This document shows positions 1 through 64,000 of a DNA stretch of 64,000 nt, in pieces (the stretch's first letter is position 1; each line of letters starts with the position of its first letter). The notes under the pieces are model-generated. The model was not told the origin of the DNA. It did no database searches and saw nothing but the letters and a program-made list of their open reading frames with translations. The stretch spans positions 6,138,001-6,202,000 of the forward strand of contig NC_043021.1 in the NCBI RefSeq assembly GCF_006345805.1. Reading direction: 5' to 3'. This DNA comes from Octopus sinensis. Taxonomy: Eukaryota. The position numbers and the translations under genes were made by a program.

Positions 1-226
1 AGACAGATTCAGCTGTATAATCAACAGGCTGGTATTCCTTGTACTCCACATCCCAGCTGACTTTGTCATCAGGGACATCAAATCGATAGATGTCTTTGGT
101 TCGAGGGTAGAGACCACCACGACAGTTCGTATGCATCTTTATGGAAATCTTGTAGCTAATTCGCAAAGGCTTGAGCAGTTTTGAGGTATTGATTCCCATG
201 TAAACTGCAACTGTTGAAGGCGGGAT
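1..226 (-). CDS. NUDT9: Coding exon of NUDT9-like ADP-ribose pyrophosphatase (continues off the left edge)
   Basis: Open minus frame IPPSTVAVYMGINTSKLLKPLRISYKISIKMHTNCRGGLYPRTKDIYRFDVPDDKVSWDVEYKEYQPVDYTAESV. It resembles the NUDT9 N-terminus as I recall it (human [43 protein letters not shown]). Polypyrimidine tract plus CAG acceptor at 228-227. Absent from the ORF track because it runs off the edge. Confidence 0.9.
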   Translation of the reverse strand, partial: MPPSTVAVYMGINTSKLLKPLRISYKISIKMHTNCRGGLYPRTKDIYRFDVPDDKVSWDVEYKEYQPVDYTAESV

Positions 227-774
227 CTGTGTAGGGAGGGGAGAGGGAGAGAGAGAGAGAGAGAGTATAAATGGATGGGATGAAGAGGAAGTAAGGTAGT
301 AGCAGAGGGGCAAAGAGGAAGAGGTAGAGGAATGAAGAAGGAAATGGGAGGGAGAGGAAGAAGAAGAAAAAATAATAAGAATAATTAAACAATTAATTAA
401 ATATGTAGATAATTATATGGAATGAGAAAAATGAAGCAATAATACAGAAAAGAACTTCCAGTATTAGGACGAATAGGAGAAACAAACACACACACACACA
501 CACTCACACAAAATAACACAAAACAAAAAAAGCAGACAGATAAACAGTAACAAAGTCATACACACTCATCACAAATTTTTTGAGCTTTCTCCTCCCCAAT
601 CCCTGCCCAAGCTTTCACTGTTGTTTCTGCACCCATTGCCTCGTTAACATGTCCCACTTCATATCTCACCCACTTCCAAACTGCCAGCTAAACTGACAGC
701 AACAGCCTTGCCAAAAAAAAAAAAAATTGGTACCATCTGAGACAGCTAAGTAGATGACCAAACAACTTACTTAC

Positions 775-1193
775 CTATTTCTTTACTACCCTCAAGGGGC
801 TACACACAGAGGGGACAAACAAGGACAGACAAACGGATTAAGTCGATTATATCGACCCCAGTGCATAATTGGTACTTAATTTATCGACCCGGGAAAGGAT
901 GAAAGGCAAAGTCAACCTCGGCGGAATTTGAACTCAGGACATAGCGGCAGACGAAATACCTATTTTTTTACTACTCACAAGGGGCTACACACAGAGGGGA
1001 CAAACAAGGACAGACAAAGGGATTAAGTCGATTACATCGACCCCAGTGCGTAACTGGTACTTATTTAATCGACCCTGAAAGGATGAAAGGCAAAGTCGAC
1101 CTCGGCGGAATTTGAACTCAGAACGTAACGGCAGACGAAATACCGCTTAGCATTTCGCCCGGCGTGCTAACGATTCTGCCAGCTCGCCGCCTT
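775..1193 (-). mobile_element. tRNA-derived SINE family A, full copy plus headless second copy (dimer)
   Basis: Head ggcggcgagctggcagaatc with B-box gagttcaaattcc; body gcctttcatcctttcggggtcgat; 12-bp TSD caacttacttac at 763-774 and 1194-1205. Confidence 0.85.
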
Positions 1194-2036
1194 CAACTTA
1201 CTTACCATCCTCTTAATTATGGCCCTTCATTATATTCCTCACTCAAACTCTACCCTAGCAAGTGATGGAGGATATATTTTGGTAGGGTGAGGAGAGAGCA
1301 TTGTTCTTTTGCAAGAGTGTTGCAGTAATAGAGACAAAGATTGCAGTCTACGATACCTAGAAAAAGTTATAGTCCACAACAATGTCTGTATCATGATTAT
1401 CAATGAAGGAAAGAGGCTACCTTAATAAACTGCTCAATGTCCAAGTCCAGCTGCTTCTCATCATCATCCTCATCATTGTTCGACCGTGGTCGAGACAATG
1501 GAATTTACCATGCAAGCCAGACTTCACGGCCCATCACAGCATTACGGAGGTCCTGTTGCTGGATGCCTGTATCCCTGGAGATTACATCAGGGTAGGAGAG
1601 TGTGCGCCCTCTGGTATTGCGAGTAGATGGCTTCCAGAGGAGAAGAGTAGAAACTACCTCGTTTTCAGCTCTACAACAATATCCAGCAAACTGGACTCTC
1701 CTACCTTTCACAAGCTGCTTCTCAAATTACTTCTACAAATTTTTTGGGATTCTCACACCTATACTTTACCAACCAAAATTATTGCCCCTTCACTTGCTAA
1801 GCACCCAGCCATTTTATTCAGTACTAACGTTGTGTCCTTGAGCAAGACACTTTATTTCACTTTATTGCTCCAGTCCACTCTCCAAGAGCTACATTATGGG
1901 ACTCATGTTTCTGCAGTTAATTTCATAAGCAGGCTGCTCCGTTGATTGGATTAACTGGAACACTCATCATCATAACTGACAAAGTACCAGCTACTCACCA
2001 ATACTTCTTGTTCACTACTCATCATATGCTGTATTT

Positions 2037-2255
2037 GAAGGTGGTGAGCTGGCAGAACCGTTAGCACGCCGGGCGAAATGCGTAGCCGTATTTCGTCTGC
2101 CGTTACGTTCTGAGTTCAAATTCCACCGAGGTCGACTTTGCCTTTCATCCTTTCGAGGTCGATAAATTAAGTACCAGTTACGCACTGGGGCCGATGTAAT
2201 CGACTTAATTCGTTTGTCTGTCCTTGTTTAGCCCCTTGTGGGTAGTAAAGAAACA
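2037..2255 (+). mobile_element. SINE family A, full copy
   Basis: Same head and body; 14-bp TSD catatgctgtattt at 2023-2036 and 2256-2269. Confidence 0.85.
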
Positions 2256-2591
2256 CATATGCTGTATTTCACGACTCATCCAGCCTCTTCATTCACTATT
2301 AACCCACTCCCCCCCTTTGTTACTCACCCTAACTCTTTCATTGTCACCCACTCTTCCTCACTTTTCTTCTCTACCAATTCTATAATAGCTTGTGTTTCTC
2401 TCAAGCAGCTGGTTGCATTCTATCTCTACCCAAACCCACTTGGAACACTCGTCTCTCTGCTTCCTGTTCCTCCACTCTAACCTAGTACTAAACACTTTAC
2501 TTTCTTTTCTGAGCATCAGAGCATGAAATTTGTGGATTTATCTCCCCCTGCCAATGTATTTTTTTCCCTGCAGACATTGCTATAAGACATT

Positions 2592-2981
2592 TGGAGGCGC
2601 AATGGCCCAGTGGTTAGGGCAGCGGACTCGCGGTCGTATGATCGCGGTTTCAATTCCCAGACTGGGCGTTGTGAGTGTTTATTGAGCGAAAACACCTAAA
2701 AGCTCCACGAGGCTCCGGCAGGAGATGGTGGCGATCCCTGCTGTACTCTTTCGCCACAACTTTCTCTCACTCTTACTTCCTGTTTCTGTTGTACCTGTAT
2801 TTCAAAGGGCCGGCCTTGTCACTCTCTGTGTCACGCTGAATATCCCCCGAGAACTACGTTAAGGGTACACGTGTCTGTGGAGTGCTCAGCCACTTACACG
2901 TTAATTTCATGAGCAGGCTGTTCCGTTGATCGGATCAGCCGGAACCCTCGTCGTCGTAACCGACGGAGTGCTTCCAGTCCA
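2592..2981 (+). mobile_element. tRNA-derived SINE family E, full copy
   Basis: tRNA-like head ggaggcgcaatggcccagtggttagggcagcggactcgcgg with A/B boxes; 13-bp TSD gctataagacatt at 2579-2591 and 2982-2994. Confidence 0.85.
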
Positions 2982-3190
2982 GCTATAAGACATTGATTTC
3001 AAAACAGAAAACCAACCCATCAATGTTATTGCCCAGGGAGAAGCTTTGCCAACTACTTCATAAAACACAAATGCACAAACACATAAACACACAAACAGAC
3101 AATTACACACCAAATACAGATATACACAAACATGCACATACACTTACACACTAATGCACATAAGCACCCACATACACACACACACAAACA

Positions 3191-3417
3191 TTCTTTTATT
3201 CTTTTATTTGTTTCAGTCATTTGACTGTGGCCATGCTGGAGCACCACCGTTAGTCGAGCAAGTCGACCCCAGGACTTATTCTTTGTAAGCCTAGTACTAA
3301 TTCTATTGGCCTCTTTGTCGAACCGCTAAGTTACAGGGACGTAAACACACCAGCATCGGTTGTCAATTGATGGGGGGGGAGCAAACACAGACACACAAAC
3401 ATACAAGCATACATATA

Positions 3418-3465
<48 letters not shown>

Positions 3466-3630
3466 CGATGGGCTTTTTTCAGTTTCCGTCTACCAAATCC
3501 ACTCACAAGTCTTTGGTTGGCCCGAGACTATATTAGAAGATACTTGCCCAAGGTTCCATGCAGTGGGACTGAACCCAGAACCATGTGGTTGGTAAGCAAG
3601 CTACTTGACACACAGCCACGCCTGCACCTA
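3191..3630 (-). mobile_element. SINE family B (CORE-like motif, internal microsatellite)
   Basis: Head ggcgcaggagtggctgtgtggt, motif ccttgggcaagtgtctt, internal (TA)n(TG)n, tail gactgaaacaagtaaaaga; many copies in the window. Confidence 0.85.
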
Positions 3631-3699
3631 ACATATGCATAACCACACACTAACATCACTTACATAAAAATATAATCACAGGTACACACATCCATTCCC

Positions 3700-4034
3700 T
3701 ATACATACTGACCTGCAGATGTTTGATCTAAACACCAACAACTTAATGGAGAAGTTCTTAAGCAGATCAGGCCGAAAATGTCGCTAGAAGCTAGGATCAC
3801 CAAGCATAGATTGGCATATTTCGGTCATATTATGCGGAGAAAATCCCTGGAGAAGGACATCATGCTCGGAATGGTCGGTGGCAAGAGAGGAAGAGGTCGA
3901 CCAAGAACCCGCTGGCTTGACACCATCAAGAGTGGTACCGGAATGGACATAGCCAATCTGAAAGAAGCGGCCCAGGATAGAACTGACTGGAGGACACTGA
4001 TCCAACGAGTGACCGAGAGTCGACTTCGACTGAG

Positions 4035-4081
<47 letters not shown>

Positions 4082-4262
4082 GGAATGGTCAGTGGCAAGA
4101 GAGGAAGAGGCCGACCAAGAACCCGCTGGCTTGACACCATCAAGAGTGGTACCGGAATGGACATAGCCAATCTGAAAGAAGCGGCCCAGGATAGAACTGA
4201 CTGAAGGACACTGATCCAACGAGTGACCGAGAGTCGACTTCGACTGAGCGGATAGATAGATA
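3700..4262 (+). mobile_element. RTE (BovB-like) LINE 3' end plus a second ~180-bp 3' fragment
   Basis: RLAYFGHIMRRKSLEKDIMLGMVGGKRGRGRPRTRWLDTIK is the RTE ORF2 C-terminus; (TA)n and (GATA)n tails. Confidence 0.85.
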
Positions 4263-4426
4263 GATAAACCACATACTTCTGCCGCTACTGTCATTACCAA
4301 TGCCACTTCTACAAACACCACTAACACCAAATCCCACTTTCACCACCAACACCCTCACCCAAAGTTAGGAAAAGGAAAAGAAAGAAAGGATAAAAAAAAA
4401 CAATGTAAAAAAAAAAAAAACTATAC

Positions 4427-4584
4427 CTGGTAAAGTTGTTCAGCTGATGACGTCCCCACAGAGGGGAAAGTTCGGCTGATTGGTGTGTAAGAGATGAAGA
4501 GAAGGATGATAGAACCGGTAAGGAGGAGGAAGACCAAAATTGAGAGTTGTGAAGTTTTGTTACTAGTTATTACATCAGTGACTT
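4427..4584 (-). CDS. NUDT9: Upstream coding exon of the NUDT9-like gene, with a hydrophobic segment
   Basis: tttcag acceptor and CAG|gtatag donor; 158 nt. Open frame (E)VTDVITSNKTSQLSILVFLLLTGSIILLFISYTPISRTFPSVGTSSAEQLYQ ends in phase 0, matching the phase-0 start of exon 226. Confidence 0.72.
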
Positions 4585-4707
4585 CTGAAAGAGACAAACA
4601 GACAGACATAAAAGGATAAGAATGGCTTGAGTAATTGGTTCAGTTTGATTGGTTGTTGTAGTGTCATTGTTGTTTAAGCCCCAGGTGAGAAGTGATCCAG
4701 TAACCTT

Positions 4708-4874
4708 CATCATCTTCATCATCATCATCATCGTTTAACGTCCGTTTTCCATGCTAGCATGGGTTGGACGGTTCAACTGGGGTCTGGGAAGCCAGAAGGC
4801 TGCACCAGGCCCAGTCTGATCTGGCAGTGTTTCTACAGCTGGATGCCCTTCCTAACGCCAACCACTCCGTGAAT
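4708..4874 (-). mobile_element. Family C: 5'-truncated RTE-type LINE 3' UTR with (GAT)n tail
   Basis: Minus strand ggcgttaggaagggcatccagc...acggacgttaaacgatgatg; TSD gtaacctt at 4700-4707 and 4875-4882. Confidence 0.75.
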
Positions 4875-5659
4875 GTAACCTTATTATCAAAAATGTTCCA
4901 GCCATGCCCAGCCCATCTTTAAAACAACATTGATCTGGTGTAGCGTTGCTGTAGTTAAGTCCCTGGTGAAAACTGATCCAGTGACCCTATTATCAAAAGT
5001 GTTCTTGTCATGACCATCCCATCTTAAAAACAACATTAGCTAGGTGAGGTGCCAAAGCACATCTCCCAACTATGACCATCCATATGATTTTTGCACTTTC
5101 CACATTTCTGTAGGGTCAGTGTATTTATTCTAAAAGCCGAAGGAGTGGGGTGATATAAAAAAAGTGAAATTTTGAAAAAAATGACTTTTTAGGACTTGGG
5201 TTGTTATAGCAACCACATTGTAGCTGTTCTTCATTTCAACTGCTGGTTCAATGGGCATTCACACATGCAAGGTGGGTATTGTTATTCTGATATGTTGGGT
5301 GAATAGAAAAAATTGGTTTTCAGAGATTTGTCTGTTATTCATAGCATGTTAAGCAACCATATTCAAAGCACCCTGCTTTTCATCTGCAAGTTCCACCAGC
5401 ATCCATTTAGCATTCAGATTATTTTTGTTAAATGTGATGCTTAGTTGTTCACATTGTTTTGGATTAATCATGAATTGTTTTGTAGCTTTAACTGTTTGAT
5501 GATATGATTGTTTATTTTTAGAAGAACATTAAAGGGGGGTAGGTGTCAGGAGACAGCAGGTAGAATATTTTGGCCAGATTTGGCTGGTTTGAAAACAATC
5601 AGAATGGTGATAAGGGGGGTAAGAGGTATTCTGAAAAGTGAAGAGAGAGTGAGAGGAGG

Positions 5660-5853
5660 ATCATCATCATCATCATCGTTTAACGTCTGTTCTCCATGCT
5701 AGCATGGGTTGGACGGTTCGACCGGGGATCTGAGAAGCCAGAAGGCTGCACCAGGCTCCAGTCTGATCTGGCAGTGTTTCTACAGCTGGATGCCCTTCCT
5801 AACGCCAACCACTCCGAGAGTGTAGTGGGTGCTTTTTACGTGCCACCGGCACA
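5660..5853 (-). mobile_element. Family C copy
   Basis: Same sequence and (GAT)n tail as 4708-4874. Confidence 0.75.
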
Positions 5854-6401
5854 GGGATTATTTTTTAAAATTGTAATTTCAAAGATAAATACTTTTTTTC
5901 ACTATCATAATTTCTATGTTATTTCCACATACAATTTCCAAGATATTTTCAGAAAAATTGGAAATCCAAAACATTTGCATGCGGGGAAGTTATTTAAAAC
6001 TTTGGAAAGCTATTTTGAGGGCAAATCATAATCTCCTTTCTTTGGCGAGATCATAAGTCTTCTACACTTAGATGCCTAACCCATCCTATTTTCTTCACCT
6101 GCTTCCAAGCAAAGTAATATTTTCCCATAACTAGACATGTCTGTCATGGATGACTGGAAACCAAGTCTTGCTTGTATGACAATGACACCCATTTGAAATC
6201 TTCAGATGAGATCTAAACAAGGGCACATACCCATCTACCCTTCTTGATATTCTGTTCCCATGCTTTTTATTCATTCTTGTACCTTGAGGGTATCCTCTGA
6301 CACTTCATCACCACCATCTTTATCTCTCTTTCTGGCTCCACACTATTCACCCCTAAATAAATGTACAGTCAAGTTATCTCCTCTAACCTGTTCCTGAGCC
6401 T

Positions 6402-6811
6402 CCTATTTCTTTACTGCCCACAAGGGGCTAAACACAGAGGCGACAAACAAGGACAGACAAACGGATTAAGTTGATTACATCGACCCCAGTGTGTAACTGG
6501 TACTTAATTTATCGACCCCGAAAGGATGAAAGGTAAAGTCAACCTCGGTGGAATTTGAACTCAGAACGTCCGAAATACCTATTTCTTTACTACCCACGAG
6601 GGGATAAACACAGAGGGGACAAACAAGGACAGACATAGGTATTAAGTCGATTACATCGACCCCAGTGCGTAACTGGTACTTAATTTATCGACCCCGAAAG
6701 GATGAAAGGCAAAGTCAACCTCGGCGGAATTTGAACTCAGAACGTAGCGGTAGACGAAATACCGCTAAGCATCTCGCCCGGCGTGCTAACGTTTCTGCCA
6801 GCTCGCCGCTT
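6402..6811 (-). mobile_element. SINE family A dimer
   Basis: Full copy plus headless copy; TSD ttcctgagcct at 6391-6401 and 6812-6822. Confidence 0.85.
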
Positions 6812-7154
6812 TTCCTGAGCCTTCTATCATACAATATGAAACCTCTCAACACCTAGCATAAAAACACTTTCCTTTCTATTATACTATCTCTAAGTTAAGG
6901 GAGCTCTATAGCCTTGCAAGTTACATGATAACCTCCCTAGTACTGGTGCCTCCAAACATATAAAAAAGCTACCCTATACACTTTGTAAAGTTGTTGGCAT
7001 TAGGAAGAGAATTCTGTTGCAGAAACCTTGTCAAAACAGAGAACTGGAGCCAAATGTAGCACACTGGTCGATGTCAACACGGGACCCTCCTAGCCAGTGA
7101 ATGACAAGAGAGCAGGATTTTCATGAAAGAGCAAATATGCTTGACTAGGACTAC

Positions 7155-7182
7155 ACCTGGCAACGCCGGGTCACAGTGCTAG
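7155..7182 (+). mobile_element. Helitron 3' terminus
   Basis: Hairpin acctggcaacgccgggt, then CTAG|T; same motif as 28243-28271 and 34159-34187. Confidence 0.55.
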
Positions 7183-7254
7183 TAAGACAATCAAATTGAG
7201 AACTACACAGACCAGCAGATAGGCAGCTATATAGACCAGCAGATAGACAGAGAG

Positions 7255-7971
7255 TGTGTATATATATATATATATATACAACACACACACATATATATAC
7301 ATATATACACACACATATATATATACATATATATATACACACACATATATATATACATATATATATATATACACACACATATATATATACATATATATAT
7401 ATACACACATATATATATATATACATATATACACACACATATATAAATATATATATATACACCACACACATATATATATATACATATATACACACACACA
7501 TATATATACACACACATATATATATATATATACATATATACACACACACATATATATACACATATATACACACACCTATATATATACATATATATATACA
7601 CACACACACACATTATATATATACACTTCATTTTTAGTTCATTTTACATTCAAATCAGTGAAAGTCCTGCTGCTATATTCCCAACAATAAATATAAATTC
7701 TTTGTAATCCAGAGATAATCTTACAGCAGGTCCTATGTAATTAATTACCCACCCCCACACCCACACATATTACCCAGGTCTTCCCATAGCCAGCCAGTCT
7801 TCCATTCAACTGCTGTCAACTGTTATATCTCAAACAGCTGGGTAGATTTAATGAATTATAAACTTAGTTACCACCATTTAATCCAGTAACCATCTATTGT
7901 AATCCACCTGTATTTACTATATACATACATACATATGTATGTATGTGTTTAATCACTCACACACACACATA

Positions 7972-8019
<48 letters not shown>

Positions 8020-8721
8020 CACACATGTATGTATATATACTCACACATATACATATATATATATATATATACACACATACATATACATATGTACATATAT
8101 ACACACACACAAATATATACATATATACACACACATATATATACATATATACACACACACAATATATATATATACATATATATACACACACATATATAAA
8201 TATATATATACACACCACACATATATATATATACATATATACACACACACATATATATACACAACACATATATATATATATATACATATATACACACACA
8301 CATATATATACACATATATACACACACTATATATATACATATATATATACACACACACACACATTAATATATACACTTCATTTTTAGTTCATTTTACATT
8401 CAAATCAGTGAAAGTCCTGCTGCTATATTCCCAACAATAAATATAAATTCTTTGTAATCCAGAGATAATCTTACAGCAGGTCCTATGTAATTAATTACCC
8501 ACCCCCACACCCACACATATTACCCAGGTCTTCCCATAGCCAGCCAGTCTTCCATTCAACTGCTGTCAACTGTTATATCTCAAACAGCTGGGTAGATTTA
8601 ATGAATTATAAACTTAGTTACCACCATTTAATCCAGTAACCATCTATTGTAATCCACCTGTATTTACTATATACATACATACATATGTATGTATGTGTTT
8701 AATCACTCACACACACACATA

Positions 8722-8753
<32 letters not shown>

Positions 8754-9030
8754 CACATACACACATGTATGTATATATACTCACACATATACATATATAT
8801 ATATATATATACACACATACATATACATATGTACATATATACACACACACACATATATACATATATACACACACACACATATATACATATATACACACAC
8901 ACATATATATACATATATACACACACACATATATATACATATATATACACACACATATATATATACATATATATACACACACACACATATATATACATAT
9001 ATATATATACACACACACACATATATACAC
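7255..9030. repeat. Compound (TA)/(CA) microsatellite arrays containing a 750-bp-period duplication
   Basis: Non-microsatellite block 7621-7985 recurs at 8371-8735. Confidence 0.9.
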
Positions 9031-9425
9031 ACTGGGTGCAAGGGGCAGTTGAGGACATTTCATTTTTAGTTCAATATCCATTCAAATCATTTAATGTATT
9101 GTTTTTTTGTTTTGTTTTTTTTTTCAGATAACCCTTTCAAATTCTCAGAAATTTGGAATCTGTGGAAAATCACGATTCTAAAGCCTACAAAAAAAGGCAC
9201 AAATGAAGTAACATCACACAAATCCATCACCCACCTAAACACACCCTAGAAAGTTCTAGAAAAAAAAAAATCTTCAATAACTTAGCAGCTTGGTGAAAGA
9301 GATTGATAGAATAAGTACCAGACTTTAAAAATAAGTACTGGGATCAATTTGTTTGACTAAACTCTTCAAAGTGGTACCCAACCATGGCCACATTCAGAAT
9401 GTCTAAAACAACAATAAAATTTATA

Positions 9426-9613
9426 TCGAGTGGTTGTATACTGTCAACTTAATGTGACAGTAGAGGATTACACCACCGCTATTTAGCCCTAGGAAGCATC
9501 GACGCTTCCTGTCGGCTTCGACACATTTCCTGTGTCCTTATATGTCCTAGGGCTAAACACCGGTGGTGTAATCCCCTACTGTCACGTTAAGTTGACAGTA
9601 TACGACCACTCTA
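9426..9613. mobile_element. MITE with ~65-bp TIRs
   Basis: gagtggttgtatactgtcaacttaatgtgacagtag...ccctagga is inverted at tcctaggg...gacagtatacgaccactc. Confidence 0.8.
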
Positions 9614-9805
9614 TCGCCCCACCGCCGTACATATCTCTATGAGATATTTAGAAATTTAATATTTCCAAAATTTATATCATTTTTAGAATTACTCTTTTTT
9701 TCTTTTTTTTTTTAACCAAAGCCTGGCAGTATGGGTTTCTTTCTGTCACACAGAGAAATGTCCCTTTACCAACTCACCTTGCTGCCATGAGATATGACAT
9801 GGTTA

Positions 9806-10108
9806 CTCTCTCTCTCTTTCTCTTTTACTTGTTTCAGTCATTTGACTGCAGCCATGCTGGAGCACCGCCTTTAGTCAAGCAAATCGACCCCGGGACTTAT
9901 TCTTTGTAAGCCCAGTACTTATTCTATCGGTCTCTTTTGCCGAACCGCTAAGTGACGGGGACGTAAACACACCAGCATCGGTTGTCAAGCAATGCTAGGG
10001 GGACAAACACAGACACACAAACACATATACACACATATATATATATACATATATACGACAGGCTTCTTTCAGTTTCCATCTACCAAATCCACTCACAAGG
10101 CATTGGTC
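9806..10108 (-). mobile_element. SINE family B, 5'-truncated
   Basis: Body and tail match family B. Confidence 0.85.
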
Positions 10109-10114
10109 GGTTGA

Positions 10115-10405
10115 AGAAATAGATATGTGAATAACAGTTTGAGTTTCAAGGGCCCAAAGCTCTTCAATATCCTCTCGAAAAGCTCGAGAGACCTACATGG
10201 AGTAGATGTAGGTATCTTCAAAACAAAACTAGATCTCCTCCTGTGAAGGGTTCCAGATGATGGTAGCAACACCAAGCCCCCTCATTCACCAAATGCCACA
10301 TATCAGAGAAGGTTTCATGTAGTGAAAGTGTAGCAAAGCTAACAGCAGTGCCCCAGCATGGCTGTAGCTCTCATGCTGAAACTAGTAAAGTAAAAAAAAA
10401 AAAAG
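10115..10405 (+). mobile_element. Degraded CR1-group LINE 3' end
   Basis: Translates NSLSFKGPKLFNIL..RDLHGVDVGIFKTKLDLL; 3' tail resembles the SINE B tail. Confidence 0.65.
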
Positions 10406-10835
10406 AGAAATAAAAAAAAAAATCTCCGTGTGGTTGCCTGAATTGCTAGAAGTAGCAGTCAAGTGTTTCACAAATCATAGCCAAAATCAAGTTCTACCCT
10501 AAGAGGACAGGATATTCATGATGAAAATAAGTTTTATTTTAGGTCTGCTAGTTCAGGAGTAACCCGGGGCCAGACAACAACAAAAGTAACCAAAAAGAAA
10601 TATACGAAAAAGAAAAAAACTAAACAAAATATCAACAACAATGTAGTATAAAAAAAAACATGTGATGATAAAATGACGAAATGGTCATGGGTGGAAAGAT
10701 TTTGATTAGGTCTGACTTGAGACCAAACAAAAGCAATAACAACAAATATAACACAATAACAATAACAAATATAATAGTTTCAAATTTTGGCAGAAGGCCA
10801 GCAATTTTAGGGGACTGGTAAGACAATTACATTAA

Positions 10836-11280
10836 CCCTTTCGTTACCGTATTTATTTTGAGATGCTCTGTGTTTCTTTCAATTAATTTTAAATATAACA
10901 AAGAATTTAGTCAAATAACTTAGTTATCATTAACCCTTTCATTACCAACCCGGCTGAAACCGGCTCTGGCTCTGAGTACAAATGTCTTGTTTTTATAAGT
11001 TTTGAATTAAAATCTTCCACCAAACCCTAGTCACAATTTATGTTCCTAACACTAGCTGAATGATAACTAAGTTATTTTACTAAATTCTTTGTTATATTTA
11101 AAGTAACTGAAAGAAACACAGAGCATCTCAAAATAAATACAGTAACAAAAGGGTTAAGCTAGTGTTAGGAACATAAATTGTCACTAAGGTTTGATGGAAG
11201 ATTTTAATCCAGAACTTTTGAAAACAAGACATTTGTACTACAGAGCCAGAGGCGGTTTCAGCTGGGTTGATACCAACCTG
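10836..11280. mobile_element. piggyBac-type MITE with a second copy (10934-11153) nested in the opposite orientation
   Basis: TTAA|CCCTTTC...AAAGGG|TTAA termini; inner copy flanked by TTAA at 10930-10933 and 11154-11157. Confidence 0.85.
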
Positions 11281-11740
11281 CTTGAGACAGCCCTTGGCTC
11301 TAAGATACACACGTCTTGTTTCCAAGAGTTTTGAATTAAAATCATCCATTGGCACTTAGTGTTAATTTATAATCCAATCATCAATTAATAACGACAAAGT
11401 TATTTTACCGAAGTCATTATTGTCAAAATCAATTAAAAGAAAGGCAATGTGATTCAACAGAAATATGATAACAAGAGGGTTAATCCCAGTGTTCAAGTGG
11501 TACCTGAAAGAATGAAAGTCAAAGCAATCTTAGCAGAATTTGGACTCGGAAGGAATGAGCCCGAAAGAAATGTCCTTAAGCATTTTGTCTGCTCCCGATT
11601 CCTGCCACCTTGCCACAACAACAAAGAAATACATGCAATAATAAATAAAATAAAACAAAACAAAACAAACTCACTTCTGTAGAATTTGGTCATGTTTAGA
11701 AAAATGAGAAGGTGCCTCTAAGTGTGTGTGTATGTGTGTG

Positions 11741-11771
<31 letters not shown>

Positions 11772-13151
11772 TAATTGAAGTGTACAGTATTATATATCCA
11801 TTACAGCCAATCTTACCAATCAGTTTTGTACTAGGGGTTTAATGGAGTGTTAGATACCAGGTCAGTTATGTAACCCTGTGCTCGTCAGAGATGGCAGTTA
11901 ATGAATATAGATGGTGTGTGTGTATATATATATAGATAGGTAGATAGATATAGATATAGTCACTTCATGCTGTTCTGTTAGTTTACAGTTGACTGATACC
12001 TACCAGAATGTAAGAAGCTACATTCTCCCACACTAACTACAACAAGGAATCACAGTAACAACAACAACAACAACAACAACAACAATTCTATACATTATCT
12101 GATATTATATGCCATCTCTTACACATTTGTTGGACACCTGTCTTGCGTGTTTCATATTCAGGTGACATGACTTATTGATATATATCAACAATAAGACAAC
12201 ATACTGGCAGAATTGTTAGCCCACTGAGCAAAATGATTAGCAGCATTTTGTCCATCTCTATGTTCCGAGTTCAAATCCTGCTGAGGTCGTCTTTGCCTTT
12301 TATCCTTTTGGGATCGATAAAATAAGTACCAGTTAATCACTGGGGTTGATATAATTGACTTATTTCCTCTACCGAACAAAATTTCAAACTGATATAAATA
12401 AACAACAGTATTGGTATCATCAACTACTGCCACTACTACTATTATTGTTAATGTGCTACCACTAGCACCAGTGTTACCACCACCACCACCATCACCACAA
12501 CCAGTATTCTTATTTCTTTATTGCCCACAAGTGGCTAAACATAGAGGGGACAAACAAGGACAAACAAAGGGATTAGGTTGATTACATTGACCCCAGTGTA
12601 TATAAATAACATTATTACCATATACATATATATAATATATATATATATTGTCTTGCAGAGTACTTGGTGACCCTGTCAGTGCAGGTGCCACTTAAAAGCA
12701 CCCAGTCTACACTGTAAAATGATTGGTTTTCAGAAGGGCATCCAGCTGTAAAAAAACCTTGCCAAAACTGACCTTGCCTATGCTTGTGCCACATAAAAGG
12801 CACTACTCACCTCACCTGTGCTTGTGCCATGAAAAAAAGCACTAAGTCCACTCAGGTGAGTGGTTTGGTGTTGGGAAGGGCATCTAGCTGTAAAACCTGC
12901 CAAAACAGTCACAGAAGTCTGATGCAGGCTTTGGCCTGGCTGGCTCTTGTGAAACCATCCAACCCATGCTAGCAGGGAAGGCAGACATTAAACAATGATA
13001 TACACACACATATATATATATATACAAATGTATGTGTGTGTGTGTAAGAGTTTGGATGATGTTGTATAGAAGAATATATCAATCAATGAAATTCTAATTT
13101 AGTCTGATTTTCATGTTCTATCATTTGCAATTTTCACAAATTTACAATAGT

Positions 13152-13552
13152 CTTCTCTTTTTCTCTTTTACTTGTTTCAGTCATTTGACTGCAGCCATGC
13201 TGGAGCACCACCTTTAGTCAAGTAAATCGACCCCAGGACTTATTCTTTGTAAGCCTACTACTTATTCTATCAGTCTCTTTTGCCGAACCGCTAAGTTACG
13301 GGGGACGTAAACACACCAGCATCAGTTGTCAAGCGATGTTGGGGGGGGACAAACACAGACACACAAACATATATATATACATATACATATATACGACGGA
13401 CTTCTTTCAGTTTCCGTCTACCAAATCCACTCACAAGGCTTTGGTCAGCCCGAGGCTATAGTAGAAGACACTTTGCCCAAGTTGCCACACAGTGGGACTG
13501 AACCTGGAAACATATGGTTGGTAAGCAAGCTACTTACCACACAGCCATTCCT
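13152..13552 (-). mobile_element. SINE family B
   Basis: Head, body and tail match. Confidence 0.85.
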
Positions 13553-13920
13553 AGCAGTCGTGTTCCACAAATGACAACAGGGCTATAGTAGAAGATGCCT
13601 GTCCAATTTGCTGTCAAGCAGAGCTTCTCTCTTAACCCTCATGTCTTTCTTTGAAAGGTTTGTTAAGTTCATGGAATATAGTTGTGTCATTCTAAACATA
13701 TCTCAGGCAACACCAGTTAACAGAACTACCTTGTCTGTAGAGATTATCCCAAGCAGGAAATGACCTTTTTCCTTAAAACTGCCAGACTAAGGATTTTTGA
13801 AAGCTGTCTCTAATCAGAAAGTCCTCTGCAAAGTGGATTCGTGGATAGATAGAGATAGAGAGAGAGTGATAGAGATAAATAGATAGATAGATAGATAGAC
13901 TGACGGACAGATTGATAGAT

Positions 13921-14305
13921 GGAAGCACTCCATCGGTTACGACGACGAGGGTTCCGGTTGATCCGAATCAACGGAACAGCCTGCTCGTGAAATTAACATG
14001 TAAGTGGCTGAGCACTCCACAGACACATGTACCCTTAACGTAGTTCTCGGGGATATTCAGCGTGACACAGAGAGTGACAAGGCCGGCCCCTTTGAAATAC
14101 AGGTACAACAGAAACAGGAAGTAAGTGTGAGAGAAAGTTGTGGTGAAAGAGTACAGCAGGGATCACCACCATCCCCTGCTGGAGCCTCGTGGAGCTTTTA
14201 GGTGTTTTCGCTCAATAAACACTCACAACGTCCGGTCTGGGAATCGAAACTACGATCCTATGACCGCGAGTCCGCTGCCCTAACCACAGGGCCATTGCGC
14301 CTCCA
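13921..14305 (-). mobile_element. SINE family E, full copy
   Basis: Reverse complement of 2592-2981; TSD cagattgatagat at 13908-13920 and 14306-14318. Confidence 0.85.
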
Positions 14306-14687
14306 CAGATTGATAGATAGCGTGTAGGTGAATACACAATAAGAGTGATACAGACAACAGAAAATAGCACTCAAATGGATGATCACTTAAACTCCTTTTC
14401 ATCCAAGGCTAGTACCTTGGCATTGAAAGCCAGCTAAAAGAAAATCCTTATCAAGCTAGTAAAGGGGTCCCATTTGGGTGCAGTATAGTGAGCAACTCCT
14501 GGCAGCATAAATTACAGATGTTACGATTTATAGTGTTGGGGACTCTGCCACAAACAATGGGCCAGGACAGGTTATATGGAATGCCCTCAGTCTTGAGGTG
14601 CTGTATGTGGGTGGTTGGCAAGGGAAGTTGATTGTTTTGTGGCCCTATTTGAGAAGGAACTCAGCTATCAAAGGTTGTGTTGTTTAA

Positions 14688-14908
14688 CCCTTTAGTGTTC
14701 CCATTATTCTACCAAAATTAATGCTTCTTCATCCACATTGTTTTGAACTAATCATGCATTATCTCGTAGCTATGAGATTTTGATGAGGTAGCTGTTAATT
14801 TTTAAAACAATATTGTAGGGTTGGTCTGAGAGACCAGATCTGGCCAGTTTGAACATAAAACAGGCAGAATACTTTTGGCCGGATATGGCTGGTTTAAATG
14901 CTAAAGGG
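14688..14908. mobile_element. piggyBac-type MITE, second family
   Basis: TTAA|CCCTTTAG...CTAAAGGG|TTAA; degraded relative near 5405-5590. Confidence 0.85.
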
Positions 14909-15274
14909 TTAAAGTCATTGATACCTCCAATATATACCCTGGCTTCATACATGCGTGTGACTGTAACTGTAACATTAATATACATTGTTATAGTGCAAAC
15001 AGCTGCCATTCTGCAGACAATTTTGAGAAACCCCGTAATTGCAAGTTTTCCTATAGCTGGTAAACCGTAGGCCCATATAGGTCCTATTGATGGCCCATAA
15101 TATTTGTCCAGTAGGAGACCAGATGTCAGTACAGCTGTTGATGTAATTCTCTTTGCTTTCTTCATTCTGTAATCTGCCTTCTGTATTCCATGTAAATACA
15201 TGATGTAAGATGACTGGTGCTTATTTATCTTTCTATGCTTCTCTTTCTCTCTCTGTATGAATGTTTGTATATAC

Positions 15275-15557
15275 ATCATCATCATCGTTTAGCATCCGCT
15301 TTTCATGCTAGCATGGGTTGGACGGTTCAACTGGGGTCTGGGAAGTCAGAAGGCTGCACCAGGCCCAGTCTGATCTGGCAATGTTTCTACGACTGGATGC
15401 CCTTCCTAATGCCAACCACTCCGTGAGTGTAGTGGGTGCTTTTTACGTGCCACCGGCACAAGTGCCAGACGAGGGTGGCAAACAGCCATGATCGGATGGT
15501 GCTTTTTATGTGCCACTGGCACAGGGGCCAGGCGAGGCTGGCAACGGCCACGATCGG
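15275..15557 (-). mobile_element. Family C copy with ~60-bp internal repeats
   Basis: (GAT)n tail and repeated gtggcacgtaaaaagcacc units. Confidence 0.75.
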
Positions 15558-15968
15558 TATAATTAAAAGTATGCTGGTGCCATGTTAAAAGCACCCAGCA
15601 CACCATAAAGTGGTTGGTGTTAGGAAGGACATCCAGCCATGTTAGACTGGAACCTGATGTGCAGCTTCCCAGCTTGCAAGCTCTGGTCAAACAGTCAAAC
15701 CCATGCCAGCATGACAACCAACATTAAATGATGATTAATATTCTGGAGAGCACGGTACATTACCAGATGACAATAGTATGACAGATGACAATATTGGCAT
15801 ATGGAGTTCAAGGCAGGTTGTATAGTAAAAACAAATACAGATAACATAAGTGATATAAAATTTTAAATACCAAGTTACAAATGCCAACTATATTTTCTGC
15901 ATTCCTTATCAGAATGTGTGTGTGTGTGTGTGTGTGTAAATAAAACAAACTTGGATTTTAGCCCTAAC

Positions 15969-16001
<33 letters not shown>

Positions 16002-16018
16002 AATATTGTTGTTTGTTC

Positions 16019-16294
16019 CTTCTCAAGCCATGCCTGGCTCATATGGCCGGTTTCCCGGTATCCTTGGCGTATAGGTTCCTCACCTGGATGGGACAACGGT
16101 CGATACAGGTGAGCTGCAAGATGCAGGAGGAAAGAGTGAAAGTTGTGGCGAAAGAGTCAGCAGAAGTATGGCATTACCTTCTGCCAGAGTCGCGTGGAGC
16201 TTAGGTGTTTCACTCATAAACACACACATCGCCCGGCCTGAGATTCGAACCTGTGATCCCTCGACCGCGAGTCCGCTGCTCTAACCATTAGGCC
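16019..16294 (-). mobile_element. SINE with family E-type head and a different 3' module
   Basis: Head (rc) tggatgcacatggcctaatggttagagcagcggactcgcgg; body diverges from 2592-2981 after the ctctttcgccacaactttc block. Confidence 0.7.
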
Positions 16295-16801
16295 ATGTGC
16301 ATCCACATATATAAATATAGACATAAGATATATTGACCAAGTGCAGTTGTGGTATGATTAAGAGGCTTGCATCCCAACCATGTGGTATTGGGTTCAGTCC
16401 CACTGTGCAACAACTTCACAACGAAAGCCTTGAGAGTGAATTTGATAAATAGAAGCTGAAAAAAGTCCAGAGTGCGTGTGTCTGTGTGAACACATTTAGT
16501 GTGACCCATATAAGCATGAAAAAGTAGACATCAAATGATGATGATGATGATGTGTGGGTGTTACATGTAAGTAGGTATATTTTGACAACAAACTGGTATG
16601 TTTGGACAACAATATACATAGGTTGTTGAGATACTTCCTCGTCATTTCAAGGAAAAGCAATGAACTAGATCAGAAATGCAATGAACTAGATTGAGTCATT
16701 GTAAGATTGTAAAACCTATAACAAACAACAGCATTGTTTGCAAAAGGTGTGACACACAAACACACAAAATCTCAAGCTTAAGCTTAATATACATAAACAG
16801 A

Positions 16802-17445
16802 TATCATCATCATCATCATCATCATCATCATTTAACGTCTGCTTTCCATGCTGGCATGGGTTGGATGATTTGACTGAGGGCTGGCGAACCAGATGGCTGC
16901 ACCAGGCTCCAATCAGAGTTTCTATAGCTGGATGACCTTCCTAACACCAACCATTCCGAGAGTGTAGTGGGTGCTTTTTACATGCCACCGGCACGAGGGC
17001 CAGTCTGGTGGTACTGGCAATGGCCACACTTGAAATGGTGTTTTTTACATGCCACCTGCACAGGAGTCAGTCCAGCGGCACTGGCAATGACCTCGCTCGA
17101 ATGTTTTGTTCACGTGCCACCGGCACAAGTGCCAGTAAGGCAGCTCCGGTAACGATCATACTCAAATGGGGCATTTTACGTGCCACCAGCATGGAAGCCA
17201 GACAGCTGCTCTGGCAGTGATCCCACTCGGAGGGAGCTGTTAGTGCTCCACTGGCACGGGTGCCAGTCATCAAATATGGTTCAATTGCGATATATATCAT
17301 CATCATCATCATCGTTTAACGTCCGTTCTCCGGGGATCTGGGAAGCCAGAAGGCTGCACCAGGCTCCAGTCTTATCTGGCAATGTTTCTACAGCTGGATG
17401 CCCTTCCTAACGCCAACCACTCCGTGAGTGTAGTGGGTGCTTTTT
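16802..17445 (-). mobile_element. Family C copies (two pieces, several internal repeat units)
   Basis: (GAT)n tails near 16802-16830 and 17296-17312. Confidence 0.75.
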
Positions 17446-17589
17446 TATATATATATACCGGAGTAAACACATAAATGTGAAACAAGGTGGAAAAAAGAGT
17501 ACTCAAATACCAGTGGTAGAGTAATATGAATGGCAACGGAAAACTCAGAGTAACAGGTTTTGTTGAATTTTCTGCTGCTTTAAATAAAG

Positions 17590-18062
17590 CATTTCATTTC
17601 ATTTCATTTCATTTGGGTTTGAGTCCATGCTCAGGCCAAGTCGAAGACTCCACCCTCAGAGTCTGGTGTGGTTGCCAGGTTGTATTCTCTGCTTAATTTT
17701 GACATGTGTAGGAGCGAGTTTGAGTCAGTTTGTGCTCGTTGTGTATATCCTGGGAGATGGGTTCATCTCTAATGGTGCTTAAGTATCTATCCAGTTGCAA
17801 TTTGAATGATTCCACACTGCATCCTGATAGATTTCTGACATGTACCGGAATGGAGTTGAACAGTTGTGCTCCTCGAACCAACAGACTTGATTCTCGCAGG
17901 GTTTTTGCTGCCTGGCCAGCCTTTTTGTTGATTGGTGGCAGCTGGCAGCGTCTTCCGTGGCGCAGTGAGTGGTAGGTTTTGATACCAAAGTTTGGCACCT
18001 TCTGCCCTATCATTTTCCAAATGTATATAATTCGGTATCGCTCAAATCTTCTTTCTATTGAA
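17590..18062 (-). mobile_element. CR1-group LINE 3' end
   Basis: ERRFERYRIIYIWKMI...RESSLLVRGAQLFNSIP...FKLQLDRYLSTIRDEP; (AAATG)n tail. Confidence 0.8.
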
Positions 18063-18750
18063 GCATATATATAAAGCATATATATAAAGCATATATATAT
18101 ACACACACACAGATATATAGAGAGACACATGTACTTATGCATTTGTCTGTCTGTCTGTCTATCTTTTGCTTAGGCACTGCATGACTAACAACCTGGTGTA
18201 GGTCCTAATATATACATATGCTTCAGAACAAATTGTCAGGCGAGTATAGAGCAGTAATAAGAAAAAAGAGAAGACAAAGGAATTAACGATTATCTTATGA
18301 ACTTCATTAGCTTACATTTTTGAATCCCATACCAGGAAAGGCTGCAAGTTAATCAAGTTCATAACTGCTTATTTCTCTGTCATCTAATTTTTCTTGTGTG
18401 TGTGAGGGGTAGGGTGGGGTGGGGTGGGGTGGGGGATGATGGAGTAATGCAATCTGAAAAGATCTTGGTACAGGAAGTTAGTAAGCATCATGCACGTGCA
18501 TAGCCTGTATAGATGACATAAAGCGGTCGATACTCGATTGATAAAGTTTATTAATCATCATATGTTGTCCACTTTGTTCCATATCAAATTAGATGAGATT
18601 TCGATAAGATGACAGCCACTATACAACATAGTGAAGATTGCTAATTCCGTGATTATAAATTAAAGGGTGTAGGGAATGGAGAAGGTAAATCTGTACTATA
18701 CATGTTCCCAAGCCAATCTGGACATGTCTTACATAACTCAAGGTGGTAAC

Positions 18751-18813
<63 letters not shown>

Positions 18814-18837
18814 TATGTATATATGCTATATATATAT

Positions 18838-19138
18838 CACCGTGACCGACCAGACTATCAGATGTTGCTACACATCGCTGGTCACAATGCGCTTTGCATT
18901 GTTTTAGCCTTCAAATGACGCCACCCCGCTGGCTAAGCGAGCAGGCCAACAGAAGAAAGAGTGAGAGAAAATTGTGGCAAAAGAGTACAGCAGGGATCGC
19001 CACCAACCCCTGCCGGAGCCTCGTGGAGCTTTAGGTGTTTTCGCTCGATAAACACACACAACGCCCGGTATGGGAATCGAAACCACGATCCTACGACCGC
19101 GAGTCCGCTGCCCTAACCACTGGGCCATTGCGCCTCCA
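18838..19138 (-). mobile_element. SINE with family E head and a third 3' module
   Basis: Head and first ~190 bp match 2592 copy; 3' end unrelated (rc ...ctggtcggtcacggtga). Confidence 0.75.
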
Positions 19139-19473
19139 CATATATATATACATATGTATATATGCTATATATGTATATATGCTATATATATACATATGTA
19201 TATATGCTATCTATATATATATATATATATATGTATATATGCTATTTATATATATATATATATGTATATATGCTATTTATATATATATATATATGTATAT
19301 ATGCTATTTATATATATATGTATGTATATCCTGCTATTTCAGCATGGTGGTATCTCTCAGATACCCTAATTTATAGTTTAAAATAATTATTACCTTTGTA
19401 TGGTATTTATTCCCATGCTGGCCACTTGATAAGATCGATATTTAAATATCGATATTATCCTTATTTATAAATT

Positions 19474-19504
<31 letters not shown>

Positions 19505-19508
<4 letters not shown>

Positions 19509-20295
19509 CAACCAAATACCTGATTCACAAAAGGGACAGAGATGCAGGAGAAGCAGCAAAATGTGATAACTGAAGCAGACCTTGTGGAGTTAACACCGAA
19601 GATGTCACCCACATCATGATCAGTTGTGTGAAGATGTCATCACAGTATCATCAACCGATTAGATATGATGTAGCTAGGACACTGTATGATGAGGTCCATT
19701 GAAAGGATAACTTCAAGGCTAAAGAAATAAGAACCTATAGAATGGTAGAAGCCATAGGCACTCATAATTTAAAGCAGTACTGGTGGAATGTCCTAGAGAA
19801 AACCTCAATAAAATGTAAACATAACAACCTAACATAGTGATTTGGGATAGAGAAGAGAAACTGTGTACAGTTGTGGAAATCCTCTGCCCTGCAGATGTTA
19901 ACATAAAGCTAAAGATCAGCGAAAAAGGAATACCTACGCTGAACTATTGAGCATTACAAGTTCAGGTTTATACCTGTTATTATTGAGGTACTGGGATATG
20001 TAGTACACTGACTAAATACCAATCTTGAGAAATTAGGCTTCTCAAGCCGTCACTGAAACCGTAAAAATCTGTGAAACTTCTCATCAGTTTATCACTTAAA
20101 TATATATGAGCATATCTAGACATGCAACTGTATGCATGAGAATACATAAAACAGAACATACAAACCTGCACATATACATACATACATACAAAAATGCCCT
20201 GTTGATGTTGTAGAAATTCCAATGCAGGAGGCTTGGATCTATGTTAGAAACCGGCTCTACTGGCAAAAAATCTTGAAATAAAACTGAACAATAAC
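19505..20295 (+). mobile_element. Degraded RLE-type non-LTR retrotransposon (R4/Dong-like), 3' part
   Basis: Zn-knuckle CGVNTEDVTHIMISC, then PNIVIWDREEKLCTVVEILCPAD (PD-(D/E)xK nuclease) with stops and frameshifts; end aaataaaactgaacaataac. Confidence 0.7.
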
Positions 20296-20619
20296 AGACA
20301 TACGTATATAAAGATATATCTATATATATATATATATATATATAATATATCTATATATAATATATATATATATATTATATATATATATATATATAGAGAA
20401 AAAAGGACAACAAAAACCAAGCAGGAGAGGTATCTTAAGTCATTTAGAATATTTGATCAGGGTAAGGTGAATTTGAAGTCTTTACAGCTGTTTCTGGGAG
20501 ATCCCAAGTGATAGAAATTCCAGGCGTGGAAGCAAACCTGGTATTAAATGTTCTTAAAGTTAACTTAGCAAAGACCAGTGTTTGAGTAAGCAGAAATATA
20601 GCATGTTAATCTCTTCAGG

Positions 20620-21330
20620 AAAACGAACCTGTTCAATATGTAGAAAAGATTTTGGTAGAAAGCACAAATTATAGATACATAAAAGGCACAGTGGAATCAC
20701 AAGCAAATTAACAGAAAAAGTAGACTTTGCTTGTGGCAGATGTGCAGAGCAATAGACACTAGGGACACTAGGAAATAGATTTTCTCAAATGCTCAGGAGC
20801 ATCCTAAGAGGTTTTGGTTACCTAAGTCACCTGATTAGTAGAAGGGGATGTTCTGAAAGTACAGTAGGTAGAATATGAACCGGGTGAAGAAAGTTCAGAG
20901 GGCTGTTGCCACTGTGGTAACAAAAGGCCTCTCTCTCAGTGTGATACTTCTGTACACTAAAGAATACTACATGGTAGTGAAACATGAGCTGTAAAAGTAG
21001 ATGACATGTGATGACTAAAATTGAATGAAGCTAGAATACTCTGCAGGGTGTGCAACATCAATGTCCATGTACAACAAAGTACCAAAGTACAAACGTGTTC
21101 AGTGAAAAATTGGGCGTAAGATGTAATGTGCCTGAGAGAAAATGGTGTTAGCATGGGTACGAGACGCATATGAAAGGGGACAACTGCATAAAGAAGTTTG
21201 CTCATCGAATATGAATGGAACCTGTGGAAGAGGGAGACCCAGGAAGATTTTGGACAAAATAGTGAAGCCCAACTTCTATTTGTTGAGCCTAATGGTGGAG
21301 AAGACAAAGGACTGAGATTGTTGGAAATTC
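20620..21330 (+). mobile_element. Degraded RTE LINE ORF2 (same family as 33126-34020 and 42617-42995)
   Basis: Remnants of CSICRK..CGRC, LHGSET.AVK and NGTCGRGRPRK with many lesions. Confidence 0.7.
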
Positions 21331-21875
21331 ACTTTGCTGAAGAAGACCCAGCTATCTTAGTTACAAAAAAGGGGGCCCTCAAAGCATACCATTTGTGTCT
21401 CTGCTCACTCCCACTTAATCTGTACTTATCAGGCCTTCACCACAACTCTCCTTTCTAACATTCATTACTCCATGGTTCTTCTAACTATGGTACTATTCAA
21501 TCAGCTGTGTTATAATTATGGGAGCAGAATATATGATATATATATATACACACACACACACTCAGATATACATATAAATATATATACACACATACACATA
21601 TATATATATACATACACATCTACATACCTACATACATCTATACATTTATGATATATATATATATATAACACACACACACACACTCACATATTCATATAAA
21701 TATATATACACATATATATACATATGCATCTATATACCTACATACATCTATATATCATATATATGATATATATATATATATATATACACCCATACTCACA
21801 TATACATATAATATATAACACACATACACATACATATACATATGCATCTATATACCTACATACATCTATACATAC

Positions 21876-21938
<63 letters not shown>

Positions 21939-22113
21939 ATATATATATATATAATATTATATATATATATGAATGCTTAGGGTATCTAAAGGAATAGAAT
22001 ATAGCAGTATATGCATTGAGTGTGTATGTGTATAATCAAACTAACGAAAGACTGCAGAGTTAATTAATTAATGATTAAACACTCATAGAAATTATGCAAG
22101 CCTATATACATAC

Positions 22114-22167
<54 letters not shown>

Positions 22168-22320
22168 TGTTGTGTGATGTGTATGTATGTATGCATGTAT
22201 GTATACACCACCAAAACGATCGCGCCAGCGTGAGGTAATTCATCACACGCACGCACACCCAGGTGGGTGTGTTGGGTGTGTGCAGTACGTTCGTGTGTGT
22301 GTGTGTGTTTGTATGCGCGC

Positions 22321-22361
<41 letters not shown>

Positions 22362-23090
22362 ATGTAGGTATGTGTAATTTATGTATGTATGTATGCATAT
22401 TAAAAAAAGACAGTGAAGTTTGTTTTTACCTTGCATCCAACACGGTTACTTATTAAAAACTAAACACAACAGGTACAAGTGGTTTTGTAGACGAAATTGA
22501 GAGAAAGAACGAGAGAGAGACGAGGAATTCTAGTCTTTGACTGGGTTTTCTTTCGCTTTAGTTGTTCGACATCAACAGTTTCTTGTGCTGCTTTTGCATT
22601 AAAATATAATGCGTTTGTATATATATATATATATATGTATAATAAATATAATGGAAAAAAAATTTCCGAATATTACTTTATAATAAAACCACCTTGACTT
22701 TCGTACGAAATGATGCGATAGAAGGTTGCTCTATTGCTTTTGTCTTTTTTTTCCCCCTGTTTTTCTCTTTTGCTACCCTTTAAAATTCGATGATTCTAGA
22801 GAAAGAGAAAGAGAGAGAGAGGGTATTGTTGTTAAGACATGTACATTATGTATATGTGTGTGCGCGCGTGTGCAGCATAGCATCTACCAATGTAGGCTTA
22901 TTACGGCATCAATGTACATACGTGTGTGTGTGTGTGTGTGCGCGTGCGCGCGTATACGTCGCACTTAGACGGAGAGGTAAGAAGCAATGTTGATTTATAA
23001 AAGACCACCTTGGATTTCTTACAAAATTATACTAAGGAAGTTGTTTCGTTTTCCCCTGTTTCACTATCTATTCCACGAGCTTTGAGTTGA

Positions 23091-23155
<65 letters not shown>

Positions 23156-23216
23156 GTTCGCGCCCGCGCGAGTACATAGATACATATTGTAGTGCACCTG
23201 AGCACTGTACACAATG

Positions 23217-23217
<1 letters not shown>

Positions 23218-23259
<42 letters not shown>

Positions 23260-23362
23260 TAGTTTTATTTTTATAGCATGCTTTCACTTCACTACCGAGC
23301 GCAGCTCTGTGTGCCTTGGGTATGTGCTGTGATTTGTTGTGATGCTCTTATTATTATTATTA
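23218..23362 (-). mobile_element. Short non-LTR 3' end with (AAT)n tail inside an (ATT)n array
   Basis: rc ...gtagtgaagtgaaagcatgctataaaaataaaactactg(aat)n; (ATT)n on both sides. Confidence 0.5.
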
Positions 23363-24483
23363 TACATAGTAGAAAAGAACTGTAGTTGTGTGCGTCGTAA
23401 AAAAAAAAAACTCCAAAAAAATCAATAGGTATAGAAGTAAAATTATTAAAGAGGTTGGTATGTCGTGAGAAGTTTTGAGTGTTTCATGAAAAAAAAAAAA
23501 AAAAAAGGAGTCATTCTTCGGGGGGTAACAGGGAAGTTAGGAACAAGTACCCAAGTGTTACCCTTTCCAACTAAAAGAGGGGCTGCCTCTTATTCAGAAA
23601 GGAAGAGACGAACTTGTATTTTTTTTCCTGAAACATCGGAAGCTTCTCCGGACAACGCGTAACCCAACTTATGTAATTTCGTTTCATACATACATAAACA
23701 CACACACACACGTGCGTATATACATGTATGGAGATAGATATAGATAGAGAGAGAGAGAGAGGGAGAGACAGACAGACAGACAGAGAGGGGCTCAGACAAT
23801 TCTTTGACGCAAAAGAATGTCCCATTACGCACATCTCTATTTCTCTCACTCTCTCCACTTCACCCCACGTCTAATTCTCTCGTATTTTCTCTTTACCAGT
23901 GTCATACCAATATCGGTCTGTGTTTTCATAGCATTTTTTTTTTACATAAACACTTTCAATCATCACAACATTAATTTCTATTATTATGTATTCAAATATT
24001 TTATTGACAGTAATGTAGAAACGGAGGAAGAATTGGTTGCAGTATCAGGAGAGTCAGACGACCACATATGAGGCTTCTCCTCTCACTCAAGCCACTGTCT
24101 TCCAATCAGCACAAAAGAACAGCAAACCCAACCAACAATCGCCCTCAACAACATATACATAACACATACGCACACACCACCACCACCAGCAGCAGAGAGC
24201 ATTGAGTACAATCAACCATTCATTACACTCCATGACATAAAAATAATACAAAATTACTAAGAGTTTGTTGAAATAACATATACGGTTCGTTTATGTCACT
24301 TTCTTTACCCAGAACAATTACAAGTACCACATTTGACCATGAGATTGAAACAACAACGGTATACACACACAATACATTAGATGCATCATGGATTATGCTA
24401 TTCCTACTCCAGGCCGGGATCTCTGTACAACAAACCCCCGATAAACTACGAGTACAAAACACTACACATCTTAAATGGGTATG

Positions 24484-24651
24484 GTGCAGGAGTGGCTGTG
24501 TGGTAAGTAGCTTGCTTACCAACTGCATGGTTCCGGGGGTTCAGTCCCGCTGCGTGGTATCTTGGGCAAGTGTCTTCTGCTATAGCCCCGGGCCGACCAA
24601 TGCCTTGTGAGTGGATTTAGCAGACGGAAACTGAAAGAAGCCTGTCGTATG

Positions 24652-24683
<32 letters not shown>

Positions 24684-24896
24684 GTTTGTGTGTCTGTGTT
24701 TGTCCCCCTAGCATTGCTTGACAACCAATGCTGGAGTGTTTACGTCCCCGTCACTTAGCGGTTCGGCAAAAGAGACCGATAGAATAAGTACTGGGCTTAC
24801 AAAAAGAATAAGTCCCGGGGTCGATTTGCTCGACTAAAAAAAGGCGGTGCTCCAGTATGGCCACAGTCAAATGACTGAAGCAAGTAAGAGAGTAAA
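24484..24896 (+). mobile_element. SINE family B
   Basis: Full head-to-tail match. Confidence 0.85.
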
Positions 24897-25506
24897 AAGA
24901 AAAAGAAAGACCTCATCCATTACATTACCTTCCCAACAAAACATACTAAAAAGCGAAAACGGAGCAGAACAAGCATCGGATACTTTGTTGCAGCAGTAAG
25001 CTACAGACCCCCCACAGCTCCAAACATTGTGTTGGGATGCACACATCACCACCAACGAATGTAGAGGAACAGGAACAATTGTGCTCTGGGCTCTGACCTT
25101 AATGCACTTTACCCAATGCTTATTGCGGCCACCATGGGAATCTACAGAGAATGATAGTAACTGCAGGAGAAGAGAAATAAACTCGATAGCTGGAAAGAGA
25201 GAGCAACATGCCCTCACTGTCATGCTACATCCTGTATGATTCATCACTCCATGTGTGATAATGCAGTATGGTGTCATTTAGGTGAACACATGGTCTGATT
25301 GGGAAGTTTGAATTCGTGGGTCGCGTTACCTCATTGTTAACGACAAACCTGCGTACCTAAGAACTAACTGCTCTGTAAAGGCTGACCTGAGGTTGCAAAA
25401 CAACTTATATGCAGTCTCTCTTCTCCACTCTGTCTGTCTATCTATCTGCCTGTCATACATGGACCGACTGCTGGAGCAATTGCATACACAGATGCGTGTG
25501 AATAAC

Positions 25507-25509
<3 letters not shown>

Positions 25510-25562
<53 letters not shown>

Positions 25563-26062
25563 CATATATACAGAGACAGAGACGTTGGTATGTATGCATG
25601 TATGTATGTATATATACATATATGCATAAGTATAAATACATATACACACACACACACATATACACATGTAGTATGTATGTATATATATTATATATGTATG
25701 TATGCATATATATATATACAATATATACATATGAATGTTATGTGTGTGTGTATATATATATATATATATACACACACATTCATATATATATATACACACA
25801 TTCATATATATATATATATATATATATATGAATGTTATGTGTGTGTGTTATATATATATATATACACACACATTCATATATATATACACACATTCATATA
25901 TATATATATATTATGAATGTTATGTGTGTGTGTATATATATCTATATATTATATATATGAATGTTATGTGTGTGTGTGTGATATATATATATATATATAA
26001 TATTATATATATGAATGTTATGTGTGTGTGTATATAATATATATATATATATATGAATGTTA

Positions 26063-26106
<44 letters not shown>

Positions 26107-26520
26107 GTGCAGGCAGGTGAGGTAAGAAATTTGTTTCCCAACCACATGATACCAATGCATGATACCCATGCAGTGGTATCAGGGGTGTCTTCTACTATAG
26201 TCTCGGGCTATAATTTGGTAGATAGAAACCGAAAGAAGAAAAGGTCGTGTGTGCCCCCATACCACTGGACAACCGGTGTTGGTGTGTTTGCGTTCCTGTA
26301 ACTTAGCGGTTAAGCAAAAGAGATCGACAGAATAAGTACTGGGATTGATTCATTCGACTAAAATGCAAGGCGGTGCCCCAGCATGTCCGTTGTCTCATGA
26401 CTGAAACAAGTAAAAGATGAAAGACGTGTGTGTGTGTGTATGTATATATATAATATATATATACATATACATATATATATATACATATACATATATATAT
26501 ACATATACATAGATATATAC

Positions 26521-26567
<47 letters not shown>

Positions 26568-27070
26568 CATATATATATACATATACACCTACATATATAT
26601 ATACATACACATATACATATATATATCACCTGCATATATATATACATATACATACACATATACATATACATACACATATACATATATATATATATACATA
26701 CATATATATACACATACATATATATATATACATACATATATATATATACATATTATATATATACACACACACACATATATACATATATATACTATATATA
26801 TATATATACATATATATATATACATATATATATATACACACACACACATATATATACATATATATATAATATACACACACACACATATATATACATATAT
26901 ATATATACATATAATATATACATATATTATATACATATACATATATATACATATATATATATACATATATATATACATATACATATATCTACATATATTA
27001 TACATATCTATATATATATATACATATATATATACATCTATATATATATATATACATATACATTATATAC

Positions 27071-27113
<43 letters not shown>

Positions 27114-27163
27114 CATATACATATATATATATATACATATACTATATATATATATACATATAC

Positions 27164-27213
<50 letters not shown>

Positions 27214-27218
27214 TATCC

Positions 27219-27284
<66 letters not shown>

Positions 27285-27445
27285 ATACAGATACATATAT
27301 ATACATATACATATATATACATATACATATTATACATATACATATATATACATATACATAATAACATATACATATATATACATAAAACATATATATCACA
27401 ACACACACACACATAGATATACACACACACCACACACATATATAT

Positions 27446-27498
<53 letters not shown>

Positions 27499-27530
27499 CA
27501 CACACCCACATACATATTGTGTGTGTGTGT
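25510..27530. repeat. Large (TA)/(TATACA)/(TG) microsatellite and minisatellite arrays
   Basis: Units with gaatgttatgtgtgtg at 25730-26090; ~1.1-kb array at 26428-27530. Confidence 0.9.
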
Positions 27531-27870
27531 GTTTATCTAGGATTGCTAGTTCAGGCGAACATAATGAAACCTTTTAGAGCAAGGTACACAATTGATACAG
27601 AATGTGAATGTTTTATTATTATAGAACAATGATGCAAACAAAATGAATTTCCTTTCAATCAAAGAATTCACCAAGGACTAGAGTCCTATGTGAAAGGCAG
27701 ATCTATAATACCTTTTAGTAGTGTAAAATATATCAGTAATAAAACTAATAATAATTTTCTAAAAATAAGAACGAAATATGAAAAAGATAATGATATATTA
27801 TGGTAATATCGTTCGTAGTTATGATGACGAAAGCTGAAAATACGAGTGAGGATAAAATAAGATATGAAAA

Positions 27871-28271
27871 TCTTTATATATAAAAGTAAGGTTGTGTGTC
27901 TGTCTCCTACGATTTAGATTCCTAACTACTCCCACATTTTGCGGTGCAGTTTAACCAAAACCGGGTATCTTATAGTCGTGATTCATATCGAGCCCTTCTG
28001 GGTATTAGCGCGCGTCTACAATGAGTCTACGATTTAAAAAACAATTTACCATAATTTTTTTTCCATTTTAATGCATTTTTTCGCTATTATATAAGTTAAG
28101 TAACTCTCTAAAAATGTCTACGATGAGTCAACGATTTTAAAAAAAATTTACCATAATTTTTTTTCCATTTTTAATGCATTTTTTTGTTGCTATTTTTTGG
28201 CTATAACTCTCTAAAAATGCTTTATAGTTATTTCCCTTACAAACCCGAGCAACGCCGGGTGATACTGCTAG
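27871..28271 (+). mobile_element. Complete non-autonomous Helitron
   Basis: A|TC 5' end, hairpin acccgagcaacgccgggt at 28243-28260, CTAG|T 3' end, no TSD, internal ~100-bp tandem repeat. Confidence 0.85.
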
Positions 28272-28476
28272 TAAAATATAAAGGAATTAAAATTGAAATA
28301 AAAAGGTGAGACGAGAGATGGTAATAGTAAGATTTTTAAGTAGATAGGTAAATAGAAAGATAGGCAGTGGTGATAAAACTTAGTGGTGACAGACAAGGGC
28401 TAATAACTCAGGGACAGACTGGCATGTAAAACCATGGAGACCAAAGTCACAACCATACACAAGAAACACACGACAC

Positions 28477-28648
28477 AGGCGCAGGAGTGGCTGTGTGGTA
28501 AGTAACCTGCTAACCAACCACATGGTTCCGGGTTCAGTCCCACTGCGTGGCACCTTGGGCAAGTGGCTTCTACTATAGCCTCGGGTCGACCAAAGCCTTG
28601 TGAGTGGATTTGGTAGACGGAAACTGAAAGAAGCCTGTCGTATATATG

Positions 28649-28683
<35 letters not shown>

Positions 28684-29155
28684 TTGTATGTCTGTGTTTG
28701 TCCCCCTAGCATTGCTTGACAACCGATGCTGGTGTGTTTACGTCACCGTCACTTAGCGGTTCGGCAAAAGAGACCCATAGAATAAGTACTGGGCTTACGA
28801 AGAATAAGTCCTGGGGTCGATTTGCTCGACTAAAGGCGGTGCTCCAGTCAACTGGGGTCTGGGAAGCCAGAAGGCTGTGCCAGGCCCAGTTTGATCTGGC
28901 AGTGTTTATACAGCTGGATGCCCTTCCTAACGCCAACCACACACACATATATATATATATGTGGTTGTGTGTCTGTGTTTGTCCCCCCAACAACTGATGC
29001 TGGTGTGTTTACGTCCCCGTAACTTAGCAGTTCGGTAAAAGCGACCGATAGAATAAGTACTAGGCTTACAAAGAATAAGTCCTTTGGTCGATTTGCTCGA
29101 CTAAAGGCGGTGCTCCAGCATGGCCGCAGTCAAATGACTGAAACATGTAAAAGAG
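28477..29155 (+). mobile_element. SINE B / family C / SINE B chimera
   Basis: SINE B to 28848, ~90 bp antisense family C, then a repeated SINE B 3' half. Confidence 0.7.
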
Positions 29156-29227
29156 TATATATACTGAGTTCTTAAACCAGGTTATTAGCATTGCTCTGCC
29201 TAAGCAAAATCTTAATACACACACACA

Positions 29228-29275
<48 letters not shown>

Positions 29276-29478
29276 AATTTTCTATGGCCTGATGCCCTTC
29301 CTGCTACCAACCTACACCCGTTTCCAAGCAAGGACACACACACACATATGTAACTGTATGGTTAAGCAACTTGCTTCTGAGCTACATGGCTTCGGATCCA
29401 ATTCCACTATATGATGACACTTATGGCAAATGTCTTCTACTAGAGCACTGGGCCTACCAAAGCCTTCTGAGTGGATTT

Positions 29479-29861
29479 CTGTTTACAAGAAACAAATGCA
29501 GAGGAACTAATGAGCATCTACAACACTGGAAGATGGAACGTCTTAAGAGCAGACGGAACTTGGGAATACACATGGGTAAACAGAACACCAAGTTGGTTCA
29601 ACGCATCAGACTTCGATGTATTAGCTGGTCATGTTACCTACGGGGAGATTGGTCTCGACAACCAAATACCTTACGAAATTAACGCCTTTCAGTGGACATA
29701 GAACCACAATCTGAAGTAGGTGAAAAACAAATATCTGAATCGTCCAATTCCGCATCGAGTGCTGCTTGTTCAGCAGTTCTTTTTTTCTTGTATTCTGGAG
29801 GCATCAAAAAATTATCTGTTATGTCGTTAGTATATTTATCAATGAATTGATTTGTAAACAG
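29479..29861. other. Unidentified insert with two convergent ORF ends, inside an old SINE B
   Basis: Plus ORF open from the left edge to TAG at 29701; minus ORF open from the right edge to TAA at 29679; 11-bp inverted repeats at the edges. Confidence 0.6.
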
Positions 29862-30819
29862 AAACCGAAAGAAGCCCATCGCATGTGTGCGTGCAAGCGC
29901 ACGTTACTGTCTCTGCCTTGACATTATGCAATAGTGGTAAATTAACATCACTGTTGCAGAAGATGTGTCATTTTTTTTTTCATATTCTTTGGAAACGGCA
30001 GGTCATGGAGAAACAGGCGTGAGTTGGCGACAGGATGGGCATCCGGCTGTAGAAAGTCTGGCTGAAGATTCTATCTGACCCGTGCAAGCATGAAATGGCA
30101 GACGTTACACTGAAGATGATGCAGGCACACACACACACAACACACACACAGAGGCATACCTACAAAAATGTGACACCTGCCCCACTGATTTTGCTTGTAA
30201 CTTTCAAAAAATTGGATGGTTTAATGAAATTTACTACAAATATAGATATAGGATTGGCTGTGTAGTAAGAAGCTTGCCAAATACATGGTTCGGGGTTCAG
30301 TCCCACTGCATGGCACCTTGAGAGTAGATTGGATTTGGTAGACAAAAACCGAAGGCCCACCATGTGTGTGTGTAAATGGAGGGGGGGAATTACTGTGCAT
30401 GTGTTTGTCCCATGCCACCGTTCGAGAGCCAGTTGGTTTGTGTATGTTCACCTAATCTAGCGGTTCGACAAATGGTCCGATAGAATAAGCGCCAGGCTTT
30501 ATGTGGTCGATTCGTTCGACTAAAACCCATTCAAGGCGGTGTCCCAGCAATGGCCTCAGTGTAACGACTGAAAAGAGGTAGGAAATATTTTTTAAAATAC
30601 CTTTCAGACGGCGTAGAGTACGATGATATCGGGATTTTAGTGTGAAAAACAGAAATGGTGAGCAAGAAACGCGAAAAAGGGAAGCTCTGTCCAACTGATT
30701 CTGGTGATAGGTCCAAGAAGTGAGTCTAAAATAAGCAAGCAATAGCATTAATGGTGGAACCCCAGCTTCGCCGCTGCCCCTGGGTGAAACTGGTAACAGA
30801 ATAACAGAATATGTGTGAA

Positions 30820-31232
30820 TGGAGTGGCTGTGTGGTAAGTAGCTTGCTAACCAATCACATGGTTCCGGGTTCAGTTCCACTGCGTGGCATCTTGGGCAAG
30901 TAAGTGTCTTCTGCTATAGCCCCGGGCCGACCAATGCCTTGTGAGTGGATTTGGTAGACAGAAACTGAAAGAAGCCTGTCGTATATATGTATATATATAT
31001 ATATATATATGTGTGTTTGTGTGTCTGTGTTTGTACCCCTAGCATTGCTTGACAACCGATGCTGGTGTGTTTACGTCCCCGTCACTTAGCGGTTCGGCAA
31101 AAGAGACCGATAGAATAAGTTCTGGGCTTACAAAAAGAATAAGTCCCGGGGTCGAGTTGCTCGACTAAAGGCGGTGCTCCAGCTTGGCCGCAGTCAAATG
31201 ACTGAAACAAGTAAAAGAGTGAAAAGAGAGAG
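30820..31232 (+). mobile_element. SINE family B
   Basis: Full match. Confidence 0.85.
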
Positions 31233-31697
31233 TATATGTCAACACAAATACACATTCAATGAAAGGGATATGACAGGTTTTAATACTTGCCCGCACCCAT
31301 TCTGAACAAACACACGTATGAATGACTATAAGGAATATAGAATGGGAAACACACGAATTGGGCCTTCCTTCAATATATTTAATGTTGTAATTCAGGTGAG
31401 ATTTTTTTTAATGGTATTTTCAGACATATAAAGGAAAATGACGATATATTCGCGTAAGGAGAGAAGATTATGGAAGATGGGGGGAGAGGGAAAGAGAGAG
31501 ATTATTATTACTGTATCATTCCTGGGTCTGATCGCCCTGACTTTCAGTGAATTGTCAAAAACTTACACTAACCGATATGTCAAAAAAAAAAAAAGAAAAA
31601 TAATAATAATTGTAGCAGGATGTGACTTGAGGGAGAATTAACTGCTATTGCAGTGGGAAAACCACGTCGAAGCAACCACGTTGGCTTGAGAGGTGAG

Positions 31698-31731
<34 letters not shown>

Positions 31732-32744
31732 AAAGGTGTGTATGTGCGCGTGTCTGTGTGTGTGTGCGTGAGTCTCTCTGTGTGTGCCTCTGTGTGTGTG
31801 TTGTGTGTGTATGTGCGGACGCCAAGTTACGTGTATGTGTGTAGCCCTTAGAAAAATATGAGGATCAAAGACATTCGATAGAAGAATTCGATCTTTTTAT
31901 AACAAGTACAAGTAAATAAAAAAAAAAACAGCTGGTCTGAAATTAAGGATTATACGATACACCCCGCCACACACACCCACACACATACACACACACTCAT
32001 TATAACTTCAAAGCTTGTGGCTTATTCCCAAGTTCTAGAAACATGTTTTTGCAGCAGATTTCTTTTTTTTCTTTCCGGTTTATACCCTTCTCACATAAGT
32101 TCCCCTTAATCCATCAATCCACCTGATTGTTTGTCTAGCTGTGCATCTATTTATTTACAAATTTAGTAACCCATCCATACATTTACCCGTCTATCACATT
32201 ATCTAGTTGCCTATTTGTTTATCTTCCTGTACGTGTATTTAATCAATCGATCTATTTAGCAGAGTTTATTTATTTATTTAATCTCAATACCTCCCTCTAT
32301 TCCTGTTTACTTCTGCATATCAGTTTATTTATCTATTGATCTGTGTGTTCGCCTATCTATTCCTGTTTGTTTATCTATCTACCCGTATTTATATAACTAA
32401 TCGACCAGATCTTAACAGGTTTTTATTGAGTTGCATTTCATATGTACTCCAATGAAATAGTCATCAATTTTCAATGTTGTAAAACGAAACCCGTAATACA
32501 TATAAATGCGCGCACACACACATCCCCCGCAATTCCCAACTAATTTACGTCACAATAACCCCCCCACACACACACACACATGCACTACACTAAGCGCACA
32601 CACCTACACCATTCCTCCGCATAAACACTACCTGAAAATAACTCACATTTACACACACACACACACATCTCTCCCTTATTCAATCCCTCCTAACATAAAA
32701 CTGGGATCTTTTCGGTTTGAACGGCAGTTTTTAACATAATTTCT

Positions 32745-33125
32745 AGGCGCAGGAGTGGCTGTGTGGTAAGTAGCTTGTTTACCAACCACGTGGCACCTTG
32801 GGCAAGTGTCTTCTACTATAGCCTTGGGCCAACCAATGCCTTGTGAGTGGATTTGGTAGATGGAAACTGAAAGAAGCCTGTCGTATATATGTATATATAT
32901 ATGTATGCGTGTTTGTGTGTCTGTGTTTGTCTCCCTAGCATTGCTTGACAACCGATACTGGTGTGTTTATGTCCCCGTCATTTAGCGGTTCAGCAAAAGA
33001 CACCGATAGAATAAGTACTGGGCTTACAAAGAATAAGTCCTGGGGTCGATTTGCTCGACTAAAGGCGGTGCTCCAGCATGGCCACAGTCAAATGACTGAA
33101 ACAAGTAAAAGAGAAAGGGAAAGAG
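32745..33125 (+). mobile_element. SINE family B
   Basis: Match, with a small internal deletion in the head. Confidence 0.85.
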
Positions 33126-34020
33126 TACAAGGGCCAGTCAGGCGGTTCTGGCAATGACCATGCTGAAAAGGTGTTTTCTACGTGTATCTGCATGGAAGCC
33201 AGTCCGGCGGCACTGGCAACAACCACGCTCGAATGTTGCTTTTCATGTGCTGGTGGCACATGCTGGTAAAGTGATACAGGCAACGATCGTGCTAGAATTG
33301 TGCTTTTCATGTGCCACCGGCACGGGAGCCAATCTGTGGCCTTGGTAACAATCATGCTTGGATGTGCTTTTAATGATCCCCTGCCACGAGTGCCAATCAG
33401 GCGGTACTGTCGTCAGTGATTTTTATTTGTTTACACTTGCCTCAATAGGTCTTCGCAAGCAAAGTTCATTGTCCAATGAATGAGGGGTATTCATAAGTGG
33501 GCCGGTAACACCCCACGTTCAGATGTGCTTTTAATGTCCCACTGGTACGAGTACCAATCAGGCAGTACTGTCATCGGCCATGTCAGCGATTTTGATTTCA
33601 CTTGCCTCAATAGGTCTTCGCAAGCAAAGTTTATTGTCCAATGAATGAGGAGTATTCATAAGTGGGCTGGTTTCACCCACTGGCATAGGCCATGGGCCAT
33701 GGTCTCACTTGGCTTGCTGGGTCTTCTCAAGCACAGCATATCTCCAAAGGTCTCAGTCACTAGTCATTGCTTCAGTTTCAGTAAGGTCCAATGTTCGAAG
33801 GTTGTACTTCACCACCTCGTCCCAGGTTTTCCAGGGTCTACCTCTTCCACAGGTTCCCTGAACTGCTAGGGTGTGACACTTTTTCACACAGCTGACCTCA
33901 TTTATTTCCAACGCATGACCATACCAGTGCAGTCGTCTGTCTTGCACACCACATCTGATGCTTCTTAAATCCAACTTTTCTCTCAGGGCGCTTACACTCT
34001 GTCATGTATGCACACTGACA
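33126..34020 (-). mobile_element. RTE LINE ORF2 end plus 3' UTR with ~60-bp repeats
   Basis: RCGVQDRRLHWYGHALEINEVSCVKKCHTLAVQGTCGRGRPWKTWDEVVK runs into family C-type repeats. Confidence 0.8.
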
Positions 34021-34439
34021 TTAACATTTCACTTAATGTCTGCGTTCCATGCTGGGATGGGTTGGAGAATTATTAATGTAGAAAGTTGGTATCTCAGCTA
34101 CTAGCAGTTGAGACCTGTGTAATCTAGATGGCATTTTAAAATTTCATTAGTCTCTTTAACCCAGGCAACACTGGGTATATCTGCTAGTATATGTGTGTGT
34201 GTGTGTGTGTTTATGTTTCTGTGTTGTCCCCAACCAATGCTTGACAACCAATGTTGGTGTGTTTACATCCCTGTAACTTAGCAGTTCAGCAAAAGAGAAC
34301 GATAGAATAAGTATTAGGCTTACAAAGAATAAGTCCTGGGGTTGATTTGTATGGCTAAAGGTGGTGCTTCAGCATGGCCACAGTCAAAATGACTGAAACA
34401 AGTAAAAGAATATATATAGAGAGATACACTTATTTATTA

Positions 34440-34589
34440 CAGAGATGTACTTGCATAGCAAACGACCTGATCTCAGATCATGTGCTGAAACAAAAACAAT
34501 TGCAGTGTGGAAGGTGTTTACAAGCCATTTAAAACACTCACAAAAACTGTTATATTCACTTCAACATTTAAATTTAATTTCTCAAAATA
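34440..34589 (-). mobile_element. Penelope-like repeat fragment (relative of 47300-47494)
   Basis: Direct similarity to 47306-47455; ends near the predicted ribozyme cleavage position. Confidence 0.55.
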
Positions 34590-35280
34590 ACACTCCTACA
34601 AGGGATGCTGTCATATACCTGTAGGTAGCGAGGAGCCAGAAAACGATGATGGCTCTTATCAATGCTGTAGCACCCATGTTCCTGACACTATGAAAGCAGT
34701 GGTATTTCTGGTGTTGGGATTTCATGTGCCAAGCAGTCTTACTCAGTACAGATGCTAGACTAGTGCAAGGTTTCCTTATGAATAACTACAGAAGAGCAAT
34801 CTTTACCACCGACTTCGCTTCCATATAACTTTCTCAAAAATGCATACTTTTTAATGAAATTTTACAGAGGTTGCACTATAGATCAGTGATTCCCAATACA
34901 GAACTAATACCCTACCTGTGAAGCATGGGAAAAACTGTGGTGAGGTGTGGTGCCATAGTCGCCAGGCACAAGGTTCTCATTAAAGTGGTTCAATTCTGTT
35001 TTATTTAGTCAATAATGTACTTTTTTTTGTGCTCAGTACTTAATAAAAGAGCATCAAGTCAATGGCAACCATGCCGGTGGCACGTAAAAAGCACCCACTA
35101 CACTCTCAGAGTGGTTGGCATTAGGAAGGGCATCCTGCCATAGAAACCTTGTGAAAGCAGATCAGAACTTGGTGTAGCTCCCCAACTTACCAGTTTTCAG
35201 TCAAACCATCCGACCCATGCCATCATGAAAAACGGACGTTAAATTATGATTACAAGTAGATTCTTTTGTATTAAATAATT

Positions 35281-35700
35281 ACTCTTACTCTTTACTCTTT
35301 TACTTGTTTCAGTCATTTGACTGCGGCCATGCTGGAGCACCGCCTTTAATCGAGCAACTCGACCCCGGGACTTATTCTTTTTGTAAGCCCAGTACTTATT
35401 CTATCGGTCTCTTTTTGCCGAACCGCTAAGTAACGGGGACATAAACACACCAGCATCGGGTGTCAAGCAATGCTAGGGGGACAAACACAGACACACAAAC
35501 ACGCATATATATATATATATATATATACATATATACGACGGGCTTCTTTCAGTTTCCGTCTACCAAATCCACTCACAAGGCTTTGGTCGGCCCGAGGCTA
35601 CAGTAGAAGACACTTGCCCGAGGTGCCACGCAGTGGGACTGAACCCGGAACCGTGTGGTTGGTAAACAAGCTACCTACCACACAGTCACTCCTGCGCCTA
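35281..35700 (-). mobile_element. SINE family B
   Basis: Full match. Confidence 0.85.
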
Positions 35701-35712
35701 TAAAGGAACGGA

Positions 35713-35832
35713 ATGCTTACAGCACCTAGGTTTCCCAAGCGGTCACCCATCTAAGTACTAACTAGACTCGATGTTGCTTGACTTCGGTGATCAGACGAGA
35801 ACCAGTGCTTTCAACGTGATATGGCCGTAAGC
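35713..35832 (-). rRNA. 5S rRNA copy, single and dispersed, probably a pseudogene
   Basis: rc GCTTACGGCCATATCACGTTGAAAGCACTGGTTCTCGTCTGATCACCGAAGTCAAGCAAC...GATGGGTGACCGCTTGGGAAACCTAGGTGCTGTAAGC. Helix I pairs; apparent CpG decay; no T4 terminator. Confidence 0.9.
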
Positions 35833-35869
35833 CATGTGATAAAATATTAAAAATTATGTTTTTTTTTTT

Positions 35870-36874
35870 TCCAACAGTGCCTATTGCATCCCCCAAAACT
35901 GCGGCCATTACCTTCCTTGCACATGAAACGATTTTGGTCTTCTTTGGAGCAGGTAAGGAGAGGTGTTTCCACATGCATGGATTGTCTCTTTGTTTTGGGT
36001 TCAAAGTGATGAATCCAGCACTCATCCTGGCTTAGGATACGTTCAAGAAAACCAGCTGTATCTACCTCCAGCAGTGTCAGATTTTCTCGTGATGTGATAA
36101 CGCTGCTACGCCTTTGGTCAGGTGTCGGATGACGTGGCACCAACCGAGCAGGAGTGGCTGTGTGGTAAGTAGCTTGCTAACCAACCACATGGTTCCGGGT
36201 TCAGTCCCACTGCGTGGCATCTTGGACAAGTGTCTTCTGCTATAGCCCCGGGCCGACCAATGCCTTGTGAGTGGATTTGGTAGACGGAAACTGAAAGAAG
36301 CCTGTCGTATATATGTATATATATATATATATAAGTGTGTGTGTATATATTTGTGTGTCTGTGTTTGTCCCCCTAGCATTGCTTGACAACCGATGCTGGT
36401 GTGTTTACGTCCCCGTCACTTAGCGGTTCGGCAAAAGAGACCGATAGAGTAAGTACTGGGCTTACACTGAATAAGTCCCGGGGTCGATTTGCTCGACTAA
36501 AGGCTGTGCTCCAGCATGGCCGCAGTCAAATGACTGAAACAAGTAAAAGAGTATGCTAAGTTCATTGGACAGAATATTATCATCTCCCACACGGAATAGG
36601 ATTGGCTATTTCAGTTATAGTCAATCGCCCGTCACCCATCACCATGTAGCAAACACGATTAATGTTTTCCTCGGTGGTGGCAGTTCAAGATGTCCAGGGG
36701 TCGTCTTCAAGACTCTCTGTTATCTCCTAAATTCAGTTGCCCACTGCTGTACATTTGATAAAGCTGGAGCGTTATCCACTAAATTAGCAACCATGTCAGC
36801 AGGACTGTCTTTAGGAGTTAAAGCCTTTTTTTCTGGAGGTACTTGATGACAGTACGATGCGAAATTTTGTCCAT
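35870..36874 (-). mobile_element. Mariner transposase pseudogene (N-terminus to first catalytic D), interrupted by SINE B
   Basis: MDKISHRTVIKYLQKK...ESLEDDP...GRLTITEIAN...[SINE]...ARLVPR...FLERILSQDECWIHHFEPKTKRQSM...KVMAAVLGD; ATG at 36874. Confidence 0.85.
36147..36552 (+). mobile_element. SINE family B nested in mariner
   Basis: Full match; transposase frame continues on both sides. Confidence 0.85.
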
Positions 36875-36956
36875 TTTCAAGAGAAGTCACTACTAGTTAC
36901 ATTTGAACAGTCAGTTGTCAGTTTACCCTGTAGGAAACTGCAGATATTAATAAAAA

Positions 36957-37183
36957 GCTGGCAGAAACGTTAGCACGCCGGGCGAAATGCGAAGCCGTAC
37001 TTCGTCTGCACTAACGTTCTGGGTTCAAATTCTACCGAGATCGACTTTGCCTTTCATCCTTCCGGGGTCGATTAATTAAGTACCAGTTAGTTACGCACTG
37101 GGGTCGATGTAATCGACTTAAACCGTTTGTCTGTCCTTGTTTGTCCCCTCTATGTTTAGCCCCTTGTGGGTAATAAAAGAAAC
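36957..37183 (+). mobile_element. SINE family A
   Basis: Head, body and tail match. Confidence 0.8.
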
Positions 37184-37463
37184 AGAGTCATTGCCAGAAC
37201 CGCCTGACTGGCCCTTGTACTCTTTCTCTTTTACTTGTTTCAGTCATTTGACTGCGGCCATGCTGGAGCACCGCCTTTAGTCGAGCAAATCGACCCCGGG
37301 ACTTATTCTTTGTAAGCCCAGTACTTATTCTATCGGTCTCTTTTGACAAAACTTCGAAGTTTTGGCCAGCTAAGCTATCATCAGACTTTGAACGTGTGTG
37401 TACACGCGCGTTTTCCCTTCAGAAATTGAATATATTCATGGTTTTGAAATCAATAAATATTAT

Positions 37464-37910
37464 TTAAAAAATTTTTGGCGATGTTTCGGTTGTCGTAGCA
37501 CGTTTCCGTCGATTTCCGTAAAAAATGTAAACACTGAATCGGCCATACATACATACATACATACACACACACATACATAGATACATACACACACACACAC
37601 ATACATGCAGACATACATATACACATACACCGAGTAAAAAATTTCAGTTATCTCTCTCTTTCACACATTACTCTCTCTGTCTCTTCGCACACACTAACAG
37701 AAGCACTTCACTTACACAACATACTGTCTGTCTCCCACACCCCATCAAACACACACACACGGGACTTCAAAGAGAAATTTCCTCGTCATAAAATCGCTTC
37801 CTCTTAGTCTCTTTCGCTCTCATTACTTATGTAAAAAAATAAAAGTTTTTTACGGAAATCGACGGAAACGTGTGCTACGACAACCGAAACATCGCCAAAT
37901 TTTTTTTTAA
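37464..37910. mobile_element. Foldback/MITE-like element with ~60-bp TIRs
   Basis: ttggcgatgtttcggttgtcgtagcacgtttccgtcgatttccgtaaaaaa (37464-37525) is inverted at 37846-37910; TTAA at both outer ends. Confidence 0.75.
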
Positions 37911-38539
37911 TTAATTCAAGATTTCGGTTCTAGCAACACTCCTTCATCGTCAGCATATGAAGTTGTCAGCCTACCCACGTAAATGCACACGCACATATGA
38001 GTGGATACAAATACATACAAACATGTGCGTGGGTGTTGGTGGAATCAGGTTCCACAGTGTTTTACTGCAGGTTCGGGTTGACCAATTCCACGAGGGCGGA
38101 AATTAGTGCAATGTGCAATAAGCGTGCTACAAACGTAAATGGATCTACGTCAATGTCTGCGCTTATCTGAAAACCGGTGCTGCTTCGAAAAGAGAACACG
38201 GTGTTATGCCAAAAAACATATAATGGGATCTATCATTATTTCTCGTATCGCACCTTGGGGGTAGAGTAGCTTCGTCTTGGTAACCAAGTTTTCTTCATAT
38301 ACAGATTGATAAAATAAGGAACAGACTGAAATGTGTGATCGACTAAATCCTTGAAATTAGTACTTCATCATGCCCATAGTCAAATAACTAAAATTCAGTA
38401 AAAAGATATACACTAAAATACAATTCTTTGCCTGCAGATATAAGTACTAAAATAAACAAAAATCACCACATATACGTGGAAATCAATTTCTGTCACTTAT
38501 CTAAATACATGCTGGAACCACTAGACAGTTTAGCGAGCT

Positions 38540-38874
38540 TCCGCCGAGGTTGACTTTGCCTTTCATCCTTTCGGGGTCGATAAATTAAGTACCAGTTACC
38601 CACTGGGGTCGATGTAATCGACTTAATCCCTTTGTCCTTGTTTGTCCCCTCTGTGTTTGGCCCCTTGTGGGTTGTAAAGAAATATATATAGATATTTTTT
38701 TTTCTTTATTGCCCACAGGGGAGCTAAACATAGAGGGGACAAACAAGGACAGACAAAGGGATTAAGTCGATTACATCGACCTCAGTGCATAACTGGTACT
38801 TTACCTTTCAGCCCGAAAGGATGAAAGGCAAAGTCGACCTCGGCGGAATTCGAACTAAGAACGGCAGACGAAAT
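38540..38874. mobile_element. Tail-to-tail pair of truncated SINE A copies
   Basis: Plus copy 38540-38683 and minus copy 38699-38874, ~15-bp spacer. Confidence 0.8.
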
Positions 38875-38955
38875 ATATATATATTCAAATTAAATTAGAG
38901 ATAAAACCACTATTAGGCAACCTCAAACAGTGATAGACATAATATAATCCCTAAT

Positions 38956-39018
<63 letters not shown>

Positions 39019-39415
39019 AATAAGGGATATTGTAGTGCTTATCCAAAACCATCTAGTAGAACCAAAAAATTCGTCCCATATGACAAACATCGAATGCCCA
39101 TAATTACTAATGTATATTTACTTCCCGTTGAGTTTGTTTATATTAGAATACACACACACACAGAGACATACATAAATGTGATTATATATATATAATATAG
39201 CGTTTTGGAAATTCCTTGATACGGTTGTATTTGGAGAGAATATATTTTTTTCTCAAAGAGAAAAAAACCACCCACATTTTGTGAAATCTCTTTCCAAAGG
39301 GTAGTGCCTTTCGACTTTCTAAAAAGGTTCTTTTCTCATCTTAACTATTTGAGAAACAAAAATCCTCTCTCCAAATATACATACATACATACATACATAC
39401 ATAATATATATATAT

Positions 39416-39456
<41 letters not shown>

Positions 39457-39563
39457 GAGGGTAAGATATATATATATATATATTATATATTAATATATAT
39501 ATAGATAGATAGATAGATATAGATATGGCGAAGGTAAGATATATATATATCTTACCTCGCTAC

Positions 39564-39594
<31 letters not shown>

Positions 39595-39606
39595 GCGAAG
39601 GTAAGA

Positions 39607-39656
<50 letters not shown>

Positions 39657-40539
39657 CAGCGAAGGTAATATATATATAAGATAGATAGATAGATAGATAG
39701 AATGGCGAAGGTAATATATATATATATTCTTTAATAGCAATATTGACAGTGACTTCGAAGTTTTGGCCAGCTAAGCTATCATCAGACTTTGAACTTGTGT
39801 GTGTACACCCGTGCGTTTTTCCTTTCAGAAATTGAATATATTCATGGTTTTGAAATCAATAAATAATATTATTTTAAAATTATTTCGAAATATTCATGAA
39901 TAAATTAGAAAGCAGAAAGTTTTAACTTACAAGGGAGGAGAGGCGGTTTGATCGGTAGGAATTCAGGCGTGTATACGTTTAATATACATTGTAATGTAAA
40001 GAGAGGAATGTCTGTTGTCACTATGGTGAGTAACAGAGCGAAATGTGAGATGGTTGTTTATATCTTTCTATATATCTCTCTCTGCTCAATTAGTTTCCTC
40101 TGTCTCTCTCTTCATGGCAACATCATTATTTAACACACCCCGTTTTGCATAACTGGCAAAAAAAAGTTGGGACGGTTGTGTGCCCCCGTACACGTTCACA
40201 GAGATAGAAGTTGAGAGGGTGGAAAGGGCAAGAAAGTGCTAATCGCTCTTTCGGTCGTTCTGGTGATTAATTAATTTAATCGGCCTAATCTCTCTCTCTC
40301 TCTATCTTTATCTCTCTCTCTCTCTCGCTTGCTCCTATATATATAAATGTACGTGAGAAGAGGGGTGAAGTGACATGGTTTTCTTTTCTTTCGTTTTATT
40401 CTCCGAATTGACTAAGTTTGCTTTCTCTTTTACTCTCACGAAATAGGACTATATAAATAACTGGGTGTGCTGTGTGAATCTTTATAGCTATACCTATGTG
40501 CCTGTCTCTCTATCGCTTTCCCCCTCTCTTTCCTTCCTT

Positions 40540-40578
<39 letters not shown>

Positions 40579-40614
40579 ATCTATCAATTAATCAATCAAT
40601 CAATCAATCAATCA

Positions 40615-40667
<53 letters not shown>

Positions 40668-40827
40668 CACACACACAAACACATCTATACATATGTAAGC
40701 ATGCAAGGAGTTAGAGCTTAAACACGCCCTTGTGTGTGTGTGTTTGTGTGTATGTATACATGTATATAAATAAAAATGAGCGCGAGTATATATAAGTATA
40801 TATATGTGTATATTTGTGTAAGCATAT

Positions 40828-40898
<71 letters not shown>

Positions 40899-41701
40899 AA
40901 GAGATAGATAGATAGATAGATAGATAGACAAATAGACAGACAGATAGATAGATGCAGGTATGGCAGTGCAGTAAGAAGTTTGCTTCCCAACCACATGTTA
41001 CGGCTGAGTACCCTGTGTGGCACCGTCTCCTATAGCCTTGGGCCGACGAAAGCCTTGGAAACTGAAAGAAGCCCATAATATATGTGTGTGTGTGTTTGTG
41101 TTTGTCCCTCACCACCCCTTGACAACCAGTGTTGTGTTTATATCCCTGTTACTTAGCGGTTTAGTAAACAACACCGATAAATTAAGTACCGGGCTTCAAA
41201 AAATATGAGTAGAGGCGTCGATTGATTCGACTAAATCTTCGAGGTGGTGCCCCAGCATGGGTGCGGTGTCTTATGACAAATAAAAGTATATATATGTGTG
41301 TGTGTATGTGAAATATAACCTGTCTTGAATGGCACAAACAATGCACAGTGCTTCAAGCGAACTACAATACTCTTCTCTCTCTCTCTCTTTTTGTATACAT
41401 CTCCTTCTTCCCTTCTTTCCTGAGCGTCCAATAATACTTTATTTGTTCCACGTCCTTGCGTTGTTGTTTTTTTGTTTTTGTTTTCTTGTTTGGATTAACT
41501 TTATATATATATATATATATAATATATATATATGAAATAGAAAAAAAACCCACCTTTTATCAATTCAATAATGAAAAATTAAATTACACCATCTAGAAAA
41601 TACATATTATAGAAAGATTAAATATAAAGAAAATTACATACTATATATATAAATTTTTCCCTGAAAGTTTGGTATTAGATTCCCTCATATTATTATTATT
41701 A

Positions 41702-41782
<81 letters not shown>

Positions 41783-41785
<3 letters not shown>

Positions 41786-42150
41786 AATCAAAACAAATCA
41801 AAATAGATGAACATCAATGGAATTTGTATCTTTGTGGTACCAGTGCCTGTGGCACACAAGAAAACCATCCAAGCGTGGCCGTCTGCCAGCCTCGCCTGGC
41901 ACCTGTGTCGGTGGCACATAAAAAACACCATCCGAGCGTGGCCGTTCGCCAGCCTCGTCTGGCACCTGTGTCGGTGGCACATAAAATCACCCACTACACT
42001 CTCGGAGTGGTTGGCGTTAGAAAGGGCATCCAGCTGTAGAAACACTGCCAGATCTGACTGGCCTGGTGCAGCCTTCGGGCTCCCCAGACCCCTGTTGAAC
42101 CGTCCAACCCATGCTAGCATGGAAAGCGGACGTTAAATGATGATGATGAT
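41783..42150 (+). mobile_element. Family C copy
   Basis: Internal repeat units; ends gacgttaaatgatgatgatgat. Confidence 0.75.
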
Positions 42151-42355
42151 ATATATATAATGGAGAAATTATACAAAATGTATATGTAGATATTGAGTAA
42201 AGCACGGGTACAGTTTTGATTACCTGTTGTTATCCGTAGATTTATTGCAGGAATTTTATAGTGGCAGTTGTAACAGTATTAATAAAATAGATGGAATAAA
42301 ATCTTTTATTCCATCTATTTTATTAATACTATATATAATATATATATATATATAT

Positions 42356-42584
42356 TTGTTTATTGCCCACAAGGGGCTAAATATAGAGGGGGACAAACAA
42401 GGACAGACAAAGGGATTAAGTCGATTACATCGACCCCAGTGCGTAACTGGTACTTTATTTATCGACCCTGAAAGGATGAAAGGCAAAGTCGACCTTGACG
42501 GAATTTGAACTCAGAACGTAACGGCAGACGAAATACGGCTATGAATTTCGCCCGGCGTGCTAACGTTTCTGCCAGCTCGCCACC

Positions 42585-42586
<2 letters not shown>
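42356..42586 (-). mobile_element. SINE family A
   Basis: Full match. Confidence 0.85.
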
Positions 42587-42616
<30 letters not shown>

Positions 42617-42620
<4 letters not shown>

Positions 42621-42995
42621 GCATCAGTTGTGGTGTGCAAGAGAGACGTTTGCGTTGGTATGGTCATGTGACGAGAATGGATGAAGATAGTTGTGTGAAA
42701 AAGTGCCACACCCTAGCAGTTGAGGGAACCTGTGGAAGAGGTAAACCCAGGAAAACCTGGGACGAGGTGGTGAAGCACGGCTTTCGAACTTTAGGTCTCA
42801 CCTGAGACCGAGACCTATGGAAGTATGCTGTGCGTGAGAAGACCCAGCAGGACAAGTGAGACCATAACCCATGGCTTCTACTTGGGATGTAGCCAGTCCA
42901 CTTATGCATACCTTTCCTTCTTGGGACACAAAACTCTACTTGTGAAGACCTGTTGAGGCAAGTGAGAATCAGAATCAAAATCGAAATCGATCAAC
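42617..42995 (+). mobile_element. RTE LINE ORF2 3' end and proximal UTR
   Basis: SISCGVQERRLRWYGHVTRMDEDSCVKKCHTLAVEGTCGRGKPRKTWDEVVK. Confidence 0.85.
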
Positions 42996-43269
42996 ATCTT
43001 TTGCCAGAACTGCTAAGTTCACAGAGCAATAGTAGAAGGTACTTGCCCAAGATGCCATACAGTGGGACTGAACCAGAAACCTTGTAGTTGCAAAGCAATC
43101 TTCTAACCACATCCATATATAGTTGTGCAATAAGTCTTTATATATCAAAAAGTAAAAAAAATCTACAACTATATATTAGGCAATAAATTGGATATATTAG
43201 ACTGTACAATAGATTTAATCTCATAGAAGTGAATTCGTTTTACTAATTAGTTCCGTTTTAAAGAAGCTT

Positions 43270-43710
43270 CTGTGTGTGTAATGGTATCTCTTTCTCTTTC
43301 TCTTTTACTTGTTTCAGTCATTTGACTCAGGCCATGCTGGAGCACCACCTTTAGTCAAGCAAATCAACCCCAGGACTTATTCTTTGTAAGCCCAGTACTT
43401 ATTCTATCGGTCTCTTTTGCCGAACCGCTAAGTGACAGGGACGTAAACACACCAGCATCGGTTGTCAAGCAATGCTAGAGGGTCAAACACAGACACACAA
43501 ACACACACACACATAAATATATATATATATATATATACATATATACGACAGGCTTCTTTCAGTTTCCGTCCACCAAATCCACTCACAAGGCATTGGTCGG
43601 CCCGGGGCTATAGCAGAAGACACTTGCCCAAGATGCCACGCAGTGGAACTGAACCTGGAACCATGTGGTTGGTTAGCAAGCTACTTACCACACAGCCACT
43701 CCTGCGCCTA
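43270..43710 (-). mobile_element. SINE family B
   Basis: Full match. Confidence 0.85.
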
Positions 43711-43815
43711 TGTTAACAATCATCATACATGGTTGAATGGAAGTGTATAAATAGATGAAACACAATTTATATTTCGTCAGACTAACAATTATGGATTAAA
43801 TATTTTAAATATATA

Positions 43816-45087
43816 CAGGGTGTGTAAGGTATTTGAGGATATACCATTTTTGGGTCATTGCTGCATTTTTTGCTAACTCTGTATAATCTTTGTTTCAGAA
43901 AATAATAATGGTAGACTCTCATCTTACTCAAGAAATGAAGAGGCATGCTGTTATTGTGGTTATAAAGGCTGAGCATAGCGATTTAGAAATATCTTGATTT
44001 TTAAAAGCTGCCAGATCTTTCGTCTACAAAGTTTGTAAGGGGCTGGAGATGAAAGATGGAAATGTATCATCAGTATCAAAGCATAAAAAGCATTCTAAAT
44101 GCTCTGAAACACCTGAATTTATCCAGCAAGTTCAATAAACCATTGATTATAATCCCAGAAAGTCCATGAGGTCAATTGCAAAAGATCTCCATGTGTCAGA
44201 AGGAACAGTCAGAAATGTTGTCCACAAAGATATCAGATATAAGTCTTATATGATGAGGGAAGGTCAATTAGTCAGAAAAAGCAAAATAAAATCACTACAT
44301 TAGATCTAAAAAGGCTCTTAAACAAACTGAAAAATCCAACAGAAGAAGATTTGATTTGGTTTTTCTCAAACAAGAAAAACTTTGACCAAGATCAAAAAGT
44401 TAACCGAAGAAATGACAGATGGTTATGTGCAGACCCTTCTGAAGTTCCAATTGTTATGCATACAAAATTTCCTGCAAATCTCATGGTTTTAGGGGCTGTC
44501 AGCTATGAAGGATGTGTGATGCCTGCCACCTACATTGAGGTCCTGGAAGTAATTGTTAAGCCCTGGATAGACAGTGTATGCAATGGAAGATCATATGTGT
44601 TTCAGTAAGACTCTGCACTATCACAGCCTATCTATCTCTCTCGCTTGCTCCTATATATATATGTGTGTACGTGAGAAGAGGGGTGAAGTGACATGGTTTT
44701 CTTTCGTTTTATTCTCCGAATTAACTAAATTAGCTTTCTCTTTTACTCTCACGGAATAGGACTATATAAATAACTGGGTGTGCTGTGTGAATCTTTATAG
44801 CTATACCTATGTGTCTGTCTCTCTATCGCTTTCCCCCTCTCTTTCCTTCCTTCCTTCTTCTCTCTCTGTCTATCAATCAATCAATCAATCACTCAGTATG
44901 GCATGTAGATGATTTAGATCTCATATGGAAGCAGTTGTTGAAGCAGAAGGTGGCTTTATTGAATAACATTATAGAAAAGAAGGTTTATTTTTATCCTCAT
45001 AGCATTTCTTGATAAATAGTTATCTGTTATTACATATCTGTTTTTTTTATAAACTTAAATCTGTCCTCAAGTGTCTTACACACTCTG
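43816..45087 (+). mobile_element. Tc1/mariner-superfamily transposon (maT/DD37D-like), both TIRs present, defective
   Basis: TA|CAGGGTGTGTAAGG...CTTACACACTCTG|TA; MVDSHLTQEMKRHAV...PRKSMRSIAKDL...FFSNKKNFDQDQKVNRRNDRW...YVFQ*DSA...EAVVEAEGGFIE*. Confidence 0.85.
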
Positions 45088-45814
45088 TATAATGCATAAA
45101 CAGAACCTAAAATATTGCTTTAAGATTCATGGTGTGTTTTATAAATATGCCTCTTCAAGTATCATAATAGCATGAAACCATTAGTAGCTCTTTCAGCTGT
45201 GTATTTAATCTGATATACACACACACAACACACATATACACACACATGTGTGTGTGTTTGTGTATGTATGAGTATGTATGCATGCAGCTAAGAAGCTTAC
45301 TTCGCACCATCACTGCTATCTTTCTTCTTTATCTTCATCTTTACAATTGTCACTACTTACTCTTATAGTGTGAGGTAGTTGTGTGTCCCCCCCCCCATCA
45401 TACCTTAGCTCCTTAGCACCTGGCATAAAATCACCTCCTTTCTAAGAACTTAGCCATGTGAACTTTTCTCTTTCCTCATATTCTCTGCCTTCCAACTCAC
45501 TTGGCAATCTCACTGGTGCCTGTGGTGGGGAAAAAAAAAATGCACTCAGCATGCATTGTCTGGTTGCTGGCATTAGGAAGGGCATATAGCCATACAAAAC
45601 ATGCCAATGTTGACACTGAAGCTAAACGCAGCCTTGCTGCATGCCAGATCCTGTCAAACTGTCCAACTCACGCCAGCATGGAAAACAGACATTAAATGAT
45701 GATGACAACGATGATGGTGATGGTGGTGGTGATAATGATGATGATGATGATGTGTATCTTTGGTGTCATGGGTCTATCCCTGTCCTCATTGCTAGGCCAC
45801 CAGTATAGGTTTGT

Positions 45815-46033
45815 AAAGGTGGCGAGCTGGTAGAATCATTAGCATGCTGGGCGAAATGCTTAGCAGTATTTCGTCTGCGGTTACGTTCTGAGTTCAAATT
45901 CCACCAAGGTCGACTTTGCCTTTCATCCTTTCGGGGTTGAATAAATAAGTACCAGTTACGCACTGGAGTCAATATAATTGACTTAATCCGTTTGTCCCCT
46001 CTGTATTTAGCCCCTTGTGGGTAGTAAAGAAAT
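45815..46033 (+). mobile_element. SINE family A
   Basis: TSD agtataggtttgt at 45802-45814 and 46034-46046. Confidence 0.85.
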
Positions 46034-46952
46034 AGTATAGGTTTGTTTATGTCCCCATAATTTAGCCGTTCAGCAAAAGAGAATATTGGTTTCAAATTTT
46101 GGCACAAGGCCAGCAACTTCAGGGGAGGAGGTAAGTCAATTATATCAACCCCAGTACTTGAATGGTACTTATTTTATCGATCCTGAAAGGATGAAAGGCA
46201 AAGTTGACCTTGTTGGGATTTGAACTCAGAATGTAAAGACAGATAAAATGCCACTAAGCATTTTTGTCCAAGCGTGCTAATGATTCCACCAGGATGCTGC
46301 CTTAGACTTAATAAATATTGGGGTTCACTTGTTTGACTTAAAACCCTTCAAGGTGCCACTCATGTAGGATTGACTTGGGAGATAAACAACAATGGTCGGG
46401 CATGGCTGTGTGGTTAGGGAGCTTGCTTCCTAGCTACATGGTTTCGGGTTCAGTCCCACTGCGTGGCACTTTGGGTAGGTGTCTTCTGCTATAGCCCCGA
46501 GCCGACCGAAGCTTTGTGATTGAATTCAGTAGGCGGAAGTTACTGCCGTGTGTGTATATGTGTGTGTAGGTGCTTGTGCCTCTCCGAAAGAGAGAGAGGG
46601 GTCTTTGCTGTTTTGGGGAATAATTGATGTAAGGATTGCATCATAATGCCCTCGACTTTCCTAACACTTCAACTGTGAGCTACACCACCACCACCACCAC
46701 CACCACCACCATACCATCATCACCACCACAACAACAACAAACCTTTGTTAATTAGTATGTTAAAGCTTGAAATTCACTGTGACTAACAAAAACAAATGCT
46801 TATTGACTCTAACGTACAAGAAAACAAAGGAACATAGCAGTTGTATTGTAATTAGCAATTGAAATTAAATTATATAATAAGTCATGCCATAACTTCAAAC
46901 AAAAGACGGGTTGTTTTGTAATCTTATTTTCTGGAAGTCCTGTTCTCAGTTT

Positions 46953-46954
<2 letters not shown>

Positions 46955-46999
<45 letters not shown>

Positions 47000-47219
47000 A
47001 TGTATGTATGTTTGTGTGTATGTATGTATGTATGATGTATGTATGTGTGTGTGTGTATGTATGTATGTATGTATGTATTTATTTGTGTGTGTGTGTGTAT
47101 GTATGTATGGATGTATGTATGTATGTATGTATGTATGTATGTGTGTATGTATGTATGTATGTATGTATTCATGTATGTATGTGTGTGTGTGTATGTATGT
47201 ATGTATGTATGTATGTATT

Positions 47220-47252
<33 letters not shown>

Positions 47253-47290
47253 TTGTATGTATATATGTATGTATGTATGTATAGCTTGTG
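46955..47290. repeat. (TG)n/(TATG)n microsatellite
   Basis: Direct reading. Confidence 0.9.
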
Positions 47291-47443
47291 TATATAGATA
47301 ATATCGGAGATGTACTCGCATAGCAAGTGATTTGATCTGAGATCGTGTGCTGGAACGAAAACAATTGCAGCGTGGAAGGTGTTTATAAGCCATTTAAGAA
47401 AACACACAAAAGCCGTTCGATTCACTTCAACATTTAAGCTTAA

Positions 47444-47494
47444 TTTGTCAAAATATTTTCGTTGCTTTAAGACCGCGACTTGTTCACTGACAAA
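47444..47494 (-). ncRNA. Minimal type I hammerhead ribozyme motif (G3-C8 variant) in a Penelope-like repeat
   Basis: rc TTTGTCA-GTGAACA-A-GTCGC(ggtcttaaa)GCAAC-GAA-AATATT-T-TGACAAA: 7-bp stem I, stem II with one mismatch, palindromic mini stem III. Confidence 0.6.
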
Positions 47495-47752
47495 AATCCT
47501 TTTGACAAATTAAACTTAAATGTTGAAGTGAATCGAACAGCTTTTGTGTGTTTCTTAAATGACCTGTAAACACCTTCCACGCATAGATAATATCATTTCC
47601 ACTCCAATTCTTCCATCTAAAACTTTCTCTGAGCATCAATCTGATATATTCACAATGTATATCTAATTGAATTCTGTTGTTTTTCCTGTTTTGGTTTTTG
47701 ATTTCTCCCCCACCTACGCATGTATCTATGTATGTGTGTGTGTATTTATATA

Positions 47753-48670
47753 TTGGCTCATTCCGTAAATAATGCGATTTTTTAATACTTCTTTTGTGTT
47801 TCAAAATTAATATAAACAAAGTTATCTTTTAATCTAAAATATACTCTCCTTTCATTTCCTACGATGCTCTTCTATCTATCTGGTAGACTTGCAAGGGCCC
47901 ACTTCTAAAATTCACTTGTCTGTGATGGAAAATACTCCTCCAGTACTGTTCTCACCTCGTTTACAGAATTCATATTTTATTCATCCAAATGATTTTGAAG
48001 ACTGTGGAATAAATGATAATCCCATGGGGCAATGTCTGGTGAATATGGTGGGTGGGGCATCGTTTCCCATTCAAACTGCTCCAGCTTTTGGAATGTCATC
48101 CTCACGGTATGTGGCTGAGCATTATCCTGATGGAAGAACACCTTTCGCCTTGAAACCAAAGATCATTTTCCTTCTAGCACTGACTTAAGCTACTCAAGCT
48201 GCTCACAGTAGATCTCCTTTGTTATCGTTTGGTTTGGGTTTAAAAGTTCAAAATGGACGAAACCTTTCATATTGCACCAAACAGATAACAACACCTTATA
48301 TGGGCGAAGACCTTTTTCAGCCTGGGGTGCCAGTGTTTCTCCTTTCCCTTACCCACTATCTTTGGTACTTGATATTCTTATAGAGAACCCATTTCTAGTC
48401 ATCAATCACTATTTGGTTAAAAAAAGGGTCATTCGTGAGACGTGACACCAAAGAAGAGCACACATTCACTCATGTGTGCATGAATTTTTGAGGAACCCAT
48501 TGATCCAATTTGCTGACTTTTCCGATGGAACACAGGAGTCAATGAATGGTTGAATGACCAAATCCAAGCTTCTCTGCTAAATCCTCAACAGTTATGATTG
48601 GATTTTTGTATTGGTCTTAAAAGACAGTTTATAGTTATAGAATTAAAGGTATTGCTGCTTCAGAGTAATC
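47753..48670 (-). mobile_element. Mariner transposase pseudogene (central and C-terminal part) with one TIR
   Basis: EDLAEKLGFGHSTIH...QWVPQK...KWVLYKN...HQDNAQPH...HPPYSPDIAPWDYHLFHSLQNHL; TA|TTGGCTCATTCCGTAAATAATGCG end. Confidence 0.85.
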
Positions 48671-48708
48671 TTTATTTCTAATATTGTCAATATATATATG
48701 TGTGTGTA

Positions 48709-48741
<33 letters not shown>

Positions 48742-48859
48742 GTATGTATGTATGTAGGTAGGTATGTATGTATGGATGGATGGATGGATGGATGCTCTGT
48801 GAATACTGTAAAAGCTGTCAGACATAACATGGATAGCTGTAATGGAGACTTTGAAATTG

Positions 48860-49262
48860 GCAGGAGTGGTTGTGTGGTAAGTAGCTTGCTTACCAACCAC
48901 ATGGTTCCAGGTTCAGTCCTACTGCATAGCACCTTGGACAAGCGTCTTCTACTATTGCCTCAGACTGACCAAAGCCTTGTGAGAGGATTTTGTAGGCAGA
49001 AACTGAAAGAAGCCTCTGTTGTGTGTGTGTGTGTTCATGTCTGTGTTTGACCCCACCACTGCTTGACAACCAGTGTTGGTGTGTTTACATCCCCATAACT
49101 TAGCAAATTTGGCAAAAGAGACTGACAGAATAAGTATCAGGCATAACAAAAGAAATATATATATATACTAGGGTCGATTCGTCTGACTAAAAAAATTCTT
49201 CAAGGCATTGCTCCAGTATGGCCACAGTCAAATGGCTGAAAGCAGTAAAAGATAAAAGATAT
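48860..49262 (+). mobile_element. SINE family B (older)
   Basis: Diverged match. Confidence 0.8.
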
Positions 49263-50705
49263 CTCTCGATTTACATTTGAAATCCCATTGATATATGCCT
49301 TACCACTTTCATGGATTGGTTCTTATCCACTGTGATTAAAAGGATCAGTCAGTGCAACATGAGGTGGTATATGTTTTGTGAACGTACCTGACATGCTCAG
49401 CATATAGAGAATTCAAAATATTCCCATTGATGCAGGTTAGCTGCTATTCTGCCACAATCTGGCTTCAGCCTGTATGTATGTGTCCACTGATTTCTTGTTA
49501 GATGATAGAAACCAGACATTAATTCGATGAAGTCCCCAACTACATCCCATCGCTGGGAGAATGCTCTCTCCATTTGTGTCTTTGGGTATTCTTAATGTTG
49601 AAATTTTTTTTCTATTTCTGATATAAAATTATGGCTACTGTCAGTTATGTTCTTGACCAGTAGTAGTCTATAGCATATAAGAAACTTGCTCTAGCAGTCT
49701 GTTTTTGCTGCTCGTTTCCTCATTGGTCACAGAAGCCACCAAAAGCAACGTCATAACATGATACAAACTTTAAAACCTCTAAATAAATCAAAAGGAACAG
49801 CAAATGTTACATTCTGATTGCGCCTTTTTTTTTTTTTTATCTCAGAAGGTTGGATAACAAAGTTAACATCAATGAAATTTGAACTCAGAATATAAAGGGA
49901 CTTAACTAAACACCGTAACAACCACATCAATAAACACTAGTCTCTGTCCCGCACCACAAGCCAAACAACGAAACAAAACATTTACTCACCTTCCATGCGA
50001 ATGGATTCTTTGAATTGATTTACAACTAGGGAATTATTTGAGTTATTGCTATTGTTGCAATAGCAGTTGTAGTAGTTGTTCTTGGTTGTTGTTTGGTTGT
50101 AGGTTAGCCCCAATCCAGTGCTATCACAGACATTCAAGTTCTAATACCCTCATCATATGGCAGTGCATGTCTAGGATGACATTATTCAGTGTGGTCTTCT
50201 CATCTCAATGTGGTAGATGTGTGATCAGAGGGTAAATTTGATTGCAATTTCTAGTATAAATACTATTTAATTGAATTGTGTAAAGCCATATATCTCCTTA
50301 TGCCAGCTGTGAACTCACCAACAAACAAGCATCTCACTTGCTCATCTTCTCATTAAACAGATGGTTCACTCATCAAAGTAATCAATAAATAGAAACTTTT
50401 TGTTGTAATTTTAAAAGCATACAACTTCCGCTTGATAGTGTCACATTAACATATGGCAAAATATTGTAGTTTTGACACACATTCAGACATACATATTTAG
50501 ATCCATAATAGGCATATCAAGGAAAATTCAATAATTAAGATATGAAATATATTCATGTACAGGCACCCATATAATCACAGATACAGCATAACCATATGAA
50601 GCACATGCACACATACACACAGATATATCACAGAGACACATAGCAGATCAATATTTACAATTTAAGACACATCATAAGTACTTCCAGGAAGATCAACATA
50701 CACAT

Positions 50706-51147
50706 GTGACATACACACTTAGATACATCACGAATATGTTATCATAAATCAACAAATACATGTAACACATCTTCTGTAAATCTGACAGAAAATACAACGG
50801 CTTGGCTGAACTCTCTGAAAAATCAATGGATTTTAGGCAATATGAATATGCCTTCTTGTAGAGACAGGTTTTAGAAGATTTAGTTCAACTAGGGTTCAGT
50901 CAATGCTCAGAAGACTTGAACTAGATGTGACATACACACTTAGATACATCACGAATATGTTATCATAAATCAACAAATGCATGAACACATCTTTTGTAAA
51001 TCTGACGGAAAATACAACGGCTTGGCTGAACTCTCTGTAAAAACAATGGATTTGAGGCAATATGAATATGCCTTCTTGTAGAGACAGGTTTTAGAGGATT
51101 TAGTGGAACTAGGGTTCGGTCGATGCTCAGAAGTCTTGAACTAGATG
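50706..51147. repeat. Tandem duplication, ~220-bp unit x2, moderately diverged
   Basis: gtgacatacacacttagatacatcacg...cttgaactagat occurs twice. Confidence 0.85.
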
Positions 51148-51497
51148 TAAAAGAGAGGAAAAAATTACTGCCAGAAAATCTTCAGAAGGTATTAAGACAA
51201 CAAGTCATTACATCTGGCTCCAAAGAGAGGGCGAGTAGCACAGCAAGAATGAGCATTGAGGACAATAGAAACATTTTGCTGAGCGAGACATCTGACTCAA
51301 CAAAGCTTGTGCACTTGCATAGAAGTTTTGTCCCCTACATCTGTGGATTGCCTCAGATAGCTGTGGTGTTGTGGTGGAAGGGGCTGAAACACAGACCTGT
51401 TTCACTGCCTGATGTGACATCAACTCCTGCATTCAGAGATGGAGTACAGCAGAACCTTCAGCATGTGAGTATTCAGCTCAGACTCCAAAGCCTAGAG

Positions 51498-51716
51498 CAG
51501 TGGTTTTCAACCAGGGTTCCGCAGAACCTTAGGGTTCCGCCAGTACAGTCCAGGGGTTCCGCAAGAAGTTACAAAACTGCTAAAATCGGCAGTAATTTTT
51601 AATTCTCCTGTGCAGATATGTGTGCATAAGACTATTAAATTATTGCACAGGGGTTCCTCGAGCCAGTGGAATGTTTCCTCGGGGTTCCGCTCCAGCAAAA
51701 AGTTTGAAAAGCACTG
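51498..51716. mobile_element. hAT (Charlie-like) MITE
   Basis: CAGTGGTTTTCAAC...TTTGAAAAGCACTG TIRs; 8-bp TSD gcctagag/gcctagac. Confidence 0.85.
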
Positions 51717-52005
51717 GCCTAGACTAAAAAACAACACCACACAGTTTTAGCCCAAGGTCATCCATGATTAAATAGATCTCATAGATTACTGGATGTACTC
51801 TGGATTATTGAGACAAGCAGGATACATACAATGGCATCTGTCTGTGTCATTACTAATTTGTACACTATACTGCATAACTGATATCTACTTCAGTCATTTC
51901 CAAATGGTACACAAAATACTATTACTATCATTATGATAATTGTAAGCAGACCACTGTTGTATGTACAGTCATGCGTTTCAATCATTAGCAACCAACACAT
52001 TATTC

Positions 52006-52410
52006 CCTTTTACTTGTTTCAGTCATTTGACTGCGGCCATGCTGGAGCACCGCCCTCACTCGAGCAACTCGACCCCGGGACTTATTCTTTTGTAAGCCCA
52101 GTACTTATTCTATCGGTCTCTTTTGCCGAATTGCTAAGTGACGGGGACATAAACACACCAGCATCAGTTGTCAAGCAATGCTAGGGGGACAAACACAGAC
52201 ACACAAACATACACGCACACACATATATACATATACATATATACGACGGGCTTCTTTCAGTTTCCGTCTACCAAATCCACTCACAAGGCTTTGGTCGGCC
52301 CGAGGCTATAGTAGAAGACACTTGCCCAAGGTGCCACCACGCAGTGGGACTGAACGCAGAACCATGTGGTTGGTAAACAAGCTACTTACCACACAGCCAC
52401 TCTTGCGCCT
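52006..52410 (-). mobile_element. SINE family B
   Basis: Full match. Confidence 0.85.
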
Positions 52411-52745
52411 ATATATAACATTATATTATCATTGTAACTAATGTATGTCATTGTCCTTGTTCTATGATGTCTGCTTCAGCCATTAACAAATATCTCGAAG
52501 ACAATATTATTGGCTATAATCAATAATCACTATAAGTTTTCTGCAAGCAGAAAAGCTACATCAGAAGTAGAAAGATATTGTAACACTTGCGAATGATGTG
52601 GGATTTGAAGAAGTCCTAAGAGATAATGTGATTGAGTCGCTAGTGTCCCACAGGAAAAGTTTATCAAACAAGAACCTACCTGTTACACAATGATAGTGAT
52701 CGTGTTACAGGTAGGTCCTTGTCATTTATATACTGATACTTGTCT

Positions 52746-52927
52746 CGGAATGGTCAGTGGCAAGAGAGGAAAAAGCCGACCAAGAACCCGCTGGCTTGAC
52801 ACCATCAAGAGTGATACCGGAATGGACATAGCCAATCTGAAAGAAGCTGCCCAGGATAGAACTGACTGGAGGACACTGATCCATCGAGTAACCGAGAGTC
52901 GAATTCGACTGAGCGGATAGATAGATA
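52746..52927 (+). mobile_element. Short RTE (BovB-like) 3' fragment
   Basis: Same sequence as 4081-4262; TSD gatacttgtct. Confidence 0.85.
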
Positions 52928-53221
52928 GATACTTGTCTTAGTAACAACCGTAAAGGTGAACAAATGTTATTTGAAAGAGACAGCTCTCACCTTATTATGT
53001 ATTAGCCTGGATTTTCAACATTTTAAATAACTTACCACAAAGTCAACATTATTTAAAGTGGTAGTTCTCAAGCTTTTCTAGCTCAGCACCCACTGGCATT
53101 GGATCACCAAATGGCATTTTACAAAGACCCCTTTACAGATTGTTTTAATCTAACAGAAACTAATTTTGCATAGCAGTTTTTTGTTGATATTTTTTTTACA
53201 GCGACATGTCTAGGTAAAGTG

Positions 53222-53222
53222 T

Positions 53223-53284
<62 letters not shown>

Positions 53285-53645
53285 TTAGCGTCCACTTTCC
53301 ATGCTGGCATGGGTTGGACGGTTCAACTGGGGTCTGTGAAGCCAGAAGGCTGCATCAGGCCCAGTCTGATCTGGCAGTGTTTCTACGGCTGGATGCCCTT
53401 CCTAACGCCAACCACTCCATGAGTGTAGTGGGTGCTTTTTACGTGCCACCCGCACAGGTGCCAGACGGAGCTGGCAAACGGCCACAGACGGATGGTGCTT
53501 TTTACGTGCCACCGGCACAAGGGCCAGGCGAGGCTGGCAATGGCCACGATCGGATGATGCTTTTTACGTGCCACTGGCACAGGGGCCAGGCGAGGCTGGC
53601 AACGGCCACGATCGGATGGTGCTTTTTACGTGCCACTGGCACCTG
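53222..53645 (-). mobile_element. Family C copy with four repeat units and a long (GAT)n tail
   Basis: Direct reading. Confidence 0.8.
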
Positions 53646-54075
53646 GGAAAAGTATTCTCAGAATAGTCAACAGTTATAAAGTAAGCAAATGCAGATTTGT
53701 GATGGCAAAGTTCTGTAAAGAGCATACCTACCATGAAGTTCTTTGACCATGCTTGACAGAAGTGACCTTAGCCTATGTGACCTTAATTAAAACATTAAGG
53801 GCACGTTGAAAATACCAATTTTTGTAAGAAATAGTTAAAGGTTCAACAAAGCATGTCTCACCTGGTTTGTAAAGATAGTCACAGTAAATCAAGCACGGTG
53901 TGGGCATACCTGCCGAAAAATTCCACAAATATGAGACACGTATGATGACAAGCTTTTGAGTTTGTGGAAAATCTTTTGAAATCAGCACCCTAAAATTACT
54001 ATGAAACATATCTTCAACACCAGACAACTTAAACCATGATCCCCATGATCCCCAGGGTAATTAATGAAAATAAAT

Positions 54076-54423
54076 GATCTCATTCTCGCCCACAGCATCA
54101 TAAGCGGAAAGTGTAACCTCTCGAAAGAGCTGTTCTTCACTCCTGCTCCAGAGCGTCGGCTGCGGGGTCATTCCGAAAAGCTCTACCTGCAACGATTTCA
54201 TCTCAATCGAAGGAGAGGAGCTTTCTCCGTCCGGGTTGCGGATCCGTGGAACAAGCTGCCAGACGAGATGGTGAAGATGCCGACGACTGCTTTGTTCAAA
54301 GCCTCCCTTGACCTCAAGTGGCCTGAACTCTTTACATGAACACCACCCTGTACTTAACTCCATGTCCCCCTACATGGCCTTGCTATTTGCTTTTGAGCCA
54401 AATTAACTAACTAACTAACTAAC
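54076..54423 (+). mobile_element. CR1-clade LINE 3' end, young; second 3' fragment at 54765-54879
   Basis: RRLRGHSEKLYLQRFHLNRRRGAFSVRVADPWNKLPDEMV...FKASLD; (CTAA)n tail. Confidence 0.85.
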
Positions 54424-55060
54424 ATATTACAGTGTATTTTGCATGTAATTTGACTGCTATTTCTAGCATATAAAGCGACAACGTACACGCTCTTATGCTG
54501 GCTTTTTTATTCAGTTATTGCGAGGAAGAGAACAACCACAACCAAAACCTTTTCTAATTAGCACTTGAAGCGCCGGAAAAACGCCTCGCAGCATTTCTTC
54601 CGGCTCTCTGCCTGCTGAGTTGGCAAATTTTTCCTTTCATCGTTTAGGGGTTGATAAAAACCACAGCATCAGTTAATACTGGGGGTCGATGATATCGACT
54701 AAACTCATCCCGTCAAAATTCCTGGGCATGTGCTTAAATTAGGAACCATTATAACCATTAAATAAAGTGGCCTGAACTCTTTACATGAACACCACCCTGT
54801 ACTTAACTCCATGTCCCCCTACATGGCCTTGCTATTTGCTTTTGAGCCAAATTAACTAACTAACTAACTAACTAACTAAGGACCACAGAAACATGTTCAT
54901 TGACATCTAAATGAGTAAAGGGCATTTCTGTCACAATGACATTTAAAACTGGTCAGATTGACAGTAGTAAAAGTAGTTTTATGCTTTTCATGCTTTTTAT
55001 TTACTGAAGATATTTAAACCATGACATTTGTTTTCCCATTTGTTGTTGCATTTACTTTAA

Positions 55061-55935
55061 CCCTTTCATTACTGCATTTATTTTGAGATGCTCTGTGTTT
55101 CTTTCAATTACTTTAAATATAACAAAGAATTTAGTAAAATAACTTAGTTATCATTCAGCTAGTGTTAGGAACATAAATTGTGACTAAGGTTTGGTGTAAG
55201 ATTTTAATTCAAAACTTATGAAAACAAGACATTTGTACTAAAGAGCCAGTGGTGGTTTCAGCCGGGTTGGTATCGAAAGGGTTACACACACCTCTACATT
55301 TGGGCTGATGCACATTAGAAGCAGTTGGAAGGGTGCAGATTGAAGGAAATTTAGGCTATTATTTCTGCTGATTATTTTTCTTCTTAACCCTTTCGTTACT
55401 GTATTTATTTTGAGATGCTCTGTGTTTATTTCAATTAATTTTAAATGATAAAGAATTTAGTAAAATAACTTAGTTATCATTCAGCTAGTGTTAGGAACAT
55501 AAATTGTGACTAAGGTTTGGTGTAAGATTTTGATTCAAAACTTATAAAAACAAATCATTTGTACTACAGAGCCAGCGGTGGTTTCAGCCGGGTTGGTATC
55601 GAAAGGGTTACACACACCTCTACATTTGGGCTGATGCACATTAGAAGCAGTTGGAAGGGTGCAGATTGAAGGAAATTTAGGCTATTATTTCTGCTGATTA
55701 TTTTTCTTCTTAACCCTTTCGTTACTGTATTTATTTTGAGATGCTCTGTGTTTCTTTCCATTAATTTTAAATATAACAAAGAATTTAGTAAAATAACTTA
55801 GTTATCATTCAGCTAGTGTTAGGAACATAAATTGTGACTAAGGTTTGGTGGAAGATTTTAATTCAAAACTTATGAAAACAAGACATTTGTACTACAGAGC
55901 CAGAGCCGGTTTCAGCCGGGTTGGTAATGAAAGGG
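55061..55935 (+). mobile_element. Three tandem piggyBac-type MITEs with a repeated ~106-bp spacer
   Basis: Copies at 55061-55281, 55388-55607 and 55714-55935; same family as 10836. Confidence 0.85.
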
Positions 55936-57183
55936 TTAAATAATATTGAAAAACTATGCTTTCAAAGTTATGTCAAGCTCCATACATGGATTTGCATTTG
56001 ATGAAGCCAAATCAATTCTTATAAATGATGACAATACTGGAAATGCTGAAAAATAGGCATTTGAGTTTGTGGAAAATCTTGGCATGATATAGCAAAATGG
56101 TTTTCACTTTTGAAATCAGCACCCTAAAATTACTATGAAACATATCTTCAACACCAGACAACTTAAACCATGATCCCCAGGGTAATTAATGAAAATAAAT
56201 TTAAATTGGTTTAGAGCAGTGCTTATTCTAAATCATCAGGAATACTACAAGCTGTGTGAGTGGGAGTAGTAGCTTGTTTGTTTTCATAACAGAAGGCATT
56301 TAATTCTAGAACAATATAGAGATTTTAGAACAGTGACAAGGAAAATGAAAGAAACAGCATTAAAAAAAGGTGTGTAGCACACACTTGAGTGAAATTCCTC
56401 TCCTCTCTGTTATATATGCATACATACGAATGTAGAAGATAACAGCTAGCCTTTGGCCGCATTTTGGACCCTGTTGTGTCCACTACACTGATTGGTTGGT
56501 ATTGGTGCAATTTGTCTCTTGCTCTATCGTGTGCTAATATGCAACACAACCAATCGCAGCCTTCAAATAAGGTCATGTGTGATAACCTGTTTTTTTCTAC
56601 CTCAGCTGAGCCTACAACTCCTTATAACAAACCTAACTTTTCCTTATCTCGATGTCATTTGGCTTCAGACCTTAAAAGATCTGGCCACTGACCACACAAG
56701 ACACCACCAGTTCCAGCGACAACACAAGAGCAGCCACGTGGAGTCTCATCAACTTCGTCCAACAGCATTCAGTGACCTCCATCTCTGTCGCCACCATTTG
56801 TCCTAATGTCAACATCTCCCTACGTACACAACTCAACGAGCAACTCACCCAGGTTACAACACTGCACTGTTCGCAAACTACTTCACCATGGATCAACAGC
56901 GAATATACAACCTGTGAGAACTCCAGTACCAAGTGACCCAGGTAGCAGCATCACAGCCACAACTTCACGTACGACGTGTACCGCAACCAGCTCTGCATCA
57001 ACGCCGCAACTTCTTGATACAGTATTTCAACTATCATGTACAGTTGACTACGAACTAGTATTCATCATTCTTTTGTCAATGAACTTACTCCTCACTTCGA
57101 TGGCTACAGACTCCTTCACTGTCCCTTCTTCATCGCCATCCTTGTATGTTCTTAACGTGCATACATCTATGCCTACATACACC

Positions 57184-57727
57184 ATATCCCCAACAAAGAT
57201 GTCCTCAGGCAAGCAGGAATACCAAGCATGTTTGCACTCCTCACACAAAGACGTATGAGATGGCTTGGGCATGTTAGCCGTATGAAAGATGGCAGAATCC
57301 CCAAGGACATACACTACGGAGAGCTTGCTAGGGGTACTAGGTCTGTGGGTAGACCGCTCTTACGTTACAAGGATGTTTGCAAAAGGGACATGAAGGCCTG
57401 CAACATCAATATTAGCGGTTGGGAAGCTGTTGCTGGCAACCGTGGAGACTGGCGACGTACCGTAAGAGAGGGAATACAAAGGAGTGACAGAGAGAGAGAG
57501 GAGAAATGGAAAGACAAGAAAAGACGTCAACAAGAAACTATGGCATTACAACCAGCCAGGAACAGTCTTCGCTACATTTGCGGCACCAGCCAGAGGGAGT
57601 GTTTGTCCAGGATAGGACTACACAGCCACAGCAGGAAATGTGTCAGGACATGAAATGTAAAAGCCGGACTAGACTACTTTATGCGCAACTCCATTGTCTC
57701 CCGAGACAAAAAGGATGCCAACCAACC
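57184..57727 (+). mobile_element. RTE-clade LINE 3' end (second RTE family)
   Basis: QRRMRWLGHVSRMKDGRIPKDIHYGEL...CLSRIGLHSHSRKC; TSD acatacacc at 57175-57183 and 57728-57736. Confidence 0.9.
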
Positions 57728-58780
57728 ACATACACCCACATACATCTTATTCTTATGACGGCCTGTCTATTATTCCGTATATATGACGCACACACAATCA
57801 CACATGTTAGTATATCAATAAATCTTCTCTTAAACATTCTACCCGGTTGTGTCTCTTATTTCCCTCTGGCACATATATGCATTGTTCTATTTATTGTATC
57901 AACCGTGTCACAAATTGGCGATCCGTTCCAGCTCCTTGAAACTACAAAACAATGATAATGGGAGAAGGAGATACTCCACAGGTATCTAAAACTTCAATTC
58001 CATTTTAGGTGTGATGGAAAATAAATAGTTTATTTTCAATCTATGACACGGTAACATCTGTTGCGGACTTCCACCGTGTATATAGAAATTGTGGGCTGGA
58101 AAATATGTCAATTTGGGTAATATAACGAACGTAAATTGCTTAGCTTTTATTTCATTTTATTGTTCAAAATATACGTCAGTGTTTCATTATAATTAAAAAA
58201 CAAAAACAAAACAAAACATAGCCGGCACTCGAATATAAGTGGTAACGGGTATCACATTTTCGCTAATTATTTTAATTGCCTACGTAGTTGCGAGCAGATG
58301 TAGACACTCCATGGACTTTCCTAGCCCTTGACCCAGCAGAGCATCAGAGGTGTGACAGCTTGAGAAACAAATAGATAAATAAATAAATGTATGGGTGGGT
58401 ACGTATGTATGGGATCTAGTCTTTCACATTCGTAAAATTTTGCTTAGATTGCTTTCAAAAACTAGATCCCATCCATATATGTATGAAATTATTGATCACT
58501 GTTCAAGCTTGTATGTACGCACATAAAGCTAATGTGAATGAATATGCACTTGTTTCATTCTCACTGGCCGATGTTGATTTTTGTGTCACAATCAGTGGAA
58601 TAGCTGTCAAAACGAAAAAATAATAAAATGTCATAGTTCAAATTTCACCAGAATCATCTTTACTTTTTAGCCTCCCGGGGTCATTACAGTAAAGTGCTGA
58701 GGTTGATTTAATCAGCTATACAGCTCTGTTTCCACTGTGGGGCCTTGTGCCTTATATTTTCAAACATTAGAAATCATTTG

Positions 58781-59170
58781 GGATCTTTTCCTTTTGAACG
58801 GCACATGTCAACACAATTTCTAGTTAACTAAACACTTTTAAACTTTGTATACTGGTAGAATGTGTTTATAAAACATCATTTTTTCTTGGCTTTATTGAGA
58901 AAATTCACTAGTTTGTAAGATATTTCGTCTTTAATTTCGAGCATTTCGGCAATTTTAACCAATCGCTCACGTCCATTTGGGGTGAAAAGATTCCGTGCTG
59001 TATGAATATGTCCCTTGTTTAAGAAACAGATTGGGCTTATTTACATTTGCAAAGAAAAAAGATACCCTTCCCCTAACCCTAACCCTAAAATAGATTGAAA
59101 TGCAATAGATTGATACTAGGGTTATAATTATGGGTGACATTTTCATTTGACACCGCTAGAAAAAAATCCC
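58781..59170. repeat. Interspersed repeat with a (CCCTAA)2-like motif, class uncertain
   Basis: Start gggatcttttc.tttgaacggca also occurs at 32703. Confidence 0.5.
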
Positions 59171-59814
59171 ATTTTCCGTAGTGGTGTCGAATTGGATGGC
59201 AAATGCTCTGTGGTATTTAGTGACATCCGGTTATTTTGTGAGTTCACATTCTATCTAGGGTCAAATTTTTTTTTCGTTGGGTCGTCGATAAAATAAATTA
59301 CTACTTAATACTGAAAGTTTATTAAATAAAATATTCCTTCCTATAAAAAGGTGACAGAAGACACAAGTTAAAGTTGACGGCTACATTCATTTCTCCTTTA
59401 ATAGAAGATACAGCAAACTGGTTCAACATGAATAATTCTCTTAATAAAAGTACATTGGTTCCGCGTGCAACTTGAAGATGAAGATGAAGATGTGTGCAGG
59501 AAAAGCACAAAGCATGGCGACAAGAATCACTGCTGATAATTCTCTCCTCACTGGTAATGCATAACGGAATAAAACTTGCTCTATGATGAAGATCCGAATT
59601 CCATCATGACGACCCATCACGCTGAAGAAAATAGAGGGGAAAAGCATCCTTAAATAGCTAAGGGTAGGCTCAAATGGACCACACTTTTCTGGACGGGTAA
59701 GTGGTCTGATTGAATGGCCAGTCCAGTTGGGTATGGTCGTGTGACCACTGGCTGAAAAACCAGCTCAGGAGCCAAAATGGGCCTATTTAAGTAAAAACAG
59801 CCAATTAATGATCA

Positions 59815-60235
59815 TCAATGGAAATAGTAGTTGTGATGCCTGTGCCGGTGGCACATAAAAAGCACTATCTGAACGTGGCCGATGCTAGCGCCGCCCCGAC
59901 TGGCTTCTGTGCTGGTGGCACATAAAAAGCACCATCCGAACGTTGCCAGCGCCACCTTGGCTGGCTTCCATGCCGCTGGCATGTTAAAAGCTCCAACCGA
60001 TCGTGGCTGATGCCGGACCCCCCCCCCCCCCCTGGTACCTGTGCAGGTGGCCCGTAAAAAGCACCCACTACACTTGCGGAGTGGTTGGCGTTAGGAAGGG
60101 CATCCAGCCGTAGAAACTCTGCCAGATCAGACTGGAGCCTGGAGCAGCCCCTGGATTCCCAGACCCCGGTCGAACCGTCCAACCCGTGCTATCGCGGAAA
60201 ACGGACATTAAACGATGATGATGATGATGATGATG
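59815..60235 (+). mobile_element. Family C copy
   Basis: Repeat units plus (GAT)n tail. Confidence 0.8.
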
Positions 60236-60663
60236 AACACACACAACAACACGTTCAATTTCAGGTCTGTAAAAACTTTCACATTTTTCACCCGAATTGG
60301 GATGCTTTGGTTTAAAACTTTTCATGAGCTACAGAAAGAAACGAACTCGTTTCTTTTCGGTTAGTTTTTCTGTTTTACCCGATTCAATTCTTGCGGCAAT
60401 TTAACGGATTTAAAATTTTGTTTTGCAAAATATATTATCTTTTACTTGTTTCAGTCATTAGACTGCAGCCATGCTGGGGCACCGCCTTGAAGGGTTTTAG
60501 TCGAACAAATCGACCCTAGGATTTATTTTTAAGCCTAGTACTTACTCCATTGGTAATTTTTGCCAAACCACTAAATTATGGGGATGTATACCCTAACACC
60601 GGTTGTCAAGTGGTGGTGCACGACAAACATAGATACAAAGACACCCATATATATATATAATAT

Positions 60664-60695
<32 letters not shown>

Positions 60696-62289
60696 ATATA
60701 TATATATATAAAACTGAAATGCGTTTTTATCGCTTGGATCGCTTTCAATGCCACTACATCCCGTCCGATTCGCTCCAAAATTTACAGGGACATGTAGAAT
60801 GAGGTGACGATGCTCGTGGGCTACCTTAGAAATCCCTATCTTAAAAGGTGTGGTTGCTAGGGGCCATCTTCCTCACTCACGCTATTTCCTCCATTACCCT
60901 CTCACTCCTCTTCATATATAACTTTGACAACTCCACTACCGTTATTTAAAGTATCTGTCACTCTCGCTATTTCCTCTCTTTTTCACTCACTCTGTTTCTT
61001 ACCTTACCATCACATCGGCTTTCTTTTATGTATCTGTCTGTCACCAACAACACACGAGCATGAGAACAAATATTATGAATCTTGCGTTCATTTATATGTG
61101 TGTGTGTGTGTGTGTGTGTTCTATATATAAATATGTATATATAATGTATATATACAAAGTGTATATATCTGTATTTATGTATATTAAACTTTTTCATACT
61201 TTTTCATAGTTATATATATTTTTAAACAAATTATAAATATAATTTAATAAATTTTATTTTCAATTTAAATAATTTAAATTTTTCAATTTTATATTCTATA
61301 TATTTTCTATATTATATATTTTTTTAATGTTTTTGTTTTTGGTTTTTCACTGTTTGATTTGCCTATTAGTGGTTTTATCTCTAATTTAATTTATACAGAT
61401 ATATATCTTATTTGTATACATTTGTATATATAATGCGTGCACACACACACATATATATACACATATATATATATAATGTGTGCATTACGTAGTCGGTCGA
61501 TTCAGCTGAAAATATGCACACCTACGTTAAAAGTGCTGGCAAGTTTGCATGACAACTATTTTTTTCCTCAAATGAAAGGCGTCACCTCTAGGACAAAATT
61601 CCTCATCTTATAAAATGTGGCCCCAGTAGACCCCAATGAAATCGGGTTGTATTAACCAAAATGTGAAAAGGGGTCTAAATGGGGCTGGAAGGGGATTAAA
61701 ATTTCAAGGAGCGAGTGTTTAGGAATTCTCTGTTACATCAAGCTAAAAAATTTGCGCCAGCCTTTTAATCGTCAATGTGTTGCCGTCCATGATAAAGAAG
61801 TTTTGAATGCTTGCCATGGTGAGTCTACTGTCGTGAGAAAGAATCACTTCAAAACTTGGTGTTTACGAATTTTCTTTTACATCAAGTTCAAAATTTTACG
61901 CCAGCTGTTAAACTGTCAATACGTTGCTGTCTGTCGTTAAGAAATGCCAGCCATGGTGACTCTACTCTCCTCAGATTCTATCCCTTCAAACTTTGGTTTC
62001 CAATATTTTATTATTTTTATTCAGCTCGCAAGTTCGTCTGTCCCTTTGAAATGTTAGCGTTTTGCTGTCTGCCTTGAAGCAGACCTTTCCATTGCCACTG
62101 CCTGATATTTCTGATTGATCTTTCTAAATATTTTATTTCTCAACTTACTCAAGATCTTCTGTTGTTTATAAATGGGAGAGAGATAGATAAAGATAGAGAG
62201 TAAGAGAAAGCGAGGGAGAGTCCGAGAGAAAAGAAAAGTAAGAGAGTGGGAAAGTGAGAGAGAAAGGAGAGAGAAACAAATACGGAGAA

Positions 62290-62600
62290 TCATCATCATC
62301 ATCATCGTTTAACGTCCGTTTTCCGTGCTAGCACGGGTTGGACAGTGTGACCGGGGTCTGGGAAGCCAGGAGGCTGCACTAGGCTCCAGTCTGATCTGGC
62401 AGTGTTTCTACAGGTGGATGACCTTCCTAACGCCAACCACTCTGTGAGTGTAGTGGGTGCTTTTTTCGTGCCGCCGGCACAGTGCCAGGGGGGCTCGCAG
62501 CAGCAACGATCGGTTGGTGCTTTTTACGTGCCACTGGCACAGAAGCAAGTCAAGGCGGCGCTGCAATCGGCCACGTTCGGATGGTGCTTTTTACGTGCTG
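62290..62600 (-). mobile_element. Family C copy
   Basis: (GAT)n tail and repeat units. Confidence 0.8.
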
Positions 62601-62664
62601 AAAAGAAGCAACAGAAAGTAACAACCACACTCTTACCCGCGCGTAGAGCGGGTCACCTTCAGCT

Positions 62665-62724
<60 letters not shown>

Positions 62725-62885
62725 ATATATGTATATATATATACATACAAACATACATGCATATACAACATCTGATAGCCTGGTTGGTCACGTGATATAT
62801 ATATATATATACATATATATATACATACATACATGCATATATATATATATATATATACATACATACATACATGCATATATATATA

Positions 62886-62952
<67 letters not shown>

Positions 62953-63119
62953 CATGCATATATATATATACTCGTTTAAAAGCTGCATTCCGTGCAGACT
63001 TTTAAGCTAGCTCCTGCGGAGGGGCTAATTGGGCCTTCGGTCCAAAACTGAGGGGAGCAATAATATTAAAACATTTATTGCTATCCTATCATCTCAGATT
63101 TATATCACAGAGAATCTCA

Positions 63120-63365
63120 TTTGGAGAATTTTGTATCACTGCGACATTTGGAGATCGTTGTAAAGCAGCAAGGTGAAAAATATTCTTGGTTTTACCGTTT
63201 GGAGTGAGTACAAAGAGAGTGCTGCCATTTCCAACTCTAAAACAACCAGCATAGAGCTGACCATGGGAAAAGTGCTGCTGCATGAGATGAAGTCCAACAA
63301 TTTTGAGTGATTGTCTTTGACTCTTGTTAATTGTATTATTGTAGGTAACGGAGGTAACTGTCACA
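63120..63365 (-). mobile_element. Helitron RepHel (PIF1-type helicase) C-terminal remnant
   Basis: TINKSQRQSLKIVGLHLMQQHFSHGQLYAGCFRVGNGSTLFVLTPNGKTKNI resembles helicase motifs V/VI (TINKSQGQ...FSHGQLYVxxSRV). Confidence 0.85.
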
Positions 63366-63414
63366 AAGTTTTGGTATTAAATTCAGAAAGTTTTGGTCAG
63401 TTTCTAACACACAT

Positions 63415-63820
63415 AGGCGCAGGAGTGGCTGTGTGGTAAGTATCTTGCTAACCAACCACATGGTTCCGGGTTCAGTCCCACTGCGTGGCATCTTGGGCAA
63501 GTGTCTTCTGCTATAGCCCCGGGCCGACTAAAGCCTTGTGAGTGGATTTGATAGACGGATACTGAAAGAAGCCTGTCGTATATATGTATATATATATATA
63601 TGTATGTGTGTGTTTGTCTCCCTAGTATTGCTTGACAACCGATGCTGGTGTGTTTACGTCCCCATCACTTAGCGGTTAGGCAAAAGAGACCGATACAATA
63701 AGTACTGGGCTTACAAAGAATAAGTCCCGGGGTCGATTTGCTTGACTAAAGGCGGTGCTCCAGCATGGCCGCAGTCAAAATGACTGAAACAAGTAAAAGA
63801 GAGAAAGAGAAAGAGAAAGT
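63415..63820 (+). mobile_element. SINE family B
   Basis: Full match. Confidence 0.85.
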
Positions 63821-64000
63821 CGCGTTTATTATAGTTAAGGGAGGTAACTCTTGTATGCCGTTTGAAACTTCTCAAGGTCGTCTTACCTGCTAGAAATAGC
63901 AGCCCAAATGCTCTTACATCAGATCCCAATGCTGGATTTCAAGAACTAAATGAAGGTGGATTTTCAATCTTGAGATTATCCCGATTCCAAAATGGTATAA

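What the first reader, a model, noticed from the sequence alone, without database searches (positions are those of the whole stretch)
29479..29861. Virus-like ambisense fragment: two convergent, overlapping ORF ends inserted in a SINE
Seen: an old SINE B is interrupted by ~380 bp of non-repetitive sequence bounded by an 11-bp inverted repeat (tctgtttacaa 29478-29488; ttgtaaacaga 29852-29862). A plus frame runs stop-free from the left edge (QETNAEELMSIYNTGRWNVLRADGTWEYTWVNRTPSWFNASDFDVLAGHVTYGEIGLDNQIPYEINAFQWT*). A minus frame runs stop-free from the right edge (TNQFIDKYTNDITDNFLMPPEYKKKRTAEQAALDAELDDSDICFSPTSDCGSMSTERR*, with an NLS-like KKKR and an acidic tail). The two 3' ends overlap by 23 bp. 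Established: convergent overlapping gene ends are typical of compact ambisense genomes (CRESS-DNA viruses, ambisense densoviruses, Polinton/adintoviruses, phage). Inference: this is the central junction of such a genome, captured as an endogenous viral element, possibly from an undescribed cephalopod virus. I do not recognise either protein.
Basis: partly seen in the sequence, partly recalled or inferred. Interest (0 to 1): 0.78.

Follow-up and report, generated by a model that had tools for sequence, protein, structure and literature searches.

The report
Scrambled parvovirus capsid fossil in SINE
The ~375-bp insert in an old octopus-type SINE is a real viral fossil, but it is two non-adjacent pieces of one parvovirus-like capsid (VP1) gene joined in opposite orientation, not the meeting point of two genes of an ambisense genome, and it is almost certainly inert.

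Summary
The described sequence is there: an interrupted SINE, two convergent open frames, and an inverted repeat that is 13 bp long, not 11. Frame openness alone is not evidence, because 9% of shuffles and 29% of window segments do as well.

Homology settles the identity. Both peptides match one protein, the annotated "capsid [Octopus vulgaris]" (536 aa, parvoviral VP1 phospholipase-A2 domain).
- The plus peptide matches aa 334-403 (74% identity, E 3e-31 against the whole window).
- The minus peptide matches aa 67-118 (48%, E 4e-6).
- Both also match a 525-aa VP1 on a 4-kb metagenomic contig.
- Differences from the octopus gene pile up at third codon positions (15/9/37 and 2/1/10), so both frames are the true ancestral frames.

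The insert is therefore about 24% of one capsid gene in two pieces joined tail-to-tail. Each "stop" is read-through into the other piece. This is an endogenous parvoviral element, rearranged like a snapback or inverted-concatemer junction.

The inverted repeat is not a transposon end. Its right arm is SINE sequence and its left arm is an inverted copy of it, which fits best with templated filler made during end-joining (inferred).

Viral origin is supported; the ambisense-junction reading is not. It is a new member of a known kind, of modest interest.

The parts
29354..29478 (+). 5' part of an old tRNA-like SINE copy (left flank of the insert)
   Evidence: BLASTN and MAFFT alignment to other SINE copies in the window, ~72-73% identity, alignment ends at 29478. 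13 further copies of the SINE core are in the window.
29479..29855 (.). Remnant of one parvovirus-like VP1 capsid gene (endogenous parvoviral element), given as one part. The left, larger share reads on the + strand and corresponds to aa 334-403 of the 536-aa relative. The right share reads on the - strand and corresponds to aa 67-118. Breaks relative to intact relatives: one 5' truncation (PLA2 domain and start absent), one 3' truncation, one internal deletion (~215 codons), one inversion, and three small in-frame indels. There are no internal stops or frameshifts within the pieces. About 126 of 536 codons are present.
   Evidence: tblastn of P0007 against the whole window gives only these two matches, E 3e-31 and 4e-6. 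DNA-level identity to the O. vulgaris gene is 72% and 79%.
29856..29889 (+). 3' part of the same SINE copy (right flank). The few bases before it are compatible with both SINE and VP sequence (junction microhomology).
   Evidence: Alignment A1: the right flank matches the SINE in register with the left flank.
29476..29488 (+). Left arm of the 13-bp perfect inverted repeat. It consists of 3 SINE bases, a stretch that is an inverted copy of the right-flank SINE bases (inferred templated filler), and the first VP bases.
29852..29864 (+). Right arm of the inverted repeat. It consists of the last VP bases plus native SINE sequence that matches the SINE family alignment.
29471..29701 (+). It is the true VP frame over its own piece, then runs a few codons on into the inverted piece until it meets a stop.
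29679..29879 (-). It starts in SINE sequence, is the true VP frame over its own piece, then runs on into the other piece until it meets a stop.

Best explanation
The insert is a dead, rearranged fragment of a parvovirus-like (invertebrate parvovirus, or 'densovirus' in the loose sense) VP1 capsid gene, that is, an endogenous parvoviral element sitting inside an older SINE copy.

Shown:
- It holds two non-adjacent stretches of the same gene. One is the region just after the VP1 phospholipase-A2 domain, including its basic cluster. The other is a stretch of the capsid body.
- The two stretches are joined tail-to-tail in opposite orientation.
- Both reading frames are the ancestral ones.
- Neither stop codon is a gene end.
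- Nothing else of the virus is found in the 64-kb window.

Inferred:
- The inverted junction was made by end-joining of viral DNA, before or during capture. This is the same architecture as asymmetric snapback defective genomes and tail-to-tail replicative concatemers of parvoviruses.
- A ~375-bp piece around that junction was then patched into a chromosome break within the SINE.
- The 13-bp inverted repeat is a repair scar. The free end of the insert folded back on the already-made right junction, copied about 8-10 bases of it using 2-3-base microhomologies, and was then sealed to the left SINE end. This is polymerase-theta-type templated insertion.

With a quarter of the gene present, no start codon, no PLA2 domain and most of the capsid body missing, it cannot make a capsid protein and most likely has no function.
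For: - An exhaustive HMMER search with the plus peptide found P0001 (E 8e-7) and P0003 (E 2e-5).
- P0001 carries Pfam PF08398, the parvoviral VP1 PLA2 domain (E 2e-12).
- The minus peptide was not used in that search. It matches the same protein at aa 70-108 (E 3e-8), and the plus peptide matches at aa 329-370 (E 2e-15).
- P0007, 'capsid [Octopus vulgaris]', matches the plus peptide at 52/70 identities (E 8e-39) and the minus peptide at 27/56 (E 3e-10).
- Against the whole window these are the only two matches (the same holds for P0001).
- P0007 carries PF08398 (E 4.5e-13) and a weak IHHNV_capsid match.
- A profile of P0007+P0001 hits AAV VP1 PLA2 regions (E 2e-9) and the Penaeus monodon metallodensovirus capsid 6wh3 (E 1.5e-6).
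- Codon-position differences from the O. vulgaris gene are 15/9/37 over 70 codons and 2/1/10 over 20 codons, with pN 0.15 and pS 0.86.
- The SINE flanks are in register.
- The 13-bp inverted repeat was reached in 0 of 20,000 shuffles, and its right arm matches the SINE family alignment.
- Snapback genomes, symmetric and asymmetric, are a major class of defective parvovirus genomes, and their authors attribute them to end-joining (PMC8235507).
- Snap-back templated extension by polymerase theta is documented (PMC4912351, PMC5068794).
- The O. vulgaris capsid cluster also contains an inverted, tail-to-tail copy.
Against: - The two pieces hit no Pfam, PHROG or PDB family on their own. Family membership therefore rests on relatives.
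- The parts of the relatives that match solved capsids and PLA2 domains are not the parts present in the window.
- Single-sequence structure models are poor (pLDDT 40 and 55).
- No NS1 gene or terminal hairpin is present, so subfamily and genome sense cannot be assigned.
- The source and host of P0001 are unknown.
- The order of events at the junctions is inference. A fold-back over ~370 nt is longer than typical templated insertions.
- A 5-bp direct repeat (GATTT) at the two junctions could also be read as a short target duplication.
- No other cephalopod genome could be searched, so copy number and the empty site are untested.
Confidence: 0.85

Rival explanations
1. One reading: the insert is the central junction of a compact ambisense genome, with the 3' ends of two different, convergent genes overlapping by 23 bp.
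For: Convergent open frames with overlapping ends exist. Some Densovirinae are ambisense (PMC11357303).
Against: Both peptides map to one protein, at aa 67-118 and 334-403 of 536, on the same strand in intact relatives. The relatives continue for hundreds of residues beyond both supposed ends. Openness of the frames is not significant.
Confidence: 0.02
2. Second-hand copy: the fragment was not captured from virus DNA. It was copied as filler from an older, already rearranged endogenous parvoviral element elsewhere in the host genome.
For: Octopus genomes carry such elements, including a cluster with direct and inverted capsid copies. Break repair can capture any nuclear DNA.
Against: Synonymous sites between the window pieces and the O. 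vulgaris cluster are saturated while amino-acid change is low. The known cluster is therefore not the donor. No other copy is in the window.
Confidence: 0.2
3. The ~380-bp unit is a small non-autonomous DNA transposon (MITE-like) with 11-13-bp terminal inverted repeats and a 5-bp target duplication, and it happens to carry capsid-gene pieces.
For: There is a perfect 13-bp inverted repeat at the edges and a GATTT repeat on both sides.
Against: The right arm is the SINE's own sequence in register with the family alignment. The right GATTT lies in codons homologous to the VP gene. There is a single copy in 64 kb.
Confidence: 0.03
4. The fragment is functional for the host, for example as a source of small RNAs against related viruses or as an exapted coding exon.
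For: Virus-derived insertions in TE-rich regions feed small-RNA pathways in some arthropods (general knowledge; PMC7522710 listed). Both pieces are free of stops.
Against: Stop-free frames of this length are expected by chance. There is no start codon and only 24% of the gene is present. The two arms are different gene parts, so they cannot pair with each other. No expression data are available.
Confidence: 0.05
5. Chance ORFs in unique DNA, a misassembly or contamination, with no viral content.
For: Openness is not significant. The first word-index searches found nothing.
Against: There is 74% identity to a capsid protein, a second independent match on the other strand, and third-codon-position excess. 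Both junctions lie in one SINE copy in register, which argues against a chimeric assembly.
Confidence: 0.01

Closest known systems
'capsid [Octopus vulgaris]' CAI9722213.1 / UniProt A0AA36F4J0 (P0007) and its cluster on chromosome OX597817.1
   Same: Same protein family. The plus piece is 74% identical and the minus piece 48% identical, with DNA identity of 72-79%. Both are integrated in an octopus genome. The cluster also has an inverted copy.
   Different: The O. vulgaris copies include two intact 536-aa ORFs with the PLA2 domain. The window holds only two short pieces, inverted. Synonymous sites are saturated, so this is a separate and older or different lineage.
P0001, a 525-aa VP1 on a 4,017-bp metagenomic contig (ENA ERZ23499376)
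   Same: It has the PLA2 domain followed by a capsid body. Both window pieces match it, at aa 70-108 and 329-370. The contig size is in the parvovirus range.
   Different: It is 41% identical to the octopus protein. Its host is unknown, and it may be an exogenous virus. The rest of its contig was deliberately not fetched.
Shrimp parvovirus capsids: Penaeus monodon metallodensovirus (PDB 6wh3) and IHHNV capsid (Pfam PF16530)
   Same: They are the nearest solved or curated capsid bodies to the octopus-type VP (E 1.5e-6 for the profile; E 0.003).
   Different: The similarity covers aa ~222-284, a part absent from the window. Those shrimp viruses lack a PLA2 domain (PMC11357303), whereas the octopus-type VP has one.
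Endogenous parvoviral elements of invertebrates (PMC5013282)
   Same: They are fragments of parvoviral genes fixed in animal genomes, including molluscs.
   Different: No octopus or cephalopod case appears in the papers found. This one is unusually small and internally inverted.
Asymmetric snapback defective genomes of adeno-associated virus (PMC8235507)
   Same: One gene region is followed by an upstream region of the same genome on the opposite strand, attributed to end-joining.
   Different: Here only ~375 bp around the turn survives and no terminal repeat is present. Whether the junction predates integration cannot be told.

Membership tests
Endogenous parvoviral element (Parvoviridae VP1-derived) | Significant sequence similarity to a parvoviral capsid protein | tested here: met
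   Two matches to P0007 (E 3e-31 and 4e-6 against the whole window) and to P0001. These relatives carry PF08398 and match AAV VP1 and a densovirus capsid.
Endogenous parvoviral element (Parvoviridae VP1-derived) | Integrated in host DNA, with host sequence on both sides | tested here: met
   Both flanks are halves of one SINE copy in register.
Endogenous parvoviral element (Parvoviridae VP1-derived) | VP1 phospholipase-A2 domain present in the element itself | tested here: not met
   The minus piece begins just after the PLA2 domain of the relatives (PF08398 covers aa 4-68 and the match starts at aa 67). Pfam finds nothing in the window peptides. This shows the fragment is incomplete. It does not argue against a VP origin.
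Endogenous parvoviral element (Parvoviridae VP1-derived) | Jelly-roll capsid fold | tested here: inconclusive
   AlphaFold models of the two peptides have pLDDT of 40 and 55. No fold search was made on them.
Endogenous parvoviral element (Parvoviridae VP1-derived) | NS1 (SF3 helicase) gene, or remnants of it, from which subfamily is assigned | not tested
   No NS1 query was available without fetching the rest of a viral contig.
Central junction of an ambisense densovirus genome | The two convergent frames belong to different genes (NS and VP) | tested here: not met
   Both belong to VP1.
Central junction of an ambisense densovirus genome | The stops are the true gene ends | tested here: not met
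   The relatives continue well beyond both points (alignment A2).
DNA transposon / MITE | Terminal inverted repeats that belong to the insert | tested here: not met
   The right arm is SINE sequence.
DNA transposon / MITE | Multiple copies | tested here: inconclusive
   There is no second copy in the 64-kb window. Whole genomes could not be searched.
Polinton/adintovirus or phage fragment | Similarity to their proteins | tested here: not met
   No PHROG hit below E 0.03. There is no relative in IMG/VR beyond PLA2-only matches.
Snapback-type rearranged parvoviral DNA | A downstream gene region followed by an upstream region of the same genome on the opposite strand | tested here: met
Snapback-type rearranged parvoviral DNA | Terminal hairpin repeat at the arm ends | tested here: not met
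   The insert ends inside the VP gene on both sides. The feature cannot be expected in a 375-bp sub-fragment.
Polymerase-theta-type templated insertion at a repair junction | Extra bases at one junction that copy nearby flank sequence, bracketed by short microhomologies | tested here: met
   The left junction carries an inverted copy of the right junction, and the repeat is 13 bp with P<5e-5. The enzyme itself is not testable.

The most novel reading that the evidence does not exclude
The fragment is the fossil of a defective, snapback-type genome of a so-far undescribed parvovirus lineage that infects, or once infected, octopuses. This lineage would have a PLA2-bearing VP1 whose capsid body is nearest to shrimp metallodensovirus and IHHNV. 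P0001 would be a living relative, and the intact capsid cluster in O. vulgaris would be a recent or co-opted integration.
Probability: 0.25. Interest if true: 0.55.

Novelty: new member of a known kind. Interest (0 to 1): 0.35.

Why it matters
It adds cephalopods to the hosts whose genomes record parvovirus infection. I found no paper describing this, although the O. vulgaris annotation already names 'capsid' genes.

It ties those genes to a metagenomic virus-like contig. It also gives a small, clean example of how single-stranded DNA virus fragments enter animal chromosomes: a rearranged piece, microhomologies and a templated repair scar.

In practice, it shows that convergent 'overlapping gene ends' in a short insert can be an artefact of an inverted junction within one gene. 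It also shows that frame openness in this AT-rich, repeat-rich genome carries no weight.

Tried and rejected
- Word-index protein searches with both peptides found nothing, although a 74%-identical protein is in that collection. The index missed it.
- Pfam, PHROGs and PDB sequence searches with the peptides gave only noise. Examples are a designed Trp-rich trefoil, a kappa-carrageenase and subtilisin, all with per-domain E >0.2.
- The bacterial cadherin/Ig-repeat proteins in the HMMER list (P0002, P0004-P0006) are Trp/Thr-rich repeat noise.
- IMG/VR scans with the peptides and with the VP alignment gave nothing, or PLA2-only matches. The JGI metagenome scan gave nothing.
- Exact-product look-ups for window ORFs found nothing, so the species of the window stays unproven.
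- Rfam hits near the site are all microsatellite artefacts.
- Single-sequence AlphaFold models were too poor to use, so no fold search was run.
- My first reading of an 11-bp (9/11) or 5-bp target duplication, and hence a LINE-mediated insertion, was dropped. The right-hand copy lies in codons homologous to the VP gene.
- Sample identifiers of P0001 and P0003 occur in no held paper.

Full report
**1. The observation**

The region reads as described. The mechanical ORF list gives a plus ORF at 29471-29701 and a minus ORF at 29679-29879 with the quoted peptides. Their ends overlap by 23 bp.

The flanks are one old copy of the abundant tRNA-like SINE of this window.
- The left flank aligns to other copies at ~72-73% identity up to 29478.
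- The right flank resumes in register at about 29854.
- 13 further copies carry the SINE core.

The 11-bp inverted repeat is present. It is in fact perfect over 13 bp, at 29476-29488 and 29852-29864, and no shuffle out of 20,000 reached that length. The insert has no second copy in the window.

**2. Is frame openness meaningful? No.**

- The window holds 407 stop-free frames of at least 58 codons.
- 9% of dinucleotide-preserving shuffles of the insert contain an equal or better convergent pair.
- 29% of all 383-bp segments of the window do too.
- Four of the six frames of the insert are open for 60 codons or more.

If the frames are real, that has to be shown some other way.

**3. What the peptides are**

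The early searches were silent or gave noise. These were the word-index searches, Pfam, PHROGs and PDB, and IMG/VR.

The exhaustive HMMER search of 1.84 billion representatives with the plus peptide returned P0001 (525 aa, E 8e-7) and P0003 (189 aa, E 2e-5). It also returned a few bacterial repeat proteins that I regard as compositional noise.

P0001 carries the parvoviral VP1 phospholipase-A2 domain PF08398 at its N-terminus (E 2e-12). It lies on a 4,017-bp metagenomic contig.

The decisive point is the minus peptide, which played no part in that search. It matches the same protein at aa 70-108 (E 3e-8). The plus peptide matches at aa 329-370 (E 2e-15).

Searching with P0001 then found P0007, annotated 'capsid [Octopus vulgaris]' (536 aa, 41% identical to P0001, on a 177-Mb chromosome).
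- The plus peptide is 74% identical to its aa 334-403 (E 8e-39).
- The minus peptide is 48% identical to aa 67-118 (E 3e-10).
- Against the whole window, P0007 matches only these two places, with E 3e-31 and 4e-6.
- At DNA level the identities to the O. vulgaris gene are 72% over 208 bp without gaps, and 79% over 71 bp.

**4. Are these viral capsid proteins?**

- P0007 has PF08398 (E 4.5e-13, above Pfam's cut-off) and a sub-threshold IHHNV_capsid match at aa 222-281.
- A profile of P0007+P0001 hits the PLA2 region of many adeno-associated virus VP1 chains (E 2e-9).
- The same profile hits, in the capsid body, the Penaeus monodon metallodensovirus major capsid protein 6wh3 (E 1.5e-6).

The family is therefore Parvoviridae VP1. 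Subfamily cannot be given, because classification rests on NS1 (PMC11357303) and no NS1 was examined.

The relatives have KKRK and KRAR there. That such clusters serve nuclear import in parvoviruses is established knowledge, not tested here.

**5. Independent proof that both frames are ancestral**

In register with the O. vulgaris gene, the differences fall as follows:
- Plus piece: 15, 9 and 37 at codon positions 1, 2 and 3 (70 codons).
- Minus piece: 2, 1 and 10 (first 20 codons).
- Non-synonymous proportion 0.15; synonymous proportion 0.86 (saturated).

This is the signature of long divergence under protein-level selection. Most of the divergence therefore happened in replicating virus or in selected genes. 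The O. vulgaris cluster is not the direct donor of the window fragment.

**6. Anatomy**

In intact relatives the two stretches lie on the same strand, about 215 codons apart (alignment A2). In the window the downstream stretch comes first on the plus strand. The upstream stretch follows on the minus strand.

Counted against the 536-aa relative, the gene has:
- one 5' truncation (start and PLA2 domain absent);
- one 3' truncation;
- one internal deletion;
- one inversion;
- three small in-frame indels;
- no internal stop or frameshift within the pieces.

About 126 of 536 codons remain. No other VP-like sequence is in the window.

**7. How it got there (inference)**

The SINE halves abut the insert directly and in register. 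So a piece that was already rearranged, or two pieces together, entered one break. In-place decay of a full-length element would need two precise deletions.

Inverted junctions within one genome are typical of parvovirus DNA. Tail-to-tail and head-to-head replicative concatemers are established knowledge. Symmetric and asymmetric snapback genomes are a major class of defective particles, and their describers ascribe them to end-joining (PMC8235507). The O. vulgaris capsid cluster also holds a copy in inverted, tail-to-tail orientation.

At the right junction a few bases fit both the VP gene and the SINE, which is microhomology. This also explains the apparent 5-bp GATTT duplication.

The right arm of the 13-bp repeat is native SINE sequence plus the last VP bases. 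The left arm begins with SINE bases and then carries an inverted copy of the right junction. This is the pattern of templated insertion:
- a free 3' end folds back and pairs by 2-3 bases;
- it copies a few bases;
- it then pairs with the other end.

Polymerase theta is known to do this (PMC4912351, PMC5068794). The fold-back distance here (~370 nt) is long for that process, which weakens the inference.

**8. Function**

None is expected, because there is no start codon, no PLA2 domain and most of the capsid body is missing. The two arms are different gene parts and cannot pair with each other. A small-RNA role cannot be excluded without expression data.

**9. Comparison and novelty**

Parvovirus-derived sequences are known in many invertebrate genomes, molluscs included (PMC5013282). 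My literature searches found no report for octopus or other cephalopods. The public O. vulgaris annotation nevertheless already names capsid genes of this family.

The finding is thus a new member of a known kind. The genome-junction architecture is wrong.

**10. Limits**

- No cephalopod genome could be searched, so copy number, the empty site and the species of the window are open.
- I did not fetch the rest of the 4-kb virus-like contig or the whole O. vulgaris cluster.

Noticed in passing
L003, L006, L007, L008 (O. vulgaris GCA_951406725.2, chromosome OX597817.1, about 168.364-168.376 Mb): This is a cluster of five annotated proteins >=90% identical to each other (CAI9722210, -12, -13, -14, -15). 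Two are intact 536-aa capsid ORFs whose starts lie 2,993 bp apart, which is too close for full NS+VP units. There are also shorter copies (203, 200 and 453 aa), and the 453-aa copy is inverted tail-to-tail. A mitochondrial-carrier gene lies just upstream. Intact ORFs suggest a recent integration or co-option.
   Followed up: partly
L002 1501-2270 (Logan SRR11869391, 3.2-kb contig): This is another remnant of the C-terminal half of the same VP family (37% identical to P0007). Its frame is split once into 189-aa and 67-aa ORFs. The upstream DNA is not VP-like and has no octopus SINE core. The organism is unknown.
   Followed up: partly
L001 (ENA ERZ23499376 scaffold_6736, 4,017 bp): This is a parvovirus-sized metagenomic contig encoding an intact 525-aa PLA2-bearing VP1, 41% identical to the octopus capsid. 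It may be an exogenous relative. Only the VP gene plus 100 bp on each side was fetched.
   Followed up: partly
tool behaviour, versus 41, 42: The word-index search reported no candidate for the plus peptide, although P0007 is 74% identical and shares many 5-residue words. The representative library did not list P0007's cluster either. A negative result from these searches is weak for proteins annotated in eukaryote genomes.
   Followed up: no
window 3778-4134 (+), 57228-57653 (+), 17693-18142 (-): These ORFs look like C-terminal tails of LINE reverse-transcriptase proteins, which suggests a retrotransposon-rich region. This reading is by eye from the translations and was not searched.
   Followed up: no
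window 7150-9130 and 26300-27530: These are kilobase-scale TA/CA-type microsatellite tracts. They create many long spurious ORFs and spurious microRNA-family hits in Rfam.
   Followed up: no
window 28477-28665, 30260-30350, 30868-30990 and ten other sites: There are 13 younger copies of the same tRNA-like SINE in 64 kb, several within 1.5 kb of the interrupted old copy.
   Followed up: partly
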